This document shows, one piece after another, positions 1-64,000 of a DNA stretch of 64,000 bases. Positions within the stretch are counted from its first letter, which is position 1. Each line of letters opens with the position of its first letter. Both the position numbers and the translations under genes were made by a program. The DNA is from an uncultured Verrucomicrobiae bacterium. GTDB lineage: Bacteria > Verrucomicrobiota > Verrucomicrobiia > Chthoniobacterales > UBA10450. The stretch covers positions 192,001 through 256,000 of the forward strand of contig CAWIBO010000002.1 in assembly GCA_963834385.1 (NCBI GenBank), written 5' to 3'. The notes beneath the pieces were generated by a model. That model saw nothing but the letters and a program-made list of their open reading frames with translations. It did no database searches and was not told where the DNA came from.

Positions 1-836
1 GTGGCCGCGCCACCGTCCGCTCTCGCTCCCCCGCAAAACTCTTCGTAATCAATCGGTGCCGTGATGGTCGGTCGTTCACCGCAGACGGGACATTCCGGAT
101 CCCGCCGCACGGAAAATTCGCGCAGCCGCATCTTCAGGCCGTCGAAATGGACCAGGCGGCCGAGCAGCGGATCGCCCGCGCCGAGAAGAAGTTTGATCGC
201 CTCGAGCGCCTGGATCGTTCCGATCAATCCGGGCATGACCCCGAGCACACCCGCCTCGGCGCAGCTGGGGACGGAGCCCGGGGGGGGCGGTTCCGGGAAA
301 AGGCAGCGGTAGCACGGGCCACCGAGATGTGGCGCGAAGACGGAGGCCTGCCCCTCGAACCGGAACACAGAGCCATACACGTTCGGCCGGGAGGCGAAAA
401 CGGCGGCGTCGCTGGCCAGGTAACGCGTGGCAAAATTATCCGAGCCGTCGATGACAACATCATAGGCCGCGACCAGGTCAACGGCGTTGGCGGCCGTGAA
501 GCGTTCGCGGTGCCGTTCCACCTTCACCAGTGGGTTCAGCTCCAGCAGCCGATCCTGCGCCGAATCAACCTTGGCCCGGCCCACGTCCGCGGTGTCGTGC
601 AAAAGCTGCCGCTGGAGATTCGAGAGTTCGACCACGTCGTCATCCACCAGGCCGACCGTGCCGACCCCCGCAGCGGCGAGATACATGGCCGCGGGCGAGC
701 CAAGGCCCCCCGCACCAAGGCAGAGCACGCGGCCCTCCTTTAGGCGCGCCTGTCCGGCCTCGCCCACCTCGGGCATGGTCAGGTGCCGGGCATAGCGGCG
801 ACGCTCCTCCGGCCCAAGCGGGCTTTGTGTAATCAT
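1..836 (-). CDS. moeB: Molybdopterin-synthase adenylyltransferase MoeB/ThiF family (3' end runs off window)
   Basis: Manual translation from ATG at 836: MITQSPLGPEERRRYARHLTMPEVG...LGAGGLGSP...SNLQRQLLH...PCYRCLFP...CAEAGVLG...CPVCG, the hallmark E1-like motifs. Not in the ORF track because no stop lies inside the window. Confidence 0.93.
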   Translation of the reverse strand, partial: MITQSPLGPEERRRYARHLTMPEVGEAGQARLKEGRVLCLGAGGLGSPAAMYLAAAGVGTVGLVDDDVVELSNLQRQLLHDTADVGRAKVDSAQDRLLELNPLVKVERHRERFTAANAVDLVAAYDVVIDGSDNFATRYLASDAAVFASRPNVYGSVFRFEGQASVFAPHLGGPCYRCLFPEPPPPGSVPSCAEAGVLGVMPGLIGTIQALEAIKLLLGAGDPLLGRLVHFDGLKMRLREFSVRRDPECPVCGERPTITAPIDYEEFCGGARADGGAA

Positions 837-876
837 CGGGCAAACCTAGCCGCCCGCACCGGGCTGCGCCAACTTC

Positions 877-1164
877 TCACGGTTTTACCTCATCCCATTT
901 GATGCCGATGATGCGGCGGTCGCGCAGCGATTTGAGCGACTTCGGGAAAACCAGGTAACGCGCGCCTTTCTCCTCCTTCAGGCCAACGAGCCCGAAATCG
1001 GTCCCTTTCTCACCGACGAGAATGGTCATGACCTTTTCCTGACGCAGCAGGGCCTGGAAGGCGGGATCCTGCCGCGGTTTGCGCCACGGGGTGTGGACCG
1101 CCGGGGTGCCAAACTCGGCCACGACCTCGGCGAACCGCGTCCTCTTCGTCTTCAGGAGTTTCAC
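877..1164 (-). CDS. Hypothetical protein (95 aa, basic)
   Basis: ORF with protein-like composition, co-oriented upstream of moeB; no recognised motif. Confidence 0.7.
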   Translation of the reverse strand: MKLLKTKRTRFAEVVAEFGTPAVHTPWRKPRQDPAFQALLRQEKVMTILVGEKGTDFGLVGLKEEKGARYLVFPKSLKSLRDRRIIGIKWDEVKP

Positions 1165-1367
1165 GGCAAAAAAAGTCCGCCAGAGAACTACGGCAAAAAG
1201 GATCAGACTACCGTTGCTGCATTCCTGCCCTGGCGGGGTTCGTTAGTCCTCAGTCCATAGCCCCTGACGGAAACCGAACTTCCGCGCAGGATGGCCCGCG
1301 CGCAATCGTCTTTTCATCGTCCTGCCGGTCATTGACACCCGGTCCGGCTTCTGGTCACATCGCCGCC

Positions 1368-1577
1368 GTGAAGAAGATCGTCCTGGTCCTGCTCGTGGTC
1401 GCCGCCGCCACCTCCTCCTGCACCACTCTTTCCAATCGGCGGGATCTCTACCAGCCGACGCGGCCCCTGCCCAGCCAGCTGCAAACCGCACCGCGCGCCC
1501 CTGCGACCACGACGGTGCCGGTCGCGCCCGTGGAAACGGGGCGGATGGAGGAAGAAGAAATGCTGCCGCCCCCCTAG
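1368..1577 (+). CDS. Small putative lipoprotein
   Basis: GTG start at 1368: MKKIVLVLLVVAAATSSC, a basic N-terminus, hydrophobic core and lipobox-like Cys, followed by a Pro/Thr-rich tail. Confidence 0.7.
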   Translation: MKKIVLVLLVVAAATSSCTTLSNRRDLYQPTRPLPSQLQTAPRAPATTTVPVAPVETGRMEEEEMLPPP

Positions 1578-1587
1578 GGGCGGGAGG

Positions 1588-1797
1588 TCAGGCGAAAGGA
1601 AGGTTCGCCTTGATCCGCTGCACGTCCGTCTCGTGGACGAGCACGGTTTTGCTCAGCTGCCGCTTGCGCTTGGCATTCTTGGCCGACATCAGGTGACGCC
1701 GGGAGGCCTGGGAGCGGAGCACCTTTCCGGTGGCGGTGATTTTGAACCGCTTCGCCACGGCTTTGCGGGTCTTGGAGCGGGCAATCGATTTCGGCAT
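1588..1797 (-). CDS. rpmI: 50S ribosomal protein L35
   Basis: MPKSIARSKTRKAVAKRFKITATGKVLRSQASRRHLMSAKNAKRKRQL...LPFA matches the L35 signature; true ATG at 1797. Confidence 0.96.
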   Translation of the reverse strand: MPKSIARSKTRKAVAKRFKITATGKVLRSQASRRHLMSAKNAKRKRQLSKTVLVHETDVQRIKANLPFA

Positions 1798-1908
1798 AAG
1801 AGCGCGCAAGATAGCGCACTTGTCGCCCCTGACAAATAAAAGCTGGGGGAGGTGTCCTTCCCGGGGGAAATCGCTGGCGTCTCCCCCTGTTGCGGGAACA
1901 GTGGCGGA

Positions 1909-3190
1909 GTGGAGCAACACGAGGGAAAACCGCAGGTCGTCATCGTTGGGGCCGGTTTCGGCGGGCTCGAGGTGGCCAAAAAACTCGGGCGGGCGCCTGT
2001 CCGGGTGACGGTGATCGACCGGACCAACTACCATCTCTTCCAGCCGCTGCTTTACCAGGTGGCCACGGCGGCGCTCTCGCCGGCGGACATTGCCGCGCCG
2101 CATCCGGTCCATCCTGAGCCGGTATGGCAACACCGAGGTGATTCTGGGCGAGGTGCAGGCCGTCGATGTCGCGGCCCGTCTCGTGCACACGAAAGACCGC
2201 CAGTTTCCCTACGACTACCTCGTCCTGGCCACCGGTTCCCGGCATTCTTATTTTGGTCGGGACGACTGGGAAAAGCTCGCGCCCGGCTTGAAAAGCCTCG
2301 AGGACGCGGTCGAGATTCGGCGCCGGCTCCTGCTCGCCTTTGAATATGCCGAGAAGTTGCCGGACAAGGCCGGCCGGCAGGCGGCCATGACTTTTGTCAT
2401 TGTCGGGGGCGGGCCGACCGGGGTGGAAATGGCGGGCGCCATTGCCGAGATCGCCCGTTACACCCTGGCGAAGGACTTTCGGCATATCGATCCCTCGGAC
2501 GCCAAGGTCATCCTGGTGGAGAGCGATCAGCGCGTGCTCTCCGCCTTCCCGCCCGATCTTTCCGCCAGCGCCCTGGCCCAGTTGCAGGAGCTGGGGGTGG
2601 AGGTGCGCACCGGAAGTCGCGCCCAAAACCTGACCGAGGAGGGCCTCGAGATCGGTTCGGAATTCATTCCCTGCCGGGTCAAGATCTGGGCGGCCGGCAA
2701 CACCGCCTCCGGGCTTGGCCGTTCCCTCGGGGTGCCCCTGGACCGGGCCGGGCGGGTCATCGTCAACCCCGACCTCACCATTCCGGGTCACCCCGAAGTG
2801 CAGGTGATCGGCGACATGGCCAACTTCGAGCACGATGGGGATGGCCGGCCGCTTCCCGGTGTTTCGCCGGTGGCCATGCAGGAGGGAAGGCACGCGGCGG
2901 AAAACATCATCCGGTCGCTCGAGGGGCAGCCGCCCCAGCGTTTTTATTATTGGGACAAGGGCACCCTCGCCACCATCGGGAGGAACAAGGCCGTGGCCGA
3001 CCTGAATTTTGTCCGCTTCAGCGGGGTCCTGGCCTGGCTGGCCTGGCTCTTCGTCCACGTGATTTTCCTGGTCGGCTTCCGCAACCGCGTGGCCGTGCTT
3101 CTCGAGTGGGCCTGGGCTTATTTCAGCTTCAGCAAGGGGGCGCGCCTTATCACCCGGAACTTCCAGGCGGAAAGCCGCCCACCGGACTGA
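1909..3190 (+). CDS. ndh: Type II NADH dehydrogenase (one frameshift near 2100)
   Basis: [10 protein letters not shown] and [15 protein letters not shown] in ORF 1852; [21 protein letters not shown] and [10 protein letters not shown] in ORF 2090. Confidence 0.9.
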
Positions 3191-4120
3191 TGGCGGCGTG
3201 GCGCGTGGCGGTGGTGGGAGCGGGCGCGATCGGCTGTTACTACGGCGCGCGCCTCGTCCAGGCCGGGGCCGAGGTTCATTTTCTGATGCGGAGCGACCTC
3301 GAAACGGTGCGCCGTGAGGGACTGACCATCCGGAGCCGCGCCGGCAATCTCCAGCTGAATGATGTCCACGCCCACGCGACCACGGCCGGGATCGGCCCGG
3401 TGGATCTCGTGCTGGTGGCCCTGAAAACCACGGCCAACGCGGCCTTGCCCGAGCTCATCCCGCCGCTTTTGGGGGAGGGGACCATGCTCCTGACCCTGCA
3501 GAACGGGCTCGGCAACGAGGAGGGGCTGGCCCGGGAGTTCGGCGCAGAACGCGTCCTTGGCGGTCTTTGTTTCATCTGCCTGATCCGGACCGCCCCGGGC
3601 GTCATCGAGCATTACGATATCGGTCACCTTTCCATCGGCGAATACGACCGCGCCCCATCGGCCCGGACGGACGAGGCTGGTCGAGCTTTTCCGGCGCGGC
3701 GGTTTGCGCTGTGCCGCAGTGGAGAATCTTGGGACGGAGCGCTGGCGGAAGCTTGTCTGGAACATTCCGTTCAACGGGCTGGCGGTGCGGGAGCGGCTCG
3801 ACACGGAGCGCATCCTTGGCCGGGCGGAGTTGCGGGGCGAAGTGGAAGCGCTCATGCAAGAGGTGCTGCAGGCGGCGGCCTGTTGCGGCCATGCACTGCC
3901 ACCGGAAACCATCGCGCTTCAACTTGCCCGCACCGAGGAGATGGGCCCTTATCGGCCTTCCACCCTGATCGACTACGAGGCGGGAAAAGCGCTCGAACTT
4001 GAGTCCATCTGGGGGGAACCGCTCCGGCGATCGCAGGCGAAGGGTGCGTCCTCTCCCCGCTTATCCGCGCTTTATCACGAGCTTTCGCTCATCGACCGGG
4101 AACTGTGCGCGCGAAAATGA
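3190..4120 (+). CDS. panE: 2-dehydropantoate 2-reductase (one frameshift near 3665)
   Basis: VVGAGAIGCYYG and LQNGLG, then WRKLVWNIPFNGL, PSTLID and ELESI in the second frame. Confidence 0.9.
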
Positions 4121-4596
4121 AAACGGGGGCAGACTCGGAGATCGATCGACCCGTGCTGGTCGTTCTCGACCGACAGCGCAAGGTCGTGCTCGACCGGGCC
4201 GCCCTGCAACAGTTTGGCGGTCGCGCGCTCGCGTTGATCCGGAAAAAGGTTCCCCGGTTTGAGGCCACGAGGCTGGCCCGCCTTGCGGAAGTGAGCGTGG
4301 TGCTCGTGTCCGACCGCCGCATGGCCGCGCTGCACCTTCAATATATGAACGTGGCCGGCCCCACCGACGTGCTGACGTTTGAGCACGGCGAGATCTTTAT
4401 CAGCACGGAGACTGCCCGGGCCAATGCCCGGCGTTTCCGCAGCACCACCCGGCAGGAAATCGAACTTTATCTGGTGCACGGGCTCCTGCATCTCTCCGGT
4501 TGCGACGACACCTCCGCGGGGCCGGCTCGCCGCATGGGTCGCCTGCAGGAGTCGGTGGCCCGGGGCGCCCGGAAGAGCGGGCGCGACACCGGTTGA
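4117..4596 (+). CDS. ybeY: rRNA maturation RNase YbeY
   Basis: PTDVLTF, GEIFIS and HGLLHLSGCDD zinc motif (Asp in place of the usual third His). Confidence 0.9.
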   Translation: MKTGADSEIDRPVLVVLDRQRKVVLDRAALQQFGGRALALIRKKVPRFEATRLARLAEVSVVLVSDRRMAALHLQYMNVAGPTDVLTFEHGEIFISTETARANARRFRSTTRQEIELYLVHGLLHLSGCDDTSAGPARRMGRLQESVARGARKSGRDTG

Positions 4597-4626
4597 AGGC
4601 GTGGGGCCGTATGGTAGCGTCCTGCC

Positions 4627-4956
4627 ATGGCGATCGAGGTTTCTTCGTCGGACGTCATGATCAGGGCTGGCCTGCCGGGAGCGCCGACGCTGGAGGAGGA
4701 AACGTCCACGCAGGCGGAAACCGACCTGCCCTGGCAGGTGGTGGTCCATAACGATCCGGTAAACCTGATGAGCTACGTCACCATGGTCTTCCAGAAAGTC
4801 TTTGGTTATCCGAAGCAGAAGGCCGAGACGCACATGATGGAAGTGCATGAAAAGGGACGCTCGGTTCTCTGGACGGGCGTGCGTGAACGCGCCGAGCTTT
4901 ACGTGCAGCAACTGCATGGCTACCTGCTGCTGGCCACGATCGAACGCTGTCCCTGA
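4627..4956 (+). CDS. clpS: ATP-dependent Clp protease adaptor ClpS
   Basis: VVVHNDPVNLMSYV...MMEVHEKGRS ClpS motif. Confidence 0.95.
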   Translation: MAIEVSSSDVMIRAGLPGAPTLEEETSTQAETDLPWQVVVHNDPVNLMSYVTMVFQKVFGYPKQKAETHMMEVHEKGRSVLWTGVRERAELYVQQLHGYLLLATIERCP

Positions 4957-4958
4957 AG

Positions 4959-5447
4959 ATGGAGCTGAGCCGGGAGGCGGACACGCTGGAGATTCGGGAA
5001 ATCGACCCGTTCCTGGCGGAGCTTCTTCGCCAGGTGCCGGCCAGCGCGGAGCCGGAAGGTTCGGAAGCGGCCGAGCAACGGCTTTTTTCCAAACCGTCGG
5101 CCGAAAGCGAAGCCTGCCGGGAATGGAAGAATTACGTCGAACCCGAGCTACGCCGCATTTTCGCCAGTGCGACCGAGATCGTCGTCGAGGATTTGCGGCA
5201 ATTGGAGGACAACGGCAAACCGTTTGCCAACGCCACTCTCCGCATCCCGGTGGCGCATGCCGACGCCTGGCTCAATACCTTGAACCAGGCGCGCCTGGTC
5301 ATCGCCGCCCGCTACAATTTCAGCGACGGCGAACTCTGCGATCATTATCGCTCGCCCATTGGGTCCCGCCGCGACCTCAGTCTTTTCCAGGTCAATTTCT
5401 ACGGCTTCCTGCAGGAGTTCATCCTGCGGGAAATCGAGACGCCCTAG
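4959..5447 (+). CDS. DUF2017-like protein
   Basis: Directly follows clpS, as in the actinobacterial clpS-DUF2017 pair; AWLNTLNQARLVIA and YGFLQE resemble that family. Confidence 0.75.
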   Translation: MELSREADTLEIREIDPFLAELLRQVPASAEPEGSEAAEQRLFSKPSAESEACREWKNYVEPELRRIFASATEIVVEDLRQLEDNGKPFANATLRIPVAHADAWLNTLNQARLVIAARYNFSDGELCDHYRSPIGSRRDLSLFQVNFYGFLQEFILREIETP

Positions 5448-5680
5448 GATTTGGCCTTGTTCCGGACCATGGACATCAAGCGGTCCTTGATCGCGTCCGA
5501 TGCCTTGGCCGGCTGCAGGCTCAGGGCAAAGGCCTCGTGCAGGGAATAGCACTCGTTGATGCAATCCTCCGCCTGCCGTCCAAACTCACGGCGCGCCGTC
5601 TCGAACTCGGCCACCTCGTCGGATTCCAGGGAACCGATGACGTAGAGCCGGGCCCGATTCTGGAATTCGTCAAAGCTCAT
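5444..5680 (-). CDS. Small soluble anti-sigma-factor-like protein (RskA N-terminal-like)
   Basis: MSFDEFQNRARLYVIGSLESDEVAEFE...PAKASDAIKDRLM resembles anti-sigma N-terminal domains; its start overlaps the sigma gene stop. Confidence 0.7.
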   Translation of the reverse strand: MSFDEFQNRARLYVIGSLESDEVAEFETARREFGRQAEDCINECYSLHEAFALSLQPAKASDAIKDRLMSMVRNKAKS

Positions 5681-6332
5681 CTTTAAGCTCCTTGAGACCG
5701 TCGTAAATTTTCTTGAGCCCCAGTTCAAGCCGCGTTTTCACCGTGCCCAGCGGCGTGTTCGTCTGCAAAGCGATCTCCCGCTGGCTCATCCCGCGAAAAA
5801 AAGCGAGTTCCACGGCTTCCTGCTGGGCCGGCGGCAGGGAGTTGATCACCGTTCGCACGATGGCGCGCGTGTCCCCCGAGGAGATTTCTTCCGCGGTCGC
5901 GTTATGCACCCAGGCTTCGGGCTGCTGCTCCGTCTCGGCCTGGAGGCGTTCGCCCGCCCTGGTATAGGCCTGCTTTTTGCGCAAGCCGTCGATCGCGCGG
6001 CGCCGGGCCAGCGTCACCATCCAGCCAAGCGGTTTGCCTTTCTGCGCGGAGAAATTGCGGGACTGGTTCCAGATTTCCATGAAAATCTCCTGGAGCAGGT
6101 CGTCCGCCTCGGCGTCGTTGTGGACCACGCGCAGAATCAGCGCCTTAAGAATGCCGTTGTAGCGGTCGTAGAGCAGCGAGAGCGCTTCCGGTTCCTCCTG
6201 CTGAATCCGCAGCATCAACTCGAGGTCCGTCGGCGACCCCGGCTCAATGTGCGGGTTAAGTGCCGGCACTGGCACGGTGCCAAGCCCCTCCACGGGGTCG
6301 GGCGCCAGGGGCAGATCAAAACGGCGTTTCAC
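5670..6332 (-). CDS. ECF sigma-70 factor (SigK-like)
   Basis: Region 2 (ADDLLQEIFMEIW, WMVTLARRRAIDGLRK) and region 4 (GMSQREIA...PLGTVKTRL). Start uncertain; GTG at 6332 chosen. Confidence 0.93.
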   Translation of the reverse strand: MKRRFDLPLAPDPVEGLGTVPVPALNPHIEPGSPTDLELMLRIQQEEPEALSLLYDRYNGILKALILRVVHNDAEADDLLQEIFMEIWNQSRNFSAQKGKPLGWMVTLARRRAIDGLRKKQAYTRAGERLQAETEQQPEAWVHNATAEEISSGDTRAIVRTVINSLPPAQQEAVELAFFRGMSQREIALQTNTPLGTVKTRLELGLKKIYDGLKELKDEL

Positions 6333-6535
6333 AGTCGAAAGTTTCAAAGTTCCCGCGAGGGGCGCTCCAGGCGGCTTCCGCTGCCGCGGACAGGGAAAAG
6401 AACAGCCGGAAACCGCATGACCCGTTTTAGACGTTCCGCCCCGGCGCGTCCATGGTTTTCCGCGCCCGGGGCGGATTACCCCTTGACCCCGCCAAGGTCG
6501 CGTCGATAACCTCCCGTCTCCACCAGCGCGCCTGC

Positions 6536-7276
6536 ATGAAACGTTCCCTGCTTTCCTTACTCTTTCTTCTTCCTCTCCTCTTCGTCGGTGTCTCCGCCCG
6601 GGGGCAGGACATGCTCGCGCCGGCTCTCCGCGCCACCCCGGATGAAGAGACACCCACGCCTACGCCTTCGCCCACCGCGCCCGAGGCCACCCCCGAACCT
6701 TCGCCCACCGCCACCCCGGCGGCTTCGCCTGCCTCCACCCCCGTTCCCACGGCCAAACCTCGCGTCACCACCCTCGAACCAATCCGGGCCACCAGTCCTG
6801 CCCCGGCGGGAACCCGTGCTCCCGCCCCTGCCGCCACGGAGGATGACGATGAGGAACCAGAGGTGGTTGATAATACCAGCCCCTCCCGCCAAAATCTCGC
6901 CCGCACCGTCTCACTCCTTCGCCGTCTCGAGACCCAGTGGGAGAAATCGGCGCACGACGAGAAAGTGATCAAGCGCATCGTGGCCGACGACTTCATCGGG
7001 GTATCGCCCGATGGCAAGGTGCTCTCGAAATCGTCCCTGCTCCGACGGGCCCGCCGGATGGAGCCGCCCGGGAAATCGGCCTCCACCGGCACCCGCAGCA
7101 TGAACGTGCGCATGTTTGGGCCGCGCGTGGCGGTGGTCACCGGGGTGGCCCGCGAGAGCGGCCGGGACAAGGAAGGCAAAAAGTTCCGGCTCAATTTCCG
7201 TTTCACCGACACGTGGATGGAACGCGACGGCAAATGGCAGTGCGTGGCCAGCCACGCCATGCTTCTGCCGAAATAG
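6536..7276 (+). CDS. Secreted protein with Pro/Thr/Ala-rich linker and C-terminal DUF4440/SnoaL-like domain
   Basis: Signal peptide MKRSLLSLLFLLPLL, TPTPTPSPT linker, then ADDFIGVSPDG...RFTDTWMERDGKWQCVASH (NTF2-like fold). Confidence 0.85.
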   Translation: MKRSLLSLLFLLPLLFVGVSARGQDMLAPALRATPDEETPTPTPSPTAPEATPEPSPTATPAASPASTPVPTAKPRVTTLEPIRATSPAPAGTRAPAPAATEDDDEEPEVVDNTSPSRQNLARTVSLLRRLETQWEKSAHDEKVIKRIVADDFIGVSPDGKVLSKSSLLRRARRMEPPGKSASTGTRSMNVRMFGPRVAVVTGVARESGRDKEGKKFRLNFRFTDTWMERDGKWQCVASHAMLLPK

Positions 7277-7372
7277 CGGTCACCCGCAGCGCCCGGCCCT
7301 CCGCGGCGCCGGGATAAATTCCCGTCCGGGTGCGATTGCGCGCCCCGCCTTTGTGCGCCAAGTGTAACGAAC

Positions 7373-10680
<3,308 letters not shown>

Positions 10681-10772
10681 AAAACCGCCGGACGGGCAAT
10701 CCTCTGCCGGAACGGCGGCTGGTTGCCGCAATATTTCTTGGCAGACGAATGACTTCGGCGCAGACTCCGCCC

Positions 10773-11438
10773 ATGAAGTCGCACCTCGCCGCCATCGACG
10801 CCCGCGTCGCCGCCAAACATTTGCTGACGCACCCCTTTTACCTTGCCTGGAGCCGGGGCGAACTGAGCCTCGAGGCGCTGCGGGATTACGCCGCGCAGTA
10901 TTATCATCACGTGGCCGCCTTCCCGACCTACCTTTCCGGCGTGCATGCGCGCTGCGACGACCAGCCCACCCGTCGCCAGCTTCTCGATAACCTCTGCGAC
11001 GAGGAGGCCGGCCGGCCCAATCATCCCGAGCTGTGGCTCCAGTTTGCGGAATCGCTCGGGGTTTCCGCCGCCGCCGTCCAGGCCAGCGCCCCCGAGCCGG
11101 AGACGTCCGCCCTGGTCAAAACCTTCCGGGAACAGTGTGCCGGCAGTACGGCGGAAGGCGTGGCCGCCCTTTACGCCTACGAAAGCCAGATTCCGTCCGT
11201 GTCCGAGACGAAGATCGACGGTTTGAAGAAGCATTACGGGATGACGGAGCCGGCGGCGTATCAATATTTCACCGTGCACATTGAGGCGGATCGCGAGCAT
11301 GCGGCGGCCGAGCGCGAGATGCTCGGCCGGCATCTCACGGAAACGAACGCTCCCTCCGCTTTGCGCGCCGTGGACTCGGTGCTGGATGCGCTTTGGAACC
11401 TGCTCTCAGGCGTTTGCCGGCGTCACGCCATCGCCTGA
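10773..11438 (+). CDS. CADD/CT610-like heme-oxygenase-like dimetal oxidase (putative pABA synthase)
   Basis: HLLTHPFY, YYHHVAAFPTYLS, DNLCDEE...NHPELW, AALYAYESQIP, TKI and YFTVHIEADREH closely parallel Chlamydia CADD. Alternative start at 10749. Confidence 0.88.
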   Translation: MKSHLAAIDARVAAKHLLTHPFYLAWSRGELSLEALRDYAAQYYHHVAAFPTYLSGVHARCDDQPTRRQLLDNLCDEEAGRPNHPELWLQFAESLGVSAAAVQASAPEPETSALVKTFREQCAGSTAEGVAALYAYESQIPSVSETKIDGLKKHYGMTEPAAYQYFTVHIEADREHAAAEREMLGRHLTETNAPSALRAVDSVLDALWNLLSGVCRRHAIA

Positions 11439-12551
11439 TTCTGCGCTTCCCCGCGGGCTGAAGGAGGGACGTCCTTTCCAGGACGTCGGCCGCCCGGTCA
11501 GATACCGGACAAGACCAAGCCACTGCAGCACGAGCAGGGTGATGATCGAGAAGGGATGCAGCAGCGCCATGGCGGCAGGCTGATGGAACCGTTTGGCCGC
11601 GAACAGCCGCGGCGCCAGCGCGAGCGCGGCCGCGAGGACGGACAGGGCCAGCGCGCCCGGAGAAAGGAAAGGCGCGAGACCAAGCAGGACAAAGGGGAGA
11701 ACCTGTCCACCCAGGAGGAGCAGCGTAAACGGAACGATGCGGCCGGGCGCGCCGAGGCCCTCATGCGTGTTCTTGGCCAGCCCGTTCCAGACTTCCCGCC
11801 CGTTGTGATACATCCGGCAACTGGCCAGCGCGGTGACGTCAATCAGGTCGGTGGCAAAACCGCGCGCGCGAAACTGCCGGGCCAGCGCCATGGCGTCATG
11901 CACGCGGCGGCGCACCGCATGATGTCCGCCCGCCGCGAGATAATCCTCCTGCCGGCACGCCAGCAACTGGCCACAGGCTGCGCCATAGCGCGGGGATAGG
12001 GAACGCTGCATCCCGCGGAACGGGAGAAAGCCGAGAAGGATGAAGTGAAGCAGAGGAATCAGGAATTGTTCCGGGAAGCTGGCCAGTTCCTGCCGGGGAA
12101 TTCCGCTGACCAGCCCGCGCCGCGCGCGTTCCAGCCCGGCCACCAAGAGCGGCACCGCCCCCGGTTGCAGGCGTACATCGGCGTCGACGAAGAGCAGAAC
12201 CGGGAAGCGCGCGGCGTGACCCAGCTGCCAACAGGCGAAATTTTTGCCGCACCATCCCGCGGGCAACGTTTGGCCGCGAACCAGGCGGACCCGTTCGCCG
12301 GCCACCAGCCCCGCGGTGATCGTGGCGGTTTCATCCTCGGAATGGTCGTCGAGCACAATCACCTCCGCGGCCCCCGCCCCCAGCGCCGCCCTGATTGCTC
12401 CGGCGATGTTGCCCGCTTCGTTGCGGGCCGGGATCAGGACCGAGGCCGGCGTCGCGCTGGAGGTCGTGGGTGCGTGAAACCGGCGCAGGTTCAGGAAAAA
12501 CAAGCCGGCCGGGAGCGCGGCGCAGGCCAGGGCAACGATCGCGGCAATCAC
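11406..12551 (-). CDS. crtQ: GT2 glycosyltransferase, CrtQ-like (diapocarotenoate glycosyltransferase)
   Basis: SVLIPARNEA, LDDHSED, GWCGKNFAC, FVDADV, CRMY; last gene of the carotenoid operon. Confidence 0.75.
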   Translation of the reverse strand: MIAAIVALACAALPAGLFFLNLRRFHAPTTSSATPASVLIPARNEAGNIAGAIRAALGAGAAEVIVLDDHSEDETATITAGLVAGERVRLVRGQTLPAGWCGKNFACWQLGHAARFPVLLFVDADVRLQPGAVPLLVAGLERARRGLVSGIPRQELASFPEQFLIPLLHFILLGFLPFRGMQRSLSPRYGAACGQLLACRQEDYLAAGGHHAVRRRVHDAMALARQFRARGFATDLIDVTALASCRMYHNGREVWNGLAKNTHEGLGAPGRIVPFTLLLLGGQVLPFVLLGLAPFLSPGALALSVLAAALALAPRLFAAKRFHQPAAMALLHPFSIITLLVLQWLGLVRYLTGRPTSWKGRPSFSPRGSAESGDGVTPANA

Positions 12552-13327
12552 AACCGGGAATGTTCCGCGCGGAATTCGTCACCTCGCACCCTGGCCGCCA
12601 GGCGCTGCCAGGTCGAATAAATGAAGTTCACTCCCGCACGGGTCCGGCGAAGCTCGATCCAGGCGCCGGCATCGCGCGCCTGGGCGGACGCGGCCAGTTT
12701 TGTCGCCACTTCGGCCAGGCGGTTTTCCAAAAACTCGCAAGCGGCCGCGGGGGCGGGCGGGGTTGGCCACGAGACGGGCGCGCCGAACGCGACCAGCGCC
12801 TCCGGCAGGCGTTCTTCCCAGAAAGTGTATTCCACCGCCAGGGGGATGAAGGCGAGACCGGGAAAACGCCGGGCCACGTGACCGATGCCGGCGGCGAAGC
12901 CGAGCGGGCGCTGGCGAACATCGGCGAAGCGCCCCTGGGGCGTCAGCCAAAGGAGAGATGCAGGCTGGGACAGAAGGTGATCCGCCTGCGCGAGGAAATT
13001 GCGCCCGCCGCGCAGGCTCCCCTGCCGCAGGGGGAACAGACCAAGATGGCGCAGGAAAGGATAGCGGCGAAGCGACTCGGCCTCGATCGGGGCGTAGGAA
13101 TGATGCCCGGCGAACAGTTTTCCCGAGAGAAAAAGGCAGAGCAGCGGGTCCCACCACGAAGCGTGGTTCAGGTAGATGACGGCAGACTGGTCCGGCGCGA
13201 GGCTGGGCGGGCGTGCTTCGCCCAACAACCGGACTGCGTGAAACCGACGCGCCAGGTAGGAGCGGTTGTAGAGATGAAAAAGGCGCAGAAACCCAGGAGA
13301 AATCGCGGCTTTCTCTTCCGGAATCAT
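12548..13327 (-). CDS. Lysophospholipid/PlsC-family acyltransferase (carotenoid-cluster associated)
   Basis: NHASWWD (HX4D) and TPQG motifs; stop overlaps the glycosyltransferase start. Confidence 0.85.
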   Translation of the reverse strand: MIPEEKAAISPGFLRLFHLYNRSYLARRFHAVRLLGEARPPSLAPDQSAVIYLNHASWWDPLLCLFLSGKLFAGHHSYAPIEAESLRRYPFLRHLGLFPLRQGSLRGGRNFLAQADHLLSQPASLLWLTPQGRFADVRQRPLGFAAGIGHVARRFPGLAFIPLAVEYTFWEERLPEALVAFGAPVSWPTPPAPAAACEFLENRLAEVATKLAASAQARDAGAWIELRRTRAGVNFIYSTWQRLAARVRGDEFRAEHSRL

Positions 13328-13330
13328 GGA

Positions 13331-14860
13331 TCAGCCTGCCGCGCCCACCGCCTCGGTGGCACCGGAACGCCGGGCTGCGTCCTGGTCAAGCGCGTCGGCG
13401 GCGATCCATCCCGACATCAGCACCATCGGCATGCCCGGGCCGGGGTGCGCGGCCCCGCCCGCCAGGTAAAGGCCCGCGACATCCCGGCTGCGATTCGAAG
13501 GCTTGAAGGCGCCCAGAAGACGGCCGTGACTGGCCAGGCCGTAGATGGCCCCCTGCAGAACCTGGTAACGATCATGAATGTCCTGCGGCGTGAGCGCCGC
13601 CTCGCTGACAATGCTGCCGGGGTCGAAACCGGCGGTGCGCTTCAGTTTCTCGAGGATGACCTTGCGATAATCGGGCAGCATCTTTCGCCAATCCTGCCCC
13701 GGACGGAGGAAGGGTGTGTGCACCAGGACGTAAAGAGCCTCGCCGCCGGCGGGGGCGACGCTCGGGTCGGAGAGGGCCGGCGCGCAGACGTAGCAGGTCG
13801 GGTCCGGGGCGGGCTGGCCGCGCCGATAGATATGGCGAAATTCATCATGCGGATCGTCCGAGAAGATGAAGTTATGATGAAGAAACTGTTTCGGCCGCTC
13901 GGCCAGGCCAAGATAAAGCACCACGCCGGAGCAGGCCGGCTCGTAGCGGCGCCGGCGCTCAAAGGCCGGGACGCCGCCGAGCAACTCCCGGTGTGTCCGG
14001 ACCGCATCAGCATTGGAAACGATCGCGTCGAAGGCCAGATGCTGGCCTGAGGCGAGTTCCACGCCGGTGGCCTGCCGGTTGGTCACGGTGATGCGGCGCA
14101 CCTGTGCGCCTTTTTGAAACTCGACTCCCAGCTCCTGCGCGAGGAGGGCCAGGGCGCGCGGGACGGCCGCGGTGCCGCCGAGGGGATACCAGATTCCCTC
14201 GTCCGTCTGCATGTGCGCGATGCCGCAGAGGACTGCCGGCGAATTGTCGGGCGCCGACCCCACGTACTGGGTGAAATGATCGACCATCTGGGCCACGCGC
14301 CGGTCGGGGATGAATTTGCGCACCGTGCTCCCGACCGACCGTCCCATGCGCATGGCCAGCACGTCGGAGAGCGTGGCCGGTTGCATCATTTCCGTCGCAT
14401 TAAACATGTCGCGCAGGCCGCCCACCGGCCGGTAGAAGAACCAGTTCCGCGAGATGCGATGCAGTCTTTCGGAAAGCTCGAGAAAGCGGCCATAACCCTC
14501 CGCGGTCTTCGCGCCGCTGAAATTTTCCAGGGTCGCGCGCATCTCCTGGATGTTCTCCGTCAGGTCCAGGGTGGTGCCGTCGGTGAAAAAGGAACGCCAC
14601 TGCGGATCGAGGCGCACCATCGGAATCCGTTCCTCGAGGCTGGCGTTGGCCTCCGCGAAAATGCGTTTCAACACCGAGGGCACCGTCAGGATGGTCGGGC
14701 CCATGTCGAAACGAAAACCGTCCTGCTCCAGCACGGCCGCCTTGCCGCCCAGCCAGTCGTTTTTCTCAAAAAGAGTGACCTCGTGGCCACGGGCGGCCAG
14801 GGTGACGGCGGCGGCGAGGCCGCCAAGTCCACCGCCAATGATTCCAACGCGTTTGCTCAT
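13331..14860 (-). CDS. crtP: Phytoene desaturase family protein, CrtP/CrtNb-like diapolycopene oxidase
   Basis: IIGGGLGGLAAA, FRFDMGPTILT, GIWYPLGG, LYLAGGAAHPGPGMPMVLMSG. Confidence 0.75.
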   Translation of the reverse strand: MSKRVGIIGGGLGGLAAAVTLAARGHEVTLFEKNDWLGGKAAVLEQDGFRFDMGPTILTVPSVLKRIFAEANASLEERIPMVRLDPQWRSFFTDGTTLDLTENIQEMRATLENFSGAKTAEGYGRFLELSERLHRISRNWFFYRPVGGLRDMFNATEMMQPATLSDVLAMRMGRSVGSTVRKFIPDRRVAQMVDHFTQYVGSAPDNSPAVLCGIAHMQTDEGIWYPLGGTAAVPRALALLAQELGVEFQKGAQVRRITVTNRQATGVELASGQHLAFDAIVSNADAVRTHRELLGGVPAFERRRRYEPACSGVVLYLGLAERPKQFLHHNFIFSDDPHDEFRHIYRRGQPAPDPTCYVCAPALSDPSVAPAGGEALYVLVHTPFLRPGQDWRKMLPDYRKVILEKLKRTAGFDPGSIVSEAALTPQDIHDRYQVLQGAIYGLASHGRLLGAFKPSNRSRDVAGLYLAGGAAHPGPGMPMVLMSGWIAADALDQDAARRSGATEAVGAAG

Positions 14861-16161
14861 CTTTTTTTCCTCCGTGCCATGGCTGCTGAGAATAGCCGGC
14901 ATAACCCCGAGATTCTCTGTTTAAACCCGCGGCCGTGCGCCAGGCCAAGGTAACCTGCAAAGAGATCCGCGTCTGCCGGGTGCGACTTCATCAGGTGCGG
15001 CCTTATCTTTGCGCGCCGGACTGAGACGGAATGCGGATAAGTCATTTCCAGGAGACCTTCGCGACCGCGGGTCACGCCAAACCCGCTTGAGCGCACGCCC
15101 CCAAAGGGAAAACGGGGATCGGCCGTGGGCACAATAATGTCGTTGATGGTGACGAACCCGGTTGCGAGGTCGGCCGCGAGTTTTGCGGCCGTATTCTCGT
15201 CCCGGGAGAAAATGGTGGCCCCGAGACCCGCTTCCGCGTCGCCCATGAGGAGAAGCGCGTCCTGGTCATTGGCCACGGCCACGATTTCGCTCGTGCTCAG
15301 GCCCCGCGCAGCGAAGCGGGCATGCAGTTCGCGCACGAGGGTGGCGTCGACATAGATGATGTGCGGGAGCATGCAGGTCTCGCCGCCGTTGAGGTCACGG
15401 GCGAATGCAATCGTGCGCACGACGAGGTCGAGATCCGCGTCGCCCCGAACGTAAACGGGATCCTGGCCGGAAAGTTCCATGATGGCGGGGATGTTCCGCG
15501 GCGCGAGGTGCGCGAGAAAATCGCGGCCGTTCGCGGACGACCCGGTGAAGACCACCTTGTCCACCCCGCAGTTTGCCGCCTCGCGCGCGGCCTCGGGACT
15601 TTCCGGGAGCAAAAGCATCAGGTTCGGATCCAGTCCGGCCGCCCGAAAAATTTCCTCGCGAAAGAACCGCAGGGGCGCGCTGCTCTGCTCCGCCGGTTTA
15701 AGCAGGACGGCGTTTCCGGCGACCAGCGCCTGCAAGGCCTGGATGGCCGGCAGGAAGAGCGGATAATTGCCGGGGCCGACGATGAGGACCACGCCCCACG
15801 GTTTGCGCTCGATGGCGAGGCGGGCACCGAGAAGCCAAAGCGGACGGCCCCGGACACCGTGCCGCCGGGGACGCAGGATGCGCGCGGCATTCTTTTCCAG
15901 GAAACGGCAGCCGTCGGCCAGGGGAACGACTTCCGAGACGAGTTTCTCCGCCGGGGTGCGCCGGCAGAGTTCCGCGGTCACCTCGGCCAACGCCGGGGCG
16001 TGCCGGGCGATGGTGCTGCGAAGCGAACCGATCAGGCTTGCCCGCTCCCGCACGGGCCGCCGGGCCCACGTTTTTTGAGCCTGACGGGCCGCGACGAATT
16101 TTTGCGCCACTTCCGGCCGGAGCGCCGGGATCTGGCGGGTGAAATTTTCCAGCGCAATCAT
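14857..16161 (-). CDS. Aldehyde dehydrogenase, AldH/CrtNc-like (diapolycopenedial dehydrogenase)
   Basis: PWGVVLIVGPGNYP, LKPAE, FTGS, MELSGQDP, GETC (catalytic Cys), PFGGVRSSGFG; translationally coupled to both desaturases. Confidence 0.85.
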   Translation of the reverse strand: MIALENFTRQIPALRPEVAQKFVAARQAQKTWARRPVRERASLIGSLRSTIARHAPALAEVTAELCRRTPAEKLVSEVVPLADGCRFLEKNAARILRPRRHGVRGRPLWLLGARLAIERKPWGVVLIVGPGNYPLFLPAIQALQALVAGNAVLLKPAEQSSAPLRFFREEIFRAAGLDPNLMLLLPESPEAAREAANCGVDKVVFTGSSANGRDFLAHLAPRNIPAIMELSGQDPVYVRGDADLDLVVRTIAFARDLNGGETCMLPHIIYVDATLVRELHARFAARGLSTSEIVAVANDQDALLLMGDAEAGLGATIFSRDENTAAKLAADLATGFVTINDIIVPTADPRFPFGGVRSSGFGVTRGREGLLEMTYPHSVSVRRAKIRPHLMKSHPADADLFAGYLGLAHGRGFKQRISGLCRLFSAAMARRKKR

Positions 16162-17718
16162 GCCGCCACCATTTCTTCGGGGGGAGATGTCGTCTCACGG
16201 ACGGCGGGCGCGCCGAGGTCCTCGCCGATGAGACGCGAAGTGATCCGGGCGGATTCGAAAATGACCGGCAGACCACTGCCCGGGTGCGTTCCGCCGCCGA
16301 CGAGATAGACGCCGGGGAGGTCCTCGAACCGGTTGCGCGGCCGCAGATGCAGGAGCTGGTCGAGGCTGTGCGAAAGGTTGAAGGTCGCGCCGAGATGAAT
16401 CTGGTGCTGGCGATCCCAATCGGCCGGCGTGACCACGCGCTCGAACTCGATGCGGCGTTCGACCTCGTGAAACCCCGCCTTGGCGATCTGCTCGAGAGCC
16501 AGCTGCCGGTAGCGGTCGCGCTCCCTGCTCCAGTCGATGTTGGCGTGCTGGTGCGAGACGGGAAGCAGCACGTAGAGCGTGCTTTTGCCCGAAGGAGCGA
16601 GGGTCGCGTCGCTCACCCCGGCATTCTGCACGTAAAAGGAGGGATCAACCGAGAGAACGTGCTGTCGTTCAATCTCGTCGAGGTTTTCCTCGTAACCCTC
16701 CGAGACGAAAATGTTGTGGTGGGGGAGGTCGTAACGCCCATCGATGCCGAGGTAGAGCATGAAGGTGGAACAACTGAATTTTTTGCGCGCCAGGCGCCGG
16801 TCGCTCCAGCGCCGGCGATACCGGTCGGGCAAAAGACGCTGCATGGCCCGGGCGAAGTCGGCGTTGATGACAATGGCGTCGGCCTTGTATTCCCCCCGGC
16901 TGGTGCGCACGCCGGTGGCCCGGCCCTGCTGCACCAGGACTTCCTCGACCGGTTCGTCGAGGCAGATCTCCACACCGAGCTTGCGCGCCACCCGCGCCAG
17001 GGCCCGGGTAATTTCGCCGCAGCCGCCCACGGGATGAAACACGCCGTACTCGGTACTCGAGGAAGGAAAGAATCGAGAAAAGGCTGGGGCAGCGGAAGGG
17101 CGACATGCCGAGATATTTTGACTGGAAGGAAAAGGCGAGGCGCATGCGCGGGTCAGAGAAGAAGCGCCGCAGATCCTCGTCCATCGACTGGTGGGGGCGC
17201 AGGTAGGGAAGAAGCTTGAGCAGCTGAGGATTAAAGAGATTGCGCCAGCCGGAGAAGGCGGATTCGAGGGCGGGCTGCATCAAGCGCAGCTTGCGGCGAT
17301 TGTCGGCCAGGTAGCGTTCGAAACCGTCCGCATCCTGCGGCGCGATCTTCCGGATTTGTTCCTTCATCCGCGCCACGTCGGGGGTGCAATCGAGGGTGGC
17401 GCTATCGCCGAAAATGATGCGGTACTGCGGGTCGAGCCGGATCAGTTCGAGTTCGTCCTTCAGGGAAGTGCCGGCGGCCTGGAAGATTTCGTCCAGCACG
17501 CGCGGGTAGAGGAAGAAGGTGGGACCGACATCGAAGCGGAAACCGTCGGCCTCGATTGAGGAGGTTCGCCCGCCGAGGAGAGGGAGGCGTTCGAGGACGC
17601 GGACGTGATAACCCGCAGTTGCCAGAAGAACAGCCGAGGCAAGCCCCCCAGGGCCCGCGCCCACAATGATGATTTCTGGGGTGTGGGCGCGCGCGGCCTT
17701 TTTGGAGCGTAGCTGCAT
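16158..17718 (-). CDS. crtN: Phytoene/diapophytoene desaturase CrtN/CrtI (one frameshift near 17050)
   Basis: IVGAGPGGLA, FRFDVGPTFF, SFQSKYLGMSP, then HPVGG and VYLVGGGTHPGSGLPVIFESA; AAGGAG ribosome-binding site upstream of ATG 17718. Confidence 0.8.
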
Positions 17719-17828
17719 GACTCCTTGGCTATTCGTGCCACTCCAGCCCACGGATTCACAGCAAATAAGCGGAGAAACCGTGGCGCCCGGTTTGCGCGGG
17801 GGGAAAGCTGGGTATCGTGCGCGTTAAC

Positions 17829-18605
17829 ATGACCGAGCAAGTTCTGGCGGGAAAAACCGGCGTCGTCTTTGGCGTCGCGAACAAACGGAGCATCGCGTGG
17901 GCTATCGCGAAGGCATGGGCAGCGGCCGGGGCGCGGCTGATTTTCAATTATCAGGGAGAGCGCCTGAAGGAAAACGTGGCGGAACTCGTGGGAGAGTTCG
18001 GCGAGGGCACACCGCTTTATCCGTGCGACGTCTCCAGCGACGAGGAAATCGAGAAGTTCTTCGGGAAAGTGAAGGGCGAGACCGACCGGCTCGATCTCCT
18101 TCTGCATTCGGTGGCTTTCGCGCCCAAGGAGGCGCTCGAGGGCGATTTCTTGGGCACGACCCGCGAAGCTTTTCGAACCGCGCACGATATCAGCGCGTAT
18201 TCGCTCGTCGCCCTGACCCGCGCGGCCGCTCCCATGATGACGGAGGGCGGGAGTGTGGTGGCGATGAGCTACTACGGGGCGGAAAAGGTGGTGCCCCACT
18301 ACAACGTCATGGGCGTGGCCAAGGCGAGCCTGGAAGCCAGCACCCGTTACCTGGCCTACGATCTCGGACCGAAAAAAATCCGGGTCAATTGCATCTCCGC
18401 CGGTCCCGTAAACACCCTCGCGGCCCGCGGCATCAGCGGATTCTCGCAAATGCTGAAGCATTACCAGGAACGGGCCCCGCTCAAGAGGAGCTGTGAGCCG
18501 TCCGAACTCGGCGCGACTGGCGTCTTTCTGGCCGGCCCGGGCGGGGCGGCCATCACCGGCCAGGTCATTTACGTGGACGGCGGTTACCAGATCATGGGGA
18601 TGTAA
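17829..18605 (+). CDS. fabI: Enoyl-ACP reductase FabI
   Basis: GVANKRSIAWAIA, HSVAFAP, YNVMGVAKASLE, SAGPVNTLAA. Confidence 0.96.
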   Translation: MTEQVLAGKTGVVFGVANKRSIAWAIAKAWAAAGARLIFNYQGERLKENVAELVGEFGEGTPLYPCDVSSDEEIEKFFGKVKGETDRLDLLLHSVAFAPKEALEGDFLGTTREAFRTAHDISAYSLVALTRAAAPMMTEGGSVVAMSYYGAEKVVPHYNVMGVAKASLEASTRYLAYDLGPKKIRVNCISAGPVNTLAARGISGFSQMLKHYQERAPLKRSCEPSELGATGVFLAGPGGAAITGQVIYVDGGYQIMGM

Positions 18606-18626
18606 GCGGAATTTCGAATTGCCATT

Positions 18627-20006
18627 TTGGATTTGCGATTGAAGCAGCAGTTGGTTGAGCTGCTCGGTGAAAATGTCGTCGCCGCTGATTCGGAGACACT
18701 CACTGCGCACTCGGGCGACAAATGGTTTGCGAGCCACCCGCCGGATGTTGTCGTCTTTGCCGAATCCACAGAGCAGGTGAGCGCGCTGCTGCGGTTTGCC
18801 GCGGAAAGAAAGGTTCCGGTCACGGCCCGCGGGGCCGGCTACGGTTATGTGGGCGGGTGCGTGCCCGAAAAGGGGGGCATTGCCCTGTCGCTCGCCCGGA
18901 TGAACCGGATCAGGGAGATCAGTTTTGATGACGCCGTGGCGGTGGTGGAACCGGGCGTGATTACGGCGGAGCTGAAACGGCAGGCGCGCGCACAAAAACT
19001 TTTTTATCCGCCCGACCCGGCCAGCCTGGAGCATTGCACCCTTGGCGGAAACGTGGCCACGAACGCGGGCGGGCCGCGCTGCCTGAAATACGGGGTGACG
19101 CGCAACTACGTGCTCGGGCTCGAGGTGGTCCTGGCTGGGGGCGCCGTTCTCCGCGTGGGCGGCCGGGTGCATAAAAACAAGACCGGGTTCGACCTGATCG
19201 GCCTGTTTGTCGGCGCCGAAGGAATGCTCGGGATTGTGACCGAGATCACCCTCCGGCTTCTCCCGCTCCCCCCGGCGCGCGCCACCCTTTCCGCCGCTTT
19301 TGCCACCATGGCCGAGGCAGCCGCGGCGGTGCAGGCCATCTTTGCCGCGGGATTTCTTCCTTCTTCATTGGAGATTGCCGACCAGTTCACCCTGGAATCG
19401 GCGCGGCGCGACCGCGCGGAAGGGTCGGTGCCGCCCGGTAACGCCCATCTCCTCGTGGAACTGGATGGGCAACCCGCCTCCGTCACGGCGGAGTTGCAGG
19501 CCCTCAGGGAGCTGCTGGAGCAACGGGTTCCCACCGCGCTCGAGGTGGCGGCGGATGAGGCGGCTTCGGAACATCTCTGGGCGCTGCGCCGCGATTTCAG
19601 CAATTCCCTGCGCGCCACCGGTCTGACAAAACTGAACCAGGACGTTGTTGTCCCGCGCAGCCGGCTGGTCGACCTGGTGGAGTTCGCGGCCGAGCTGCAG
19701 GCGCGGCACGGTTTTCCAGTCGCGTGCTTTGGTCATGCGGGTGATGGGAACATCCACGTCAACATCATGGCCGAGGGTTACAACCGGGAGGCTGCGGTGC
19801 GGGAGCGCGTGGAAGCCGCGCTTGACGACCTTTTTGCGCAGGTGCTCGCCTGGGGAGGTGTCATCACCGGCGAACATGGCGTCGGCCTCGCCAAGAAACG
19901 CTGGTGGCCCGATGCGACCAGCGAGGTCGCGCGTGATCTGCACCGCCGGCTGAAGCAGGCGCTCGATCCGCACGGGATCCTGAATCCCGGAAAATTCGTC
20001 GATTAG
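18627..20006 (+). CDS. FAD-linked oxidase, GlcD / D-2-hydroxyacid dehydrogenase family
   Basis: FYPPDPAS, GGNVATNAGG, KYGVT, FGHAGDGNIH, GEHGVG, ILNPGK. Confidence 0.9.
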   Translation: MDLRLKQQLVELLGENVVAADSETLTAHSGDKWFASHPPDVVVFAESTEQVSALLRFAAERKVPVTARGAGYGYVGGCVPEKGGIALSLARMNRIREISFDDAVAVVEPGVITAELKRQARAQKLFYPPDPASLEHCTLGGNVATNAGGPRCLKYGVTRNYVLGLEVVLAGGAVLRVGGRVHKNKTGFDLIGLFVGAEGMLGIVTEITLRLLPLPPARATLSAAFATMAEAAAAVQAIFAAGFLPSSLEIADQFTLESARRDRAEGSVPPGNAHLLVELDGQPASVTAELQALRELLEQRVPTALEVAADEAASEHLWALRRDFSNSLRATGLTKLNQDVVVPRSRLVDLVEFAAELQARHGFPVACFGHAGDGNIHVNIMAEGYNREAAVRERVEAALDDLFAQVLAWGGVITGEHGVGLAKKRWWPDATSEVARDLHRRLKQALDPHGILNPGKFVD

Positions 20007-20908
20007 TTCCGGGTCAGGTCGAAGCGGGCGCGGATGGCGCGGTGGTCGCTCGCGTCCTTGGCCGTTTCCACCATGGCGGCCTCGCGCAGGGAGGCATTTT
20101 TATAGAGGATGTGATCGAAGCAGGCGGCTGGAAACCGGCGATCCGCGGCAATGGTCTGACGCTGGGCAAACGGGACATTGCGCCAGGCCCAGGCAAAGCC
20201 GGCCGCGAAAAGGCGCGGCATGGTCTGTTCATTTCGGAAACGGGGATCGTCCAACGAGGTGTTGAAATCGCCGCCCACGATCCAGCTCAGGCGCCCAAGT
20301 TTTTCGTAGGCTGTCGCCATCGCCTTCATGTGCGCGACCAGTTGCCGGGCCGATTCCTCGCGCAGCCGGACATTTTCGCTGTGCTCGCCGCCGTTGCTCT
20401 TCAGATGAACAACATAAACCATCAGCAGGTGTTTGGGTGCGATCTGGTAGGCGGCGAAGGCGAACCCGCGCGGCGGCGCCAGGGGCCCCTCCGCCTGCCA
20501 GAGTTCCGACCAGGCGCTCACCGCGGGCAGGCGACTCGCCAGCACGACCTGCTGGGCCTCCGCCTGGTTCTCGCGCGGGGGGAAATTGGAAATGACGTCG
20601 ACCTTGAACCCGGGCAGTGGCTTGAGGGCAAGCTCCGCGGCCTGCCAGTCGCGCACTTCTTCGAGGCCAATGACGTCCGCCTTAAGCCGGGTGATTTCGG
20701 CGTGCACAAGCTCGGTCTGCCGGGCCTCCTCGGGAGCAGAAGCATCGGGACGCCCACCGGGAAACCATTGGATGTTCCAGAATGCCACTCCCACGTCCGC
20801 TGCGGTGACAGGCGCCTCCGCCAGCCGGGCTGGTTCCTCCGCGCGGGCGGAAAACGAAATGAGGAGGCCGAGGAAAAGGGCGGGCAGACTCCGGCAGAGG
20901 CGATGCAT
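20003..20908 (-). CDS. Secreted endonuclease/exonuclease/phosphatase family protein
   Basis: Signal peptide; WNIQWF, LEEV, VHLKS, GDFN, FDHI and SDH motifs. Confidence 0.88.
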   Translation of the reverse strand: MHRLCRSLPALFLGLLISFSARAEEPARLAEAPVTAADVGVAFWNIQWFPGGRPDASAPEEARQTELVHAEITRLKADVIGLEEVRDWQAAELALKPLPGFKVDVISNFPPRENQAEAQQVVLASRLPAVSAWSELWQAEGPLAPPRGFAFAAYQIAPKHLLMVYVVHLKSNGGEHSENVRLREESARQLVAHMKAMATAYEKLGRLSWIVGGDFNTSLDDPRFRNEQTMPRLFAAGFAWAWRNVPFAQRQTIAADRRFPAACFDHILYKNASLREAAMVETAKDASDHRAIRARFDLTRN

Positions 20909-20952
20909 CCCGGGAATCAACCGCATCTGCGCGGTGGCGCGAGCGATTTCGG

Positions 20953-22521
20953 TCAGCCGCGGGTGACGATCCGCTCGAGTTGCGCCCGCACGGCACGTTC
21001 CGCCTCGGCTTCGCTTTCGTAGCCGGACGCGATCAGCTGCAGCATCTGCGTGCCGACATCGCGCTTGCCCCGGCGCACCGCCTCGAGGCGGCCGGCCGCG
21101 GTCCAGTTTTCATCGTTCACCGTCCCGGCGTCCGGCACCGAGCCGTCCCAGTAACAGTAATAGACGTGGAGGACCTCCGAGCCGTTCTCGAAGACATAAC
21201 TGCGAATCGGCAGCGGCGCGCCGTTCACCACGAAAAACTTGTGCCGCGCCTCGCCCATCAGGCGCATGCCACTGGCCGGGAGACAAATGTCCGGCCGATG
21301 GTTCTTCAGGAAGAGCCCGGCGGTCCGGCCCGGGAGCCATTTGAAAAAGAACATGGACCAGCGGGTGCCGTTGTCCGAAACCCAGGTGGCGCCGCCCCCT
21401 TCGTTGTAGCGGAGAAGTTCCTGGGCTTGCTCGGCGATGGGCACGTCGGCGTAACCGGTCTCTGCTTCAGGCCAGCGAACGCTCCAGGCAGGCAGGCGCG
21501 ATTCGCCCGCTTCGTGCATGCCGTACCAGATTTGTGTGGTTGCCTCCGCTGCCAGGGCGCCTCCGACCAGGCCCACCAGAAGGAAGCGTGAAATTTTGTG
21601 CCCGGTGGCCCGGGAAGGGGCGGCCGCCGTTTCCTCGCGGACCCCGCGTTGCATCCAGATGCTGATCAGCCAGAGACCGAAAAGGCAGATGATCAGGATG
21701 GTAAACCCGGCCGGGTCATGCCATTTGCCGATGGCGTCGAAGCCACGCTCCGATCCGACGTAGACCAGGAAAAAGGTGCGCCCAAGATTGCAGACAAAGG
21801 CGAGCGCGGCGCCGGCCGCGATGAGCAGAAGCCGTTTCGAGGTCGAGAAAGAGTAGAGCTCGCCGAGGAAAAGGGAGATCATCAGAGTGGCCTGGAGTGA
21901 TCGAACCCCGGTGCAGGCCTCGTTGATCCCGACCACGCCGGAGCCCACTTCGATCAGATTGCCGAGCTGGACCGCGGGGATGCCAATGGCGTTGAGAACC
22001 TCGACGTTGATCGAGGCCACCACGCGCATCAGACCCTGGATCACCATTTGCTCGAACTGCGTGGGCCAGGGCACCGCCACGAGGAAAAAGAGGATGGGAA
22101 AGGCAAAATGCCGGCACCAACGAAGGCCCCCGGCGAGGTTGACCACGGCGAAAGTGATGCAGACCGCGCCCAGGCTCATGGCCCAGCTCAGAAGACGCCA
22201 GTCCGGGTTGGCCTCCTGCACGAGCCGGATCGGAATAAAGGCGAGGACGGCGAGGAGGGCGAAGACCAGGCCGAGGCCGGGCCAGAGAGGCCGGCTGGGA
22301 GCGGGCAGCGTTTCGCGCCGGCGCCAGGCGGAATAAAGGCAGAGAAACGGAACGGCCCAGCCGTAACTGTATTGCGGGTTGATCGACCACTCGAGTTGCA
22401 GCCGCGAAACAACCTGGGCCCAGACCAGGCCCAGCGCGACCAGCGGCACCCAGCTCAGGCCGACGGCAGGTTCGGCCTTGATCGCATCAGCCGTTCGATC
22501 GGGGAGGGTGAGGGCGTTCAC
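20953..22521 (-). CDS. xrt: Exosortase (EpsH-like) fused to a C-terminal EpsI-like domain
   Basis: Multi-TM N-half with catalytic triad EACTGVRS (Cys), NLGRT (Arg), KWHD (His); C-terminal HRPDICLPASG EpsI-like motif. Confidence 0.9.
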   Translation of the reverse strand: MNALTLPDRTADAIKAEPAVGLSWVPLVALGLVWAQVVSRLQLEWSINPQYSYGWAVPFLCLYSAWRRRETLPAPSRPLWPGLGLVFALLAVLAFIPIRLVQEANPDWRLLSWAMSLGAVCITFAVVNLAGGLRWCRHFAFPILFFLVAVPWPTQFEQMVIQGLMRVVASINVEVLNAIGIPAVQLGNLIEVGSGVVGINEACTGVRSLQATLMISLFLGELYSFSTSKRLLLIAAGAALAFVCNLGRTFFLVYVGSERGFDAIGKWHDPAGFTILIICLFGLWLISIWMQRGVREETAAAPSRATGHKISRFLLVGLVGGALAAEATTQIWYGMHEAGESRLPAWSVRWPEAETGYADVPIAEQAQELLRYNEGGGATWVSDNGTRWSMFFFKWLPGRTAGLFLKNHRPDICLPASGMRLMGEARHKFFVVNGAPLPIRSYVFENGSEVLHVYYCYWDGSVPDAGTVNDENWTAAGRLEAVRRGKRDVGTQMLQLIASGYESEAEAERAVRAQLERIVTRG

Positions 22522-22635
22522 AATGAGAGGGCTATTTTAGCAGGTCGCGAGCCGGGCTCATCCCGGGAAACGAATAAAATGCGGGAAAAACCGTCGAAAA
22601 AATCGCCGAAAACCGGGTGACAAACGCCCTATCAA

Positions 22636-22651
22636 TGGCATGTTTATGGCT
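22636..22651 (+). promoter_or_regulatory. Putative sigma54 -24/-12 promoter
   Basis: TGGCATGTTTATGGCT has GG-N10-GC spacing; lies in an AT-richer intergenic gap ~200 nt upstream of the CDS at 22852. Confidence 0.5.
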
Positions 22652-22851
22652 CCTCAGACAGTCGTAACTCAACCACTGCTTTCGACCTCGGTTTCTCCCT
22701 CGGAGACATGGCCTGGTCGGAATTTCCTGCGCCGCGCTGAGATCGTTACCCACTTTCCTATCAAGCATTTACCCACACCCATGAGTTCATATCCGATTCT
22801 TAAGATGAAGCCGGGATTTACCGCTCCGGCGGCCTGTCCCGCTGACGCCCG

Positions 22852-23706
22852 ATGAAACCCGGAACGCTTACTCATACCGTGGCCGTCCTGCTCTCGTCGA
22901 TGACCTCGATGTTCGCGCAGTCGGCCGTGCCCGCCAAGCTGGCTCCGGCCAAAGTGAAGGCGACCAAGACGGCCGGGAAAACGAAGGAGAGCTTTCTTTT
23001 CAGCGATCCGCTCTCTTACGCGCCTTCCATCGCGCCCTCCGCCGCCTCCGAGCGTTATCCCTGGCGCAAAAACATCGTGACCACGGTGTTCTGGATCGGC
23101 GAAAGACCGACGGCGAACAATCCCGTCCCGAACCACAAGAGTTCATGGGATGGCAACTGGGCAAAAAATTACGGGGGCTACGATAACCCGAACCGGGCGT
23201 CCCGGCGCAATTATGCCCCGGCCGGGTTCACCCCGCGGCAGAATCCGTTCTACATTGCCCTGCCTTACAATGACAAGTCCACCATGGGACATCGGCCGGA
23301 GGCTTCTCGCGTGGTGCCCTGGTTCAAGGAAGCTTACAAGGGTCCCGCGGCCTCCGTTTGCAAGGGACGCTGGGTCGCCATCCGGAAGGGCAATCGCGTC
23401 GCCTACGCGCAATGGGAAGATGCCGGCCCGTTCCGCACGGATCACTGGCAGTATGTCTTCGGCACCGAACGCCCGAAGCCGAACCTGAACAAAGGCGCGG
23501 GCCTCGATGTCTCGCCCGCCGTCCGGGACTACCTCGGGATGAATGACACGGACGTGACCGACTGGAAGTTCGTGGAGTTTGATGAGGTGCCGCGTGGTCC
23601 CTGGGCGCAGTTCGGGGATAACAACACCTTTGTCCAGCGTCAGCGCGCCACGGAACGGCAGGTGGCGCAGCGGCAGGGCCCCGCGCCCGCCACGGCCACC
23701 CGCTAG
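22852..23706 (+). CDS. Secreted hypothetical protein with RlpA/DPBB-like motifs
   Basis: Signal peptide; IVTTVFWIGE, WEDAGP and GLDVSPAV resemble double-psi beta-barrel D-x-GP and D-L-S motifs. Confidence 0.75.
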   Translation: MKPGTLTHTVAVLLSSMTSMFAQSAVPAKLAPAKVKATKTAGKTKESFLFSDPLSYAPSIAPSAASERYPWRKNIVTTVFWIGERPTANNPVPNHKSSWDGNWAKNYGGYDNPNRASRRNYAPAGFTPRQNPFYIALPYNDKSTMGHRPEASRVVPWFKEAYKGPAASVCKGRWVAIRKGNRVAYAQWEDAGPFRTDHWQYVFGTERPKPNLNKGAGLDVSPAVRDYLGMNDTDVTDWKFVEFDEVPRGPWAQFGDNNTFVQRQRATERQVAQRQGPAPATATR

Positions 23707-23774
23707 GCGGGCTTCCGCACCCTCCGTTTTTCTTAGGCTTCCGCCCGGCGCAAGTTCCGCGCTAGGCTCCCGCC

Positions 23775-24615
23775 GTGCACCGCCTGCTTTACGTCGCCAG
23801 CCTGCCGCACTCCGGGTCCACTCTTTTTACCCTGCTCATGGGGCACCACCCGCAGATGATCGGTCTGGGGGGAATCGACCGGGGTGTTCGCATGATCATG
23901 TCCTCCCCGGAGGAAACGCTCGAGCGCGGCTGCACCTGTGGCCTGACGGCGCGCGACTGTCCGTATTGGGGAGCCGTGGCCGGGCGTCTGCAGGCGCGGT
24001 CCCCCGCCTCACTCGTGGAACGATATCAGGTCGCCCTGGACGTTTTCGCTGAGATCTTTCGGCGAGGATGCCTGGGCGGTCGACGCCGGACAGATCAAGG
24101 AGCCGCTCTACACCCTCGCCGGCCAGAAATGGCTTGATCTGCGGGTCCTGCACCTCGCGCGGGATGTGCGGTCGGCCGTGATTTCGGAAATCGATTCCCG
24201 ACGGCGCAAAGGGGGACGGTCGCAGCCGGCGCTTGTCACGGCGCTGGTTACCGCGCTGCGCTGGTGGCGGGAGAACGAAAAGCTCGAGGCCTGCCTGCAC
24301 GAAACACGGCTGCGACGCAAGGCGCTTGGCTATGAGGAACTCTGCCTTGGCTTCGACCAGGCTTTCGCCGCCGTTTGTGAATTGCTCGGCCTCGATCCGG
24401 TGACCCTTACAGCCGAGGTGCCCCGCGCCAAGAGTCACATGTTCATCGGCAACCGCATGCGCATGCAGGAGGAAAAAGGAACACTGCGTTACGACGGACG
24501 CTGGCTCACCCGCAGGGAATGGATGGCGCCCGCGGTTTTTCTCCCCTTTGTTCTCTCCCGCAACCGCGCCTGGGTCTACTCAAACAACATCTTCGGCGTC
24601 TTCACGCGGAAGTAG
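23775..24615 (+). CDS. Sulfotransferase family protein (frameshift near 24060)
   Basis: LPHSGSTL 5'-PSB loop, HLARDVR 3'-PB-like motif, YEELC, HMFIGNRMR. Confidence 0.75.
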
Positions 24616-24617
24616 GC

Positions 24618-24848
24618 TCAGCGCAGCCCGGCGCCGGTCAGGACGAAGTAGCCGGCGACGAGCCCGCCGAGGATGACGGCGGCCAGGAAAAGAAAGGCCA
24701 GCGCGCGCCATGTCTGTCGACGCTTTTTCTCTCTCTCCCAGCTCATGCGTTCGGTGGCGAGTTGAAGCTCCAGGACACGGACCATCTGTTCGGGCGCCAG
24801 GCCGGCGCCCAATAAATCTGGACCGTTTCCGTTCCTCTCTTTATGCAC
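24618..24848 (-). CDS. Small single-pass membrane protein
   Basis: 76 aa ORF filling the gap between flanking genes; basic patch followed by a C-terminal hydrophobic helix. Confidence 0.6.
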   Translation of the reverse strand: MHKERNGNGPDLLGAGLAPEQMVRVLELQLATERMSWEREKKRRQTWRALAFLFLAAVILGGLVAGYFVLTGAGLR

Positions 24849-24853
24849 GGGAG

Positions 24854-25546
24854 ATGCAAGCTGCAGATCGCGTGCCCGCGGGCCGCCCCCTTCTCGCCCA
24901 TGTCGCTCCCATGGCGGTTTTTCTCGGGCTGCTCGCCCTCATGGGTCTGATCAAACAGGAGGGCGCCGCCTTCTGGCGGGCCGCCCCGGAATACTGGATC
25001 TACCCGCTCCAGACCGTGCTCTGCGCGGGTCTCCTGGTGTGGTTCTGGCGCGCCTACGACTTTGGCCGGCTCCGGTTCGTCCTGCCGGTGATCCTGGTGG
25101 GCGCGGCTGTTTTCTTTCTCTGGATTGCGCCGCAGGCTTTTCTTGGCTTCGAGGGACGATGGAGCGGTTTCAATCCGGACCTGTTCGCCGAAAGCCCGGC
25201 TCTTTATTGGAGCACCCTCTTTTTCCGGTTTGCCCGGCTTGTCGTCGTGGTCCCGCTGGTGGAGGAAATCTTCTGGCGCGGATTCCTTCTCCGCTACCTC
25301 GTCCGGGAGGATTTCACCGCGGTCCCGTTTGGCACTTTCTCGTGGTTTTCCTTTGTCGCGGTGACGCTGGCCTTCGGGTTCACCCACAGCCCGGGCGATT
25401 GGGTGGCCGCGCTCCTTTGCGGGATGATTTACAATGGAGTGGCCTACTGGACCAAAAGCCTGTCCAGCTGCGTGCTCGTCCACGCCGTGACCAACCTGCT
25501 TCTGGGGATCTGGATCATGCGAACGGGGCAGTGGGGTTTCTGGTAG
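24854..25546 (+). CDS. CAAX prenyl protease-related (CPBP/Abi family) membrane protease
   Basis: EEIFWRGFL, FGFTH and HAVTN motifs. Confidence 0.9.
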   Translation: MQAADRVPAGRPLLAHVAPMAVFLGLLALMGLIKQEGAAFWRAAPEYWIYPLQTVLCAGLLVWFWRAYDFGRLRFVLPVILVGAAVFFLWIAPQAFLGFEGRWSGFNPDLFAESPALYWSTLFFRFARLVVVVPLVEEIFWRGFLLRYLVREDFTAVPFGTFSWFSFVAVTLAFGFTHSPGDWVAALLCGMIYNGVAYWTKSLSSCVLVHAVTNLLLGIWIMRTGQWGFW

Positions 25547-25576
25547 GATGGCATCCAGTGTGCTCCTGAGAGGAGC

Positions 25577-25738
25577 ATGGTCGCCACCTTTCCCCAAAAA
25601 GTCATTATTTGCCTGGTGGCCGCGTTCTTTGCCGCCTGCCTCGTGGAATGGGGCCGGGTTTTTGTCGAGGGCGCGGATGACGCCTTGAATGGCGAATACC
25701 GGGTCCGGGCCGAAGCCGCGCGCGGCGGGCGCCGCTGA
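25577..25738 (+). CDS. Small membrane protein (53 aa, below ORF-track cutoff)
   Basis: GAGAGGAG immediately upstream of ATG 25577; MVATFPQKVIICLVAAFFAACLVEWGRVFVEG...; fills the gap before nadE. Confidence 0.5.
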   Translation: MVATFPQKVIICLVAAFFAACLVEWGRVFVEGADDALNGEYRVRAEAARGGRR

Positions 25739-25786
25739 CGGACCGACTTGCCCCGTGCCGCAGGGGCCTTAACCTGCTCGCGCGGC

Positions 25787-27415
25787 ATGAAGATCGGTTT
25801 TGCTCAGATCAACAGCATTGTCGGTGATCTGCGCGGCAACACCGCCCGCATCCTCGAAGCCTATCGGCGGCTCGAGGCGCAGGGCGCCGACCTTGTCCTC
25901 ACCCCCGAGCTCTCCATTCCCGGATACCCTCCCCAGGATCTCGTCTTCAAGGCCCGCTTTGTCCCGCAGAACCTCGAGGCGCTGACGCAGCTCCAGGCCG
26001 GGCTCGGCCGGGCGGCCCTGCTGGTGGGTTTTGTGGAACCGAACCAGGAACGGGGCAAACCGTTTCACAACGCCGCCGCCCTGCTGCGGGCCGGGCAGCC
26101 GCCGTGGAAGACTTTCAAGTCGCTCCTGCCGACCTACGACGTTTTCGATGAAGACCGTTACTTCGAGCCGGCACGCCGGGTTGAACCGGTTGAGATCGGC
26201 GGCCGGAAGATCGGCGTGACCATCTGCGAGGACATCTGGACCGAGCATTATCTGCCCCGCCCGCTTTACGATCTCGAGCCGGTCCACCGGCTGGTGGAGC
26301 GCGGGGCGGAGCTGGTGGTGAACCTGAGCGCCTCGCCCTTTCACCTGCACAAACCGGCCATCCGCCACGAGATGGTGGGCGGCCTCGCGCGCGAGCTGCG
26401 GCGGCCGATCTTTTACTGCAACGCCGTCGGCGGGAACGACGAGTTGATCTTTGACGGCAATTCCATCGCCATGGATGCGGGCGGCGGATTGCTGGCGCGG
26501 CTGCCTGGGTTCGCCGAGGGGGAGATGGTGGTGGACTCGGAGTCCCGGGAAGCCGTGGCCTTTGTGGAAGACCCGGAGCCGGCGCAATTGTTTGCCGCCC
26601 TGCGGCTCGGCCTGGGTGATTATCTGTCGAAGTGCGGTTTCCGGTCCGCCGTGCTTGGCTTGAGCGGGGGGATCGACTCGGCTGTGGTGGCGGCGATTGC
26701 GGTCGCGGCTCTGGGCCCGGAAAATGTGGTGGGCGTGTCCATGCCGAGCCAGTATTCCTCGCGCGGCAGCGTCGAGGATGCGCTCGCCCTGGCGCGCAAT
26801 CTCGGCATCCGCTGCCACCAGATTCCGATCGCCGAAGCTTTTGATGCCTTCAAGGCTCAGTTCACGGAGATTTTTGCCGGTCATCCCGAGGACGCGACCG
26901 AGGAGAACATGCAGGCGCGGCTGCGCGGCATGATCCTGATGTCCCTCTCGAACAAGTTCGGGCACATTTTGCTGACCACGGGGAACAAGAGCGAACTGGC
27001 GGTCGGCTATTGCACGATTTATGGGGACATGGCGGGCGGTCTGGCGGTGATCAGCGACGTACCCAAAACCATGGTTTACGAGCTGGCGCGCTGGATCAAC
27101 CGGGAAAAGGAGCTGATTCCGCTTTCGACCCTGACCAAGCCGCCAAGCGCGGAATTGAAGCCGGACCAGAAGGACCAGGACACCCTGCCGCCGTATGAGG
27201 TGCTGGACGAGATCCTGCGCTGTTACGTCGAGGAAAACATGAGCGTGCGCGACATCACCGCGCGCGGCTTTGATGAATCGGTGGTGCGCTGGGTGCAGCG
27301 ACGGGTGGACCTCAACGAATATAAACGGGCGCAGGCCGCGCCGGGCCTGAAGGTGACGAGTCGCGCCTTTGGGCAGGGCCGCCGCATGCCGATCGCGCAG
27401 CGTTACGTGGAATAA
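25787..27415 (+). CDS. nadE: Glutamine-dependent NAD+ synthetase
   Basis: Nitrilase domain (TPEL, KSLLPTYDVFDE, ICEDIW) plus SGGIDS, ENMQARLRG, TGNKSE, PPSAEL. Confidence 0.96.
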   Translation: MKIGFAQINSIVGDLRGNTARILEAYRRLEAQGADLVLTPELSIPGYPPQDLVFKARFVPQNLEALTQLQAGLGRAALLVGFVEPNQERGKPFHNAAALLRAGQPPWKTFKSLLPTYDVFDEDRYFEPARRVEPVEIGGRKIGVTICEDIWTEHYLPRPLYDLEPVHRLVERGAELVVNLSASPFHLHKPAIRHEMVGGLARELRRPIFYCNAVGGNDELIFDGNSIAMDAGGGLLARLPGFAEGEMVVDSESREAVAFVEDPEPAQLFAALRLGLGDYLSKCGFRSAVLGLSGGIDSAVVAAIAVAALGPENVVGVSMPSQYSSRGSVEDALALARNLGIRCHQIPIAEAFDAFKAQFTEIFAGHPEDATEENMQARLRGMILMSLSNKFGHILLTTGNKSELAVGYCTIYGDMAGGLAVISDVPKTMVYELARWINREKELIPLSTLTKPPSAELKPDQKDQDTLPPYEVLDEILRCYVEENMSVRDITARGFDESVVRWVQRRVDLNEYKRAQAAPGLKVTSRAFGQGRRMPIAQRYVE

Positions 27416-27434
27416 CCGGCCCCCGGGACGGAAA

Positions 27435-27510
27435 TGGTGCACCGTGCTGGAATCGAACCAGCAACCCAGTGATTAAGAGTCACTTGCTCTGCCAATTGAG
27501 CTAACGGTGC
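27435..27510 (-). tRNA. tRNA-Lys (anticodon CTT)
   Basis: Reverse complement GCACCGTTAGCTCAATTGGCAGAGCAAGTGACTCTTAATCACTGGGTTGCTGGTTCGATTCCAGCACGGTGCACCA: 76 nt cloverleaf with TTCG T-loop and encoded CCA. Confidence 0.96.
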
Positions 27511-27590
27511 CTGCGGGCGCGACTTTGCAGCAGCGCGGGGCGTAAAGTTTATCGAGACGCGGCGATGTGCAATCCAAAATTCCACCCGGC

Positions 27591-30152
27591 ATGAAGCACC
27601 GGCTCAAGTTCCTCCGCTGGCATGTCCTGCGTTATGTGGGGCGCCATCCGCTCCTGGCTGCGCTCAATGTCGCCAGCATCGCCCTTGGCGTGGCGGTTTA
27701 CCTCGCCATCCAGATCGCCAACGAGAGCGCGGCGCGCGCGTTTGCCGCGGGGGTCGACCTGGTCGCGGGGCGGGCGCAGCTCCAGATCACCTCGCCCGTG
27801 CGCGGGGTGGACGAAACCGTTTTGCCCCGCCTGGCCGCGCTGCCGGAGATCTCCGCCGTCACCCCGCTCGTGCGCGGCTGGCTGGCGCTGCCGGATTATC
27901 CGGGGGAATATCTCCAGGTTCTCGGGATCGACATCTTCACGAACGAACCTTTCCGGACCTTCGAGGTCGCGGGCACGGACGAGTTTGATCCAGGCGAATG
28001 GCTGGGCCGGCCGGATGGAATTGCGGTGGCCGGCGCGTTTGCTCACCGCCATGCGCTCAAGCCGGGCGATTCTCTCCGCGTGCAGACCGGTGGGGCCACG
28101 CGTCTCCTCCGCATCGTCTCGATTTTGCGGGAACAGGGTGGCGTGCCCATCGACGGGCAGTTTGCCGCGATGGACATCGGGTGGGCGCAGGAGCTTTTCC
28201 GGCAACAGGGGCGGGTCAGCGCCATTCAACTGCGTCTGCGCGAGGAAGGCGGGCGCGACGAGGCGCAGGCGGCGATGGCCGCGCTTCTTCCTCCGGATGC
28301 CGTGGTCGCGGCCCCGTCGCAGCGGAGCGCGCAGATCGAGAAGCTGCTGGCCAGCTTCCGTCTCAATCTCACGGCCATGAGCATGGTTGCCCTCCTCGTG
28401 GGGATGTTCCTGATCTACAACACGGTGTCCGCTTCGGTCGTGCGACGCCGGCGGGAGATCGGCATCCTGCGGTCCCTTGGGCTGCACCGGGGTGGTATTC
28501 GCGCGCTCTTCCTGGCTGAGGCGGCGGTGGTCGGGTTGCTCGGGGTGGCGGCCGGTTTGGCCGGCGGAACGCTGCTCGCCGGTGGTCTCGTCGGGACCGT
28601 GGCCGAAACCATTTCGAGCCTTTATGTTCTGGTGCAGGTGCGCGAAGCGGTGGTCGCTCCGTCGCTCTATTTGGAGGCGGCGCTCCTTGGGTTGATCTCG
28701 ACGTTCGTGGCGGCCTGGTGGCCGGCGAGAAATGCGTCCCGGCTCGAACCGGTCGCGGCTCTCACGCCCGCCGGTCTTTTTCAGCGGGCCACGATGCCGG
28801 TGACGAAGGCGGCCATGACGGGGTTGGTCTTGCTGGGCCTGAGCGGGCTCTTTTCGGTCGTGGCCGTGGTGCGCGGCCCGGCGTGGCTCGGGTTTGGCGC
28901 AGCGTTTTTCCTCCTCGCCGGTGCCTCCTGCTTTGCCCCCGGCTTGGTGGCGGGGCTGGGCGCCGTGTTCCGGGTCTTCCTGGCGGGCGTCTCCTCCCGG
29001 CGCTCGCTCCTGCCGGGACTGGCGGCGATGCAGCTCGCCCGATCCCTCCCGCGCACTTCTGTAACGATTGCGGCGGTGGCGGCGGCGGTGGCGATGGCGG
29101 TTGGTCTGGGCACCATGGTCTTTTCCTTCCGCACCACCGTCCAATCCTGGCTGGAGCAAACGCTGGTAGCCGATCTCTTCGTCACCACGGCGGACAACGA
29201 GGCGACTGGGGGCGCCTCGTTCATCCCGCCCGAGGCGCTCGCTTTCGCCCGCGCCCTGCCGGGAGTGGAAGCGGTCGATACTTATCGCGAGGTGGAATTG
29301 CCATTTGGCGAGGGTTCCCTCGCGCTTGCGGTCATTCGGGGCCATCCCCGGCGTCGGTTCGATTTCGTTGGCGGCGATGGTCCGGCTCTGGCCCGGCGTT
29401 TCAGCTCCGAAGCGGTGGTGCTGATCTCGCAGAGCTTTGCCCGGCGACATCGGCTTGAGGCCGGGGATCGCCTGGAACTGCCGACGCCCGGGGGCTTGCA
29501 GGCCTTTGAGGTGGCCGGTGTCTTTCATGATTACACCCGCGATCGAGGTGTGGTTTTCATGCACGAGAAAACTTTTCAATCATTTTGGCAGGACGACCGG
29601 GTCAACAGCCTCGCGCTTTATCTTGAACCCGGGGCCTCGGCGGAAGAAGTGAGCGAGGCTCTGCGCACTTTCCCGCAATCGGCGGGGGGCTTCGCCATCT
29701 ACTCGAACCGCGCCCTGCGGGAGCGGGTCTTCGAGATTTTCGACCAGACTTTTGCCGTAACCAATGTCCTCAGGACCATTGCGATCGTGGTCGCCATCCT
29801 CGGCGTGTTTCTCACCCTGACGACACTGGTGATGGAGCGGACACGAGAACTGGGCGTCATCCGTTCGGTGGGCGCGTCGGCCGGGCAGCTTCGGGGTTTG
29901 GTGGCGTGGGAAGCCGGGCTGATCGGTTTGCTCTCATCCGTTCTGGGACTGGCAGGAGGACTTGGTCTCGCGCTGGTCCTCACGTTTGTGATCAACCCGG
30001 CCTTCTTCGGATGGACAATCCGTCTGGCCATCCCCTGGGACCTGCTGGCCTGGACCCCGGGGTGGATCGTGCTCTCGGCCCTGGCCGCGAGCTTTGTCCC
30101 CGGTCGGCGCGCGGCGGCCATCAACATCGCGGAGGCGGTCCGAACGGAATGA
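27591..30152 (+). CDS. ABC transporter permease, double MacB/FtsX domain (AttF/G-like)
   Basis: Two repeats of TM + periplasmic domain + 3 TM, with RRREIGILRSLG and ERTRELGVIRSVG motifs. Confidence 0.9.
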   Translation: MKHRLKFLRWHVLRYVGRHPLLAALNVASIALGVAVYLAIQIANESAARAFAAGVDLVAGRAQLQITSPVRGVDETVLPRLAALPEISAVTPLVRGWLALPDYPGEYLQVLGIDIFTNEPFRTFEVAGTDEFDPGEWLGRPDGIAVAGAFAHRHALKPGDSLRVQTGGATRLLRIVSILREQGGVPIDGQFAAMDIGWAQELFRQQGRVSAIQLRLREEGGRDEAQAAMAALLPPDAVVAAPSQRSAQIEKLLASFRLNLTAMSMVALLVGMFLIYNTVSASVVRRRREIGILRSLGLHRGGIRALFLAEAAVVGLLGVAAGLAGGTLLAGGLVGTVAETISSLYVLVQVREAVVAPSLYLEAALLGLISTFVAAWWPARNASRLEPVAALTPAGLFQRATMPVTKAAMTGLVLLGLSGLFSVVAVVRGPAWLGFGAAFFLLAGASCFAPGLVAGLGAVFRVFLAGVSSRRSLLPGLAAMQLARSLPRTSVTIAAVAAAVAMAVGLGTMVFSFRTTVQSWLEQTLVADLFVTTADNEATGGASFIPPEALAFARALPGVEAVDTYREVELPFGEGSLALAVIRGHPRRRFDFVGGDGPALARRFSSEAVVLISQSFARRHRLEAGDRLELPTPGGLQAFEVAGVFHDYTRDRGVVFMHEKTFQSFWQDDRVNSLALYLEPGASAEEVSEALRTFPQSAGGFAIYSNRALRERVFEIFDQTFAVTNVLRTIAIVVAILGVFLTLTTLVMERTRELGVIRSVGASAGQLRGLVAWEAGLIGLLSSVLGLAGGLGLALVLTFVINPAFFGWTIRLAIPWDLLAWTPGWIVLSALAASFVPGRRAAAINIAEAVRTE

Positions 30153-31253
30153 AGAAACAGGCATGTGCGGCTTGGCTGGTGCTCTTCGCGGTGACGCTCC
30201 AGAGCGCGGAGATCGAGCCATGGCAAAGTGCGAAGCCGGGCTGGAGCTACCGCTTTCCCCGGGACCACCGGTTCCATCCCGAGTTCAAGACGGAGTGGTG
30301 GTATTTTACCGGGAACCTGCGTGATGACAGCGGCCGGCGCCTTGGCTACGAACTGACGTTTTTCCGGGACGGAGTGATCCCGCGGGACCAACAAGGCAGG
30401 CACCAGTCGCGGTTTGTTGTCGCGGACCTGAAGTTTGCGCATCTCGCGATCACGGACGTGGCTGGTGACCGCTTCGTTTACACCCAAAAAACGAGCCGAG
30501 GCGCCTTCGGAGAGGCGGGTTTCGGCGAGAACGGCCGGGTGGCCTGGATCGAAAACTGGATGCTGGAGATGACCGCGGAGGGAAATTTTCGGCTCCGGGC
30601 GGCTGCGCCGGAGGGAAGCCTCGACCTCACGCTCCGTCCGTTAAAAGAGCCGGTGCTGCACGGCCGTGACGGCATCAGCGTCAAGGCGGCGGGAACCGGC
30701 AACGCCTCTCATTATTATTCCCTGACACGGCTGGCGACGGAGGGGGTCGTGCGCGTGGGCGATGCGGCCGGGCGTGCCGTGAAAGGCGAGAGCTGGTTTG
30801 ACCACGAGTGGGCCACCAACCAGCTCGGTCCAAACCAGATCGGCTGGGATTGGCTCTCGCTGCAGTTCGAGGACGGCACCGAGCTCATGCTTTACCAGAT
30901 GCGGCTGGCCGGCGGGGGGATTGATCCGGCGTCCCACGGGACCTTGGTCGATCGCGACGGCCGGACCCGCCCGCTGGAGCGTGGGGAGTATGGGATGGAA
31001 GCGGAAGAAATCTGGGTGAGCGACCGGACCAAGGCCCGCTATCCCGTGGGGTGGAAGGTGAGGGTCCCCGACCTCGGCCTGGAGCTGACGGTGCGGGCCG
31101 CTCCTGCAGGGGCAGGAGCTGGTCTTCGGGCCGCTCGCCTACTGGGAGGGTGCGGTGGAGGTGACAGGCCGAAGCCGTAGCGGCCCGGTGTCAGGCCACG
31201 GATACCTCGAACTCACGGGCTACGCCGGCCCCTTGCGCCAGCTGCGAAAATAA
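30149..31253 (+). CDS. AttH-like lipocalin-fold secreted protein (CrtC/AttH family; frameshift near 31100)
   Basis: FPRDH...[29 protein letters not shown]; the shifted tail reads YWEGAV...GYLELTGY then TAA at 31253. Confidence 0.88.
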
Positions 31254-31258
31254 GGGCC

Positions 31259-31433
31259 TTAAGCCTGGGTATGCCGGGCGGTACTGAACCTCGGCGCCCT
31301 TGGGCAGGAGGCGTTTGCGCCCGCGCTGACGCCGGCGGGCCAGGGTGGCCCGGCCGCCCTTGGTGCTCATCCGCGCGCGGAAACCGTGCTGGCGTTTGCG
31401 GGTGCGTTTGGAGGGCTGATAGGTGCGTTTCAT
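31259..31433 (-). CDS. rpmH: 50S ribosomal protein L34 (likely 1-nt insertion near 3' end)
   Basis: [42 protein letters not shown]; removing one C gives ...QYARHTQA* ending at 31259 with no overlap of the convergent gene. Confidence 0.93.
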
Positions 31434-31560
31434 AAGTGGAACCTCCCGGGCAGGCCGAAAGAGCGCCTAAGGTATGGGGCTCGGGCGCTTTGTCAACGGC
31501 GGGGGCAAAGCGGAGAAAGCGAATTGCCAGCCACCCGCGGCTGTGTGATAACGAGTCCGC

Positions 31561-32046
31561 ATGAACGACGTCTGCATCGAGCCGGCCACCGAGGCGGACC
31601 TGGATGAACTCTCCTCGCTCCTCGGTGAGCTTTTCTCGGAGGAAAGCGATTTTCGACCCGACAAGGAGCGGCAGTTGCGCGGGCTGCGGTTTATCTTTGA
31701 GCAGCCCAACCGCGGGCGAGTTTTTGTGCTGCGCCGGGACAAGGTCATTGTCGGAATGATGAATCTGCTATTTACCATCAGCACCGCCGAGGGGGGCTTT
31801 GTCATCCTCCTGGAGGACCTGGTGGTGCACCGGACCTATCGCGACCAGGGCTATGGGGGCATGCTTTTGAAGTATGCGATCGACTTCGCGAAACAGAAGG
31901 GATTCCTTCGCATCACGCTGCTCACCGATCGCCCCGAGATCCGGTCGCAGAATTTTTTCCGCCGGCACGGTTTCTACGAATCGCCCATGATGCCGATGCG
32001 CCTCCTGCTTTCGCCGGATGCGCCGCCGGGCGATCTCCCGGTCTGA
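31561..32046 (+). CDS. GNAT family N-acetyltransferase
   Basis: LEDLVVHRTYRDQGYG acetyl-CoA-binding motif A; FFRRHGF. Confidence 0.9.
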   Translation: MNDVCIEPATEADLDELSSLLGELFSEESDFRPDKERQLRGLRFIFEQPNRGRVFVLRRDKVIVGMMNLLFTISTAEGGFVILLEDLVVHRTYRDQGYGGMLLKYAIDFAKQKGFLRITLLTDRPEIRSQNFFRRHGFYESPMMPMRLLLSPDAPPGDLPV

Positions 32047-32089
32047 GGAAGAAAACGGCGCGACCGGAGCGTTTGGTGTAATCTGGGCC

Positions 32090-32821
32090 ATGGGCAGCGG
32101 CACCATTCGTCTTTTTCGGTTTGCCGGCGTGGAAGTCTTTCTGCACTTCAGCTGGTTCCTCGTGGCGGCGTATTGGGTCACGGTCCTGAGCCGGCGCTAC
32201 GAGCAGATCGGATGGGCCATTGCCGAGTATTGCGTCCTGTTTGTCGTGGTCCTGCTGCATGAGTTCGGACACGCCTTTGCCTGCCGGTCCACTGGCGGAC
32301 GGGCCGATCGCATTGTCCTTTGGCCGCTGGGAGGCATCGCCTACGTCCAGCCCCCGCCACGGCCAGGCGCGATCCTTTGGAGCACGGCGGCCGGTCCGCT
32401 CGTGAATGTTGCTCTTATCCCGGTGTTTGAGCTGCTCATTTTCCTTGCCTGGAACACCCAGTTGTTTCCCCTGTCGCAGGATGGGCTGACGTTTCTCACC
32501 ACCCTGCGCCTGATCAACTTCGGTCTTCTGATTTTCAATCTCCTGCCGATCTATCCGCTCGACGGCGGGCAAATGCTGCGGGCACTGCTGTGGTTTCCCT
32601 TCGGTCCGATCCGCAGTCTTCAGGTGGCCAGCGTGATCGGCTTCCTCGGCGCTTTCGCCATGGCCGGGCTGGCTTTCATGATGCGGTCCATCTGGTTCGG
32701 CATCCTTGCCTTTTTTGTCCTGAGCCGGGCGATCGCCGGGTGGCAGCAGGCGCAGGCGCTGCAGCGGGACCGGGAGGCGGCAAATGAAATGCCGATCGAG
32801 CCGATGCCGCCCCGGGCCTAG
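32090..32821 (+). CDS. Site-2 protease family (M50) membrane metalloprotease
   Basis: HEFGH, AAGPLVN, FNLLPIYPLDGG. Confidence 0.92.
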   Translation: MGSGTIRLFRFAGVEVFLHFSWFLVAAYWVTVLSRRYEQIGWAIAEYCVLFVVVLLHEFGHAFACRSTGGRADRIVLWPLGGIAYVQPPPRPGAILWSTAAGPLVNVALIPVFELLIFLAWNTQLFPLSQDGLTFLTTLRLINFGLLIFNLLPIYPLDGGQMLRALLWFPFGPIRSLQVASVIGFLGAFAMAGLAFMMRSIWFGILAFFVLSRAIAGWQQAQALQRDREAANEMPIEPMPPRA

Positions 32822-35488
32822 GGCTTCGCGCGGGGTGGGGCGGACGGAGCGGGCACCTCGAGTTTCTTCACCTCATCCCGAAGCCGCGCGGTCAAGGCGG
32901 AGCGAAACTTGATTTCGTCGACCGCTTTCTCCACCTCGGACCGACTTGCGGGAGGCAACTCATCCTTCGCATAGGCCTCGAGTTCCCTGATGCGCGATGG
33001 GTCGGCGAAGAAGTTAAAGAGGCCGGGTGCAAACCTGTTGGCGCCGAGCGCATCCGCCTTGGCCAGCAGCGCCTTCATGTTCTTCCGCGCAAATTCCCAC
33101 GCCAGGTCGGGATGACCGCCATAGCGCGCGACTTTCCCCACCAGGTAAAGGGCGCGGCTGGTGGGAAGCTCGTCGGTCAGGGCGAGGGCCAGGGTGCGCC
33201 GGGCCAGCTCCGGGTCGCGCGTGTAGGCGAGCGCATCGTAAAAATTGTTCTTCTGTTCAATGCTGGTGGTTTTCTGCCCCAGCTTGTGCAACCGCTCCCA
33301 GGTCTTCTCGTCGGCATGGGCGCCGACGACGTTGAAAACGGGCGACCTGAGATCGGGCGCGAGCGCCGCCGGCTCTTCGAGAAATTTCTGGAAGTGCTCC
33401 CGGCTTTTGCGAATGACTTCCTCGTCGCCCAGGGTGCCGAGGCCGGAGATAAGCGTCGCTCGCAGGGTCGTGCGCATGGGTGGTTCGCCCTTCTTCGCTT
33501 CCCAGCCCACCTCGGCAAGGCTCTCTCCAAGAACCATTCGCGCATACGCCAAAAACTGTTCGCGTTCCGGAGCATCGCGCAGGAGATAGTCGATAAAGGC
33601 AAAGGCGGCGACGATCTGGGCGCGCTCCGCAAGCTCGGTGGCGGTTCGGCAGGTGCGAAATGAGAGCCGCATAATCTGACAGGGACGCGCGACCCGCCTG
33701 GACCAGCGCCCAAGTGTCGGCCAGGAGATTGACCCGGTCGGCCACGCTCAGGCGGGACATTTCCTCCAGCAACGCCGCCCGGAGCGGTTCGTCGTAGGTC
33801 ACACGGTAATTCCCGGCTCCCTCCGCGTTGAACTTTATCGCGCCGGTCGGAGCCGGGAGAGTGAGGTCGCGTTCCCGCATGAGCGTTGATTTCGTCCCGG
33901 CGGAACCGGCGATCGTGTAGGTGAGGGGGATTGGCCAGGTCACCGGCCCAGGCTCGTCGCGACCGATGATAAATCGCTCCTGCCGCAGCGCGATCTCGTT
34001 CGCGTTCTTCCGCGTGACGCTCACCAGGGGAAACCCGGGTTGCTCCGTCCAGGCGGGGGCCACCTCCGTGATGGGCCGCCCGGACGCCTCCGAGAGCGCG
34101 GCCCAGAGATCGGCCGTGGTGGTGTTTGAATAGGCGTGTTCCTTCATGTAGGCGCGTATGCCCCTGCGAAAGATTTCCTCGCCGAGAAAGACCTCGAGCA
34201 TGCGGATGAGCGCCTGTCCCTTGTTGTAGGTGATCTCATCAAAAGCGCCGCTCGCTTCCGCCTCGGTCTCGATCTTCGTCTGGATGGGGTGGGTGGTGAC
34301 GCGAGCGTCCCCTTCCATGGCGCGCTCCCGGGAGATGCCCGGACGCCGGATTGGATCCCGCGGCACCTCGTTCCGGAGCCAGACTTCCCATTGCGGATTG
34401 AAATGCGCTGTCACCTTGCTGCCCATCCAGGAAGCGAATCCCTCGTTGAGCCAGAGGTTGTCCCACCAGGCCATGGTGACGAGGTTGCCAAACCATTGAT
34501 GGGCGATCTCGTGGGCCACCACGGCATAGACATCCTGTTTGGTCTTTTCCGAGGAATTGGCGGGATCGTAGAGCAGGACCGACTCGAAGTAGGTAATGGC
34601 GCCCCAGTTCTCCATCGCGCCGCTGAACCCGCCGGGCAGGGCGATCATGTCCAGCTTCGGCAGGGGGTAAGGCGTCCCGAAGTAGTCGTTGAAATATTCC
34701 AGGACCTGGCCTGCCGCGGCGAGAGCATGTTTTCCCCATTCCTCCCTGCCCTTGGTGGCGTAGACGCGAATTTTCACGCCGGCGACCTCTTTCTCCACGA
34801 AACGGAACTCGCCCGCGCAGAGGACATTCAGATAGCTGGGCATGGAGGGAGTCATGCCAAAGCGAAATTCGCGTTTGTTATCGGTGACCTTCTCCTCCTC
34901 CACGGGCATGTTCGAGATGGCGGTCCACGCGGCGGGAACCACGGCGGTGAGCTGGAAACGCGCCCGAAAAGCCGGCTCATCCCAACAGGGGAACATGCGG
35001 CGCGCGTCGGTCGCCTCGAACTGCGTGCCGAGGGCGACCTTCCTCGCGCCCGTGCCCTGCTCCTGGTAGGGCGCGTGGAAGAGGCCGTAACCGGCCTGGT
35101 TGATGCGACCGGTGTAATCGAGCCTGATGGTATGCGCGCCCGGCTTCAGTCCGCCTGCGACGGAAAGGGTGAGCAACTGCTCTTTCTCATCCAGTCGCAC
35201 GGCCGCCGCCGGCAATTCGCGATCGTCCACCACGGCCCGGGTAATGCGGAGATCAGCCGCGTTTAAAATAATCTCGGACGAAGCTTTTTCGACCTCGACC
35301 CGGATCAGGACAGACCCGGCAAAGGTGCGCGCTTCGACATCGGGCACGACGCGGATGGCATATTCGCGCGGGAGAATGTGCTTCGGCAGTTTGCCCGGCG
35401 TGTCCGCGAAGGAAAACGGCTTCTCACCCAAGGCCGGGGGGATTATGCCAGCGAGAAGAACCACAAGAAGCAACCACCGCCCGGCCAT
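32818..35488 (-). CDS. Secreted M1 family aminopeptidase with ERAP1-like C-terminus (frameshift near 33650)
   Basis: Signal peptide; TQFEATDARRMFPCWDEP, GAMENWG, HEIAHQWFGNLVT...LNEGFA; C-terminal helical domain in ORF 32818-33672. Confidence 0.92.
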
Positions 35489-35537
35489 TTCCTTCTTTAA
35501 CTCGCCCGGGCCCCTCTGCACGCGATTTCGCGCATGC

Positions 35538-35981
35538 CTATTTAAGGACCAGCGCCACCACGAGGTGGCCATCGCCGATCTGCGGGCCACGAATCAGAAG
35601 GGGGTTGCCCGCGCTCAATCTGGCCTCGGTTTCGAGCAGGAGCTTGTCCTGCTGCAGAAAGCGGAGGCCAAGCAGATAGCCGGTGGGCGTGCTTTCGCGC
35701 GTGCGCACCTCGACCGTGAAATATTTAGTGTTGGCGCTCCAGGTCTCCTCTTTCGAGGAAAGGATCTGGGTATTCATTCCCAGGAGGGTGAACTGATTGT
35801 AACCGAAGGTGGACTTGAGCGTCTCCTCGAGAGGGCGCAGCTCCGGCGGCACGGGCGTGGGGCTGGCCGTGTTGCTGGCCATCATGATCCCGCTCCAGAC
35901 CGTGTCGGCCCGCACCGGACTGGCGCTGAGCGATACCAAACCCGCCAGGGTGCCGAGGAGAAGCAGCCAGCGAGTTTTCAT
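35538..35981 (-). CDS. Exported hypothetical protein (third gene of ECF operon)
   Basis: Signal peptide ending in VRA; tightly coupled to the anti-sigma gene. Confidence 0.75.
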   Translation of the reverse strand: MKTRWLLLLGTLAGLVSLSASPVRADTVWSGIMMASNTASPTPVPPELRPLEETLKSTFGYNQFTLLGMNTQILSSKEETWSANTKYFTVEVRTRESTPTGYLLGLRFLQQDKLLLETEARLSAGNPLLIRGPQIGDGHLVVALVLK

Positions 35982-35984
35982 CCG

Positions 35985-36497
35985 TTACCGGGCGGCGTAC
36001 TCCGACGGGAGCGACTCGAGGCCTTCCACCCAAAGCACCGTCGCCTTCTCATCTTTGGCCTGGAAAATCGTCACCGTGGCGTCGGGGTTGGTGTCGTGGT
36101 CGACCCGGGCGCTCAGGATCTGCGAAAGATAGCCTGATTGATCCGCGGCCGGTTGCTCACGGAAGAGAAACAGGGAAGTGAGCGTGAGGGCGGCGGCAAC
36201 GGCTGCGCCCGTCCAGGCCACCCGGCCAAAAGACCACCAGCCGGCGAAGGTGCGGGCAGGCTTGGCGGATGGGGCGGCGGCCGCGATGCGGTTGTGGACC
36301 TGATGACTGAAGAAATCGGCGTTCTGCATCGGCGCCGCTGCGAGATGTTCCCGGAGGAGACCCCCGAGCTGCCGGGCCTGCTGCCGTTCCGCCTCGGCGG
36401 CGGCGCGATCGGGCAGCGCGGCTTCAAAGGCGGCCAGTTCGGGTTCCTTGAGCTCGCCATCGAGCCAGGCGGTCCATTTTTCTTCAAACGTTTTCAT
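35985..36497 (-). CDS. Transmembrane anti-sigma factor
   Basis: WTAWLDGEL N-terminal domain, single TM helix, periplasmic tail; overlaps the sigma gene stop. Confidence 0.8.
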   Translation of the reverse strand: MKTFEEKWTAWLDGELKEPELAAFEAALPDRAAAEAERQQARQLGGLLREHLAAAPMQNADFFSHQVHNRIAAAAPSAKPARTFAGWWSFGRVAWTGAAVAAALTLTSLFLFREQPAADQSGYLSQILSARVDHDTNPDATVTIFQAKDEKATVLWVEGLESLPSEYAAR

Positions 36498-37128
36498 AAA
36501 CATCCCTCAGCAAATTCTGCAGTTTTTTGCGGGCATAAAAGAGCCGCGACATCACGGTGCCGATCGAACATTCGAGCGTCTCCGCGATCTCGTGATACTG
36601 CATGCCCTCGGTTTCCTTCATCAGGATGACCGCGCGATGTTCCGGTGAAAGCTGCGCGATGGCCTGGTCGATCCGGCTCCGAATCTCAGCGTGCTGCATC
36701 CGCTGGTGCGGCAACGCCTCGGCCTTCGGCATGGTGTGCGAGCCGGGCTCGACGTCTCCCAGGGCAATCGCGTCGTCAAACTCCGCGCCGGTGCCCTTGA
36801 CCTGTTTTTTGCGCAGCCAGTCGATCGTGACGTTCATCACGATCCGATAAATCCAGGTATAAAACGAGGAGCGGCCCCGGAATCGACCAATCGATTTCCA
36901 GGCCTTGACGAAGGAGTCCTGGGCGAGGTCCCAGGCGTCCTGCTCGTTGTGCACCATGTTATAGATCATACCGTAAACTCGCGAACGATAGCGGCTTACC
37001 AGTCGATCGAAGGCTTCCGTCTCCCCGGCCTGACATTTTGCGATCAGGTCCAGTTCCGACACCTCGACCTCGGGGGAAGTCGTTTCCGTATGCATGAGAT
37101 TGGACGGGGGAGCGGTTATTTCATTCAA
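36484..37128 (-). CDS. ECF sigma-70 factor (RpoE-like)
   Basis: AWDLAQDSFVKAW, FYTWIYRI, YHEIAETLECSIGTVMSRLFYARKKL. Confidence 0.94.
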   Translation of the reverse strand: MNEITAPPSNLMHTETTSPEVEVSELDLIAKCQAGETEAFDRLVSRYRSRVYGMIYNMVHNEQDAWDLAQDSFVKAWKSIGRFRGRSSFYTWIYRIVMNVTIDWLRKKQVKGTGAEFDDAIALGDVEPGSHTMPKAEALPHQRMQHAEIRSRIDQAIAQLSPEHRAVILMKETEGMQYHEIAETLECSIGTVMSRLFYARKKLQNLLRDVYENV

Positions 37129-37138
37129 ACAGCCTTAC

Positions 37139-37789
37139 TTATAGGCTGCCAAACCGTCTCCGCCACTCCAGGCGGTATTCGCCCATCAGGCTGATAATCC
37201 CGTCGCGGACCTCGAAGAGGCGCTGGGCCAGGGCGCCATGGGCCCCCTCGCTGATCAAATCCAGGGCGAGAAGCTCGGAGCCCGCTTCCATCGCCACGGT
37301 GATGGCCTTGAGGGCGCGCTTGAGGTAGGCGATGGTCATGCCGATCTCATCCAGGTCGTCATCGCTCAGGGCGGCGGCGAGCTTGGCGCTGGCCAAAGCG
37401 GAATGGGTCGCCAGCTTGACCGCGGCGGGCTCGTTCTGAAAAACGGGGTGCTCCTCGAACAGTTGGTCAATCCAGACAGTGAGAGCAAACGCGGCCCGGT
37501 AAAGCGAGTGTTCCTCGAAGCTGTCAAAGGGATCGTTCTCTTCCGAACGGGCCTCGGCTTTTTCCTCCTCGGAACCAAAAACGCCTTCCTCTTCCTCCTG
37601 CCAGGATTTGTCCTCGGAAAGCTGGGACCATCCCATCTCGCGCGCGATGATCTGGTCGCGTTGGGGATCGTCCAGATACTTCTCCAGCAGCTCCATGTAC
37701 TTCTCTGTCTTGCTGTCCTGCTGCCGGAGAAAGCGCTCCCAGTCATGCTCGTCCCACGCGCGCTCGGATTCGGGATCGTAGCCGCCCAT
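37139..37789 (-). CDS. Hypothetical acidic helical protein
   Basis: Protein-like ORF between rlmN and the ECF sigma gene, same strand. Confidence 0.75.
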   Translation of the reverse strand: MGGYDPESERAWDEHDWERFLRQQDSKTEKYMELLEKYLDDPQRDQIIAREMGWSQLSEDKSWQEEEEGVFGSEEEKAEARSEENDPFDSFEEHSLYRAAFALTVWIDQLFEEHPVFQNEPAAVKLATHSALASAKLAAALSDDDLDEIGMTIAYLKRALKAITVAMEAGSELLALDLISEGAHGALAQRLFEVRDGIISLMGEYRLEWRRRFGSL

Positions 37790-37855
37790 AAAACTCTATC
37801 GGCCAGCTTTCCCGGGGGCGCAAAAAAACTTTTGCTGTGGGAAACCGTCTCTTTT

Positions 37856-38944
37856 TTACGCGGGCGGCGCGGCGGTCTCCGCTTCCTCGGCGCGCTTGGT
37901 CTGCAGCCGCAGCTGGCCGCAGGCCGCCTCGATGTCGTGCCCTTTCTCCCGCCGGAGGGTCGCAACGGCGCCTTCCGCCTTGGTCAGGGCGAGAAACCGT
38001 TCCTGCCGGGCGCGGGAGGGGCGCGACCATTCCAGTCCTTCCACGCTGTTGTAGGGAATCAGGTTGACCTTGGCCTTCAGACCACGCGCGAGCCGTCCGA
38101 GGAGCGTGGCCTGCTCGTCGCTGTCGTTGATTCCCTCGATCAGGATGAATTCAAAGGTGAGCCGCTGCTTTTTTCGGCTCGTGTAATGGGCGCACGCCTC
38201 CAGCAGCGTGGCCAGGTTGTATTTTCGGTTCACCGGCATGATGCGATTGCGCACCTCGTCGGTGGCGCCGTGGAGGGAGATGGCCAGCCTGATCTGGAGC
38301 GGTTGGTCGGCCAGAAGGCGTATCTGCGGGGCAAGCCCGCTGGTGGAAACGGTAATATGCCGCGCACCGACCTCGAGACCCCAGGGGCTGTTGATTATCT
38401 GCAGCGCAGTCATGAGATGCGCAAAGTTGGCCAGCGGCTCGCCCATGCCCATGAAAACAATGTTATCGATCCGGTCGCCGCTGGCCCGTTCCACCTCGAT
38501 GAACTGGTCGACGATCTCGCCCGGGGTCAGGTTGCGCGAAAATCCGTCAAGCCCGCTGGCGCAAAATCGACAGCCATAGGCGCACCCGACCTGGGTGGAA
38601 ATGCAGATCGTCCGGCGATCGGAACGTTCTCCATAAAGCGCCGGCGAGGCGGGGATCAGGACCGACTCGATCAGGCTGCCGTCTCCGAGCCGGAAGAGAT
38701 ATTTGCGCGTGGTGTCGGCGGACCCGAGGACGCGGACCATCTCGGGTGGGGCAAGGGAAAAGCGGGCCGCGATCTGCTCGCGCAGATCGCGCGGCAGGTC
38801 GGTCATCTCCTCGAAAGAGCGAACGCGCTTCCGATACAGCCAGTCAGCCAGTTGCCGCGCCCGGTAGTCCGGCTGCCCGAGTTCCCGCATCAGGAGGGAG
38901 ATCGCCTCCAGCGGAAGCGACTTGATCGAGGGGACAGCCGTCAT
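37856..38944 (-). CDS. rlmN: 23S rRNA/tRNA m2A methyltransferase RlmN (radical SAM)
   Basis: CISTQVGCAYGCRFCASG, FMGMGEP, ISLH, NLIPYN, DIEAACGQL. Confidence 0.96.
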   Translation of the reverse strand: MTAVPSIKSLPLEAISLLMRELGQPDYRARQLADWLYRKRVRSFEEMTDLPRDLREQIAARFSLAPPEMVRVLGSADTTRKYLFRLGDGSLIESVLIPASPALYGERSDRRTICISTQVGCAYGCRFCASGLDGFSRNLTPGEIVDQFIEVERASGDRIDNIVFMGMGEPLANFAHLMTALQIINSPWGLEVGARHITVSTSGLAPQIRLLADQPLQIRLAISLHGATDEVRNRIMPVNRKYNLATLLEACAHYTSRKKQRLTFEFILIEGINDSDEQATLLGRLARGLKAKVNLIPYNSVEGLEWSRPSRARQERFLALTKAEGAVATLRREKGHDIEAACGQLRLQTKRAEEAETAAPPA

Positions 38945-39034
38945 CCTGGAAATGTAGGTGGGCGACGCCTTCTGTCATGCCGGCAGGCGGCGGGGGCATG
39001 ACAAGCGACCGAAGCCGCGGCACCTTCGGCCCGG

Positions 39035-39791
39035 ATGAGGCAGGAAAAACGCGTGCAACCCTGGCGAATTGGCTGGGAAGCCGCGCGGGCCAATGTCATC
39101 CCCGCCCTGTGCCTCCAGGCCGTCATGCTCGGGCCTGCTTCTCGGTTTCTATTTTCATCCTCCCACGGCGGATTGGCTCGGGAAACTGGCGGGGTTGCGC
39201 GAGCGTTACGGCCTGTTTTTCATCGTGGGGGCTTCCATCATGGCGGGGGCGCTGCTCCCGGAACTGTTTGTGGTCCTCGTCTTCCAGGGTGGGAAAATCA
39301 GGCTGGCCAACCTGAAGAACCTGGCCTTCAACGCGCCTTTCTGGGCGATCGACGGCATCCTGGTCGATCTGATGTATCGCGGGCTCGGGCATCTGCTCGG
39401 CACCGCGGTCACCGTCCCGGTGGTGCTGGGCAAGATCGTCCTCGACCAGTTCGGCTACAATCCGTTCTTCGCCGCGCCTTACGGCATCTGGGGATACGCC
39501 TGGAAACATGGCGGTTATTCCTGGAAAAAGCTGCGCCCGCTGGTGACATGGACCTACTACCGTGAGCATGCCGTGCCTGTCCTGATCGCAACGTGGGCGG
39601 TCTGGATCCCACTCGTGGCGATCATCTATTCGCTGCCGCTTGCCTTGCAGTTTCCGCTGTTTGCGTTAGCTCTGGCCTTCTGGGTTTTGATGATGACTTA
39701 CATGACCAATCGATTTGCCGAGACACACCGGGTGGAGGAGGAGCCGCCGCCGGTGGCGGTTGTCCCGCCCCTGACCACGACCGCGGAATGA
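39035..39791 (+). CDS. Mpv17/PMP22-like membrane protein (frameshift near 39133)
   Basis: N-terminus in ORF 39035 (EAARANVIPALCLQ) joins ORF 39069; KIVLDQFGYNP and WAVWIP...LP resemble Mpv17/PMP22 motifs. Confidence 0.65.
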
Positions 39792-40321
39792 AAGCGCACC
39801 GGATTTTCGAGCAGATGTCGCCGACCCTGGCGGCGCGCATCCTCGCCTGGTTGCAGGCGGAGGAGAAGGCCATCTACAAGGCGGCCGTGCAGGGGCTGGC
39901 CAACCAGCGCAAGCTTCGCCCCGTTTTTATTGAACGGAAGCCGCCTGCGGAGCGCCATCCCTGGATGCAGGCGGCCTTGAGCCGGCCGGTCAGCGATGCC
40001 CTTGCCGGTCACGTGGTGCAGGCCTGGCTGCTGGGGCCGCAAAAACAAATGCTGCGCGATTTTCTGGGCGCCCTTGGGATCGAGCACGCGGAGGACGGGA
40101 CGGTCGAGGAGCTGCCGCCGTCGCCGCCGAAGGAGAAGATTGCGGAGGCCGTGGGGCAGCTCCTGGCGAAGCATCCTGCCGAGGAAGTGGCGGTTTACCT
40201 CCACGCCTTCCAGGGGATGGACAGCGCGGTGAACTGGGCGGCGCTCGAAGAAATTCTCGCGGAGAAGAGCGAGCTGCGGCTCGGCGGACCGCGCCCTCAG
40301 GCGGTCGACGTCACTTCGTAA
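39788..40321 (+). CDS. Hypothetical protein
   Basis: ATG 39788 overlaps the upstream stop (ATGA); MKAHRIFEQMSP... helical, protein-like. Confidence 0.75.
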   Translation: MKAHRIFEQMSPTLAARILAWLQAEEKAIYKAAVQGLANQRKLRPVFIERKPPAERHPWMQAALSRPVSDALAGHVVQAWLLGPQKQMLRDFLGALGIEHAEDGTVEELPPSPPKEKIAEAVGQLLAKHPAEEVAVYLHAFQGMDSAVNWAALEEILAEKSELRLGGPRPQAVDVTS

Positions 40322-41087
40322 AGAAGCGCAGGGCGTCATGCACGCCCGCCCCGGCGATGTGCCGGGAGACAAAGCCGCCCGCTTCTCGCACCACTTCCTT
40401 CACCTCGGGAATGGCGTTGGCGGGGCAGGCCGGAAGAGCGGCGTGTCGCCCATCAAGCATGGAAAGATCGTTATGGTGATCGCCGGCCGCGAAAATCTGG
40501 TCCCGCGGCACCTCGAGCAAACGGGCCAGCTCGGCCAGCGCGGCGCCTTTGTGGTAATCCGCGTGGCAAAAACGGAGGTAAACCGTGTTGCGCTGGTAAT
40601 GAAACTTGGGCTGCCGCGCCCGGGCGCGATCAATGAACTCCACGATGCGCGTCATTTCCTCTTCGTCCGTCGCAATCAGGCCTTCCAATCCGTGCGCTTG
40701 ATGAATCAAACGCGCCCGCGTTTTCTGCGTGACGAATGTGACCACCTCCGTGAGGACCGACTCGGCCGATTGGAACAAGTCGGCGTGATCACGGGCGCAG
40801 CGCTCATTCCAATCCCCAAACGGTTCCCAGCGGGTGCCGTTGGTGCCGGGCCGGAAGACATCGCGTTCGCTGGTGAGGATAAAATCGGGCCGGAAGGGAA
40901 AAGCGAAGTCGAGCAGGCCGGATTCGAGCAGTTCGACGGAGCGACCCGTGTTGATGGCCCAGACGGCGCCCTCCTGCTGCAGCTCGCGGATCAGCTCCAT
41001 GCAACCGGCATGGAAGACCGGCTCCGTGTCGTGCGCCACGAGCGTTCCGTCAAAATCGGTACTGAGAAGTCGAAGGGGGGCGGGCAT
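40311..41087 (-). CDS. HAD-IIB (Cof-like) hydrolase
   Basis: STDFDGT, INTGR, HKG, AGDHHNDLSML. Confidence 0.9.
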   Translation of the reverse strand: MPAPLRLLSTDFDGTLVAHDTEPVFHAGCMELIRELQQEGAVWAINTGRSVELLESGLLDFAFPFRPDFILTSERDVFRPGTNGTRWEPFGDWNERCARDHADLFQSAESVLTEVVTFVTQKTRARLIHQAHGLEGLIATDEEEMTRIVEFIDRARARQPKFHYQRNTVYLRFCHADYHKGAALAELARLLEVPRDQIFAAGDHHNDLSMLDGRHAALPACPANAIPEVKEVVREAGGFVSRHIAGAGVHDALRFFTK

Positions 41088-41149
41088 GCGAACGGGCAAT
41101 CTAGAGCCTCTCGTGCCGGAGGCAAAGGCAGGCCCGGCAGACGGACGCG

Positions 41150-42043
41150 CTAGCGGGAGCCGGCGGGTGGCTCTGCCTCGTCCACCAGGAGCCGCGGCGC
41201 CCGGCGCCGGGCCAGGTTATCGGAAAGAAGCGCAGTGCAATCCTTGACCCCGACCGGGCTTCCCTGGAGCGAGCCGTTTGACTCCTTCAAGGCGCGCATG
41301 GCGTTTTCCATGGCCGCCTGCACCGGGAACAGGCAAGGGGTGCTGTAGATGACCAGCTTCACCCCCGCGCCCTGCAGGTCGGAAAGATCACAGGGCGGTG
41401 ATTTGCCGCCGGCGATCTGGTTGAAACCAAAGGGCTGCGAGATGCGGGCGCTGAGCTGGCGGACGGTCTCAAGGCTGCGCAAGCCGTCCACCAGGACAGC
41501 GTCGGCCCCGGCCTCGCTGAAGGCGAGGACGCGCTGTTCAATGTCGGCGGGATCGGAACTGTCCGTGCGGGCCACCACGAAGAGGTCTTTCCGGGTGGCA
41601 AGGACCTGGCGCAACTTGGCCAGGTATTCATCGAGTTCCATGATCTGTTTTCCCTCGAAATGGCCGCAGCGGCGGGGGCGTTTCTGGTCTTCCAGGACCA
41701 CCCCGGAGGCGCCGGAAGCCTCGAGCAGGGAAACAACATGGCAGGCGGTCTCGGGATCAACGTAGCCGTCGTCGATATCGACCAGGAGATGATGGGCGGG
41801 CAGGACGGCGCGGACCCGCTGAACATAAGCCACGATATCCGACCAGGTGATAAAGCCGATGTCGGGCAGACCGTAGAAGCTGGCCGCGAAACCGAAGCCG
41901 CTGAGGAAAAGGGCATCATAATGCCGGCCGGCCAGGCCGGCGGAGAAGACATCGTAAACCCCGATGAAGGGCTTGATTTCGGCCTGGCGCACGGCCTGGC
42001 GCATCCGTTCGCCGGGGGAAAGGGCCTGAGAGGGTGCCGTCAT
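41150..42043 (-). CDS. Isocitrate lyase / PEP mutase superfamily enzyme (lyase/oxaloacetate-hydrolase branch)
   Basis: SGFG...GLPDIG, VDIDDGY, LEDQKRPRRCGH catalytic loop, VARTD, GGKSP. Confidence 0.88.
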   Translation of the reverse strand: MTAPSQALSPGERMRQAVRQAEIKPFIGVYDVFSAGLAGRHYDALFLSGFGFAASFYGLPDIGFITWSDIVAYVQRVRAVLPAHHLLVDIDDGYVDPETACHVVSLLEASGASGVVLEDQKRPRRCGHFEGKQIMELDEYLAKLRQVLATRKDLFVVARTDSSDPADIEQRVLAFSEAGADAVLVDGLRSLETVRQLSARISQPFGFNQIAGGKSPPCDLSDLQGAGVKLVIYSTPCLFPVQAAMENAMRALKESNGSLQGSPVGVKDCTALLSDNLARRRAPRLLVDEAEPPAGSR

Positions 42044-42297
42044 GACTTTTGTTGTTCGATGAAATCGAGGATGTGTCCGATCGACGCGAGTTGCTCGGGA
42101 TCGACGCCCGTGATCGAGAAATCGACCCCGTGCGCGGTTTCGAGATAGCTGACGATCTGCAAAATAGCCAGCGAATCGATCAGGCCCGAGGCCACGAGGC
42201 GGTCGTCGTCGCCGAGCGATTCAATGGGCGCACCGGCCTTCTGGATCCCGCGCAGAAAGGCGAGGAGATGCGTTCGGTCCTGCTCGCGTGTGCTCAT
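42040..42297 (-). CDS. Acyl carrier protein (DltC-like)
   Basis: 85 aa acidic protein with GLIDSL phosphopantetheine site; ATGA overlaps on both sides. Confidence 0.9.
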   Translation of the reverse strand: MSTREQDRTHLLAFLRGIQKAGAPIESLGDDDRLVASGLIDSLAILQIVSYLETAHGVDFSITGVDPEQLASIGHILDFIEQQKS

Positions 42298-43808
42298 TTG
42301 TGCTCCGCCAGGATGGAAGGGAGGTCGAGGGCCGGTTCTTTTTCGCAGGCTGCCTTGACGTCGTCCCGTTTGATCTTCCCGCGCGAGGTCCGCGGGATCT
42401 CGGCCACGACCCACCAGCGCGACGGCATTTTGTGCTCAGCCAGCTCCTCCCGCATGCGCGTGTGCAAGGCCCGGATCGTTTCGTCACGGCGATCGGCCAG
42501 AACCACCGCCATGCCCACGCTCTGGCCGTAGATGGGATCGTCGAGGGCAAAGGCGCACACGTCGGAAGCGCCTTCAAAGCGCTCCACCACGGCGTCGATA
42601 TCGGAAGGATAAATCTTCATCCCGCCCTTGTTGATCTCGTCGCGTTCACGCCCGCGCAGGACCAGCCGGCCCTGCTCATCCTGGAAGCCGATGTCGCCGG
42701 TCATGAACCAACCGTCCACCACCGCCTTTGACGTCAGGTCGTCCCGCTCGAAATAGCCTTTCATCAGCGCGGGCGTGTTCAGCCAGACGAAGCCCGCCTC
42801 GCCCGGCGCGCAGATGTCTTCCGGGCGGAGCGGCCCATCGGTTCTATCCGTGCGCAGAATTCGGATGACCGCGCCCCAGCCTCCACCGATCAAACCGTCC
42901 TCGGCGGCGACGTCCGCCTGATCGAGGCCGGCGACCCAACTCCCGGTCTCGGTGATCCCGTAGGCGTTGCAGACCTGACGCGTGCCGGTCCACTTGCGAA
43001 TATCCTCCCAGATCGCGGCGGAAAGCGGCGCGGAGCCGCAATGCACGCGCTGGAGCGTTTTCTTTTGCGGGGGCCGGGCCAGCTTCAGTGCCAGCTTCCA
43101 GATCGCCGGCACGGACGACATGAAAGTGATCTCGTGCTCATCGAGCACCGCGCCGAGCTTCATCACCAGTTCTGGCCGGAACGGGGGCGAGATATAGAGG
43201 TCGTGGCCGGAGAGCCAGGGGAACAAACAATTGCAAATAAGGCCGTGACCGAAATGCGTCGGCAGCATGCAAAGCGACCGGGCAAAGGCCGGGTCGGGCA
43301 AATGGTCGCGCAATCCCGTCCAACGCGCCCGCAACGAGCGATGGGTGTGGACCACCCCCTTGGGCTGGCCGGTTGAGCCCGAGGTGAACAGGATCAGGGC
43401 ATCATCATCGAGGCGCGCCGCGGCGGCTTCCTCCGGGTTCCCACCGATCTCGGTGGTCTGGACCACGCGCACCCCGGCGGTCTCGAGCGCCGTGATGAGG
43501 TTCTCCGGCGTGGCCTCGTCCATGACGGCCACCCTGGGTCGGGCGGTCCGGGCCAGGTTCTCCACCTCGAACGCAGTCAGCCGCGAATCCACCGGGACCG
43601 CGCACCCGCCCAGGCGCCAGACCGCGAGCAGCTCGGCGAAAAACTCGAGCCGGTTGCCAAACGGGAGAAAAACCCGGTCGCCCGCGCCCAACCCGAGCGC
43701 CCGATAACGGGCCACGCGTTTCCCGGTTTGGAGAGCAATCTCCGCCGGTTCCCAGCGGCGGCTGCCAAACGGCTCGATCAAAGCCCCGACTTTCAGATCC
43801 AGAAACAT
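42294..43808 (-). CDS. AMP-binding adenylation enzyme (acyl-CoA / acyl-ACP ligase)
   Basis: FTSGSTGQPKG, YGITE, TGDIG, GRERDEINKGG, PRTSRGK. Confidence 0.93.
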   Translation of the reverse strand: MFLDLKVGALIEPFGSRRWEPAEIALQTGKRVARYRALGLGAGDRVFLPFGNRLEFFAELLAVWRLGGCAVPVDSRLTAFEVENLARTARPRVAVMDEATPENLITALETAGVRVVQTTEIGGNPEEAAAARLDDDALILFTSGSTGQPKGVVHTHRSLRARWTGLRDHLPDPAFARSLCMLPTHFGHGLICNCLFPWLSGHDLYISPPFRPELVMKLGAVLDEHEITFMSSVPAIWKLALKLARPPQKKTLQRVHCGSAPLSAAIWEDIRKWTGTRQVCNAYGITETGSWVAGLDQADVAAEDGLIGGGWGAVIRILRTDRTDGPLRPEDICAPGEAGFVWLNTPALMKGYFERDDLTSKAVVDGWFMTGDIGFQDEQGRLVLRGRERDEINKGGMKIYPSDIDAVVERFEGASDVCAFALDDPIYGQSVGMAVVLADRRDETIRALHTRMREELAEHKMPSRWWVVAEIPRTSRGKIKRDDVKAACEKEPALDLPSILAEHK

Positions 43809-43824
43809 GAAGCGCGCTACCTAG

Positions 43825-45204
43825 TCAGGAGAGGCCGATCAGTCCAACGAAAAAGTGCAGCCGGTCCAGGAACCGGGCTGGATCCTTTTCCGACCAGATG
43901 TGGATGATGCTGAAAAAGGTCCAGACGCCAAAGATGGCGCGCGCTTTCCGAAAAAGGGTGGGTGAGGGGGTGGCCCGGCCTCGTGCCTGTTCGCGGAGCA
44001 TGGAGACGCAGATGCCGGCGGCGAGGAGGAGACAGTAGAACATGCGCGACTGCAGGGTGGCCCACATGGCGGCAAAATTTGCCGTGGCAAGCGCGGCATC
44101 GAGCGCGAGCCAGTGGTAATAGGTGTTCCCGACAAAAGCGGCCATGAAGACCGCCGCACAAATGCGAACGCGGGGAGAGGTTTTGAAATGCCGGGTGTAG
44201 GTCGGAAAAAAGAAAAAGTTCACCAGCAGTTCCTTGAAGTAATAGTAATAGCGGTTCCAGAACTCGATCACGGTCTGCGCGAGCAGGGGCCGATAGGTGT
44301 TGCGGAAGACCTGGAACCCGGCCAGGCGCAGCCAGCCGATGATGATGTGACCTTTCATGGCCAGGATCAGAACGGTCCAGACCAGCTCGGCGTAAAGCGC
44401 CACCCAGCAGACGCCCCGGGAATATCCGCCGTCAAACATCTCGCCCAGGCGCGGAAGGTCGAGGGAAAAGGGAAGGAGCGGCTGGAACGGCCCGGGTTCG
44501 CCGAAGACCACACTTTTCATCAGCCGACTCACCAGCCACCAGAGTCCGGCGAGGCCGAAGAGCTTGATCCCGGCCAGCTGGGCCCGGGCGAGGCCGGCCG
44601 TGTCCCGCGCCTCGTTGGCACTCAAATAATCCCATCCTTTTCCGTAGGGCGTGTCGCTCCCGCCCCAGACCGGGAACAGGTAAAAAAAATGGTCGCTGAA
44701 GGTGGTCAGAGCGATTTTGCCGCGTTGGGCGCTGGCCAGCATGTAGCCCAGGCGCCAGAGCAGAAAGGGCATCACCATGATCCAGCCCAGGAAAAGGGTG
44801 ACGAGGAGGGGCGAGGTCGGGCGCCAGAACCAGAATCCCACCGTCCCGGCCCAGAAAAGCGCGTGCAAACAAATCTGCGGATGACGTTTGGCCCAGACCG
44901 GCCAAAGGGCGAACCGCCGTGCGGCGAGGTAAACCAGGTAAACAAACGCGAGGAGCAGCAACGGCAGCAAAAGGACGGCGGCGGGCGCCCATGCCAGCCC
45001 GGCCCGCGCGGTCCCCTCCTGCAGCTCGGCGAGCGGGTGCCGAAAGAGAACCACGATGCCGGCGGCGGCGAGGATCAAACGACGGCGCCGGGGCGCGAGC
45101 CAGCCCAGCAAAGGTCCGAAACAAGCCTGCCACCAGGCCACCAGCGCGGGGGCCTCGTGCCAGTTCGCCATCCTGCCCCACCGCGATCCGGGCGATGTCT
45201 CCAT
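43825..45204 (-). CDS. Divergent MBOAT-family membrane acyltransferase (DltB/AlgI-like)
   Basis: Polytopic membrane protein; GFQVFRNTYRPLLAQTVIEFWNRYY matches the MBOAT N-F-x-x-P...EFW-x-RW motif; downstream His in GNTYYHW. Confidence 0.75.
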   Translation of the reverse strand: METSPGSRWGRMANWHEAPALVAWWQACFGPLLGWLAPRRRRLILAAAGIVVLFRHPLAELQEGTARAGLAWAPAAVLLLPLLLLAFVYLVYLAARRFALWPVWAKRHPQICLHALFWAGTVGFWFWRPTSPLLVTLFLGWIMVMPFLLWRLGYMLASAQRGKIALTTFSDHFFYLFPVWGGSDTPYGKGWDYLSANEARDTAGLARAQLAGIKLFGLAGLWWLVSRLMKSVVFGEPGPFQPLLPFSLDLPRLGEMFDGGYSRGVCWVALYAELVWTVLILAMKGHIIIGWLRLAGFQVFRNTYRPLLAQTVIEFWNRYYYYFKELLVNFFFFPTYTRHFKTSPRVRICAAVFMAAFVGNTYYHWLALDAALATANFAAMWATLQSRMFYCLLLAAGICVSMLREQARGRATPSPTLFRKARAIFGVWTFFSIIHIWSEKDPARFLDRLHFFVGLIGLS

Positions 45205-45290
45205 CTAAGGCCGGGCGCCCCTGCGTTTGCTACTCATGAGGGCGCACGGTATGAAAGACGCCTTCCCCCGGCAAGGCCGGCCACCCCGTA

Positions 45291-47769
45291 ATGCCTGACT
45301 TTTCCTCGAGCACGCTGGCGCAATTCGTCGACCGGAACCGTCGTGCCCTGCGTCCGATCATGCTGGGCGCCATCCCGCTGGCGCTTTTGCTCTGCGGGGT
45401 GCGCTCGCTTGCGCCGGAGCAGGCGGAGGAACGTTACGGACAGAAACAGGTGCTTGAGACCCCGCGGTTTCGCACCGTGGTGGTGCTGCTCGACAGCCTG
45501 GGCACGCCGATGGCGTTCAATCCGGACCTGATGCCTTTCGTCAGCTCGCTCCGGCAAAGCTCGCTTTACGGGGAGGCCACGGCCTGCCCGGGCAAAGCCA
45601 CGTTCCCCTGTGTGAAGAGCATTTTCGAGGGTCGCACCGCCACCACCGGGACCACCCTGCAGGATTTCTCAGCCGTCGCCTCGAACCGCACCACCTGGCC
45701 GGCTTCCGTCGCCGCCCTCGGCCACCGCGTTGTCGTCACCTCCGACCACACCATCAACCGGCTCTACCCCGACGCCTTCACCCACTCGATGAATTACGAG
45801 GATCTCGACGGCGTCCCGATCCTCGAGCGTGATGCACGCGCCTACCAGCGCGCCCGCAAATGGCTGGCCGATCCGCGGAACGACGTTTTCCTCCTGCACA
45901 TCATCGGGACCGACAAGGTCTCGCACGACTATGAGGTTAACGGCCCGGTCTACCGCAAAAAGTTTCGCGAAGCCGATGATTTCGTGCGGGAAGTGGCGGG
46001 GAAACTCGGGCCCGACGATTACCTTTTCGTCATTGGCGACCATGGGCACAACCAGCTCGGGGGCCACACGCTTGATGCCGCCTATCTGGCGCAGGGGCCG
46101 CTTTTTCCCCGCGGTCGCGAGGCAAAGCTCGATGCGCCTGATCTGCTTTTTCTTTTGAGCGCGCCTTACGGGCTGACTTTGCCGAAGGAATACGAGGGGC
46201 AGATCCGGACCGATCTGCTGCTCCTGCCGGAAGAGACTCGCCTGCGCTATCTCCGGGCGCAGGCGCGGCTCTGGCAGATGCCGGTCGCCGGTGAATCGGC
46301 CGAGGCGCTGGAAGCGCGCCTGAACGAGCGCATCGCGCGGGCCCGGGTGATCGGGAAACGCGAGCACATGCTCGAGGTCGTCCGGGCTGTCGCGCCTTGG
46401 CTGGTCGTCGGCGCGATTTTTTTGATCGCGATGCTGAAGCCGCGCGAGACGCGTCCGCCCGCCTTTGCCGCAGGCGATGCCCTGGCGGCCGGGTTGCTCG
46501 GACTGGGCGTGGTGATCGGGCTGTCGGGGTCCGTGCTTCGGCGCGATCCCGGCCGGCGCGGCGGTGCTCTGGATGTCGTGTCGCCGCCTGGGGATCGCCC
46601 GGACCGCCGGCGCGCTCGTTCTGCTCGCCGGTTTGCTGGTTCTGATCTTCTGGGTCCTGCCTTCCGGGCTGCGCTGGTATCATCAGCGGCGCAATCAGCC
46701 GCTCACGTTCGCCATCTTCTATCCGCTCGCGACTCTGGCCGGGGTTCTTGTGACCTGGATGATCGGGGCGCCCTCGTGGCGGCAGCATCTCGCGCGCATT
46801 CTCTGGACGGTGGGGCTGTGCGTCTGGCTCTTCGCCTTTTTTGGTCCCTATGCCTATGCCCTCACCGGCCAGGGCTCGCGCATTGTTCTGGCCGGTTTTG
46901 TGCCCGCGGCCATCATCCTCGCGGGCGGGTTCCGCGCCATTTTCGCCCGGCCGACTCTCCTTCTCCTCGGGCTGGCGCCGCTGGTGGCCTTCAACACCGA
47001 GTCGTTCAACGTCAAATATCGCCTGATGGACGCGTTCACCGCGCTCCCGTTCCTCGTCAACGTGGTCGTCTGCACGCTCGTCGGGCTGCTCTGGGCGCGC
47101 GTGGTCTGGATCATCCGGAGCGATCGCAACGATCTGCGGCACTGGAGCGCGGCGGTCGCTGGAGTACTGGCCTGGATCCTGGTGGGCCGCCTCTTCTTCG
47201 AGTTCGAGAGCGGCAAGATCCTCGGCTGTCTTATGGCGGGACTGTTTCTCGTCGGCGCCTTTGAGATGTTCCGCCGCGTCGGGCTGCCCCTGAGCTGGTC
47301 CGCTCTGGTTGGCGTTCTCGTCCTGTTCGCGACTTTTCACTTTGTCGTGAACGGCTTTGCTTTGAGCCACGTCGATTTCCGGTTTACCGCGAACAAGATC
47401 ATCCCCTTCGAGCGGGAACTTTGGCGCGCGGTGCAGCAGATCGCCTGGACTGTGGTGAAGTATCTTTTCATTCTGCTCCCGGTTCTCACCGTTTATTTCA
47501 TCGCGCCGCCGCGCCTGGCCCTGGCGGAACAACTTCTGCAATTCGGTTGGTGGCGTCAGCTTCTCGTGATCGTGAGCGCGCTGGGTCTTTCCTTCTTTGA
47601 TCCGCGCGGGGTTAACGAACTCGCGAGCGAGGAGATCTACTTCTGGACGTTCCTCAACGGCGTCCTCTTTGCCTTTTGCGTGCTCCGGCTCGCGGTGGGC
47701 CGGAAACGAATAGGGCCGCAGCCCGGTCTGCGGGAGGAACCAGCCGCGGTCCCGCTGGTCGCGGGCTAA
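45291..47769 (+). CDS. Alkaline-phosphatase-superfamily membrane enzyme resembling GPI ethanolamine-phosphate transferases (frameshift near 46530)
   Basis: N-terminal TM, LLDSLG, ATFP nucleophile region, LHIIGTDKVSH, GDHGH...GGH, followed by a large multi-TM C-terminus (ORF 46564-47769). Confidence 0.75.
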
Positions 47770-48104
47770 CCCGGGGGCCAGGCCAGGGCGCGTTTCCCCA
47801 GCACGTGGACGTGCAGGTGCGGCACGCTCTCGCCCGCATCCGGACCGTTGTTGATCACGACCCGGTAGCCGCCCGGCATGAGGTTGAGCTTGTCCGCCAC
47901 CTCACGCGCCGCCAGCAGAAGTTTCCCGAGAAGGGGACCGTCGCTTTCCTTCGCCTCGGCCAGGCGCGGGAGAACGCGTTTCGGCACCACCAGCACATGG
48001 ACGGGCGCCTGCGGGTTGACGTCGTGAAAAGCGAGGACGTCGTCGGTCTCGAGCACGATTTCCGCCGGGATCTCGCGCGCCGCGATCTTCTCAAAAATGG
48101 TCAT
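47766..48104 (-). CDS. hinT: Histidine triad nucleotide-binding protein
   Basis: TIFEKI, DVNPQAPVHVLV, VPHLHVHVLG. Confidence 0.92.
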   Translation of the reverse strand: MTIFEKIAAREIPAEIVLETDDVLAFHDVNPQAPVHVLVVPKRVLPRLAEAKESDGPLLGKLLLAAREVADKLNLMPGGYRVVINNGPDAGESVPHLHVHVLGKRALAWPPG

Positions 48105-48127
48105 GGTAGACGATAGCGTCGCGGCAG

Positions 48128-48688
48128 TTAACGCAACGAGCAATTGAGTTCCGCCAGGCCTTCCGTAACGGCCAGCCGTTCCCGGATAAAAACAATGATC
48201 TCGTCGCGCAATCCTTCGCAGGCGCGCGTCCAGACCTTGACCCCGCGCAGGTGCTTCACGCAGGGAACGAGGTCGAAAAGCTGCACGCGGGTGGTGCCGG
48301 TGCCGGCGAGGGCGGAGAGGCGGCGCTCCAGGCCCTCAAAGAAAGCCAGCTCGTAACCGTCTCCCGCTTCGGCCGCGAGCTCGAAAAGCGAGATGGTCAG
48401 GGGCGGCGGGGCCGGCTGGAAGAAGGGAACGATTTCCTTGTAACCGATCACCTTGAGGACGTAGCGGACCGTCTGGGAGAGCTGTTTGAACGCGACCACG
48501 TTCTCGTCGTTTCGCAGGCGCAGGTAAAAGGCGATGCTTTCCGTGACGTGATCGGTCAGCCACCAGCTCGGGTAACCGGCCTCGTCCGCGGCACGGGTGA
48601 TGGCCGCGCGCAGCCAGTTGCGATCGAACTCGAAGAGGAGCCCGGAGTCGCAGCGCAGATACGGGAACTCTTCCTTAAACGCGACCAT
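48128..48688 (-). CDS. Hypothetical protein coupled to nrdR
   Basis: Start overlaps the nrdR end; protein-like composition. Confidence 0.75.
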   Translation of the reverse strand: MVAFKEEFPYLRCDSGLLFEFDRNWLRAAITRAADEAGYPSWWLTDHVTESIAFYLRLRNDENVVAFKQLSQTVRYVLKVIGYKEIVPFFQPAPPPLTISLFELAAEAGDGYELAFFEGLERRLSALAGTGTTRVQLFDLVPCVKHLRGVKVWTRACEGLRDEIIVFIRERLAVTEGLAELNCSLR

Positions 48689-49226
48689 GAGCGGGTTGTT
48701 CGGCGGCGGCGGCGGCCGGCTGTTGATCCGGGGCAGGGGCGGCGGGGAAGAGTTCGCGCTGGAGCGAACTGTTTTTCACGCGCCGCCCGAGTTGCTGAAT
48801 GGCGTCGGCGAATTCGCCCGCATCCTCGAAGCGGCGATGCACCGAGGCGTAACGGAGATAGGCCACCTCGTCGAGGTCGCGCAATTTCTCCAGCACCTTG
48901 GTGCCGATGAGCGATGAGGGCACTTCGCGGCCGGTCACCTCGAGCTCGTGCACGATCTCGTCCACCGCGTGCTCGAGGGTGACCAGGCTGATGGAACGTT
49001 TCTCGCAGGCCTTGGCCAGGCTGTTCACGAGTTTGCGCCGGTCAAACTGTTCATGGGTGCGGTCGCGTTTGACCACCCGCAGGTCGGTCCGCTCGATTTG
49101 TTCGTAGGTGGTGAAGCGGAAAGAGCATTGCAGACAGACCCGGCGCCGCCGGATATTGGCGCCGTCGCGCGACTGACGTGAATCAATCACCTTGTCGTCG
49201 CGAAAACCGCACTTGGGGCAACGCAT
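48675..49226 (-). CDS. nrdR: Transcriptional repressor NrdR
   Basis: MRCPKC...DSR...IRRRRVCLQC...RFTTYE zinc ribbon plus ATP-cone ending DEVAYLRYASV. Confidence 0.96.
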   Translation of the reverse strand: MRCPKCGFRDDKVIDSRQSRDGANIRRRRVCLQCSFRFTTYEQIERTDLRVVKRDRTHEQFDRRKLVNSLAKACEKRSISLVTLEHAVDEIVHELEVTGREVPSSLIGTKVLEKLRDLDEVAYLRYASVHRRFEDAGEFADAIQQLGRRVKNSSLQRELFPAAPAPDQQPAAAAAEQPAHGRV

Positions 49227-49363
49227 AGTGTTGCGAACCTTCGTAACACACAATCCCTTGTGGCGTCAACGGGTCATGACGGCTTTTCTCTGGCGACGCA
49301 GCTTGGGCCGATTTTCTGGACCAGGGCAGTTTTGCCAGCCCGGCAGTCCCCGGAGGGCACCTT

Positions 49364-52149
49364 CTACCGCGGCGGGAACTCGAACTCGGCTTTGTCCTTC
49401 TTCTGCGAGAGGATGAGGTGGGCGGCGAATTTGTTGCCGCGCTTGGAGACGAAGTCTTCGATCAAGGGTGATTTGCCGTCGTTGAGCAGCTCTTTCACCT
49501 CCTCGGGGCTGATCTCGTGCTGGCAAAGGTTTTTGCTCAGCTTGAAGACCTGGCGGTTGTCCTGGTCGGGCTTGCGCACGTAATAGGCGTCGCCCAGCTC
49601 GACCAGCTCGCCGCCGTGCACCTTGCTTTCCCCGATCACTTCCGCCTGGGAAAGATCGACCTTGGCCCGCGCCTTGCGCTCGATCGGTTTGCCATCCTTC
49701 CCGGTCTTCGGGGCGCGCGGCGGGAATTCCCAGCGGATGCGCGCATCTTCCCTCACCAGGAACGCGTCGAAAGGGCGGCCCTTCTTGGAAGTGAATCCCT
49801 TGAGCAGCTCCGTCTTGCCCTGCTCGATGAGCTGAATGGCCTGCTCGGGCGTGATCTCCTTTTTGCACATGAGGCGCGGGAGGCGGAAGGCCTGTTTCCA
49901 TTCGCCGTTCTCCTTCTCGCGCAAAACATAGTTCGGGCCCACCTGGCAAAGCTCCGCGCCGGTGGCGGGATCGGTCCAGAACGGCTCGACCGTGCCGAGA
50001 TCGACCTTGTCGCCGAAATCATACTCGACCTTGAACTTGCCGGTCTCCTCGTCCTTGACCAGGCGAAGGCTGGCGGCAAAAGAGGCGCGGGTCTTGGCCG
50101 AGATGAAACCGTCGAGCGGACCGACCACGCGTTTCTCGACCAGCTCACGGATCTCGTTTTCCTCCATGCGCCGGCCGCCGATGACCTTGTAGATCATGAA
50201 CTCGCCATCCTGCGACCGGTAACCGCGCAGCGTTTCCCGCAGCGGTTTGCCGTCGGTGGGCGAGGGGATGTCGGTCTCGCGCGCGACCGAGTCGTCTTCC
50301 TCGAACGCCTTGACGCGTTCCACGATGCCCCTGGTTTCCTCGACGATCTCGGCCATGAATTTTTCCCGCGAAAATTTGCCCTGTTCCATCTGGCGGAGCT
50401 GATGTTCCCATTCGCCGGTCATGGCCGGGCTGGTGATATCGGTCGCCTTCACCGCCTCAAGGAACTGGATGACCTGTTCCGCCTTGGAAGTGGGGACCAG
50501 CTCGCGCTGCTGGCGGTCGAGGTAGTTCTGGTAAATGAGACCGTCGATCGTTTCCGCGCGGGTGGCGGGTGTGCCGAGCCCGCGTTCCTTCATGGCCTCG
50601 GCCAGTTCCTCGTCCACGACCAGTTTCCCGGCCGTTTCCATGGCGGAAAGAAGCGTGGCCTCGGTGTAACGCGGCGGCGGTTTGGTCGCTTCGCCGTGCA
50701 GGGTGGCTTCGAGCGTCCGCGCTTTCCCGTCGTCCCCGGCGGTCAATGCCGGCAGTGTCTTGCTCGCGTCATCGTCCACCAGGCCGCGGCCATAGACTTC
50801 GAGCCAGCCGGGCGCGGTCAGCACCTTGCCCTCCGTCTTGAAGCGATGTTCGCCCACGGCGCTGATCCGGGTGGTGACGTCGAACTCCGCCATCGGATAG
50901 AAAATCGCGACGAACCGGCGCGCGATCATGTCGTAAATCTTGGCCTCGGCTTCATCGAGGTTCTTGCTCTCCGACGCGGTCGGGATGATGGCGAAGTGGT
51001 CGCTCGACCTGCGCGTTATTGAAGATGCGCTTGTTCGGCCGGACCCAGTTTTGCTCGAGCACGCGCCGGGCAAACTGGTCGAGCGGGGCGGCAAGGTTGC
51101 CGAGCGCCTCTTTCACCACGGGGAGATAATCCTCCGGGAGCGCCCGCGAATCGGTGCGCGGATAGGTGATCATCTTGTGCTTCTCGTAGAGCGCCTGCGC
51201 GATCTGCAGGGTGCGCTTGGCCGGGAAACCGAAGCGGCTGTTGGCCTCGCGCTGGAGAGTGGTGAGATCGTAAAGACGGGGGGCGATCTGCGTGCTGGCC
51301 TTTTTCTCCTCCGTGACGGTGGCGACCGGATGCCCGTCGCAGGCGGCGAGAACGGCCTCGGCGGCCGCCTTTTCCCAAAGCCGGTCGGCGCGATCGTGCT
51401 CGTCGCCCTCGTTCCTCTTGAAATCCGGGACGCTGGTAGGCGCCCTCGTATTGGCCCTGGGCGATCTCGAACTTCGCCGTGACCCGCCAGTAGTCGCGCG
51501 GCTGGAAATTCCGGATCTCGAGTTCCCGGGCGTAGACGATGGCGAGCGTGGGGGTCTGGACGCGGCCGACCGAGGCGACGTTGCGGGCGCGGGAACCGAA
51601 CATCCGCTTGGTCAGGGCGCGGGTGCCGTTGATACCGATGAGCCAGTCGGCCTCGCTGCGGGAGCGGGCGGCGTCAGACAACCCCTGCATCTCCTCGTCG
51701 TCGCGCAGATGGGCGAAGCCGTCGCGGATGGCCGCGGGCGTCATTGACTGGAGCCAGAGCCGTTTGACCGGGTGTTTGCTCTTCGCGAGCCGGCAAAGGT
51801 TTTTGAAGATCAGTTCGCCTTCGCGGCCGGCGTCGCAGGCGTTGATGACCGCTGAGACATCCTTGCGGGCGAGCAGTTTTTTCAGGTGAGCGAACTTGTC
51901 CTTCGCCTTCTCGGCTGGTTTCAGCTCGAACTTCTCGGGGATGATGGGAAGCGTCTCCAGGCGCCAGAAGCCGTACTTCTTCTTGTCGATATCCTCCGGC
52001 ATGAGCAGCTCGACGACGTGGCCGACGGCGGACGAGATGACGTATTCGTCGCTTTCGTAGTGGTCGCCTTTCTTCGGGATTTTGCCGAGGGCGCGGGCGA
52101 TATCGGCGGCCACGCTGGGTTTCTCAGCGATGACGAGGGTTTTGGACAT
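49364..52149 (-). CDS. topB: Type IA DNA topoisomerase, Topo III-like with C-terminal repeats (frameshifts near 51430 and 51005)
   Basis: [33 protein letters not shown] (catalytic Tyr), GLGTPATRA, and three GF(I/T/V)SK-like C-terminal repeats. Confidence 0.9.
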
Positions 52150-52216
52150 GGGAGGGAAGCGAAGTAGACCTCGCCGCGCCGGTTTGCAAGTTTTTCGCAG
52201 CCGGCGCCGGTCGTCT

Positions 52217-53317
52217 TCAGCCGAGTTTCACGAAATACTTGCCCGGGAGTTGTTTCACCAGCCGTTTCAACTCGAGGCGGAGCAAAATCGAGGAAACCGC
52301 GCCGCTGGGTTGCCCCGACCGGGCGGCAATTTCGTCGATCGAAGTCTCGGTCGCCTCGATGGCGTGGTAGACGGCTTTCTCCTCGTCAGTGAGCTCCGGA
52401 AGGGGTCGCGCTTTCGCCTCCGGGGCCGGCTGGGTCCCGGGGATGAGCAGATCCAGATCATCGAGAAGATCGGAGGCGTCCATGACCAGTTTGGCTCCCT
52501 GCTGGATCAGGCGATTCGACCCTTGGGCGCTGGGGGCGTTGATATGGCCGGGCACGGCGTAGACGGCGCGGCCCTGCTCGATGGCCTGCGAAGCGGTGAT
52601 GAGCGCTCCGCTGTTGAGCCCGGCTTCGACCACGAGAAGGCCATGGCTCCACCCGCTGATGATCCGGTTGCGCATGGGAAAGGTCTGGCGATCCGGCTCG
52701 ACTGCCATGGAAAACTCCGAGACCACCGCGCCCTGGCCGTCGCGAATCTTTTCGGCGAGCGCGGCATTCTCCGGCGGATAAAGCTGGAGAAGCCCTGAGC
52801 CGATGACGGCGATGGTACGGCCTTTGGCAGCGAGGGCGCCCTGGTGCGCGGCGGTGTCGATCCCGCGGGCGAGGCCGCTGATCACGGTGAGGCCGGCGTA
52901 GGCGAGCTGGTAGGAAAGTTTCTTGGCCGATTCGAGGCCGTAATGCGTGGTTCGGCGGGAACCGATCACGGCGATGGCATGCTGGTCGCGCTCGGTCAGT
53001 TCGCCCCAGACATAGAGCACGATGGGCGGCGCATGGATTTCACGGAGCTGGCGCGGGTAAAGAGGGGACTCCGCCGTGATGACCGTGGCGCCAAAGTCGC
53101 GGACGCGCTCGAGCTCGGCCGGAAGATCGACGATCTCCTCCCAGCCGGTGATCTGGTCGGCCACTTCGCGGCCGACGCCTTCGACCGCCTTAAGTTCCGT
53201 CCCGCGGGCGGCGAGGATGCGCTGGGGCGTCTCGAAGACCTCGAGCAGCTTGCGCAGGCGCACCGGCCCGATGGTGGGGAGCATGTTGAGCGCGATGCAG
53301 GCTTCGGTTGCGTTCAT
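52217..53317 (-). CDS. dprA: DNA-processing protein DprA
   Basis: IGSR, SGLARGID, FPMRNRIISG, SGALITA, C-terminal winged helix. Confidence 0.96.
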   Translation of the reverse strand: MNATEACIALNMLPTIGPVRLRKLLEVFETPQRILAARGTELKAVEGVGREVADQITGWEEIVDLPAELERVRDFGATVITAESPLYPRQLREIHAPPIVLYVWGELTERDQHAIAVIGSRRTTHYGLESAKKLSYQLAYAGLTVISGLARGIDTAAHQGALAAKGRTIAVIGSGLLQLYPPENAALAEKIRDGQGAVVSEFSMAVEPDRQTFPMRNRIISGWSHGLLVVEAGLNSGALITASQAIEQGRAVYAVPGHINAPSAQGSNRLIQQGAKLVMDASDLLDDLDLLIPGTQPAPEAKARPLPELTDEEKAVYHAIEATETSIDEIAARSGQPSGAVSSILLRLELKRLVKQLPGKYFVKLG

Positions 53318-53356
53318 CGAAGCGAAAAAGCCGCGCGCTCAGGCGGTGAAACAGGC

Positions 53357-53821
53357 CTAAAAGGGAATATCGTCTTCCTCCGCCTCGGACCCGGCCGCGC
53401 GGGAGGGAGGAGGAGCCGGGCGGCTGCCGCTGGCGCGGGAGGAACCGCCCTCGTCGGGCTCACTTCCGCCGCCGCCACCGCCACCGGGACGACCGCCGAT
53501 GAGCTGCATGGTTTCGCCCACGACCTTCAGCTTGGAACGTTTTTGGCCCGACGTTTTGTCTTCCCAGGAATCGAGCTGGAGCCGTCCCTCGATGAAGACC
53601 GGGCGGCCTTTCTTGAGGTATTCGCCGGCGATCTCCGCCGTCCGTCCCCAGAGGGTGACGTCGACAAAAGTGGTCTCCTCGCGTTTCTCGCCGTTTTCGC
53701 CACTGAACATGCGGTTGACCGCCATGCCGAGCTCGGCCACGGCCGTGCCTTTCGGCGTATAACGAACCTCGGGATCCCGCGTCAGGTTGCCGAGCAGGAT
53801 TACCTTGTTAAAACTGGCCAT
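53357..53821 (-). CDS. ssb: Single-stranded DNA-binding protein
   Basis: [14 protein letters not shown]...DDIPF. Confidence 0.97.
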
Positions 53822-53839
53822 GCGCCGGTTCTAGACGGT

Positions 53840-54169
53840 TTATTCTTCGGCGGCGACTTTTTTCGCGGGGCGCGCCTTTTTCGCCGGCAATTTCTGGTAA
53901 TGCTGGCGATAAACCTCGGGGTCGAGCTTGAACTTGGAGCGCAGCTTGGTGATGAGCTGGGAGTCGGCCTCGAAGACGAAATTGACGTAGTAGCCCGACT
54001 CGAGCTCGCCGGCCTGGTAGGAAAAGGGGCGCTTGTCCATTTTCTGGACGTTCTCCACCCGGGCGCCCTCTTTCTGGAAGTCGGACTCCAGGCGATCCAC
54101 AATGTCTTTGACGGCGTCCTCGCGGCCCTGGGTGTGGAGGACGATTAATGCTTCGTAACGGTTATTCAT
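53840..54169 (-). CDS. rpsF: 30S ribosomal protein S6
   Basis: RYEALIVL...FSY...GYYVNFVF; adjacent to ssb. Confidence 0.92.
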   Translation of the reverse strand: MNNRYEALIVLHTQGREDAVKDIVDRLESDFQKEGARVENVQKMDKRPFSYQAGELESGYYVNFVFEADSQLITKLRSKFKLDPEVYRQHYQKLPAKKARPAKKVAAEE

Positions 54170-54744
54170 GTCGCTTGGTTGAAAGTGTTCATCGCGGAAG
54201 AAAGGCCTTTGTCAATCGCGCAGTTCACCGCCTCGGCCGCGCGCCCGACCATTTCCTGCACCGCCGGCGTCTCGTCCTCGAAGAATCGCCCGAGGACGTA
54301 ATCGACCGATCCTTCCGGGGGCGGCGTCCCGATGCCGAGGCGGACCCGGGGGGTGTCGCCGAAGTGCAGGAGAATCGATTCCAGGCCGTTATGGCCGCCG
54401 GCGCTGCCGCCGGGGCGGAGGCGCAGCCGGCCGAGGGGGAGGGCGGTATCGTCCAGAACGACCAGGCTCTCGCCCGGCTCGATTTTGTAGAAGTTGGCCA
54501 GGGCGCGAAGCGGTTCGCCGCTCCGGTTCATGAAGGTGGAGGGCTTCACCAGCAGGGCGCGGTCGTGCCGGGCCCAGAGGGCGCCCCAGCGGGCGGAACG
54601 CTCCCAGGCGCAGCCCCATGCGGCCGCGAGATGGTCGAGCACCAGGAACCCGACATTGTGCCGGGTGCGCTCGTAATCCGGGCCGGGGTTGCCCAGGCCG
54701 CAGACCAGCCGGATGACGGAAGGCTCGGGCCCCAGGGGTGACAA
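54166..54744 (-). CDS. pth: Peptidyl-tRNA hydrolase
   Basis: GLGNPG, TRHNVGF, FMNRSG, GGHNGL. Confidence 0.96.
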   Translation of the reverse strand: MSPLGPEPSVIRLVCGLGNPGPDYERTRHNVGFLVLDHLAAAWGCAWERSARWGALWARHDRALLVKPSTFMNRSGEPLRALANFYKIEPGESLVVLDDTALPLGRLRLRPGGSAGGHNGLESILLHFGDTPRVRLGIGTPPPEGSVDYVLGRFFEDETPAVQEMVGRAAEAVNCAIDKGLSSAMNTFNQAT

Positions 54745-54756
54745 AACGCCCGCAGG

Positions 54757-55449
54757 CTACTTCTTGTCCTTGGCCGCGGGAGCAGCGGGAGCGGCGCCTT
54801 CGCCCTCCTCTTTCTTCTCCTTGATGACCTCGGGGGCGGCGGCCGGCTCGGCGGCGGCGGCCGGTTCTTCCTCGACCGTGGGCGCCATCACACTGAAAGC
54901 GGTCAGGTCGGGCTGGACGCGCGTGGTGACGCCTTCCGGAAGCTTGATTTCGCGCACATGGATGGCGTCGCCGATGTTGAGCTCGGTCACATCCACCTCG
55001 ATGCGGTCGGGCAAATCCTTCGGGAGACACTCGATCTCGAGCGAACGCAGGCTCTGCTCGAGAAGGCCGCCAAAGGTTTTGACGCCGCTGGCCGTGCCGA
55101 CCGGTTCGAGCGGCACTTCCGCGGTGATCTTCTCGTCCATGGAAACGGCGTGGAAATCAATATGGAGAACGTCGCCACCGACAGGGGAATGCTGGACTTC
55201 CTGGACCAGGGCGAGCCGGTTGGCCGCCTTGCCTTTTTCCCCGGCGATCTCGAGCTCGACGAGGATGTTTTCGCCCGAGGCGTGGCTGAGGAGGGAATTG
55301 ATGTCGCGGCGGGTCACCTGCAGGTTCTGCGGTTCGTCCTTCGCGCTATAGATGACGGCAGGAACGATCCCCTGCGCCTTGAGCTTGCGCACGTAGGATC
55401 GTCCGGTCCCGCTGCGATGTTCTGCGTTGAGCTTGACTTGCTTGGCCAT
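54757..55449 (-). CDS. rplY: 50S ribosomal protein L25 / Ctc
   Basis: VPAVIY, HIDF and TL5-type C-terminal domain; prs-rplY-pth order. Confidence 0.95.
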   Translation of the reverse strand: MAKQVKLNAEHRSGTGRSYVRKLKAQGIVPAVIYSAKDEPQNLQVTRRDINSLLSHASGENILVELEIAGEKGKAANRLALVQEVQHSPVGGDVLHIDFHAVSMDEKITAEVPLEPVGTASGVKTFGGLLEQSLRSLEIECLPKDLPDRIEVDVTELNIGDAIHVREIKLPEGVTTRVQPDLTAFSVMAPTVEEEPAAAAEPAAAPEVIKEKKEEGEGAAPAAPAAKDKK

Positions 55450-55451
55450 GA

Positions 55452-56414
55452 TTATTTTTTTTCGTTATCGATCTTGAACAGCGACGAGACCGACTCGTCC
55501 TTGTGGATCCGCACCATGCCTTCGCCGAGAAGCTCGGAAATGCAGAGGACGGCGGTCTTAAATCCGTCCACCGGCCGCACAGGCGTGCTGTTGGTCGTTA
55601 TTAATTCTTCAATGTCAGATTTTTGCAACCGCGGAATCGCGACATCCACCAGAACGGCGTGGGAGACCCCGGCGTAGATCTTCTGCGCCCCGCGTTCCTT
55701 GAGCATCTTCGCCGCTGAGACCAGGGTGCCGGCGGTCTCGGTCAGGTCATCCACCAGAAGCACGTCGCAGCCGTCCACCTCGCCGATCAGGTAAAGCGCC
55801 TCGGTTTCGGTGGCGCTTTTGCGCTGTTTGGCCACGATGGCCAGGCTGGCCCCAAGAGCCTGGGCATAAGCCGAGGCCATCTTCAGGCCGCCCACGTCGG
55901 GGGAAACCACCACGGTCTTGTTGGTCAGGCGCTGCCGGAGGTACTTGATCAGGACCGGCATCGAATAAAGATGGTCCACCGGGATATCGAAGAAGCCCTG
56001 CACCTGCTGGGCGTGCAGGTCCATGGTCAGGACCCGGTCCACCCCGGCCGCGTGGAGGAGGTTGGCCACCAGTTTCGCCGTGATGGGAACGCGTGGCTGA
56101 TCTTTGCGATCCTGGCGGGCATAACCAAAAAAGGGGATCACCGCCGTGATGCGGTCGGCGCTGGCCCGGCGAGCGGCGTCCACCATGATGAGCAGCTCCA
56201 TCAGGTGTTGGTTGGTGGGAGGGCAGGTCGGCTGGATGATGAAGACGTCCCGGCCCCGGATGTTTTCCTCGAAGCGGACGTAGGTCTCGCCGTCGGGGAA
56301 AGAAGAGGTGGTGGCCTTGCCAAGGGGCACGCCGATGGAGCGGCAGATTCGCTGCGCCAGATCGGGGTGGGCGGACCCGCTAAAGACCTTCATTTCGGAT
56401 TGGCGCGCGTTCAT
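55452..56414 (-). CDS. prs: Ribose-phosphate pyrophosphokinase
   Basis: FPDGE, YARQDRK, DLHA, VSPDVGG, VDDLTETAGT. Confidence 0.97.
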   Translation of the reverse strand: MNARQSEMKVFSGSAHPDLAQRICRSIGVPLGKATTSSFPDGETYVRFEENIRGRDVFIIQPTCPPTNQHLMELLIMVDAARRASADRITAVIPFFGYARQDRKDQPRVPITAKLVANLLHAAGVDRVLTMDLHAQQVQGFFDIPVDHLYSMPVLIKYLRQRLTNKTVVVSPDVGGLKMASAYAQALGASLAIVAKQRKSATETEALYLIGEVDGCDVLLVDDLTETAGTLVSAAKMLKERGAQKIYAGVSHAVLVDVAIPRLQKSDIEELITTNSTPVRPVDGFKTAVLCISELLGEGMVRIHKDESVSSLFKIDNEKK

Positions 56415-56645
56415 GCGGAAAGGGGCGCTAACCTAGGCGCGGGGGCTCCGGCTTGGCAACGGGAGATTCGGGGCCGCGGGAAAAAGCGGGGAGTTGGACG
56501 AAAAAGGGAAGATTGGCATGGGATTTCAGGGTGGCTTGTGGTGGTTGAGCGGTGGGAACTCCGGGGGGAGCAAAACTTTTATTTTTTGCTTGTTTCAGAG
56601 GGGAGAAAGCCCCAGAAAGAGGGGCGACAGATAAAAAAGACCGGC

Positions 56646-56661
56646 AGGCATGAAAATTGTC
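56646..56661 (+). promoter_or_regulatory. Possible non-canonical sigma54 promoter
   Basis: AGGCATGAAAATTGTC (GG-N10-GT) in an AT-rich intergenic region ~80 nt before the PEP-CTERM gene. Confidence 0.35.
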
Positions 56662-56743
56662 ATTGACCCTGAGAATCAAATATGACAATTATGGCAAATA
56701 CAGCAGAGACACCACCTGTAGAAACAAACACCCAAAAACAAAC

Positions 56744-57637
56744 ATGAACCGTCTTATTCCTCGTTCCCTCGCCGCCACCGCCGCCCTCCTCCTCGCCTTC
56801 GCTGGTTCGAGCCAGGCCGGGATGATCGGTCAGGTCAACCTCGGCACCTCCAACAATTACGTCCTCCTCGCCCTCGGCCAGGGGATCAGCGATTCCGGCC
56901 CCCTCACCGGCGAGTTCACCGTCAACGGTGACGTCGGCGTCGTCACCTCGGGTGAAAAGTTTTCCGCCTCCGGCAGCGTGGTCTATAATGGCCAGGTCTT
57001 CCTGCACTCGGGGGTGACCTACAACAGCTCCGCCAGCGGCGTGCCCCAGCCGACCACCGGCGCGGCCGTTGATTCCGCCCTGGAGCAGGCCAAGCTCGAC
57101 GCGCTTGCCGCTTCCAACTTCGCCTCGGGCCTTGCGGCCACCGCCTCCTACGGCAAGATCGACAACAACTTCACCATCAGCCAGGCGGCGGTCGGTAACT
57201 ACGTCTTCAACATCGACGAGATTAAGTTCTCCGGTGAGAAGAGCCTGACCCTGAGCGCGCCGGCCGGCAGCACCTTCGTGCTGAACATCACCGACGCCAT
57301 CGTCCTGACCTCCGGCAGCATCAACGTGGCCGGCGGCCTGACCGCGGCCAACGTGCTGATCAACTACACCGGCGACGAGGACATTCGTTTCAGCGGTGGC
57401 GGCAACAAGTCGCAGGTTTTCGGCACCATCCTCGCCCCGAACGCGACGGTGGGTCTGCACCCCGGCCTGGTGGTCGGCTCGATCATCGCCGACAAGATCA
57501 CGATGAGCTCGGGCGCGGTGGTGGTCCCGGAAGTGACCCCCGGCTCGGTGATCATCGGTTTCATGGGCCTGGTGGTGGCGTTCGCCTCCCGCCGGACTCT
57601 GATGGCGAAACTGCGCGCGGTGACGGTTCGCCAGTAA
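56744..57637 (+). CDS. PEP-CTERM-type surface protein with ice-binding / choice-of-anchor-A-like beta-solenoid
   Basis: Signal peptide ...SSQA; Gly/Ser/Thr/Asn-rich body (VNGDVGV, FVLNI, ANVLIN, GTILAPNATV); C-terminal VVPEVTPG + TM + RR. Confidence 0.8.
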   Translation: MNRLIPRSLAATAALLLAFAGSSQAGMIGQVNLGTSNNYVLLALGQGISDSGPLTGEFTVNGDVGVVTSGEKFSASGSVVYNGQVFLHSGVTYNSSASGVPQPTTGAAVDSALEQAKLDALAASNFASGLAATASYGKIDNNFTISQAAVGNYVFNIDEIKFSGEKSLTLSAPAGSTFVLNITDAIVLTSGSINVAGGLTAANVLINYTGDEDIRFSGGGNKSQVFGTILAPNATVGLHPGLVVGSIIADKITMSSGAVVVPEVTPGSVIIGFMGLVVAFASRRTLMAKLRAVTVRQ

Positions 57638-57658
57638 GACTTCTGTTTGTTTGCTTGC

Positions 57659-57695
57659 AAAGCGGCGCCGGGTAACCGGCGCCGCTTTCTTTTTT
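57659..57695 (+). terminator. Intrinsic terminator
   Basis: AAAGCGGCGCCGG-GTAA-CCGGCGCCGCTTT hairpin followed by a T-tract, 21 nt after the stop. Confidence 0.9.
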
Positions 57696-57701
57696 GGCGC
57701 A

Positions 57702-58610
57702 AAGCTGAAATCTGGAGAGGGACGAATCAGGAAAGCAGGAAGGCAGGAAGGGGATCCAATTTGGAAGCCAGGAGACAGGGGATGGGGATTGAGGATGGAG
57801 AATTGAGGATAGAGGATCGCTCCCCTTCTGTTCGTGCTCGTGATCGTAATCCTGCTCGTAATCGGTCCCAGCACCTCCCGAGAAGCTGAAACCAGGAAAG
57901 GAAGAACGAATCAGGAAAGCAGGAAGGCAGGAGGGGATTGAATTTGGAAGCCAGGAGAGGGGATGAGGATTGAGGATGGAGAATTGAGGATAGAGGATCG
58001 TTCCCCTTCTGTTCGTGCTCGTGCTCGTCCGCTGCTCGGTCAGCACCTCCCGAAAGCTGGACTCGAATAGGAAGGGGGAGAGATCTGGAAGCCAGAGGGG
58101 ATGAATGGAAGCTCGTGCGTGCTCGTCGTGCTCGTGCTCGTAATCCTGCTCGTAATCGGTCCCAGCACCTCCCGAGAAGCTGAAATCAGGAAAGGAACGA
58201 ATCAGGAAAGCAGGAAGGCAGGAGGGGATGAATTTGGAAGCCAGGAAACCAGGAGAGGGGATGGAGAATTGGGATCGAGGATCGCCCCCCTTCTGTTCGT
58301 GCTCGTAATCGGTAATCCTGCTCGTAACCTCGCCAGGAAAGGGAAGCCAGGAAGGAGGGAAGTAATGCAGCCCCCTCTGTGTTCTCTGCGATCTCTGTGG
58401 TTAAACACTGACCATGAAGCCGGAAAGGGGATGAGCTGGCCCCAAGGATGCGCCCACCTCAGCTTCCTGCGTTCCTACCTTCCTGATTCCTCCCCGTCTT
58501 CTTCCTGGTTTCCTGGCTTCCAAATTCATTCCTTTGGAAGAATCAGGAAAGCAGGAAAGGGAATTGATGCAGCCCCTCTGCGTCCTCCGCGTCTCTGCGG
58601 TGAAAAAAAG
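57702..58610. repeat. Degenerate tandem repeat array (about 120-180 bp units) with an inverted partial copy
   Basis: Units start with AAGCTG at 57702, 57883, 58054 and 58177 and share GAATCAGGAAAGCAGGAAGGCAGGA, TTTGGAAGCCAGGA, GTGCTCGT/AATCCTGCTCGTAATCG and CAGCACCTCCCGA (unit 3 more divergent); reverse-complement copy at about 58463-58532. Confidence 0.9.
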
Positions 58611-58622
58611 GCTCGCTCGCCT

Positions 58623-60099
58623 TTAGTAGGTCTGGCCGCGGGAGACCTGGGAGTTGTCCTCGAACCAGTTGCCGTAGGCGTAGTTGCCGAGGGAAGCGCT
58701 GTTGCCGTTGATCTTTAACGACTCGTCGTAGTGCACGCTGGCGCCGCCGGAAATCGTGATGTTGTTGCCGATAAAGGCGCCGCTGTAGTTCGCGTCACCG
58801 GAGATGGTGAAGTTGTTGTTCGGGGCGTTGATCGTGCCGATGAAGCTGCCGCTGCCGGAAACGGTCACCTTCTTGCCACTTCCGTAGGCGACGATGGAGA
58901 GGTTCTTGGCCCGGCCGCTCTGGTTGCTGAAAGAGGAACCGCTGACCGTGATATCGTCGCCCACGTAATATTTCACGTAGACGTTTGGCGCCTGCTGGAT
59001 GTAACCGCTGCCGGAGGTGGTGAGTTTGCCGGTGACCCAGACTTCGATGTAATTGTCCTCGCCGGGATTGGAGGGAAGAATATTCAGCACGTTGCCGCCG
59101 GAAACGGTCAGGTTGCCGATTTTGTATTTGGCGGGGCTTGCCTGGGTGCCGGTGTAAAGGGTCCCGGGGTTGCCGTTGGAGAGGCTGGTGAAAGTGCCGT
59201 TGGGCCAGACCGGCGCCGAGACATCCGGGATGCTCGCGGTGAAGGGAGTGGAGATGGTTCCCTGGACATTGGAGGTGTTCTTCACCGCCGGCCCGCTGTA
59301 GGCGAGGTCGCCATAGACGTAGGTGCCGCGGAGGTCGGATCCGGTGCTGTTGACCGTGGCGATGTCGCCATTGGTCTGGCGCTTGGCGATGTCGTAGAGC
59401 CCGTTGGTCGACTTGAAAGGGCTGGTCGGATCGAAGCTGTCGATCCACCCGCCGCCGGACATGTTGATCACGTTCTTCATGAGAAGGCCGCGCACCCAGA
59501 TGCTTTGCGAGGTGGGAAGGGCGACCACCTCGATCGTGCGCGTGGCTTGCGGATTGGCGGTGTTGCCACCGGCGACGCGATTGTATTTAAGGCTGATCTT
59601 GCGGAGCTGGTTGTCGAGCTTCTCCATGGAGGCGCGGGGCGGGCCGGGGGCGACCGCGGTGCCGCTGGCGCGGATCCGGTAAGGCTGGTTGCCGTTGCCA
59701 TCCACCCCCAGGTTGGCGCGGTCCACGGTCACCCACATGGTCAGCGAGGATGCGCCCTCGCCGGTGACGGCCAGGGCCGGGGGAATGTAATAGTTATATT
59801 GCCCGGCGCCCGGATGCCCGGTGGCGGCATTGCCGCCGGTCGGCTGCGTTTTGGGGACCGTGCCGGTGACCGTAAACCAGCCGGTCCAGGAGGCTGCGAT
59901 TCAGAGCGTCCATGCCGATGTCGGCGGCGGCTTCGGCGGCGCAAAGGGCGGACTGCCAGGAGGCGGTCTGCGTGCCGGTGTTGGCATTTTGCGTGGCGAC
60001 GGAAAGGCTGACCGCGACGATGAGCGAGAGAATGGTCAGGGTGAGGATGGCGACGAGCAGGATGCTGCCCTGCTGATCCGGCGAACGGTTGATTTTCAT
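58623..60099 (-). CDS. PilX-like minor pilin/pseudopilin with large C-terminal beta-solenoid domain (frameshift near 59898)
   Basis: QQG/SILLVAIL N-terminus lacking Glu5 (PilX/GspK type), AAEAA motif; the tail GTINAP...ISGGASVHYDESL is typical of PilX-like C-termini. Confidence 0.8.
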
Positions 60100-60104
60100 A
60101 AGGC

Positions 60105-60668
60105 TTATTTCCGGGCGGCGGCGTTGCGGAGGAAGGTGTTGGTATAGACGGTGGTGCCGGCGATGGGCGCCGGCCCCGGGGCGTTGGTGAAACGCGGGGC
60201 GAAGGTGATGTTGCAGCTCACGCTCGAGGTGAGGTCCTGCGGGGTGACAACGAAGGTGGCGACATTATTCGCGATCGCCTTGTTCACCCCGTCCACCTGG
60301 CGGATGAACTGGCTGCCCGATTGGAAATAGGAGATGACGGTGGTGCCGACACCATGTTCCACGTTGCCTGTGCCGTTCAGTGTGGGAGCGATTGGGTTTC
60401 CGGAACCGTCGTAATATTTCGGCAGGGTGAGGGTCAGGGTGTTATTTGCGACCACGCCGTCGATGGCGCGGCGGCAATCGAGCGCGATGTAATCCTGCAC
60501 CCGGAGCTGGTCGCCCACGGCGGAGGAATAACCCTGGACCGCGGCAAAACTGCGCTGGAGCGCGACCCCGGCCGTAAGAACGGCGGCAAAGATCATCGAG
60601 GAACAGGTGAGTGACATCAGCACCTCCACCAGCGTGAAACCGGTCTGCGAGCGAAAAGAGAGCTTCAT
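60105..60668 (-). CDS. Prepilin-type N-terminal cleavage/methylation protein (PilW/GspJ-like)
   Basis: QTG/FTLVEVLMSL class III signal peptide; C-terminal LRN motif. Confidence 0.88.
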   Translation of the reverse strand: MKLSFRSQTGFTLVEVLMSLTCSSMIFAAVLTAGVALQRSFAAVQGYSSAVGDQLRVQDYIALDCRRAIDGVVANNTLTLTLPKYYDGSGNPIAPTLNGTGNVEHGVGTTVISYFQSGSQFIRQVDGVNKAIANNVATFVVTPQDLTSSVSCNITFAPRFTNAPGPAPIAGTTVYTNTFLRNAAARK

Positions 60669-61180
60669 TTACGGTCCGATGTTGCCGATGCCGAAGACGG
60701 AGGAGAGCTGCCGCTGCCGGCTGCGGCCGTTGGCGCTGTTCCAGACGAGGACGATGTCGACCCGGAGAAGGTTTTTTCCGGTGAGATTCCCGCTTTGCTC
60801 TCTCCTCCCGTTCGGGTGAGACGGGTTGCGCACCACGATCACGTTGTCAGACGCGGTGGGCGTGCGGGTAATTCGAGATGGTCACGGTAACATCCATTTT
60901 GCCCAGGGCGGCCTCACTCCCGGTGGGGGGTTTGACGATGTAATCCTTCACATAGTTGCCGTCGGCAAAGTTGGTGAAGGCGGTGCCGCGAAAGGACTTC
61001 CATGACCTGCTGCATGACCAGGGTGGCGGCGGCGGTCTCCTTCTGCTGCTTCAGATGAATGAGGAGGCGGGAGTTGGCCGCGAAGGCCGAGGCGCCGAAA
61101 ATGACGCAGACGGCAGCGGTCACGACCACTTCGGCGAGGGAAAAGGCGGCGGTGGCCTTGGCCTTGGAGCGGAGGAGCAT
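60669..61180 (-). CDS. Prepilin-type protein (PilV/GspI-like; several frameshifts)
   Basis: AAA/FSLAEVVVTAAV; a shifted frame ends LLRVDIVLVWNSANGRSRQRQLSSVFGIGNIGP* at 60669. Confidence 0.75.
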
Positions 61181-61193
61181 GCCGCCCTATAAA

Positions 61194-61209
61194 AGCAATA
61201 AATATGCCA
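61194..61209 (-). promoter_or_regulatory. Sigma54 -24/-12 promoter of the pilin cassette
   Basis: Minus strand TGGCATATTTATTGCT is a near-perfect TGGCAC-N5-TTGC match just upstream of the first pilin gene. Confidence 0.75.
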
Positions 61210-61239
61210 GTAAGCTAGAGTCGGCCCCCGGGGAGCTCT

Positions 61240-62946
61240 TTATTCGGCCGGCGTGCCGGCAACCCGCGTCAGCAGGGCTCTTTCCTCCGGCAACAGCCGG
61301 GCTGCCGCGGCCCGTTCGATGAACGGCCGGGCCTCTTCTTTCCGCCCGGCGGCCGCGAGGAAAAGGGCGTGGTAAGCGGCGATCCCGGGGTCTTGCAGCG
61401 CTTCGGCCGGGAGTTTCTCCATGATGGCTAGGGCCTGTTCCGGGCCGCTCGAGCGGTAGACCGAAAAGGCATAGGTTGAAGCGTAGGCGGGATCGGCGCC
61501 ATGCGTCTGGTAAAGCTGCCGGGAAAGGGCGCGGGCCCGTTCCGGCTCGGCGTCGAGGAGGAGGGCGACCTGGGCAAAGTTGTTTTTGATCTTGGGATCG
61601 TCCGGATTGACCTCCACGAGGATGCGCAGGGTGCGATAGAGCCCCTGGGTGTCGCGGGCCTCGGCATAATAAGCATAAAGGGTGGCCAGTGCCTCAGCCC
61701 GGGTTTCGGGATGTTTGGTGAGCTGCCAGAGCAGGTCCAGCGTCTCCTCCTTCCAGTTCCAATCCGAGATTGTCCGGGTGAGCAACTGGAGGAACTGCGG
61801 CTGCTCCGAGGCGAGTTTTTGGGCGTCGGCCCATTCGCGCGTGGCCGCGGCCATCTTGTCCTGGCCGCGCAGGGCGCGGGCCAGCATCGCCTTGCGCAGG
61901 AAATCGAACTGGCCCCAGCGGGCGTTGCGCACCAGCTCCTCCACCGCCTTCCAATCGCGACCGAGCGCATGGGAATCGGCCAGGACAAGCGGCACGGGCC
62001 ATTCCTTTAATTTTTCCGGGGGAACGCTGCGCGCAAAATCGACCGCGAGGGCGCTGAGGCCGCTCCGGTTCATCCAGCCGAGGAGCTCGGCGAGGTCGCG
62101 CGGTTGCGCCAGCGCGTCCGCCTCCATCTTCGAGAGGTATCCGACGTACTCCGGAGCCTTGAGCTGACGCAGGATATCGAGATAGACGAGCCGGTCGCCG
62201 AAGGTCGCTTCCGGGTAGGCCTGGAGTTCGCGCGCCAGCTCGAAAGCCACGTGGGCGGTCTCGCGTCGGGTAACGGCGTCGGTGATCAAAGCGCGGGTGG
62301 CGGGAACGCGGTGGGCCGGGTCGGCGCGGAGCGCGGTGAGGGAGGCGCGCGCCTTTTCCTGCCGGGCCGGGTCGCGCGAGGCGAGCTGGCTAAGGGCATG
62401 TTTCAGCCGGTAAAGCGAGTCGGCGGGGGCAAGCTCAACCGCGCGGGCCCAGTGTGGTTCCGCCTCCTCCATTTTCCTGTGCGCTTCGGCGACGCGCGCC
62501 GCGGAAGCATGATAGGAAGCGGTGTCACGATGCTCCGGCGGAATGGCGGCGAGGGCCCGCTCCGCCGTGGCGGTTTCGCCGAAGAGCAGGGCCGTCGTAA
62601 TCAGGGCGGAAGCGTCTTCAACGGAGCCGGGCGCCAGTTCAAGGGCGGTTTTGCGCCATTCCAGCGCGGTGCGATCGTTGGCCGATTCCGCCATTTTGGC
62701 AATGAGGCGGGCCGCGTCGAGGCTGTAAGGATTGATCTGGAACGCGCGGCGCGCGGTCAGGGTGGCTTCCTTCAGGTCGCCGCCGCTCATGAAGGCCGCG
62801 GCCCGGCGAAGCAGGCGTTTCTCCTCCCAATCCCGGTAAAGATGGCAGCCGCCCCAGCACATGAGGCTGAAGAGGACGAGGCCGACCAGGATGCCGATCG
62901 ACAGCCTGATATAAAATTTTTCCCGGCGGGCGTGATAAGCTTCCAC
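61240..62946 (-). CDS. Membrane-anchored TPR-repeat protein
   Basis: N-terminal TM helix followed by Ala/Leu-rich helical repeats (e.g. RAVELAP, VEVNPDDPKIKNNFA); AGGAG upstream of the GTG start. Confidence 0.8.
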   Translation of the reverse strand: MEAYHARREKFYIRLSIGILVGLVLFSLMCWGGCHLYRDWEEKRLLRRAAAFMSGGDLKEATLTARRAFQINPYSLDAARLIAKMAESANDRTALEWRKTALELAPGSVEDASALITTALLFGETATAERALAAIPPEHRDTASYHASAARVAEAHRKMEEAEPHWARAVELAPADSLYRLKHALSQLASRDPARQEKARASLTALRADPAHRVPATRALITDAVTRRETAHVAFELARELQAYPEATFGDRLVYLDILRQLKAPEYVGYLSKMEADALAQPRDLAELLGWMNRSGLSALAVDFARSVPPEKLKEWPVPLVLADSHALGRDWKAVEELVRNARWGQFDFLRKAMLARALRGQDKMAAATREWADAQKLASEQPQFLQLLTRTISDWNWKEETLDLLWQLTKHPETRAEALATLYAYYAEARDTQGLYRTLRILVEVNPDDPKIKNNFAQVALLLDAEPERARALSRQLYQTHGADPAYASTYAFSVYRSSGPEQALAIMEKLPAEALQDPGIAAYHALFLAAAGRKEEARPFIERAAAARLLPEERALLTRVAGTPAE

Positions 62947-62967
62947 GGCGTTCTCCTAAGCAAAATA

Positions 62968-62986
62968 CAGACCGGTGACCGGTCTG
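62968..62986 (-). terminator. Hairpin / probable terminator after the PEP-CTERM gene
   Basis: Perfect inverted repeat CAGACCGG-TGA-CCGGTCTG followed on the minus strand by TATTTT. Confidence 0.55.
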
Positions 62987-62999
62987 CGACCGTGAAAAG

Positions 63000-63668
63000 T
63001 CAGGAAAGCCTCAGGAGACCCGCAGAGCGACGCTTGCGGAGCTTCAGCGCGGCGACGAGCAGAACGAAAAGACCGGCCGCCCAGGTGCCTGGTTCCGGCA
63101 CGACCACGGCGCCGTGGGTCGCGACGTTGTCAAAACGCATGGCGTTGCTGGGTCCCCCGGCGTTCCAACCGTAAAACTTGAACGTAACGGTGGTGGCCTC
63201 AGTGGCCGCGGGGATATCGGCGAAATCGAAAGTGTAACTTTGGATGGGGGCGCTGGCCGGCGTCCAGCCGTAGGTGGCGTAGGCGCTGGAAGAGCCATTG
63301 ATGAAAAGCGAGACCTGCGCGTTGCTCAGGCCGGCGCCGTTCTTCATCGAATCAAAGGTCAGGCTGGTCAGGGTGAGGACCATGCCGGGATCGGCCGTGA
63401 TGGTGAAGCCGGCCCAAATGTTCGGATCGAGGGTGGCACTTTCCGCCCAGTCTTTGCTCTCAAACTCGTTCGCGCGGCCGGTGTCGCTCAACCCGCCGTT
63501 GCGGGTGAAATCGCTGAAGACGGCCCCGCTCGGCTGCGGGTTGGTCTGGTCCACTGCCAGTCCTGAGCCATCGGAGCCCGGAAAATCGTAGGTGTAAATC
63601 ACCGCGGAAGAGGCGTTTGGGGCCAGAGCGAACCCGAGAAGAGCGGAGATGAGAAGGGAGTATTTCAT
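63000..63668 (-). CDS. PEP-CTERM sorting-domain surface protein
   Basis: Signal peptide, Thr/Ser/Gly-rich beta body, C-terminal VVPEPGTWAAGLFVLLVAALKLRKRR. Confidence 0.92.
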   Translation of the reverse strand: MKYSLLISALLGFALAPNASSAVIYTYDFPGSDGSGLAVDQTNPQPSGAVFSDFTRNGGLSDTGRANEFESKDWAESATLDPNIWAGFTITADPGMVLTLTSLTFDSMKNGAGLSNAQVSLFINGSSSAYATYGWTPASAPIQSYTFDFADIPAATEATTVTFKFYGWNAGGPSNAMRFDNVATHGAVVVPEPGTWAAGLFVLLVAALKLRKRRSAGLLRLS

Positions 63669-63689
63669 GGATGAATTCTGGAAATTATA

Positions 63690-63705
63690 AGCGGGTTCCG
63701 TGCCA
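63690..63705 (-). promoter_or_regulatory. Putative sigma54 promoter
   Basis: Minus strand TGGCACGGAACCCGCT (GG-N10-GC) about 20 nt upstream of the PEP-CTERM start. Confidence 0.6.
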
Positions 63706-63774
63706 TCAGCCGCCGCCGCAGCCTCTTTTTACGCTCGGGGTCGCGCCCGACCGCTTCTGTCTTACTGTCCGGAC

Positions 63775-64000
63775 ATGAAACAGTTGGCGCTGGTCGGGTT
63801 GGGCGGTTTCATCGGGGCAATCGGGCGTTACCTCCTCGGCGGCGCCGTCCTTCACCTCACCGCCTCCTGGCGTTTTCCGGTGAGCACTTTCCTGGTCAAC
63901 CTGGCCGGCTGCTTCTGCCTGGGGGCGCTCGCCGCCCTCGCGGAACAGCGCGACTTCTTTAGCCCGGCCCTCCGCCTTTTTCTTTTCACCGGCATCCTCG
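63775..64000 (+). CDS. crcB: Fluoride efflux channel CrcB/Fluc (partial, runs off window)
   Basis: MKQLALVGLGGFIGAIGRY...FPVSTFLVNLAGCF...LRLFLFTGIL: GG-x-x-GA-x-x-RY and T-x-x-VN motifs. Confidence 0.93.
   Translation, partial: MKQLALVGLGGFIGAIGRYLLGGAVLHLTASWRFPVSTFLVNLAGCFCLGALAALAEQRDFFSPALRLFLFTGIL

Follow-up and report, generated by a model that had tools for sequence, protein, structure and literature searches.

A minus-strand cassette and its divergent neighbour

The window (a 64,000-nucleotide stretch from an uncultured Verrucomicrobiae bacterium, genome G000) contains a cassette of four minus-strand genes. The first encodes a membrane protein without annotation, which is discussed below as an MBOAT-fold acyltransferase (43825..45204, 459 aa). 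After 16 bp it is followed by the gene of an ANL-family adenylating ligase (42294..43808, 504 aa, Pfam AMP-binding and AMP-binding_C), which shares an ATGA overlap with that of a carrier protein, or ACP (42040..42297, 85 aa, Pfam PP-binding, phosphopantetheine site Ser42 in GLIDSL). A second ATGA overlap joins the ACP gene to an accessory gene for a C-C lyase of the ICL/PEP-mutase superfamily (41150..42043, 297 aa, Pfam PEP_mutase/ICL). A polytopic enzyme of the AlkP superfamily (45291..47769, Pfam Phosphodiest) is encoded on the plus strand, separated from the MBOAT gene by a divergent intergenic region of 86 bp (45205..45290). The sequence confirmed all strands, coordinates, overlaps and gaps of this layout as given in an earlier, sequence-only reading. 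The MBOAT start may be Met12 (45171), because the database copy is 448 aa long vs 459 aa for the window ORF; the divergent gap would then be 119 bp. No sigma-70-like promoter was found in the intergenic region 45205..45290, nor was a plasmid match. A HAD-IIB gene lies 62 bp downstream; it was weighed as a possible sixth part of the cassette and dropped, being present in 0 of 157 MBOAT loci.

The reading frame of the AlkP gene is cut by a +1 frameshift near 46455-46552. Four intact orthologues (828-883 aa) match frame 3 to about 46454 and frame 1 from about 46519, and a single 151-nt short-read contig of depth 2 has one base fewer at 46539. The frameshift is probably an assembly error. The enzyme consists of one N-terminal helix, an NPP-like catalytic domain, and about 13 C-terminal membrane helices. 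The model of an orthologue (pLDDT 88.1) matches an NPP (Z 24.9, rmsd 2.4, 247 aligned), and the orthologue's metal ligands and nucleophile are conserved (D62, T98, D201, H205, D243-H244, and H252). A tentative PIG-G/O membership comes from the topology, which fits PIG-G/O/N, and from one homologue that bears such a label. Pfam gives Phosphodiest/Metalloenzyme alone. There was no PIG-G/O structure among the fold matches of the orthologue, and a PDB sequence search with it was empty; both outcomes are compatible with membership.

The MBOAT-like protein has no match in Pfam or NCBIfam, and a PDB sequence search with its alignment profile found none either. Its structural model (pLDDT 93.1) indicates that this unannotated membrane protein folds as an MBOAT. 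The best fold match is DltB (Foldseek E 5.7e-6; Z 21.4, rmsd 4.4, 360 aligned) at a sequence identity of 12-15%, and the ten best VIA rows are MBOATs throughout (Z 21.4-10.8), the following row falling to Z 6.8. Residues were mapped to DltB by motif register. H364, located 48 residues past W316, is invariant in 113 of 113 homologues and is likely the catalytic counterpart of His336 in DltB. In place of the FWNRWH motif, the window protein has FWNRYY. In other words, the second polar residue (Asn/His; His289 in DltB) is missing, its position being Tyr320 in 106 of 113 homologues and Phe in 6 of 113. The roles of His336 and His289 are those given in the available part of PMC11035591. A predicted complex of the MBOAT with the ACP scored 0.50 and one control scored 0.39, values that count neither for nor against an interaction.

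A conserved module without a recognizable shuttle

The MBOAT family was found at 157 loci in many diderm phyla. The ligase accompanies it in 128 of these, the ACP in 123, and the lyase in 48, a co-occurrence far above chance. Gene order varies, with several arrangements across the loci, and the ACP is kept where the ligase has been exchanged for another (loci L023 and L155). Thus, the Dlt-like MBOAT-ligase-ACP operon proposed from the sequence was borne out as a conserved module, dedicated lyase included. The proposed co-conservation of all five genes was not, as the GPI-EtNP-like AlkP gene of the window adjoins the cassette in 5 of 157 loci. The distribution is thin over many diderm phyla, and the hosts include Accumulibacter and Propionivibrio. 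No close MBOAT homologue was found in 400 phylum, 300 order, and 27 other family genomes.

The likeness to Dlt (DltA-DltC-DltB(-DltX-DltD)) lies in an adenylating enzyme, a stand-alone ACP, and an MBOAT whose best fold match is DltB (compared with the available parts of PMC12148441 and PMC11035591). How does the cassette MBOAT deliver its acyl group? According to the part of PMC12148441 that was available, known MBOAT polymer acylation requires a tyrosine shuttle and an SGNH protein, and Dlt, PatAB, AlgIJ, and Wss all use both. The C-terminal FxYxxF motif is absent from the window MBOAT and from its family (0 of 113 and 0 of 161 members), while it ends 8 of 9 canonical MBOATs among those listed as a control. 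There is no conserved small DltX-like ORF within 1.5 kb of the loci; a scan of 19,365 frames gave 11 scattered matches, none of them in the window. As the sequence-only reading had noted, there is no DltD/AlgJ-like gene at the locus. DltD (PF04914) was also not found in G000, which is 89.6% complete, and no SGNH domain occurs among 74 neighbour proteins scanned from a selected subset of loci. It appears that the cassette does not use a Dlt/PatAB relay, because neither an FxYxxF shuttle nor an SGNH neighbour was found. One could place the shuttle and SGNH genes of a conventional relay elsewhere in the genome, and G000 does encode an AlgX/AlgJ-family SGNH protein about 36 kb from the cassette (G000:C2:273799-274410). 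However, this gene adjoins a canonical MBOAT of its own with FxYxxF at the C-terminus, and the missing DltX-like ORF and SGNH neighbours also speak against a remote relay, which we consider quite unlikely.

Further differences from Dlt are the Tyr at the His289 position, the diderm hosts, the optional donor-making lyase, and the adjoining AlkP gene. The PatAB, AlgIJ, and WssHI systems resemble the cassette in MBOAT-based envelope acylation in diderms and in a weak sequence match around FWxR, but they rely on acyl-CoA, on FxYxxF at the C-terminus, and on a partner of the SGNH type, and the cassette shows none of these (comparison limited to the available part of PMC12148441).

The ligase, the lyase, and the acid

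The ligase pocket is small, polar, and near-invariant (G187, H188, S231, H256, S259, S290, W291, and K478 in 100 aligned homologues), and its residues are identical in ligases with or without a lyase gene. Gly187 occupies its position in 94 of 100 homologues, and the pocket Asp of the D-alanine-activating DltA is not present. DltA is also absent from the best 25 NCBIfam matches. Judged by these residues, the ligase is not an amino-acid A domain, another difference from Dlt and a point in support of the earlier reading. The best NCBIfam matches are CoA ligases, each below its cut-off, and the PDB sequence matches include oxalate-CoA ligases (E 2.5e-34). Such matches would fit an acyl-CoA ligase for catabolism or detoxification of oxalate or another small acid, with an incidental MBOAT linkage. 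This reading is very improbable: the ACP is present in 123 of 157 loci and survives ligase exchange, the ligase and ACP genes are translationally coupled, and oxalyl-CoA decarboxylase (oxc) above cut-off was found in 0 of 50 cassette genomes. The idea that lyase-less hosts are oxalate users was dropped on the same oxc count. In the ACP, all 58 sequences aligned keep D41 and S42.

The oxalate ligases AAE3, LsOCS, and Pcs60 share the ANL fold with the cassette ligase, and their His216, Ser289, and Lys500 (known from the available part of PMC8905533) correspond to H188, S259, and K478 when mapped by motif register, without direct alignment. Of the AAE3 oxalate-binding pair, Ser289 is kept (S259, 95 of 100), whereas Ser290 (95 of 100) takes the place of His319, a residue described as particular to oxalyl-CoA synthetases. 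The positions of Val215, Cys288, and Ala313 are Gly in the cassette ligase, so its pocket is probably roomier than that of AAE3, and its partner is an ACP.

The best PDB sequence matches of the lyase are oxaloacetate acetylhydrolase (OAH), petal death protein (PDP), and 2,3-dimethylmalate lyase. With these enzymes it shares the CGH loop, the metal ligands, and the PDP/OAH Ser column: S234, conserved in 44 of 45 homologues, falls in a column that has Ser in 1zlp and 3lye but Pro in 3fa3 and 4iqd. We take this to be the column of the OAH marker serine. The marker itself is described in PMC3256194. The lyase differs in R124 (for K), D186 (for E), and A211 (for E), found in 43-44 of 45 homologues; the canonical loop Lys and two active-site Glu are thus missing. 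It scores under every NCBIfam cut-off, and by its residues it forms its own subfamily of the ICL/PEP-mutase superfamily.

Is the lyase the source of the acid? The sequence-only reading had made it the source, but an obligatory role is not supported: no lyase orthologue in trans turned up in any of the 25 lyase-less cassette genomes searched. Of 14 genomes in a previous set that overlaps with these, one (G411) had the lyase, within a second ligase-ACP-lyase cassette. No replacement donor gene recurs in lyase-less loci outside close kin. The earlier guess of oxalate fares in two ways: the OAH-type serine of the lyase speaks for it, and the loss of one oxalate-binding histidine from the ligase, its three Gly positions, the 25 lyase-less genomes, and the lack of oxc above cut-off in 50 of 50 cassette genomes speak against it. 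Another small polar or dicarboxylic acid could well be the substrate; oxalate is a plausible if tentative candidate, and something else altogether is rather improbable.

AlkP-superfamily neighbours and a possible acceptor

With loci collapsed at 90% MBOAT identity, 63 of 183 cassette sides have an AlkP gene in the first kilobase, vs 6 of 323 side-bins between 1 and 7 kb. Among the 74 non-redundant loci with both flanks, 42 have an AlkP-superfamily membrane enzyme at this distance (26 of 45 at 70%) and 32 have no adjoining AlkP gene, a count that took in 80 of 170 genome matches and used profiles built from the same loci being counted. The neighbours fall into 13 clusters of less than 30% identity and are LtaS-, EptA/CptA-, YejM- or PIG-like; they include CptA exceeding the NCBIfam cut-off as well as EptA-, LtaS/OpgB-, and YejM-like proteins. 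The commonest neighbour class is related to LtaS, the maker of the acceptor in Dlt (available parts of PMC12148441 and PMC11035591), and of the 10 loci that have a stand-alone MBOAT and both flanks, 7 show an LtaS-like gene next to it. The MBOAT tree shows 14 partner-type changes among the 41 of 79 rows with a partner, a number obtained with no shuffle control and with one row unassigned. The partner link of the earlier note therefore stands for the superfamily (42 of 74 loci) and falls for the window gene, which adjoins the cassette in 5 of 157 loci and is present, with no MBOAT, in three other genomes of the order sample. In other words, the window gene is one of many interchangeable AlkP neighbours.

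Alternatively, the envelope component that the cassette acylates, be it lipid A/LPS core, another lipid, or a lipoprotein, may have no AlkP link, envelope genes being clustered, co-regulated, and co-transferred. Envelope islands (ArnT, BacA, DedA, and PAP2) surround several loci, and all four GT9 heptosyltransferase genes detected adjoin the cassette directly; shared regulation within such general islands could account for the AlkP adjacency. From locus to locus the AlkP gene may be co-oriented, divergent, or convergent, so its co-transcription with the cassette is not general. These mixed orientations, the loci with no adjoining AlkP gene, and the PIG-like gene that occurs by itself all favour independence. 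Yet the enrichment is limited to the first kilobase and spans 13 divergent clusters, the next commonest identified neighbour family (ArnT-like) occurs in just 6 loci at 1.3-4.3 kb from the MBOAT, and stand-alone MBOAT copies adjoin AlkP genes as well. Independence is a serious but doubtful alternative.

We favour a model, at a probability of about 0.55, in which the acceptor of the MBOAT is a membrane lipid that takes part in or results from the AlkP reaction: the donor head group, the lipid-linked product, or the diacylglycerol by-product. The four GT9 heptosyltransferase genes next to cassettes also fit this model. The ligase would adenylate a small polar non-amino acid and load it on the Ser42-phosphopantetheine of the ACP, as Dlt logic and the fixed gene linkage suggest, and the lyase, where present, would provide or boost the acid. 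The MBOAT would draw the acyl group from the ACP on the cytoplasmic side and transfer it via His364 directly to a membrane-embedded acceptor, with no tyrosine shuttle and no SGNH enzyme in the path. The acceptor would be tied to the reaction of the adjoining AlkP phosphoform transferase in one of three ways. One candidate is the donor phospholipid, PE or PG, whose head group would be acylated and then shifted by the AlkP enzyme to LPS or another glycan; another is the phosphoform once on a lipid-linked acceptor such as the LPS core; the third is diacylglycerol, the by-product common to AlkP transferases. Precedent for accessory lipid enzymes comes from dgkA/pap2 genes beside such enzymes, as mcr-type transferases adjoin by-product recycling genes in the available part of PMC10285318. 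Replacement of DAG kinase by the cassette was considered and is not supported: 32 of 50 cassette genomes carry dgkA, vs 9 of 60 family relatives of G000 that were not selected for the cassette.

The earlier reading had offered the AlkP-fold enzyme as a possible periplasmic partner in place of a DltD-like protein. As a substitute for DltD, it would receive the acyl group of the MBOAT and hand it to a surface glycan. The adjacency, the lack of DltD in the genome, and the lack of a shuttle motif would fit such a relay. However, the neighbours retain their phosphoryl-transfer residues (E/T/H/DH; D, T, D-H, DHGH, and H in the AlkP family of the window), and with known transferases (EptA, CptA, OpgB, LtaS, and PIG-G/O) they share the AlkP domain, the metal ligands, and the position of the Thr nucleophile. 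Some are plain CptA above cut-off, and new chemistry would be needed separately in 13 divergent clusters. We know of no acyl transfer in the AlkP superfamily. An acyl relay is unlikely because the phosphoryl-transfer residues are kept and the enzyme also occurs alone.

In a narrower and speculative form of the favoured model, oxalyl from an on-site bacterial oxaloacetate hydrolase would be put on a phospholipid head group or diacylglycerol by a shuttle- and SGNH-free, ACP-fed MBOAT, a plug-in recruited by many unrelated AlkP transferases. As the earlier note had supposed, this gene set is not described among the literature matches listed (40 of 100 for one search), with most subscription journals outside the scope of the search, and neither is oxalyl-ACP; an ACP-fed MBOAT beside AlkP transferases was likewise not found among the matches. 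If the oxalyl form is true, the product would be an oxalylated lipid or an oxalyl-phosphoform on LPS; in the literature searched, neither such an envelope modification nor such a coupling logic was found.

The cassette MBOATs constitute a family, apparently without shuttle and SGNH enzyme, that is missed by Pfam and NCBIfam. If their acceptor is a lipid tied to phosphoethanolamine or phosphoglycerol transfer, the cassette would add a second layer to a class of modification that controls surface charge, and would define a new acyl donor and possibly a new lipid. A conserved set of genes beside head-group-moving enzymes in unrelated bacteria points to undescribed envelope chemistry.

Gene content and spread of the cassette

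ORFs were found exactly where the sequence-only reading had placed four minus-strand genes, namely an MBOAT-like gene (43825-45204), an ANL ligase (42294-43808), an ACP (42040-42297), and an ICL/PEPM-superfamily lyase (41150-42043). The ATGA overlaps at both downstream junctions were also borne out, and the remaining gaps are 16 and 86 bp, the latter preceding a divergent AlkP-superfamily gene (45291-47769, plus strand). Pfam matched the ligase, the carrier protein, the lyase, and the AlkP domain, and neither Pfam nor NCBIfam named the membrane protein. A model of the latter built from 113 sequences reached a pLDDT of 93.1; its best structural match was DltB and all of its top ten structural rows were MBOATs. 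By predicted fold and catalytic His, the membrane protein is an MBOAT. A HAD-IIB phosphatase gene (40311-41087, minus strand) starts 62 bp past the lyase; it was rejected as a cassette part, being present in 0 of 157 related loci.

The AlkP gene is broken by a +1 frameshift. It is more likely an assembly error than a pseudogene because four orthologues are each one uninterrupted ORF (828-883 aa), a base at 46539 is missing from one shallow short-read contig, and a topoisomerase gene (49364-52149, minus strand) is likewise split into two ORFs (Toprim plus profile positions 3-81, and 209-410), consistent with more indels in the assembly. The ORF of an M1 aminopeptidase (32818-35590, minus strand), which matches ERAP1_C at its start only (2-66 of 318) and overlaps an ORF downstream, is possibly another frameshift.

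Scoring of 8,000 candidates gave 978 MBOAT homologues. The loci analysed were 79 from genomes (from the best 80 of 170 matches) and 78 from metagenomes (from the best 80 of 206), and the genome-locus titles include Verrucomicrobia, Alpha-, Beta-, and Gammaproteobacteria, Binatia, Desulfarculaceae, Methylomirabilota, and Nitrospirales. Co-conservation of all five genes had been suggested as a check; in these 157 loci, many truncated by contig ends, it held for the ligase (128) and ACP (123), partly for the lyase (48), and not for the PIG-like AlkP gene of the window (5). Gene order differs among loci. The MBOAT family is rare and patchy, and was not found in the sampled 400 phylum and 300 order genomes. 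Two genomes flagged as unpublished, G744 (L032) and G759 (L017), each add a single row to the counts of loci, genomes, and tree rows, and L032 also supplied two proteins to the neighbour annotation; no conclusion rests on these genomes alone. The cassette is real, conserved, and apparently undescribed in print; the literature searched, in the portions covered, gave no account of the gene set, and further papers could already describe it.

Several loci depart from the common arrangement. L023/L105 (5100-14893) carries four tandem MBOATs of the family together with a single ACP and an LtaS-like gene; its ligase is of another kind and passes the TIGR03098 (exosortase A-associated) cut-off. In L155 (7088-10427), an MBOAT and ACP of the same families stand with an amino-acid-adenylation-type ligase; the loader is exchangeable. 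Stand-alone MBOATs in L073/L043, L045/L078, and L019/L190 are second copies, with ligase and ACP elsewhere in the genome; those of L045 and L019 each adjoin an AlkP gene of their own. L029 and L057 come from Bifidobacteriaceae/Bifidobacterium-titled records and cluster with verrucomicrobial cassettes on the MBOAT tree; their contigs are possibly mis-binned.

Identity of the acid

Which acid does the cassette carry? The best PDB matches of the lyase are petal death protein (PDP), dimethylmalate lyase, a CPEP-mutase-labelled protein, and oxaloacetate acetylhydrolase (OAH). The lyase has Ser at the PDP/OAH Ser column, as do 44/45 homologues, and the other two matches have Pro. Passages of PMC3256194 describe a serine as a marker of oxalate-forming enzymes. 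The lyase resembles OAH in its marker serine but differs in that canonical residues are replaced; it carries three unusual substitutions. Its orthologue occurs once in each of 25/25 genomes with a lyase locus and was found in 0/25 (incomplete) genomes whose locus lacks it; therefore, the lyase is dedicated to the cassette yet dispensable. In L050 (6963-11392), another ICL-family enzyme lies upstream of the ligase. Its marker column has Pro, and it retains the canonical Lys and Glu; it is either a replacement lyase, which would count against oxalate, or there by chance.

The ligase pocket was compared across 100 of 118 family members (partial, over-long, and the window's own sequences left out). 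It is near-invariant, does not differ between loci with and without the lyase, and lacks the amino-group-binding Asp. With the pocket of the oxalate-CoA ligase AAE3 as reference (from parts of PMC8905533) and residues mapped by motif register, the residues at His216, Ser289, and Lys500 are unchanged, Ser stands in place of His319, and Gly fills three lining positions. The ligase differs from AAE3 in not having both oxalate-binding residues, Ser289 and His319. This pattern points to a roomier pocket that takes a polar acid. The consulted portion of bioRxiv 10.1101/2022.08.30.505785 holds nothing on this pocket. The earlier guess of oxalate is favoured by the marker serine, and disfavoured by the loss of His319, the three Gly positions, the lyase-less cassettes, and the oxalyl-CoA decarboxylase gene oxc, above cut-off in 0/50 host genomes. 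Oxalate is a tentative candidate; another small polar or dicarboxylic acid has about an even chance.

An MBOAT without a shuttle motif

In Dlt and MBOAT-SGNH systems, according to sections of PMC12148441, the acyl group passes to the Tyr of a FXYXXF motif and then to an SGNH enzyme. A C-terminal FXYXXF is present in 0/113 and 0/161 MBOATs of the family, and 8/9 canonical MBOATs listed as a control end in it. No conserved small ORF supplying the motif was found near cassettes, and SGNH was absent among 74 selected neighbour proteins scanned. The genome of the window (G000) gave no DltD match, and the AlgX-family gene it carries goes with a different MBOAT. A canonical AlgI/AlgJ-type MBOAT-SGNH pair lies elsewhere in this genome, beyond the window (G000:C2:273799-275719). 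In its cytoplasmic steps the cassette resembles Dlt, yet it is not a Dlt system because the DltA pocket, the shuttle, and DltD are lacking. It is a new version of carrier-fed MBOAT acylation. DGAT1 and ACAT1 are MBOATs that acylate membrane-embedded acceptors (excerpts of PMC11035591). By analogy, given the lack of a relay, the most plausible acceptor for this MBOAT is one within the membrane.

AlkP-superfamily partners and a possible acceptor

When neighbour ORFs were clustered, 56 loci had a member of an LtaS-like Sulfatase family and 14 had one of an EptA/CptA family. Counted with profiles derived from these same loci, an AlkP gene lies <=700 bp away in 80/157 loci and, after collapsing at 90% MBOAT identity, within 1 kb in 42/74 loci with both flanks. 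The partnership proposed earlier thus holds for the superfamily but not for the window's PIG-like gene. That gene has an AlkP fold by structure comparison of an orthologue's model. It may belong to PIG-G/O: its topology fits and one homologue bears such a label, and its Pfam matches are limited to Phosphodiest/Metalloenzyme. By cassette side, AlkP genes occur at 63/183 within 0-1 kb vs 1/139, 4/112, and 1/72 in the following 2-kb bins. The AlkP ORFs of at least 400 aa (n=88) form 13 clusters at 30% identity, whose representatives come close to LtaS/OpgB, EptA, and YejM in NCBIfam, with CptA above cut-off; one LtaS-like member retains the Glu, Thr, His, and Asp-His positions. A tree was built from 79 MBOATs of the genome loci and the window; for one genome locus whose MBOAT is broken, the larger fragment was used. 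On it, partner type switches 14 times among the 41 rows having a partner, a count without a shuffled control. The main rival, that this adjacency reflects clustering in envelope islands, draws on the 32/74 loci with no such neighbour, the mixed orientations of AlkP genes, and the PIG-like family occurring without the MBOAT in 3 genomes; we consider it less likely. The recurrent recruitment next to AlkP phosphoform transferases gives a new lead that can be tested.

PIG-like AlkP genes without a cassette (L198, 196-11184; L199, 7060-18058) are surrounded by genes for sphingolipid-type desaturase/hydroxylase, CDP-alcohol phosphatidyltransferase, and Kdo transferase. In L010, a CDP-alcohol phosphatidyltransferase gene directly follows the lyase. 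In L038 (8953-15963), a GT9 heptosyltransferase precedes the cassette and dgkA lies ~1 kb past the lyase (G748:C5:691-996).

What does the MBOAT acylate? Building on the demonstrated folds, motifs, linkage, AlkP adjacency, and lack of a shuttle motif, the acid would become acyl-AMP, then acyl-ACP, and pass via MBOAT His364 to a membrane-embedded acceptor linked to the AlkP reaction, a reading to which we give a probability of about 0.55. The acceptor could be the head group of the donor, or a lipid-linked product, the latter supported by 4 GT9 genes that adjoin the cassette. A plant MBOAT acetylates diacylglycerol. One further possibility is that diacylglycerol is the acceptor, which would account for any AlkP family serving; dgkA beside mcr offers a precedent (in parts of PMC10285318), and dgkA in 32/50 cassette genomes counts against it. 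If either of the first two were true, the product would be an acylated phosphoform on LPS. What is new about the cassette is its recurring AlkP neighbourhood.
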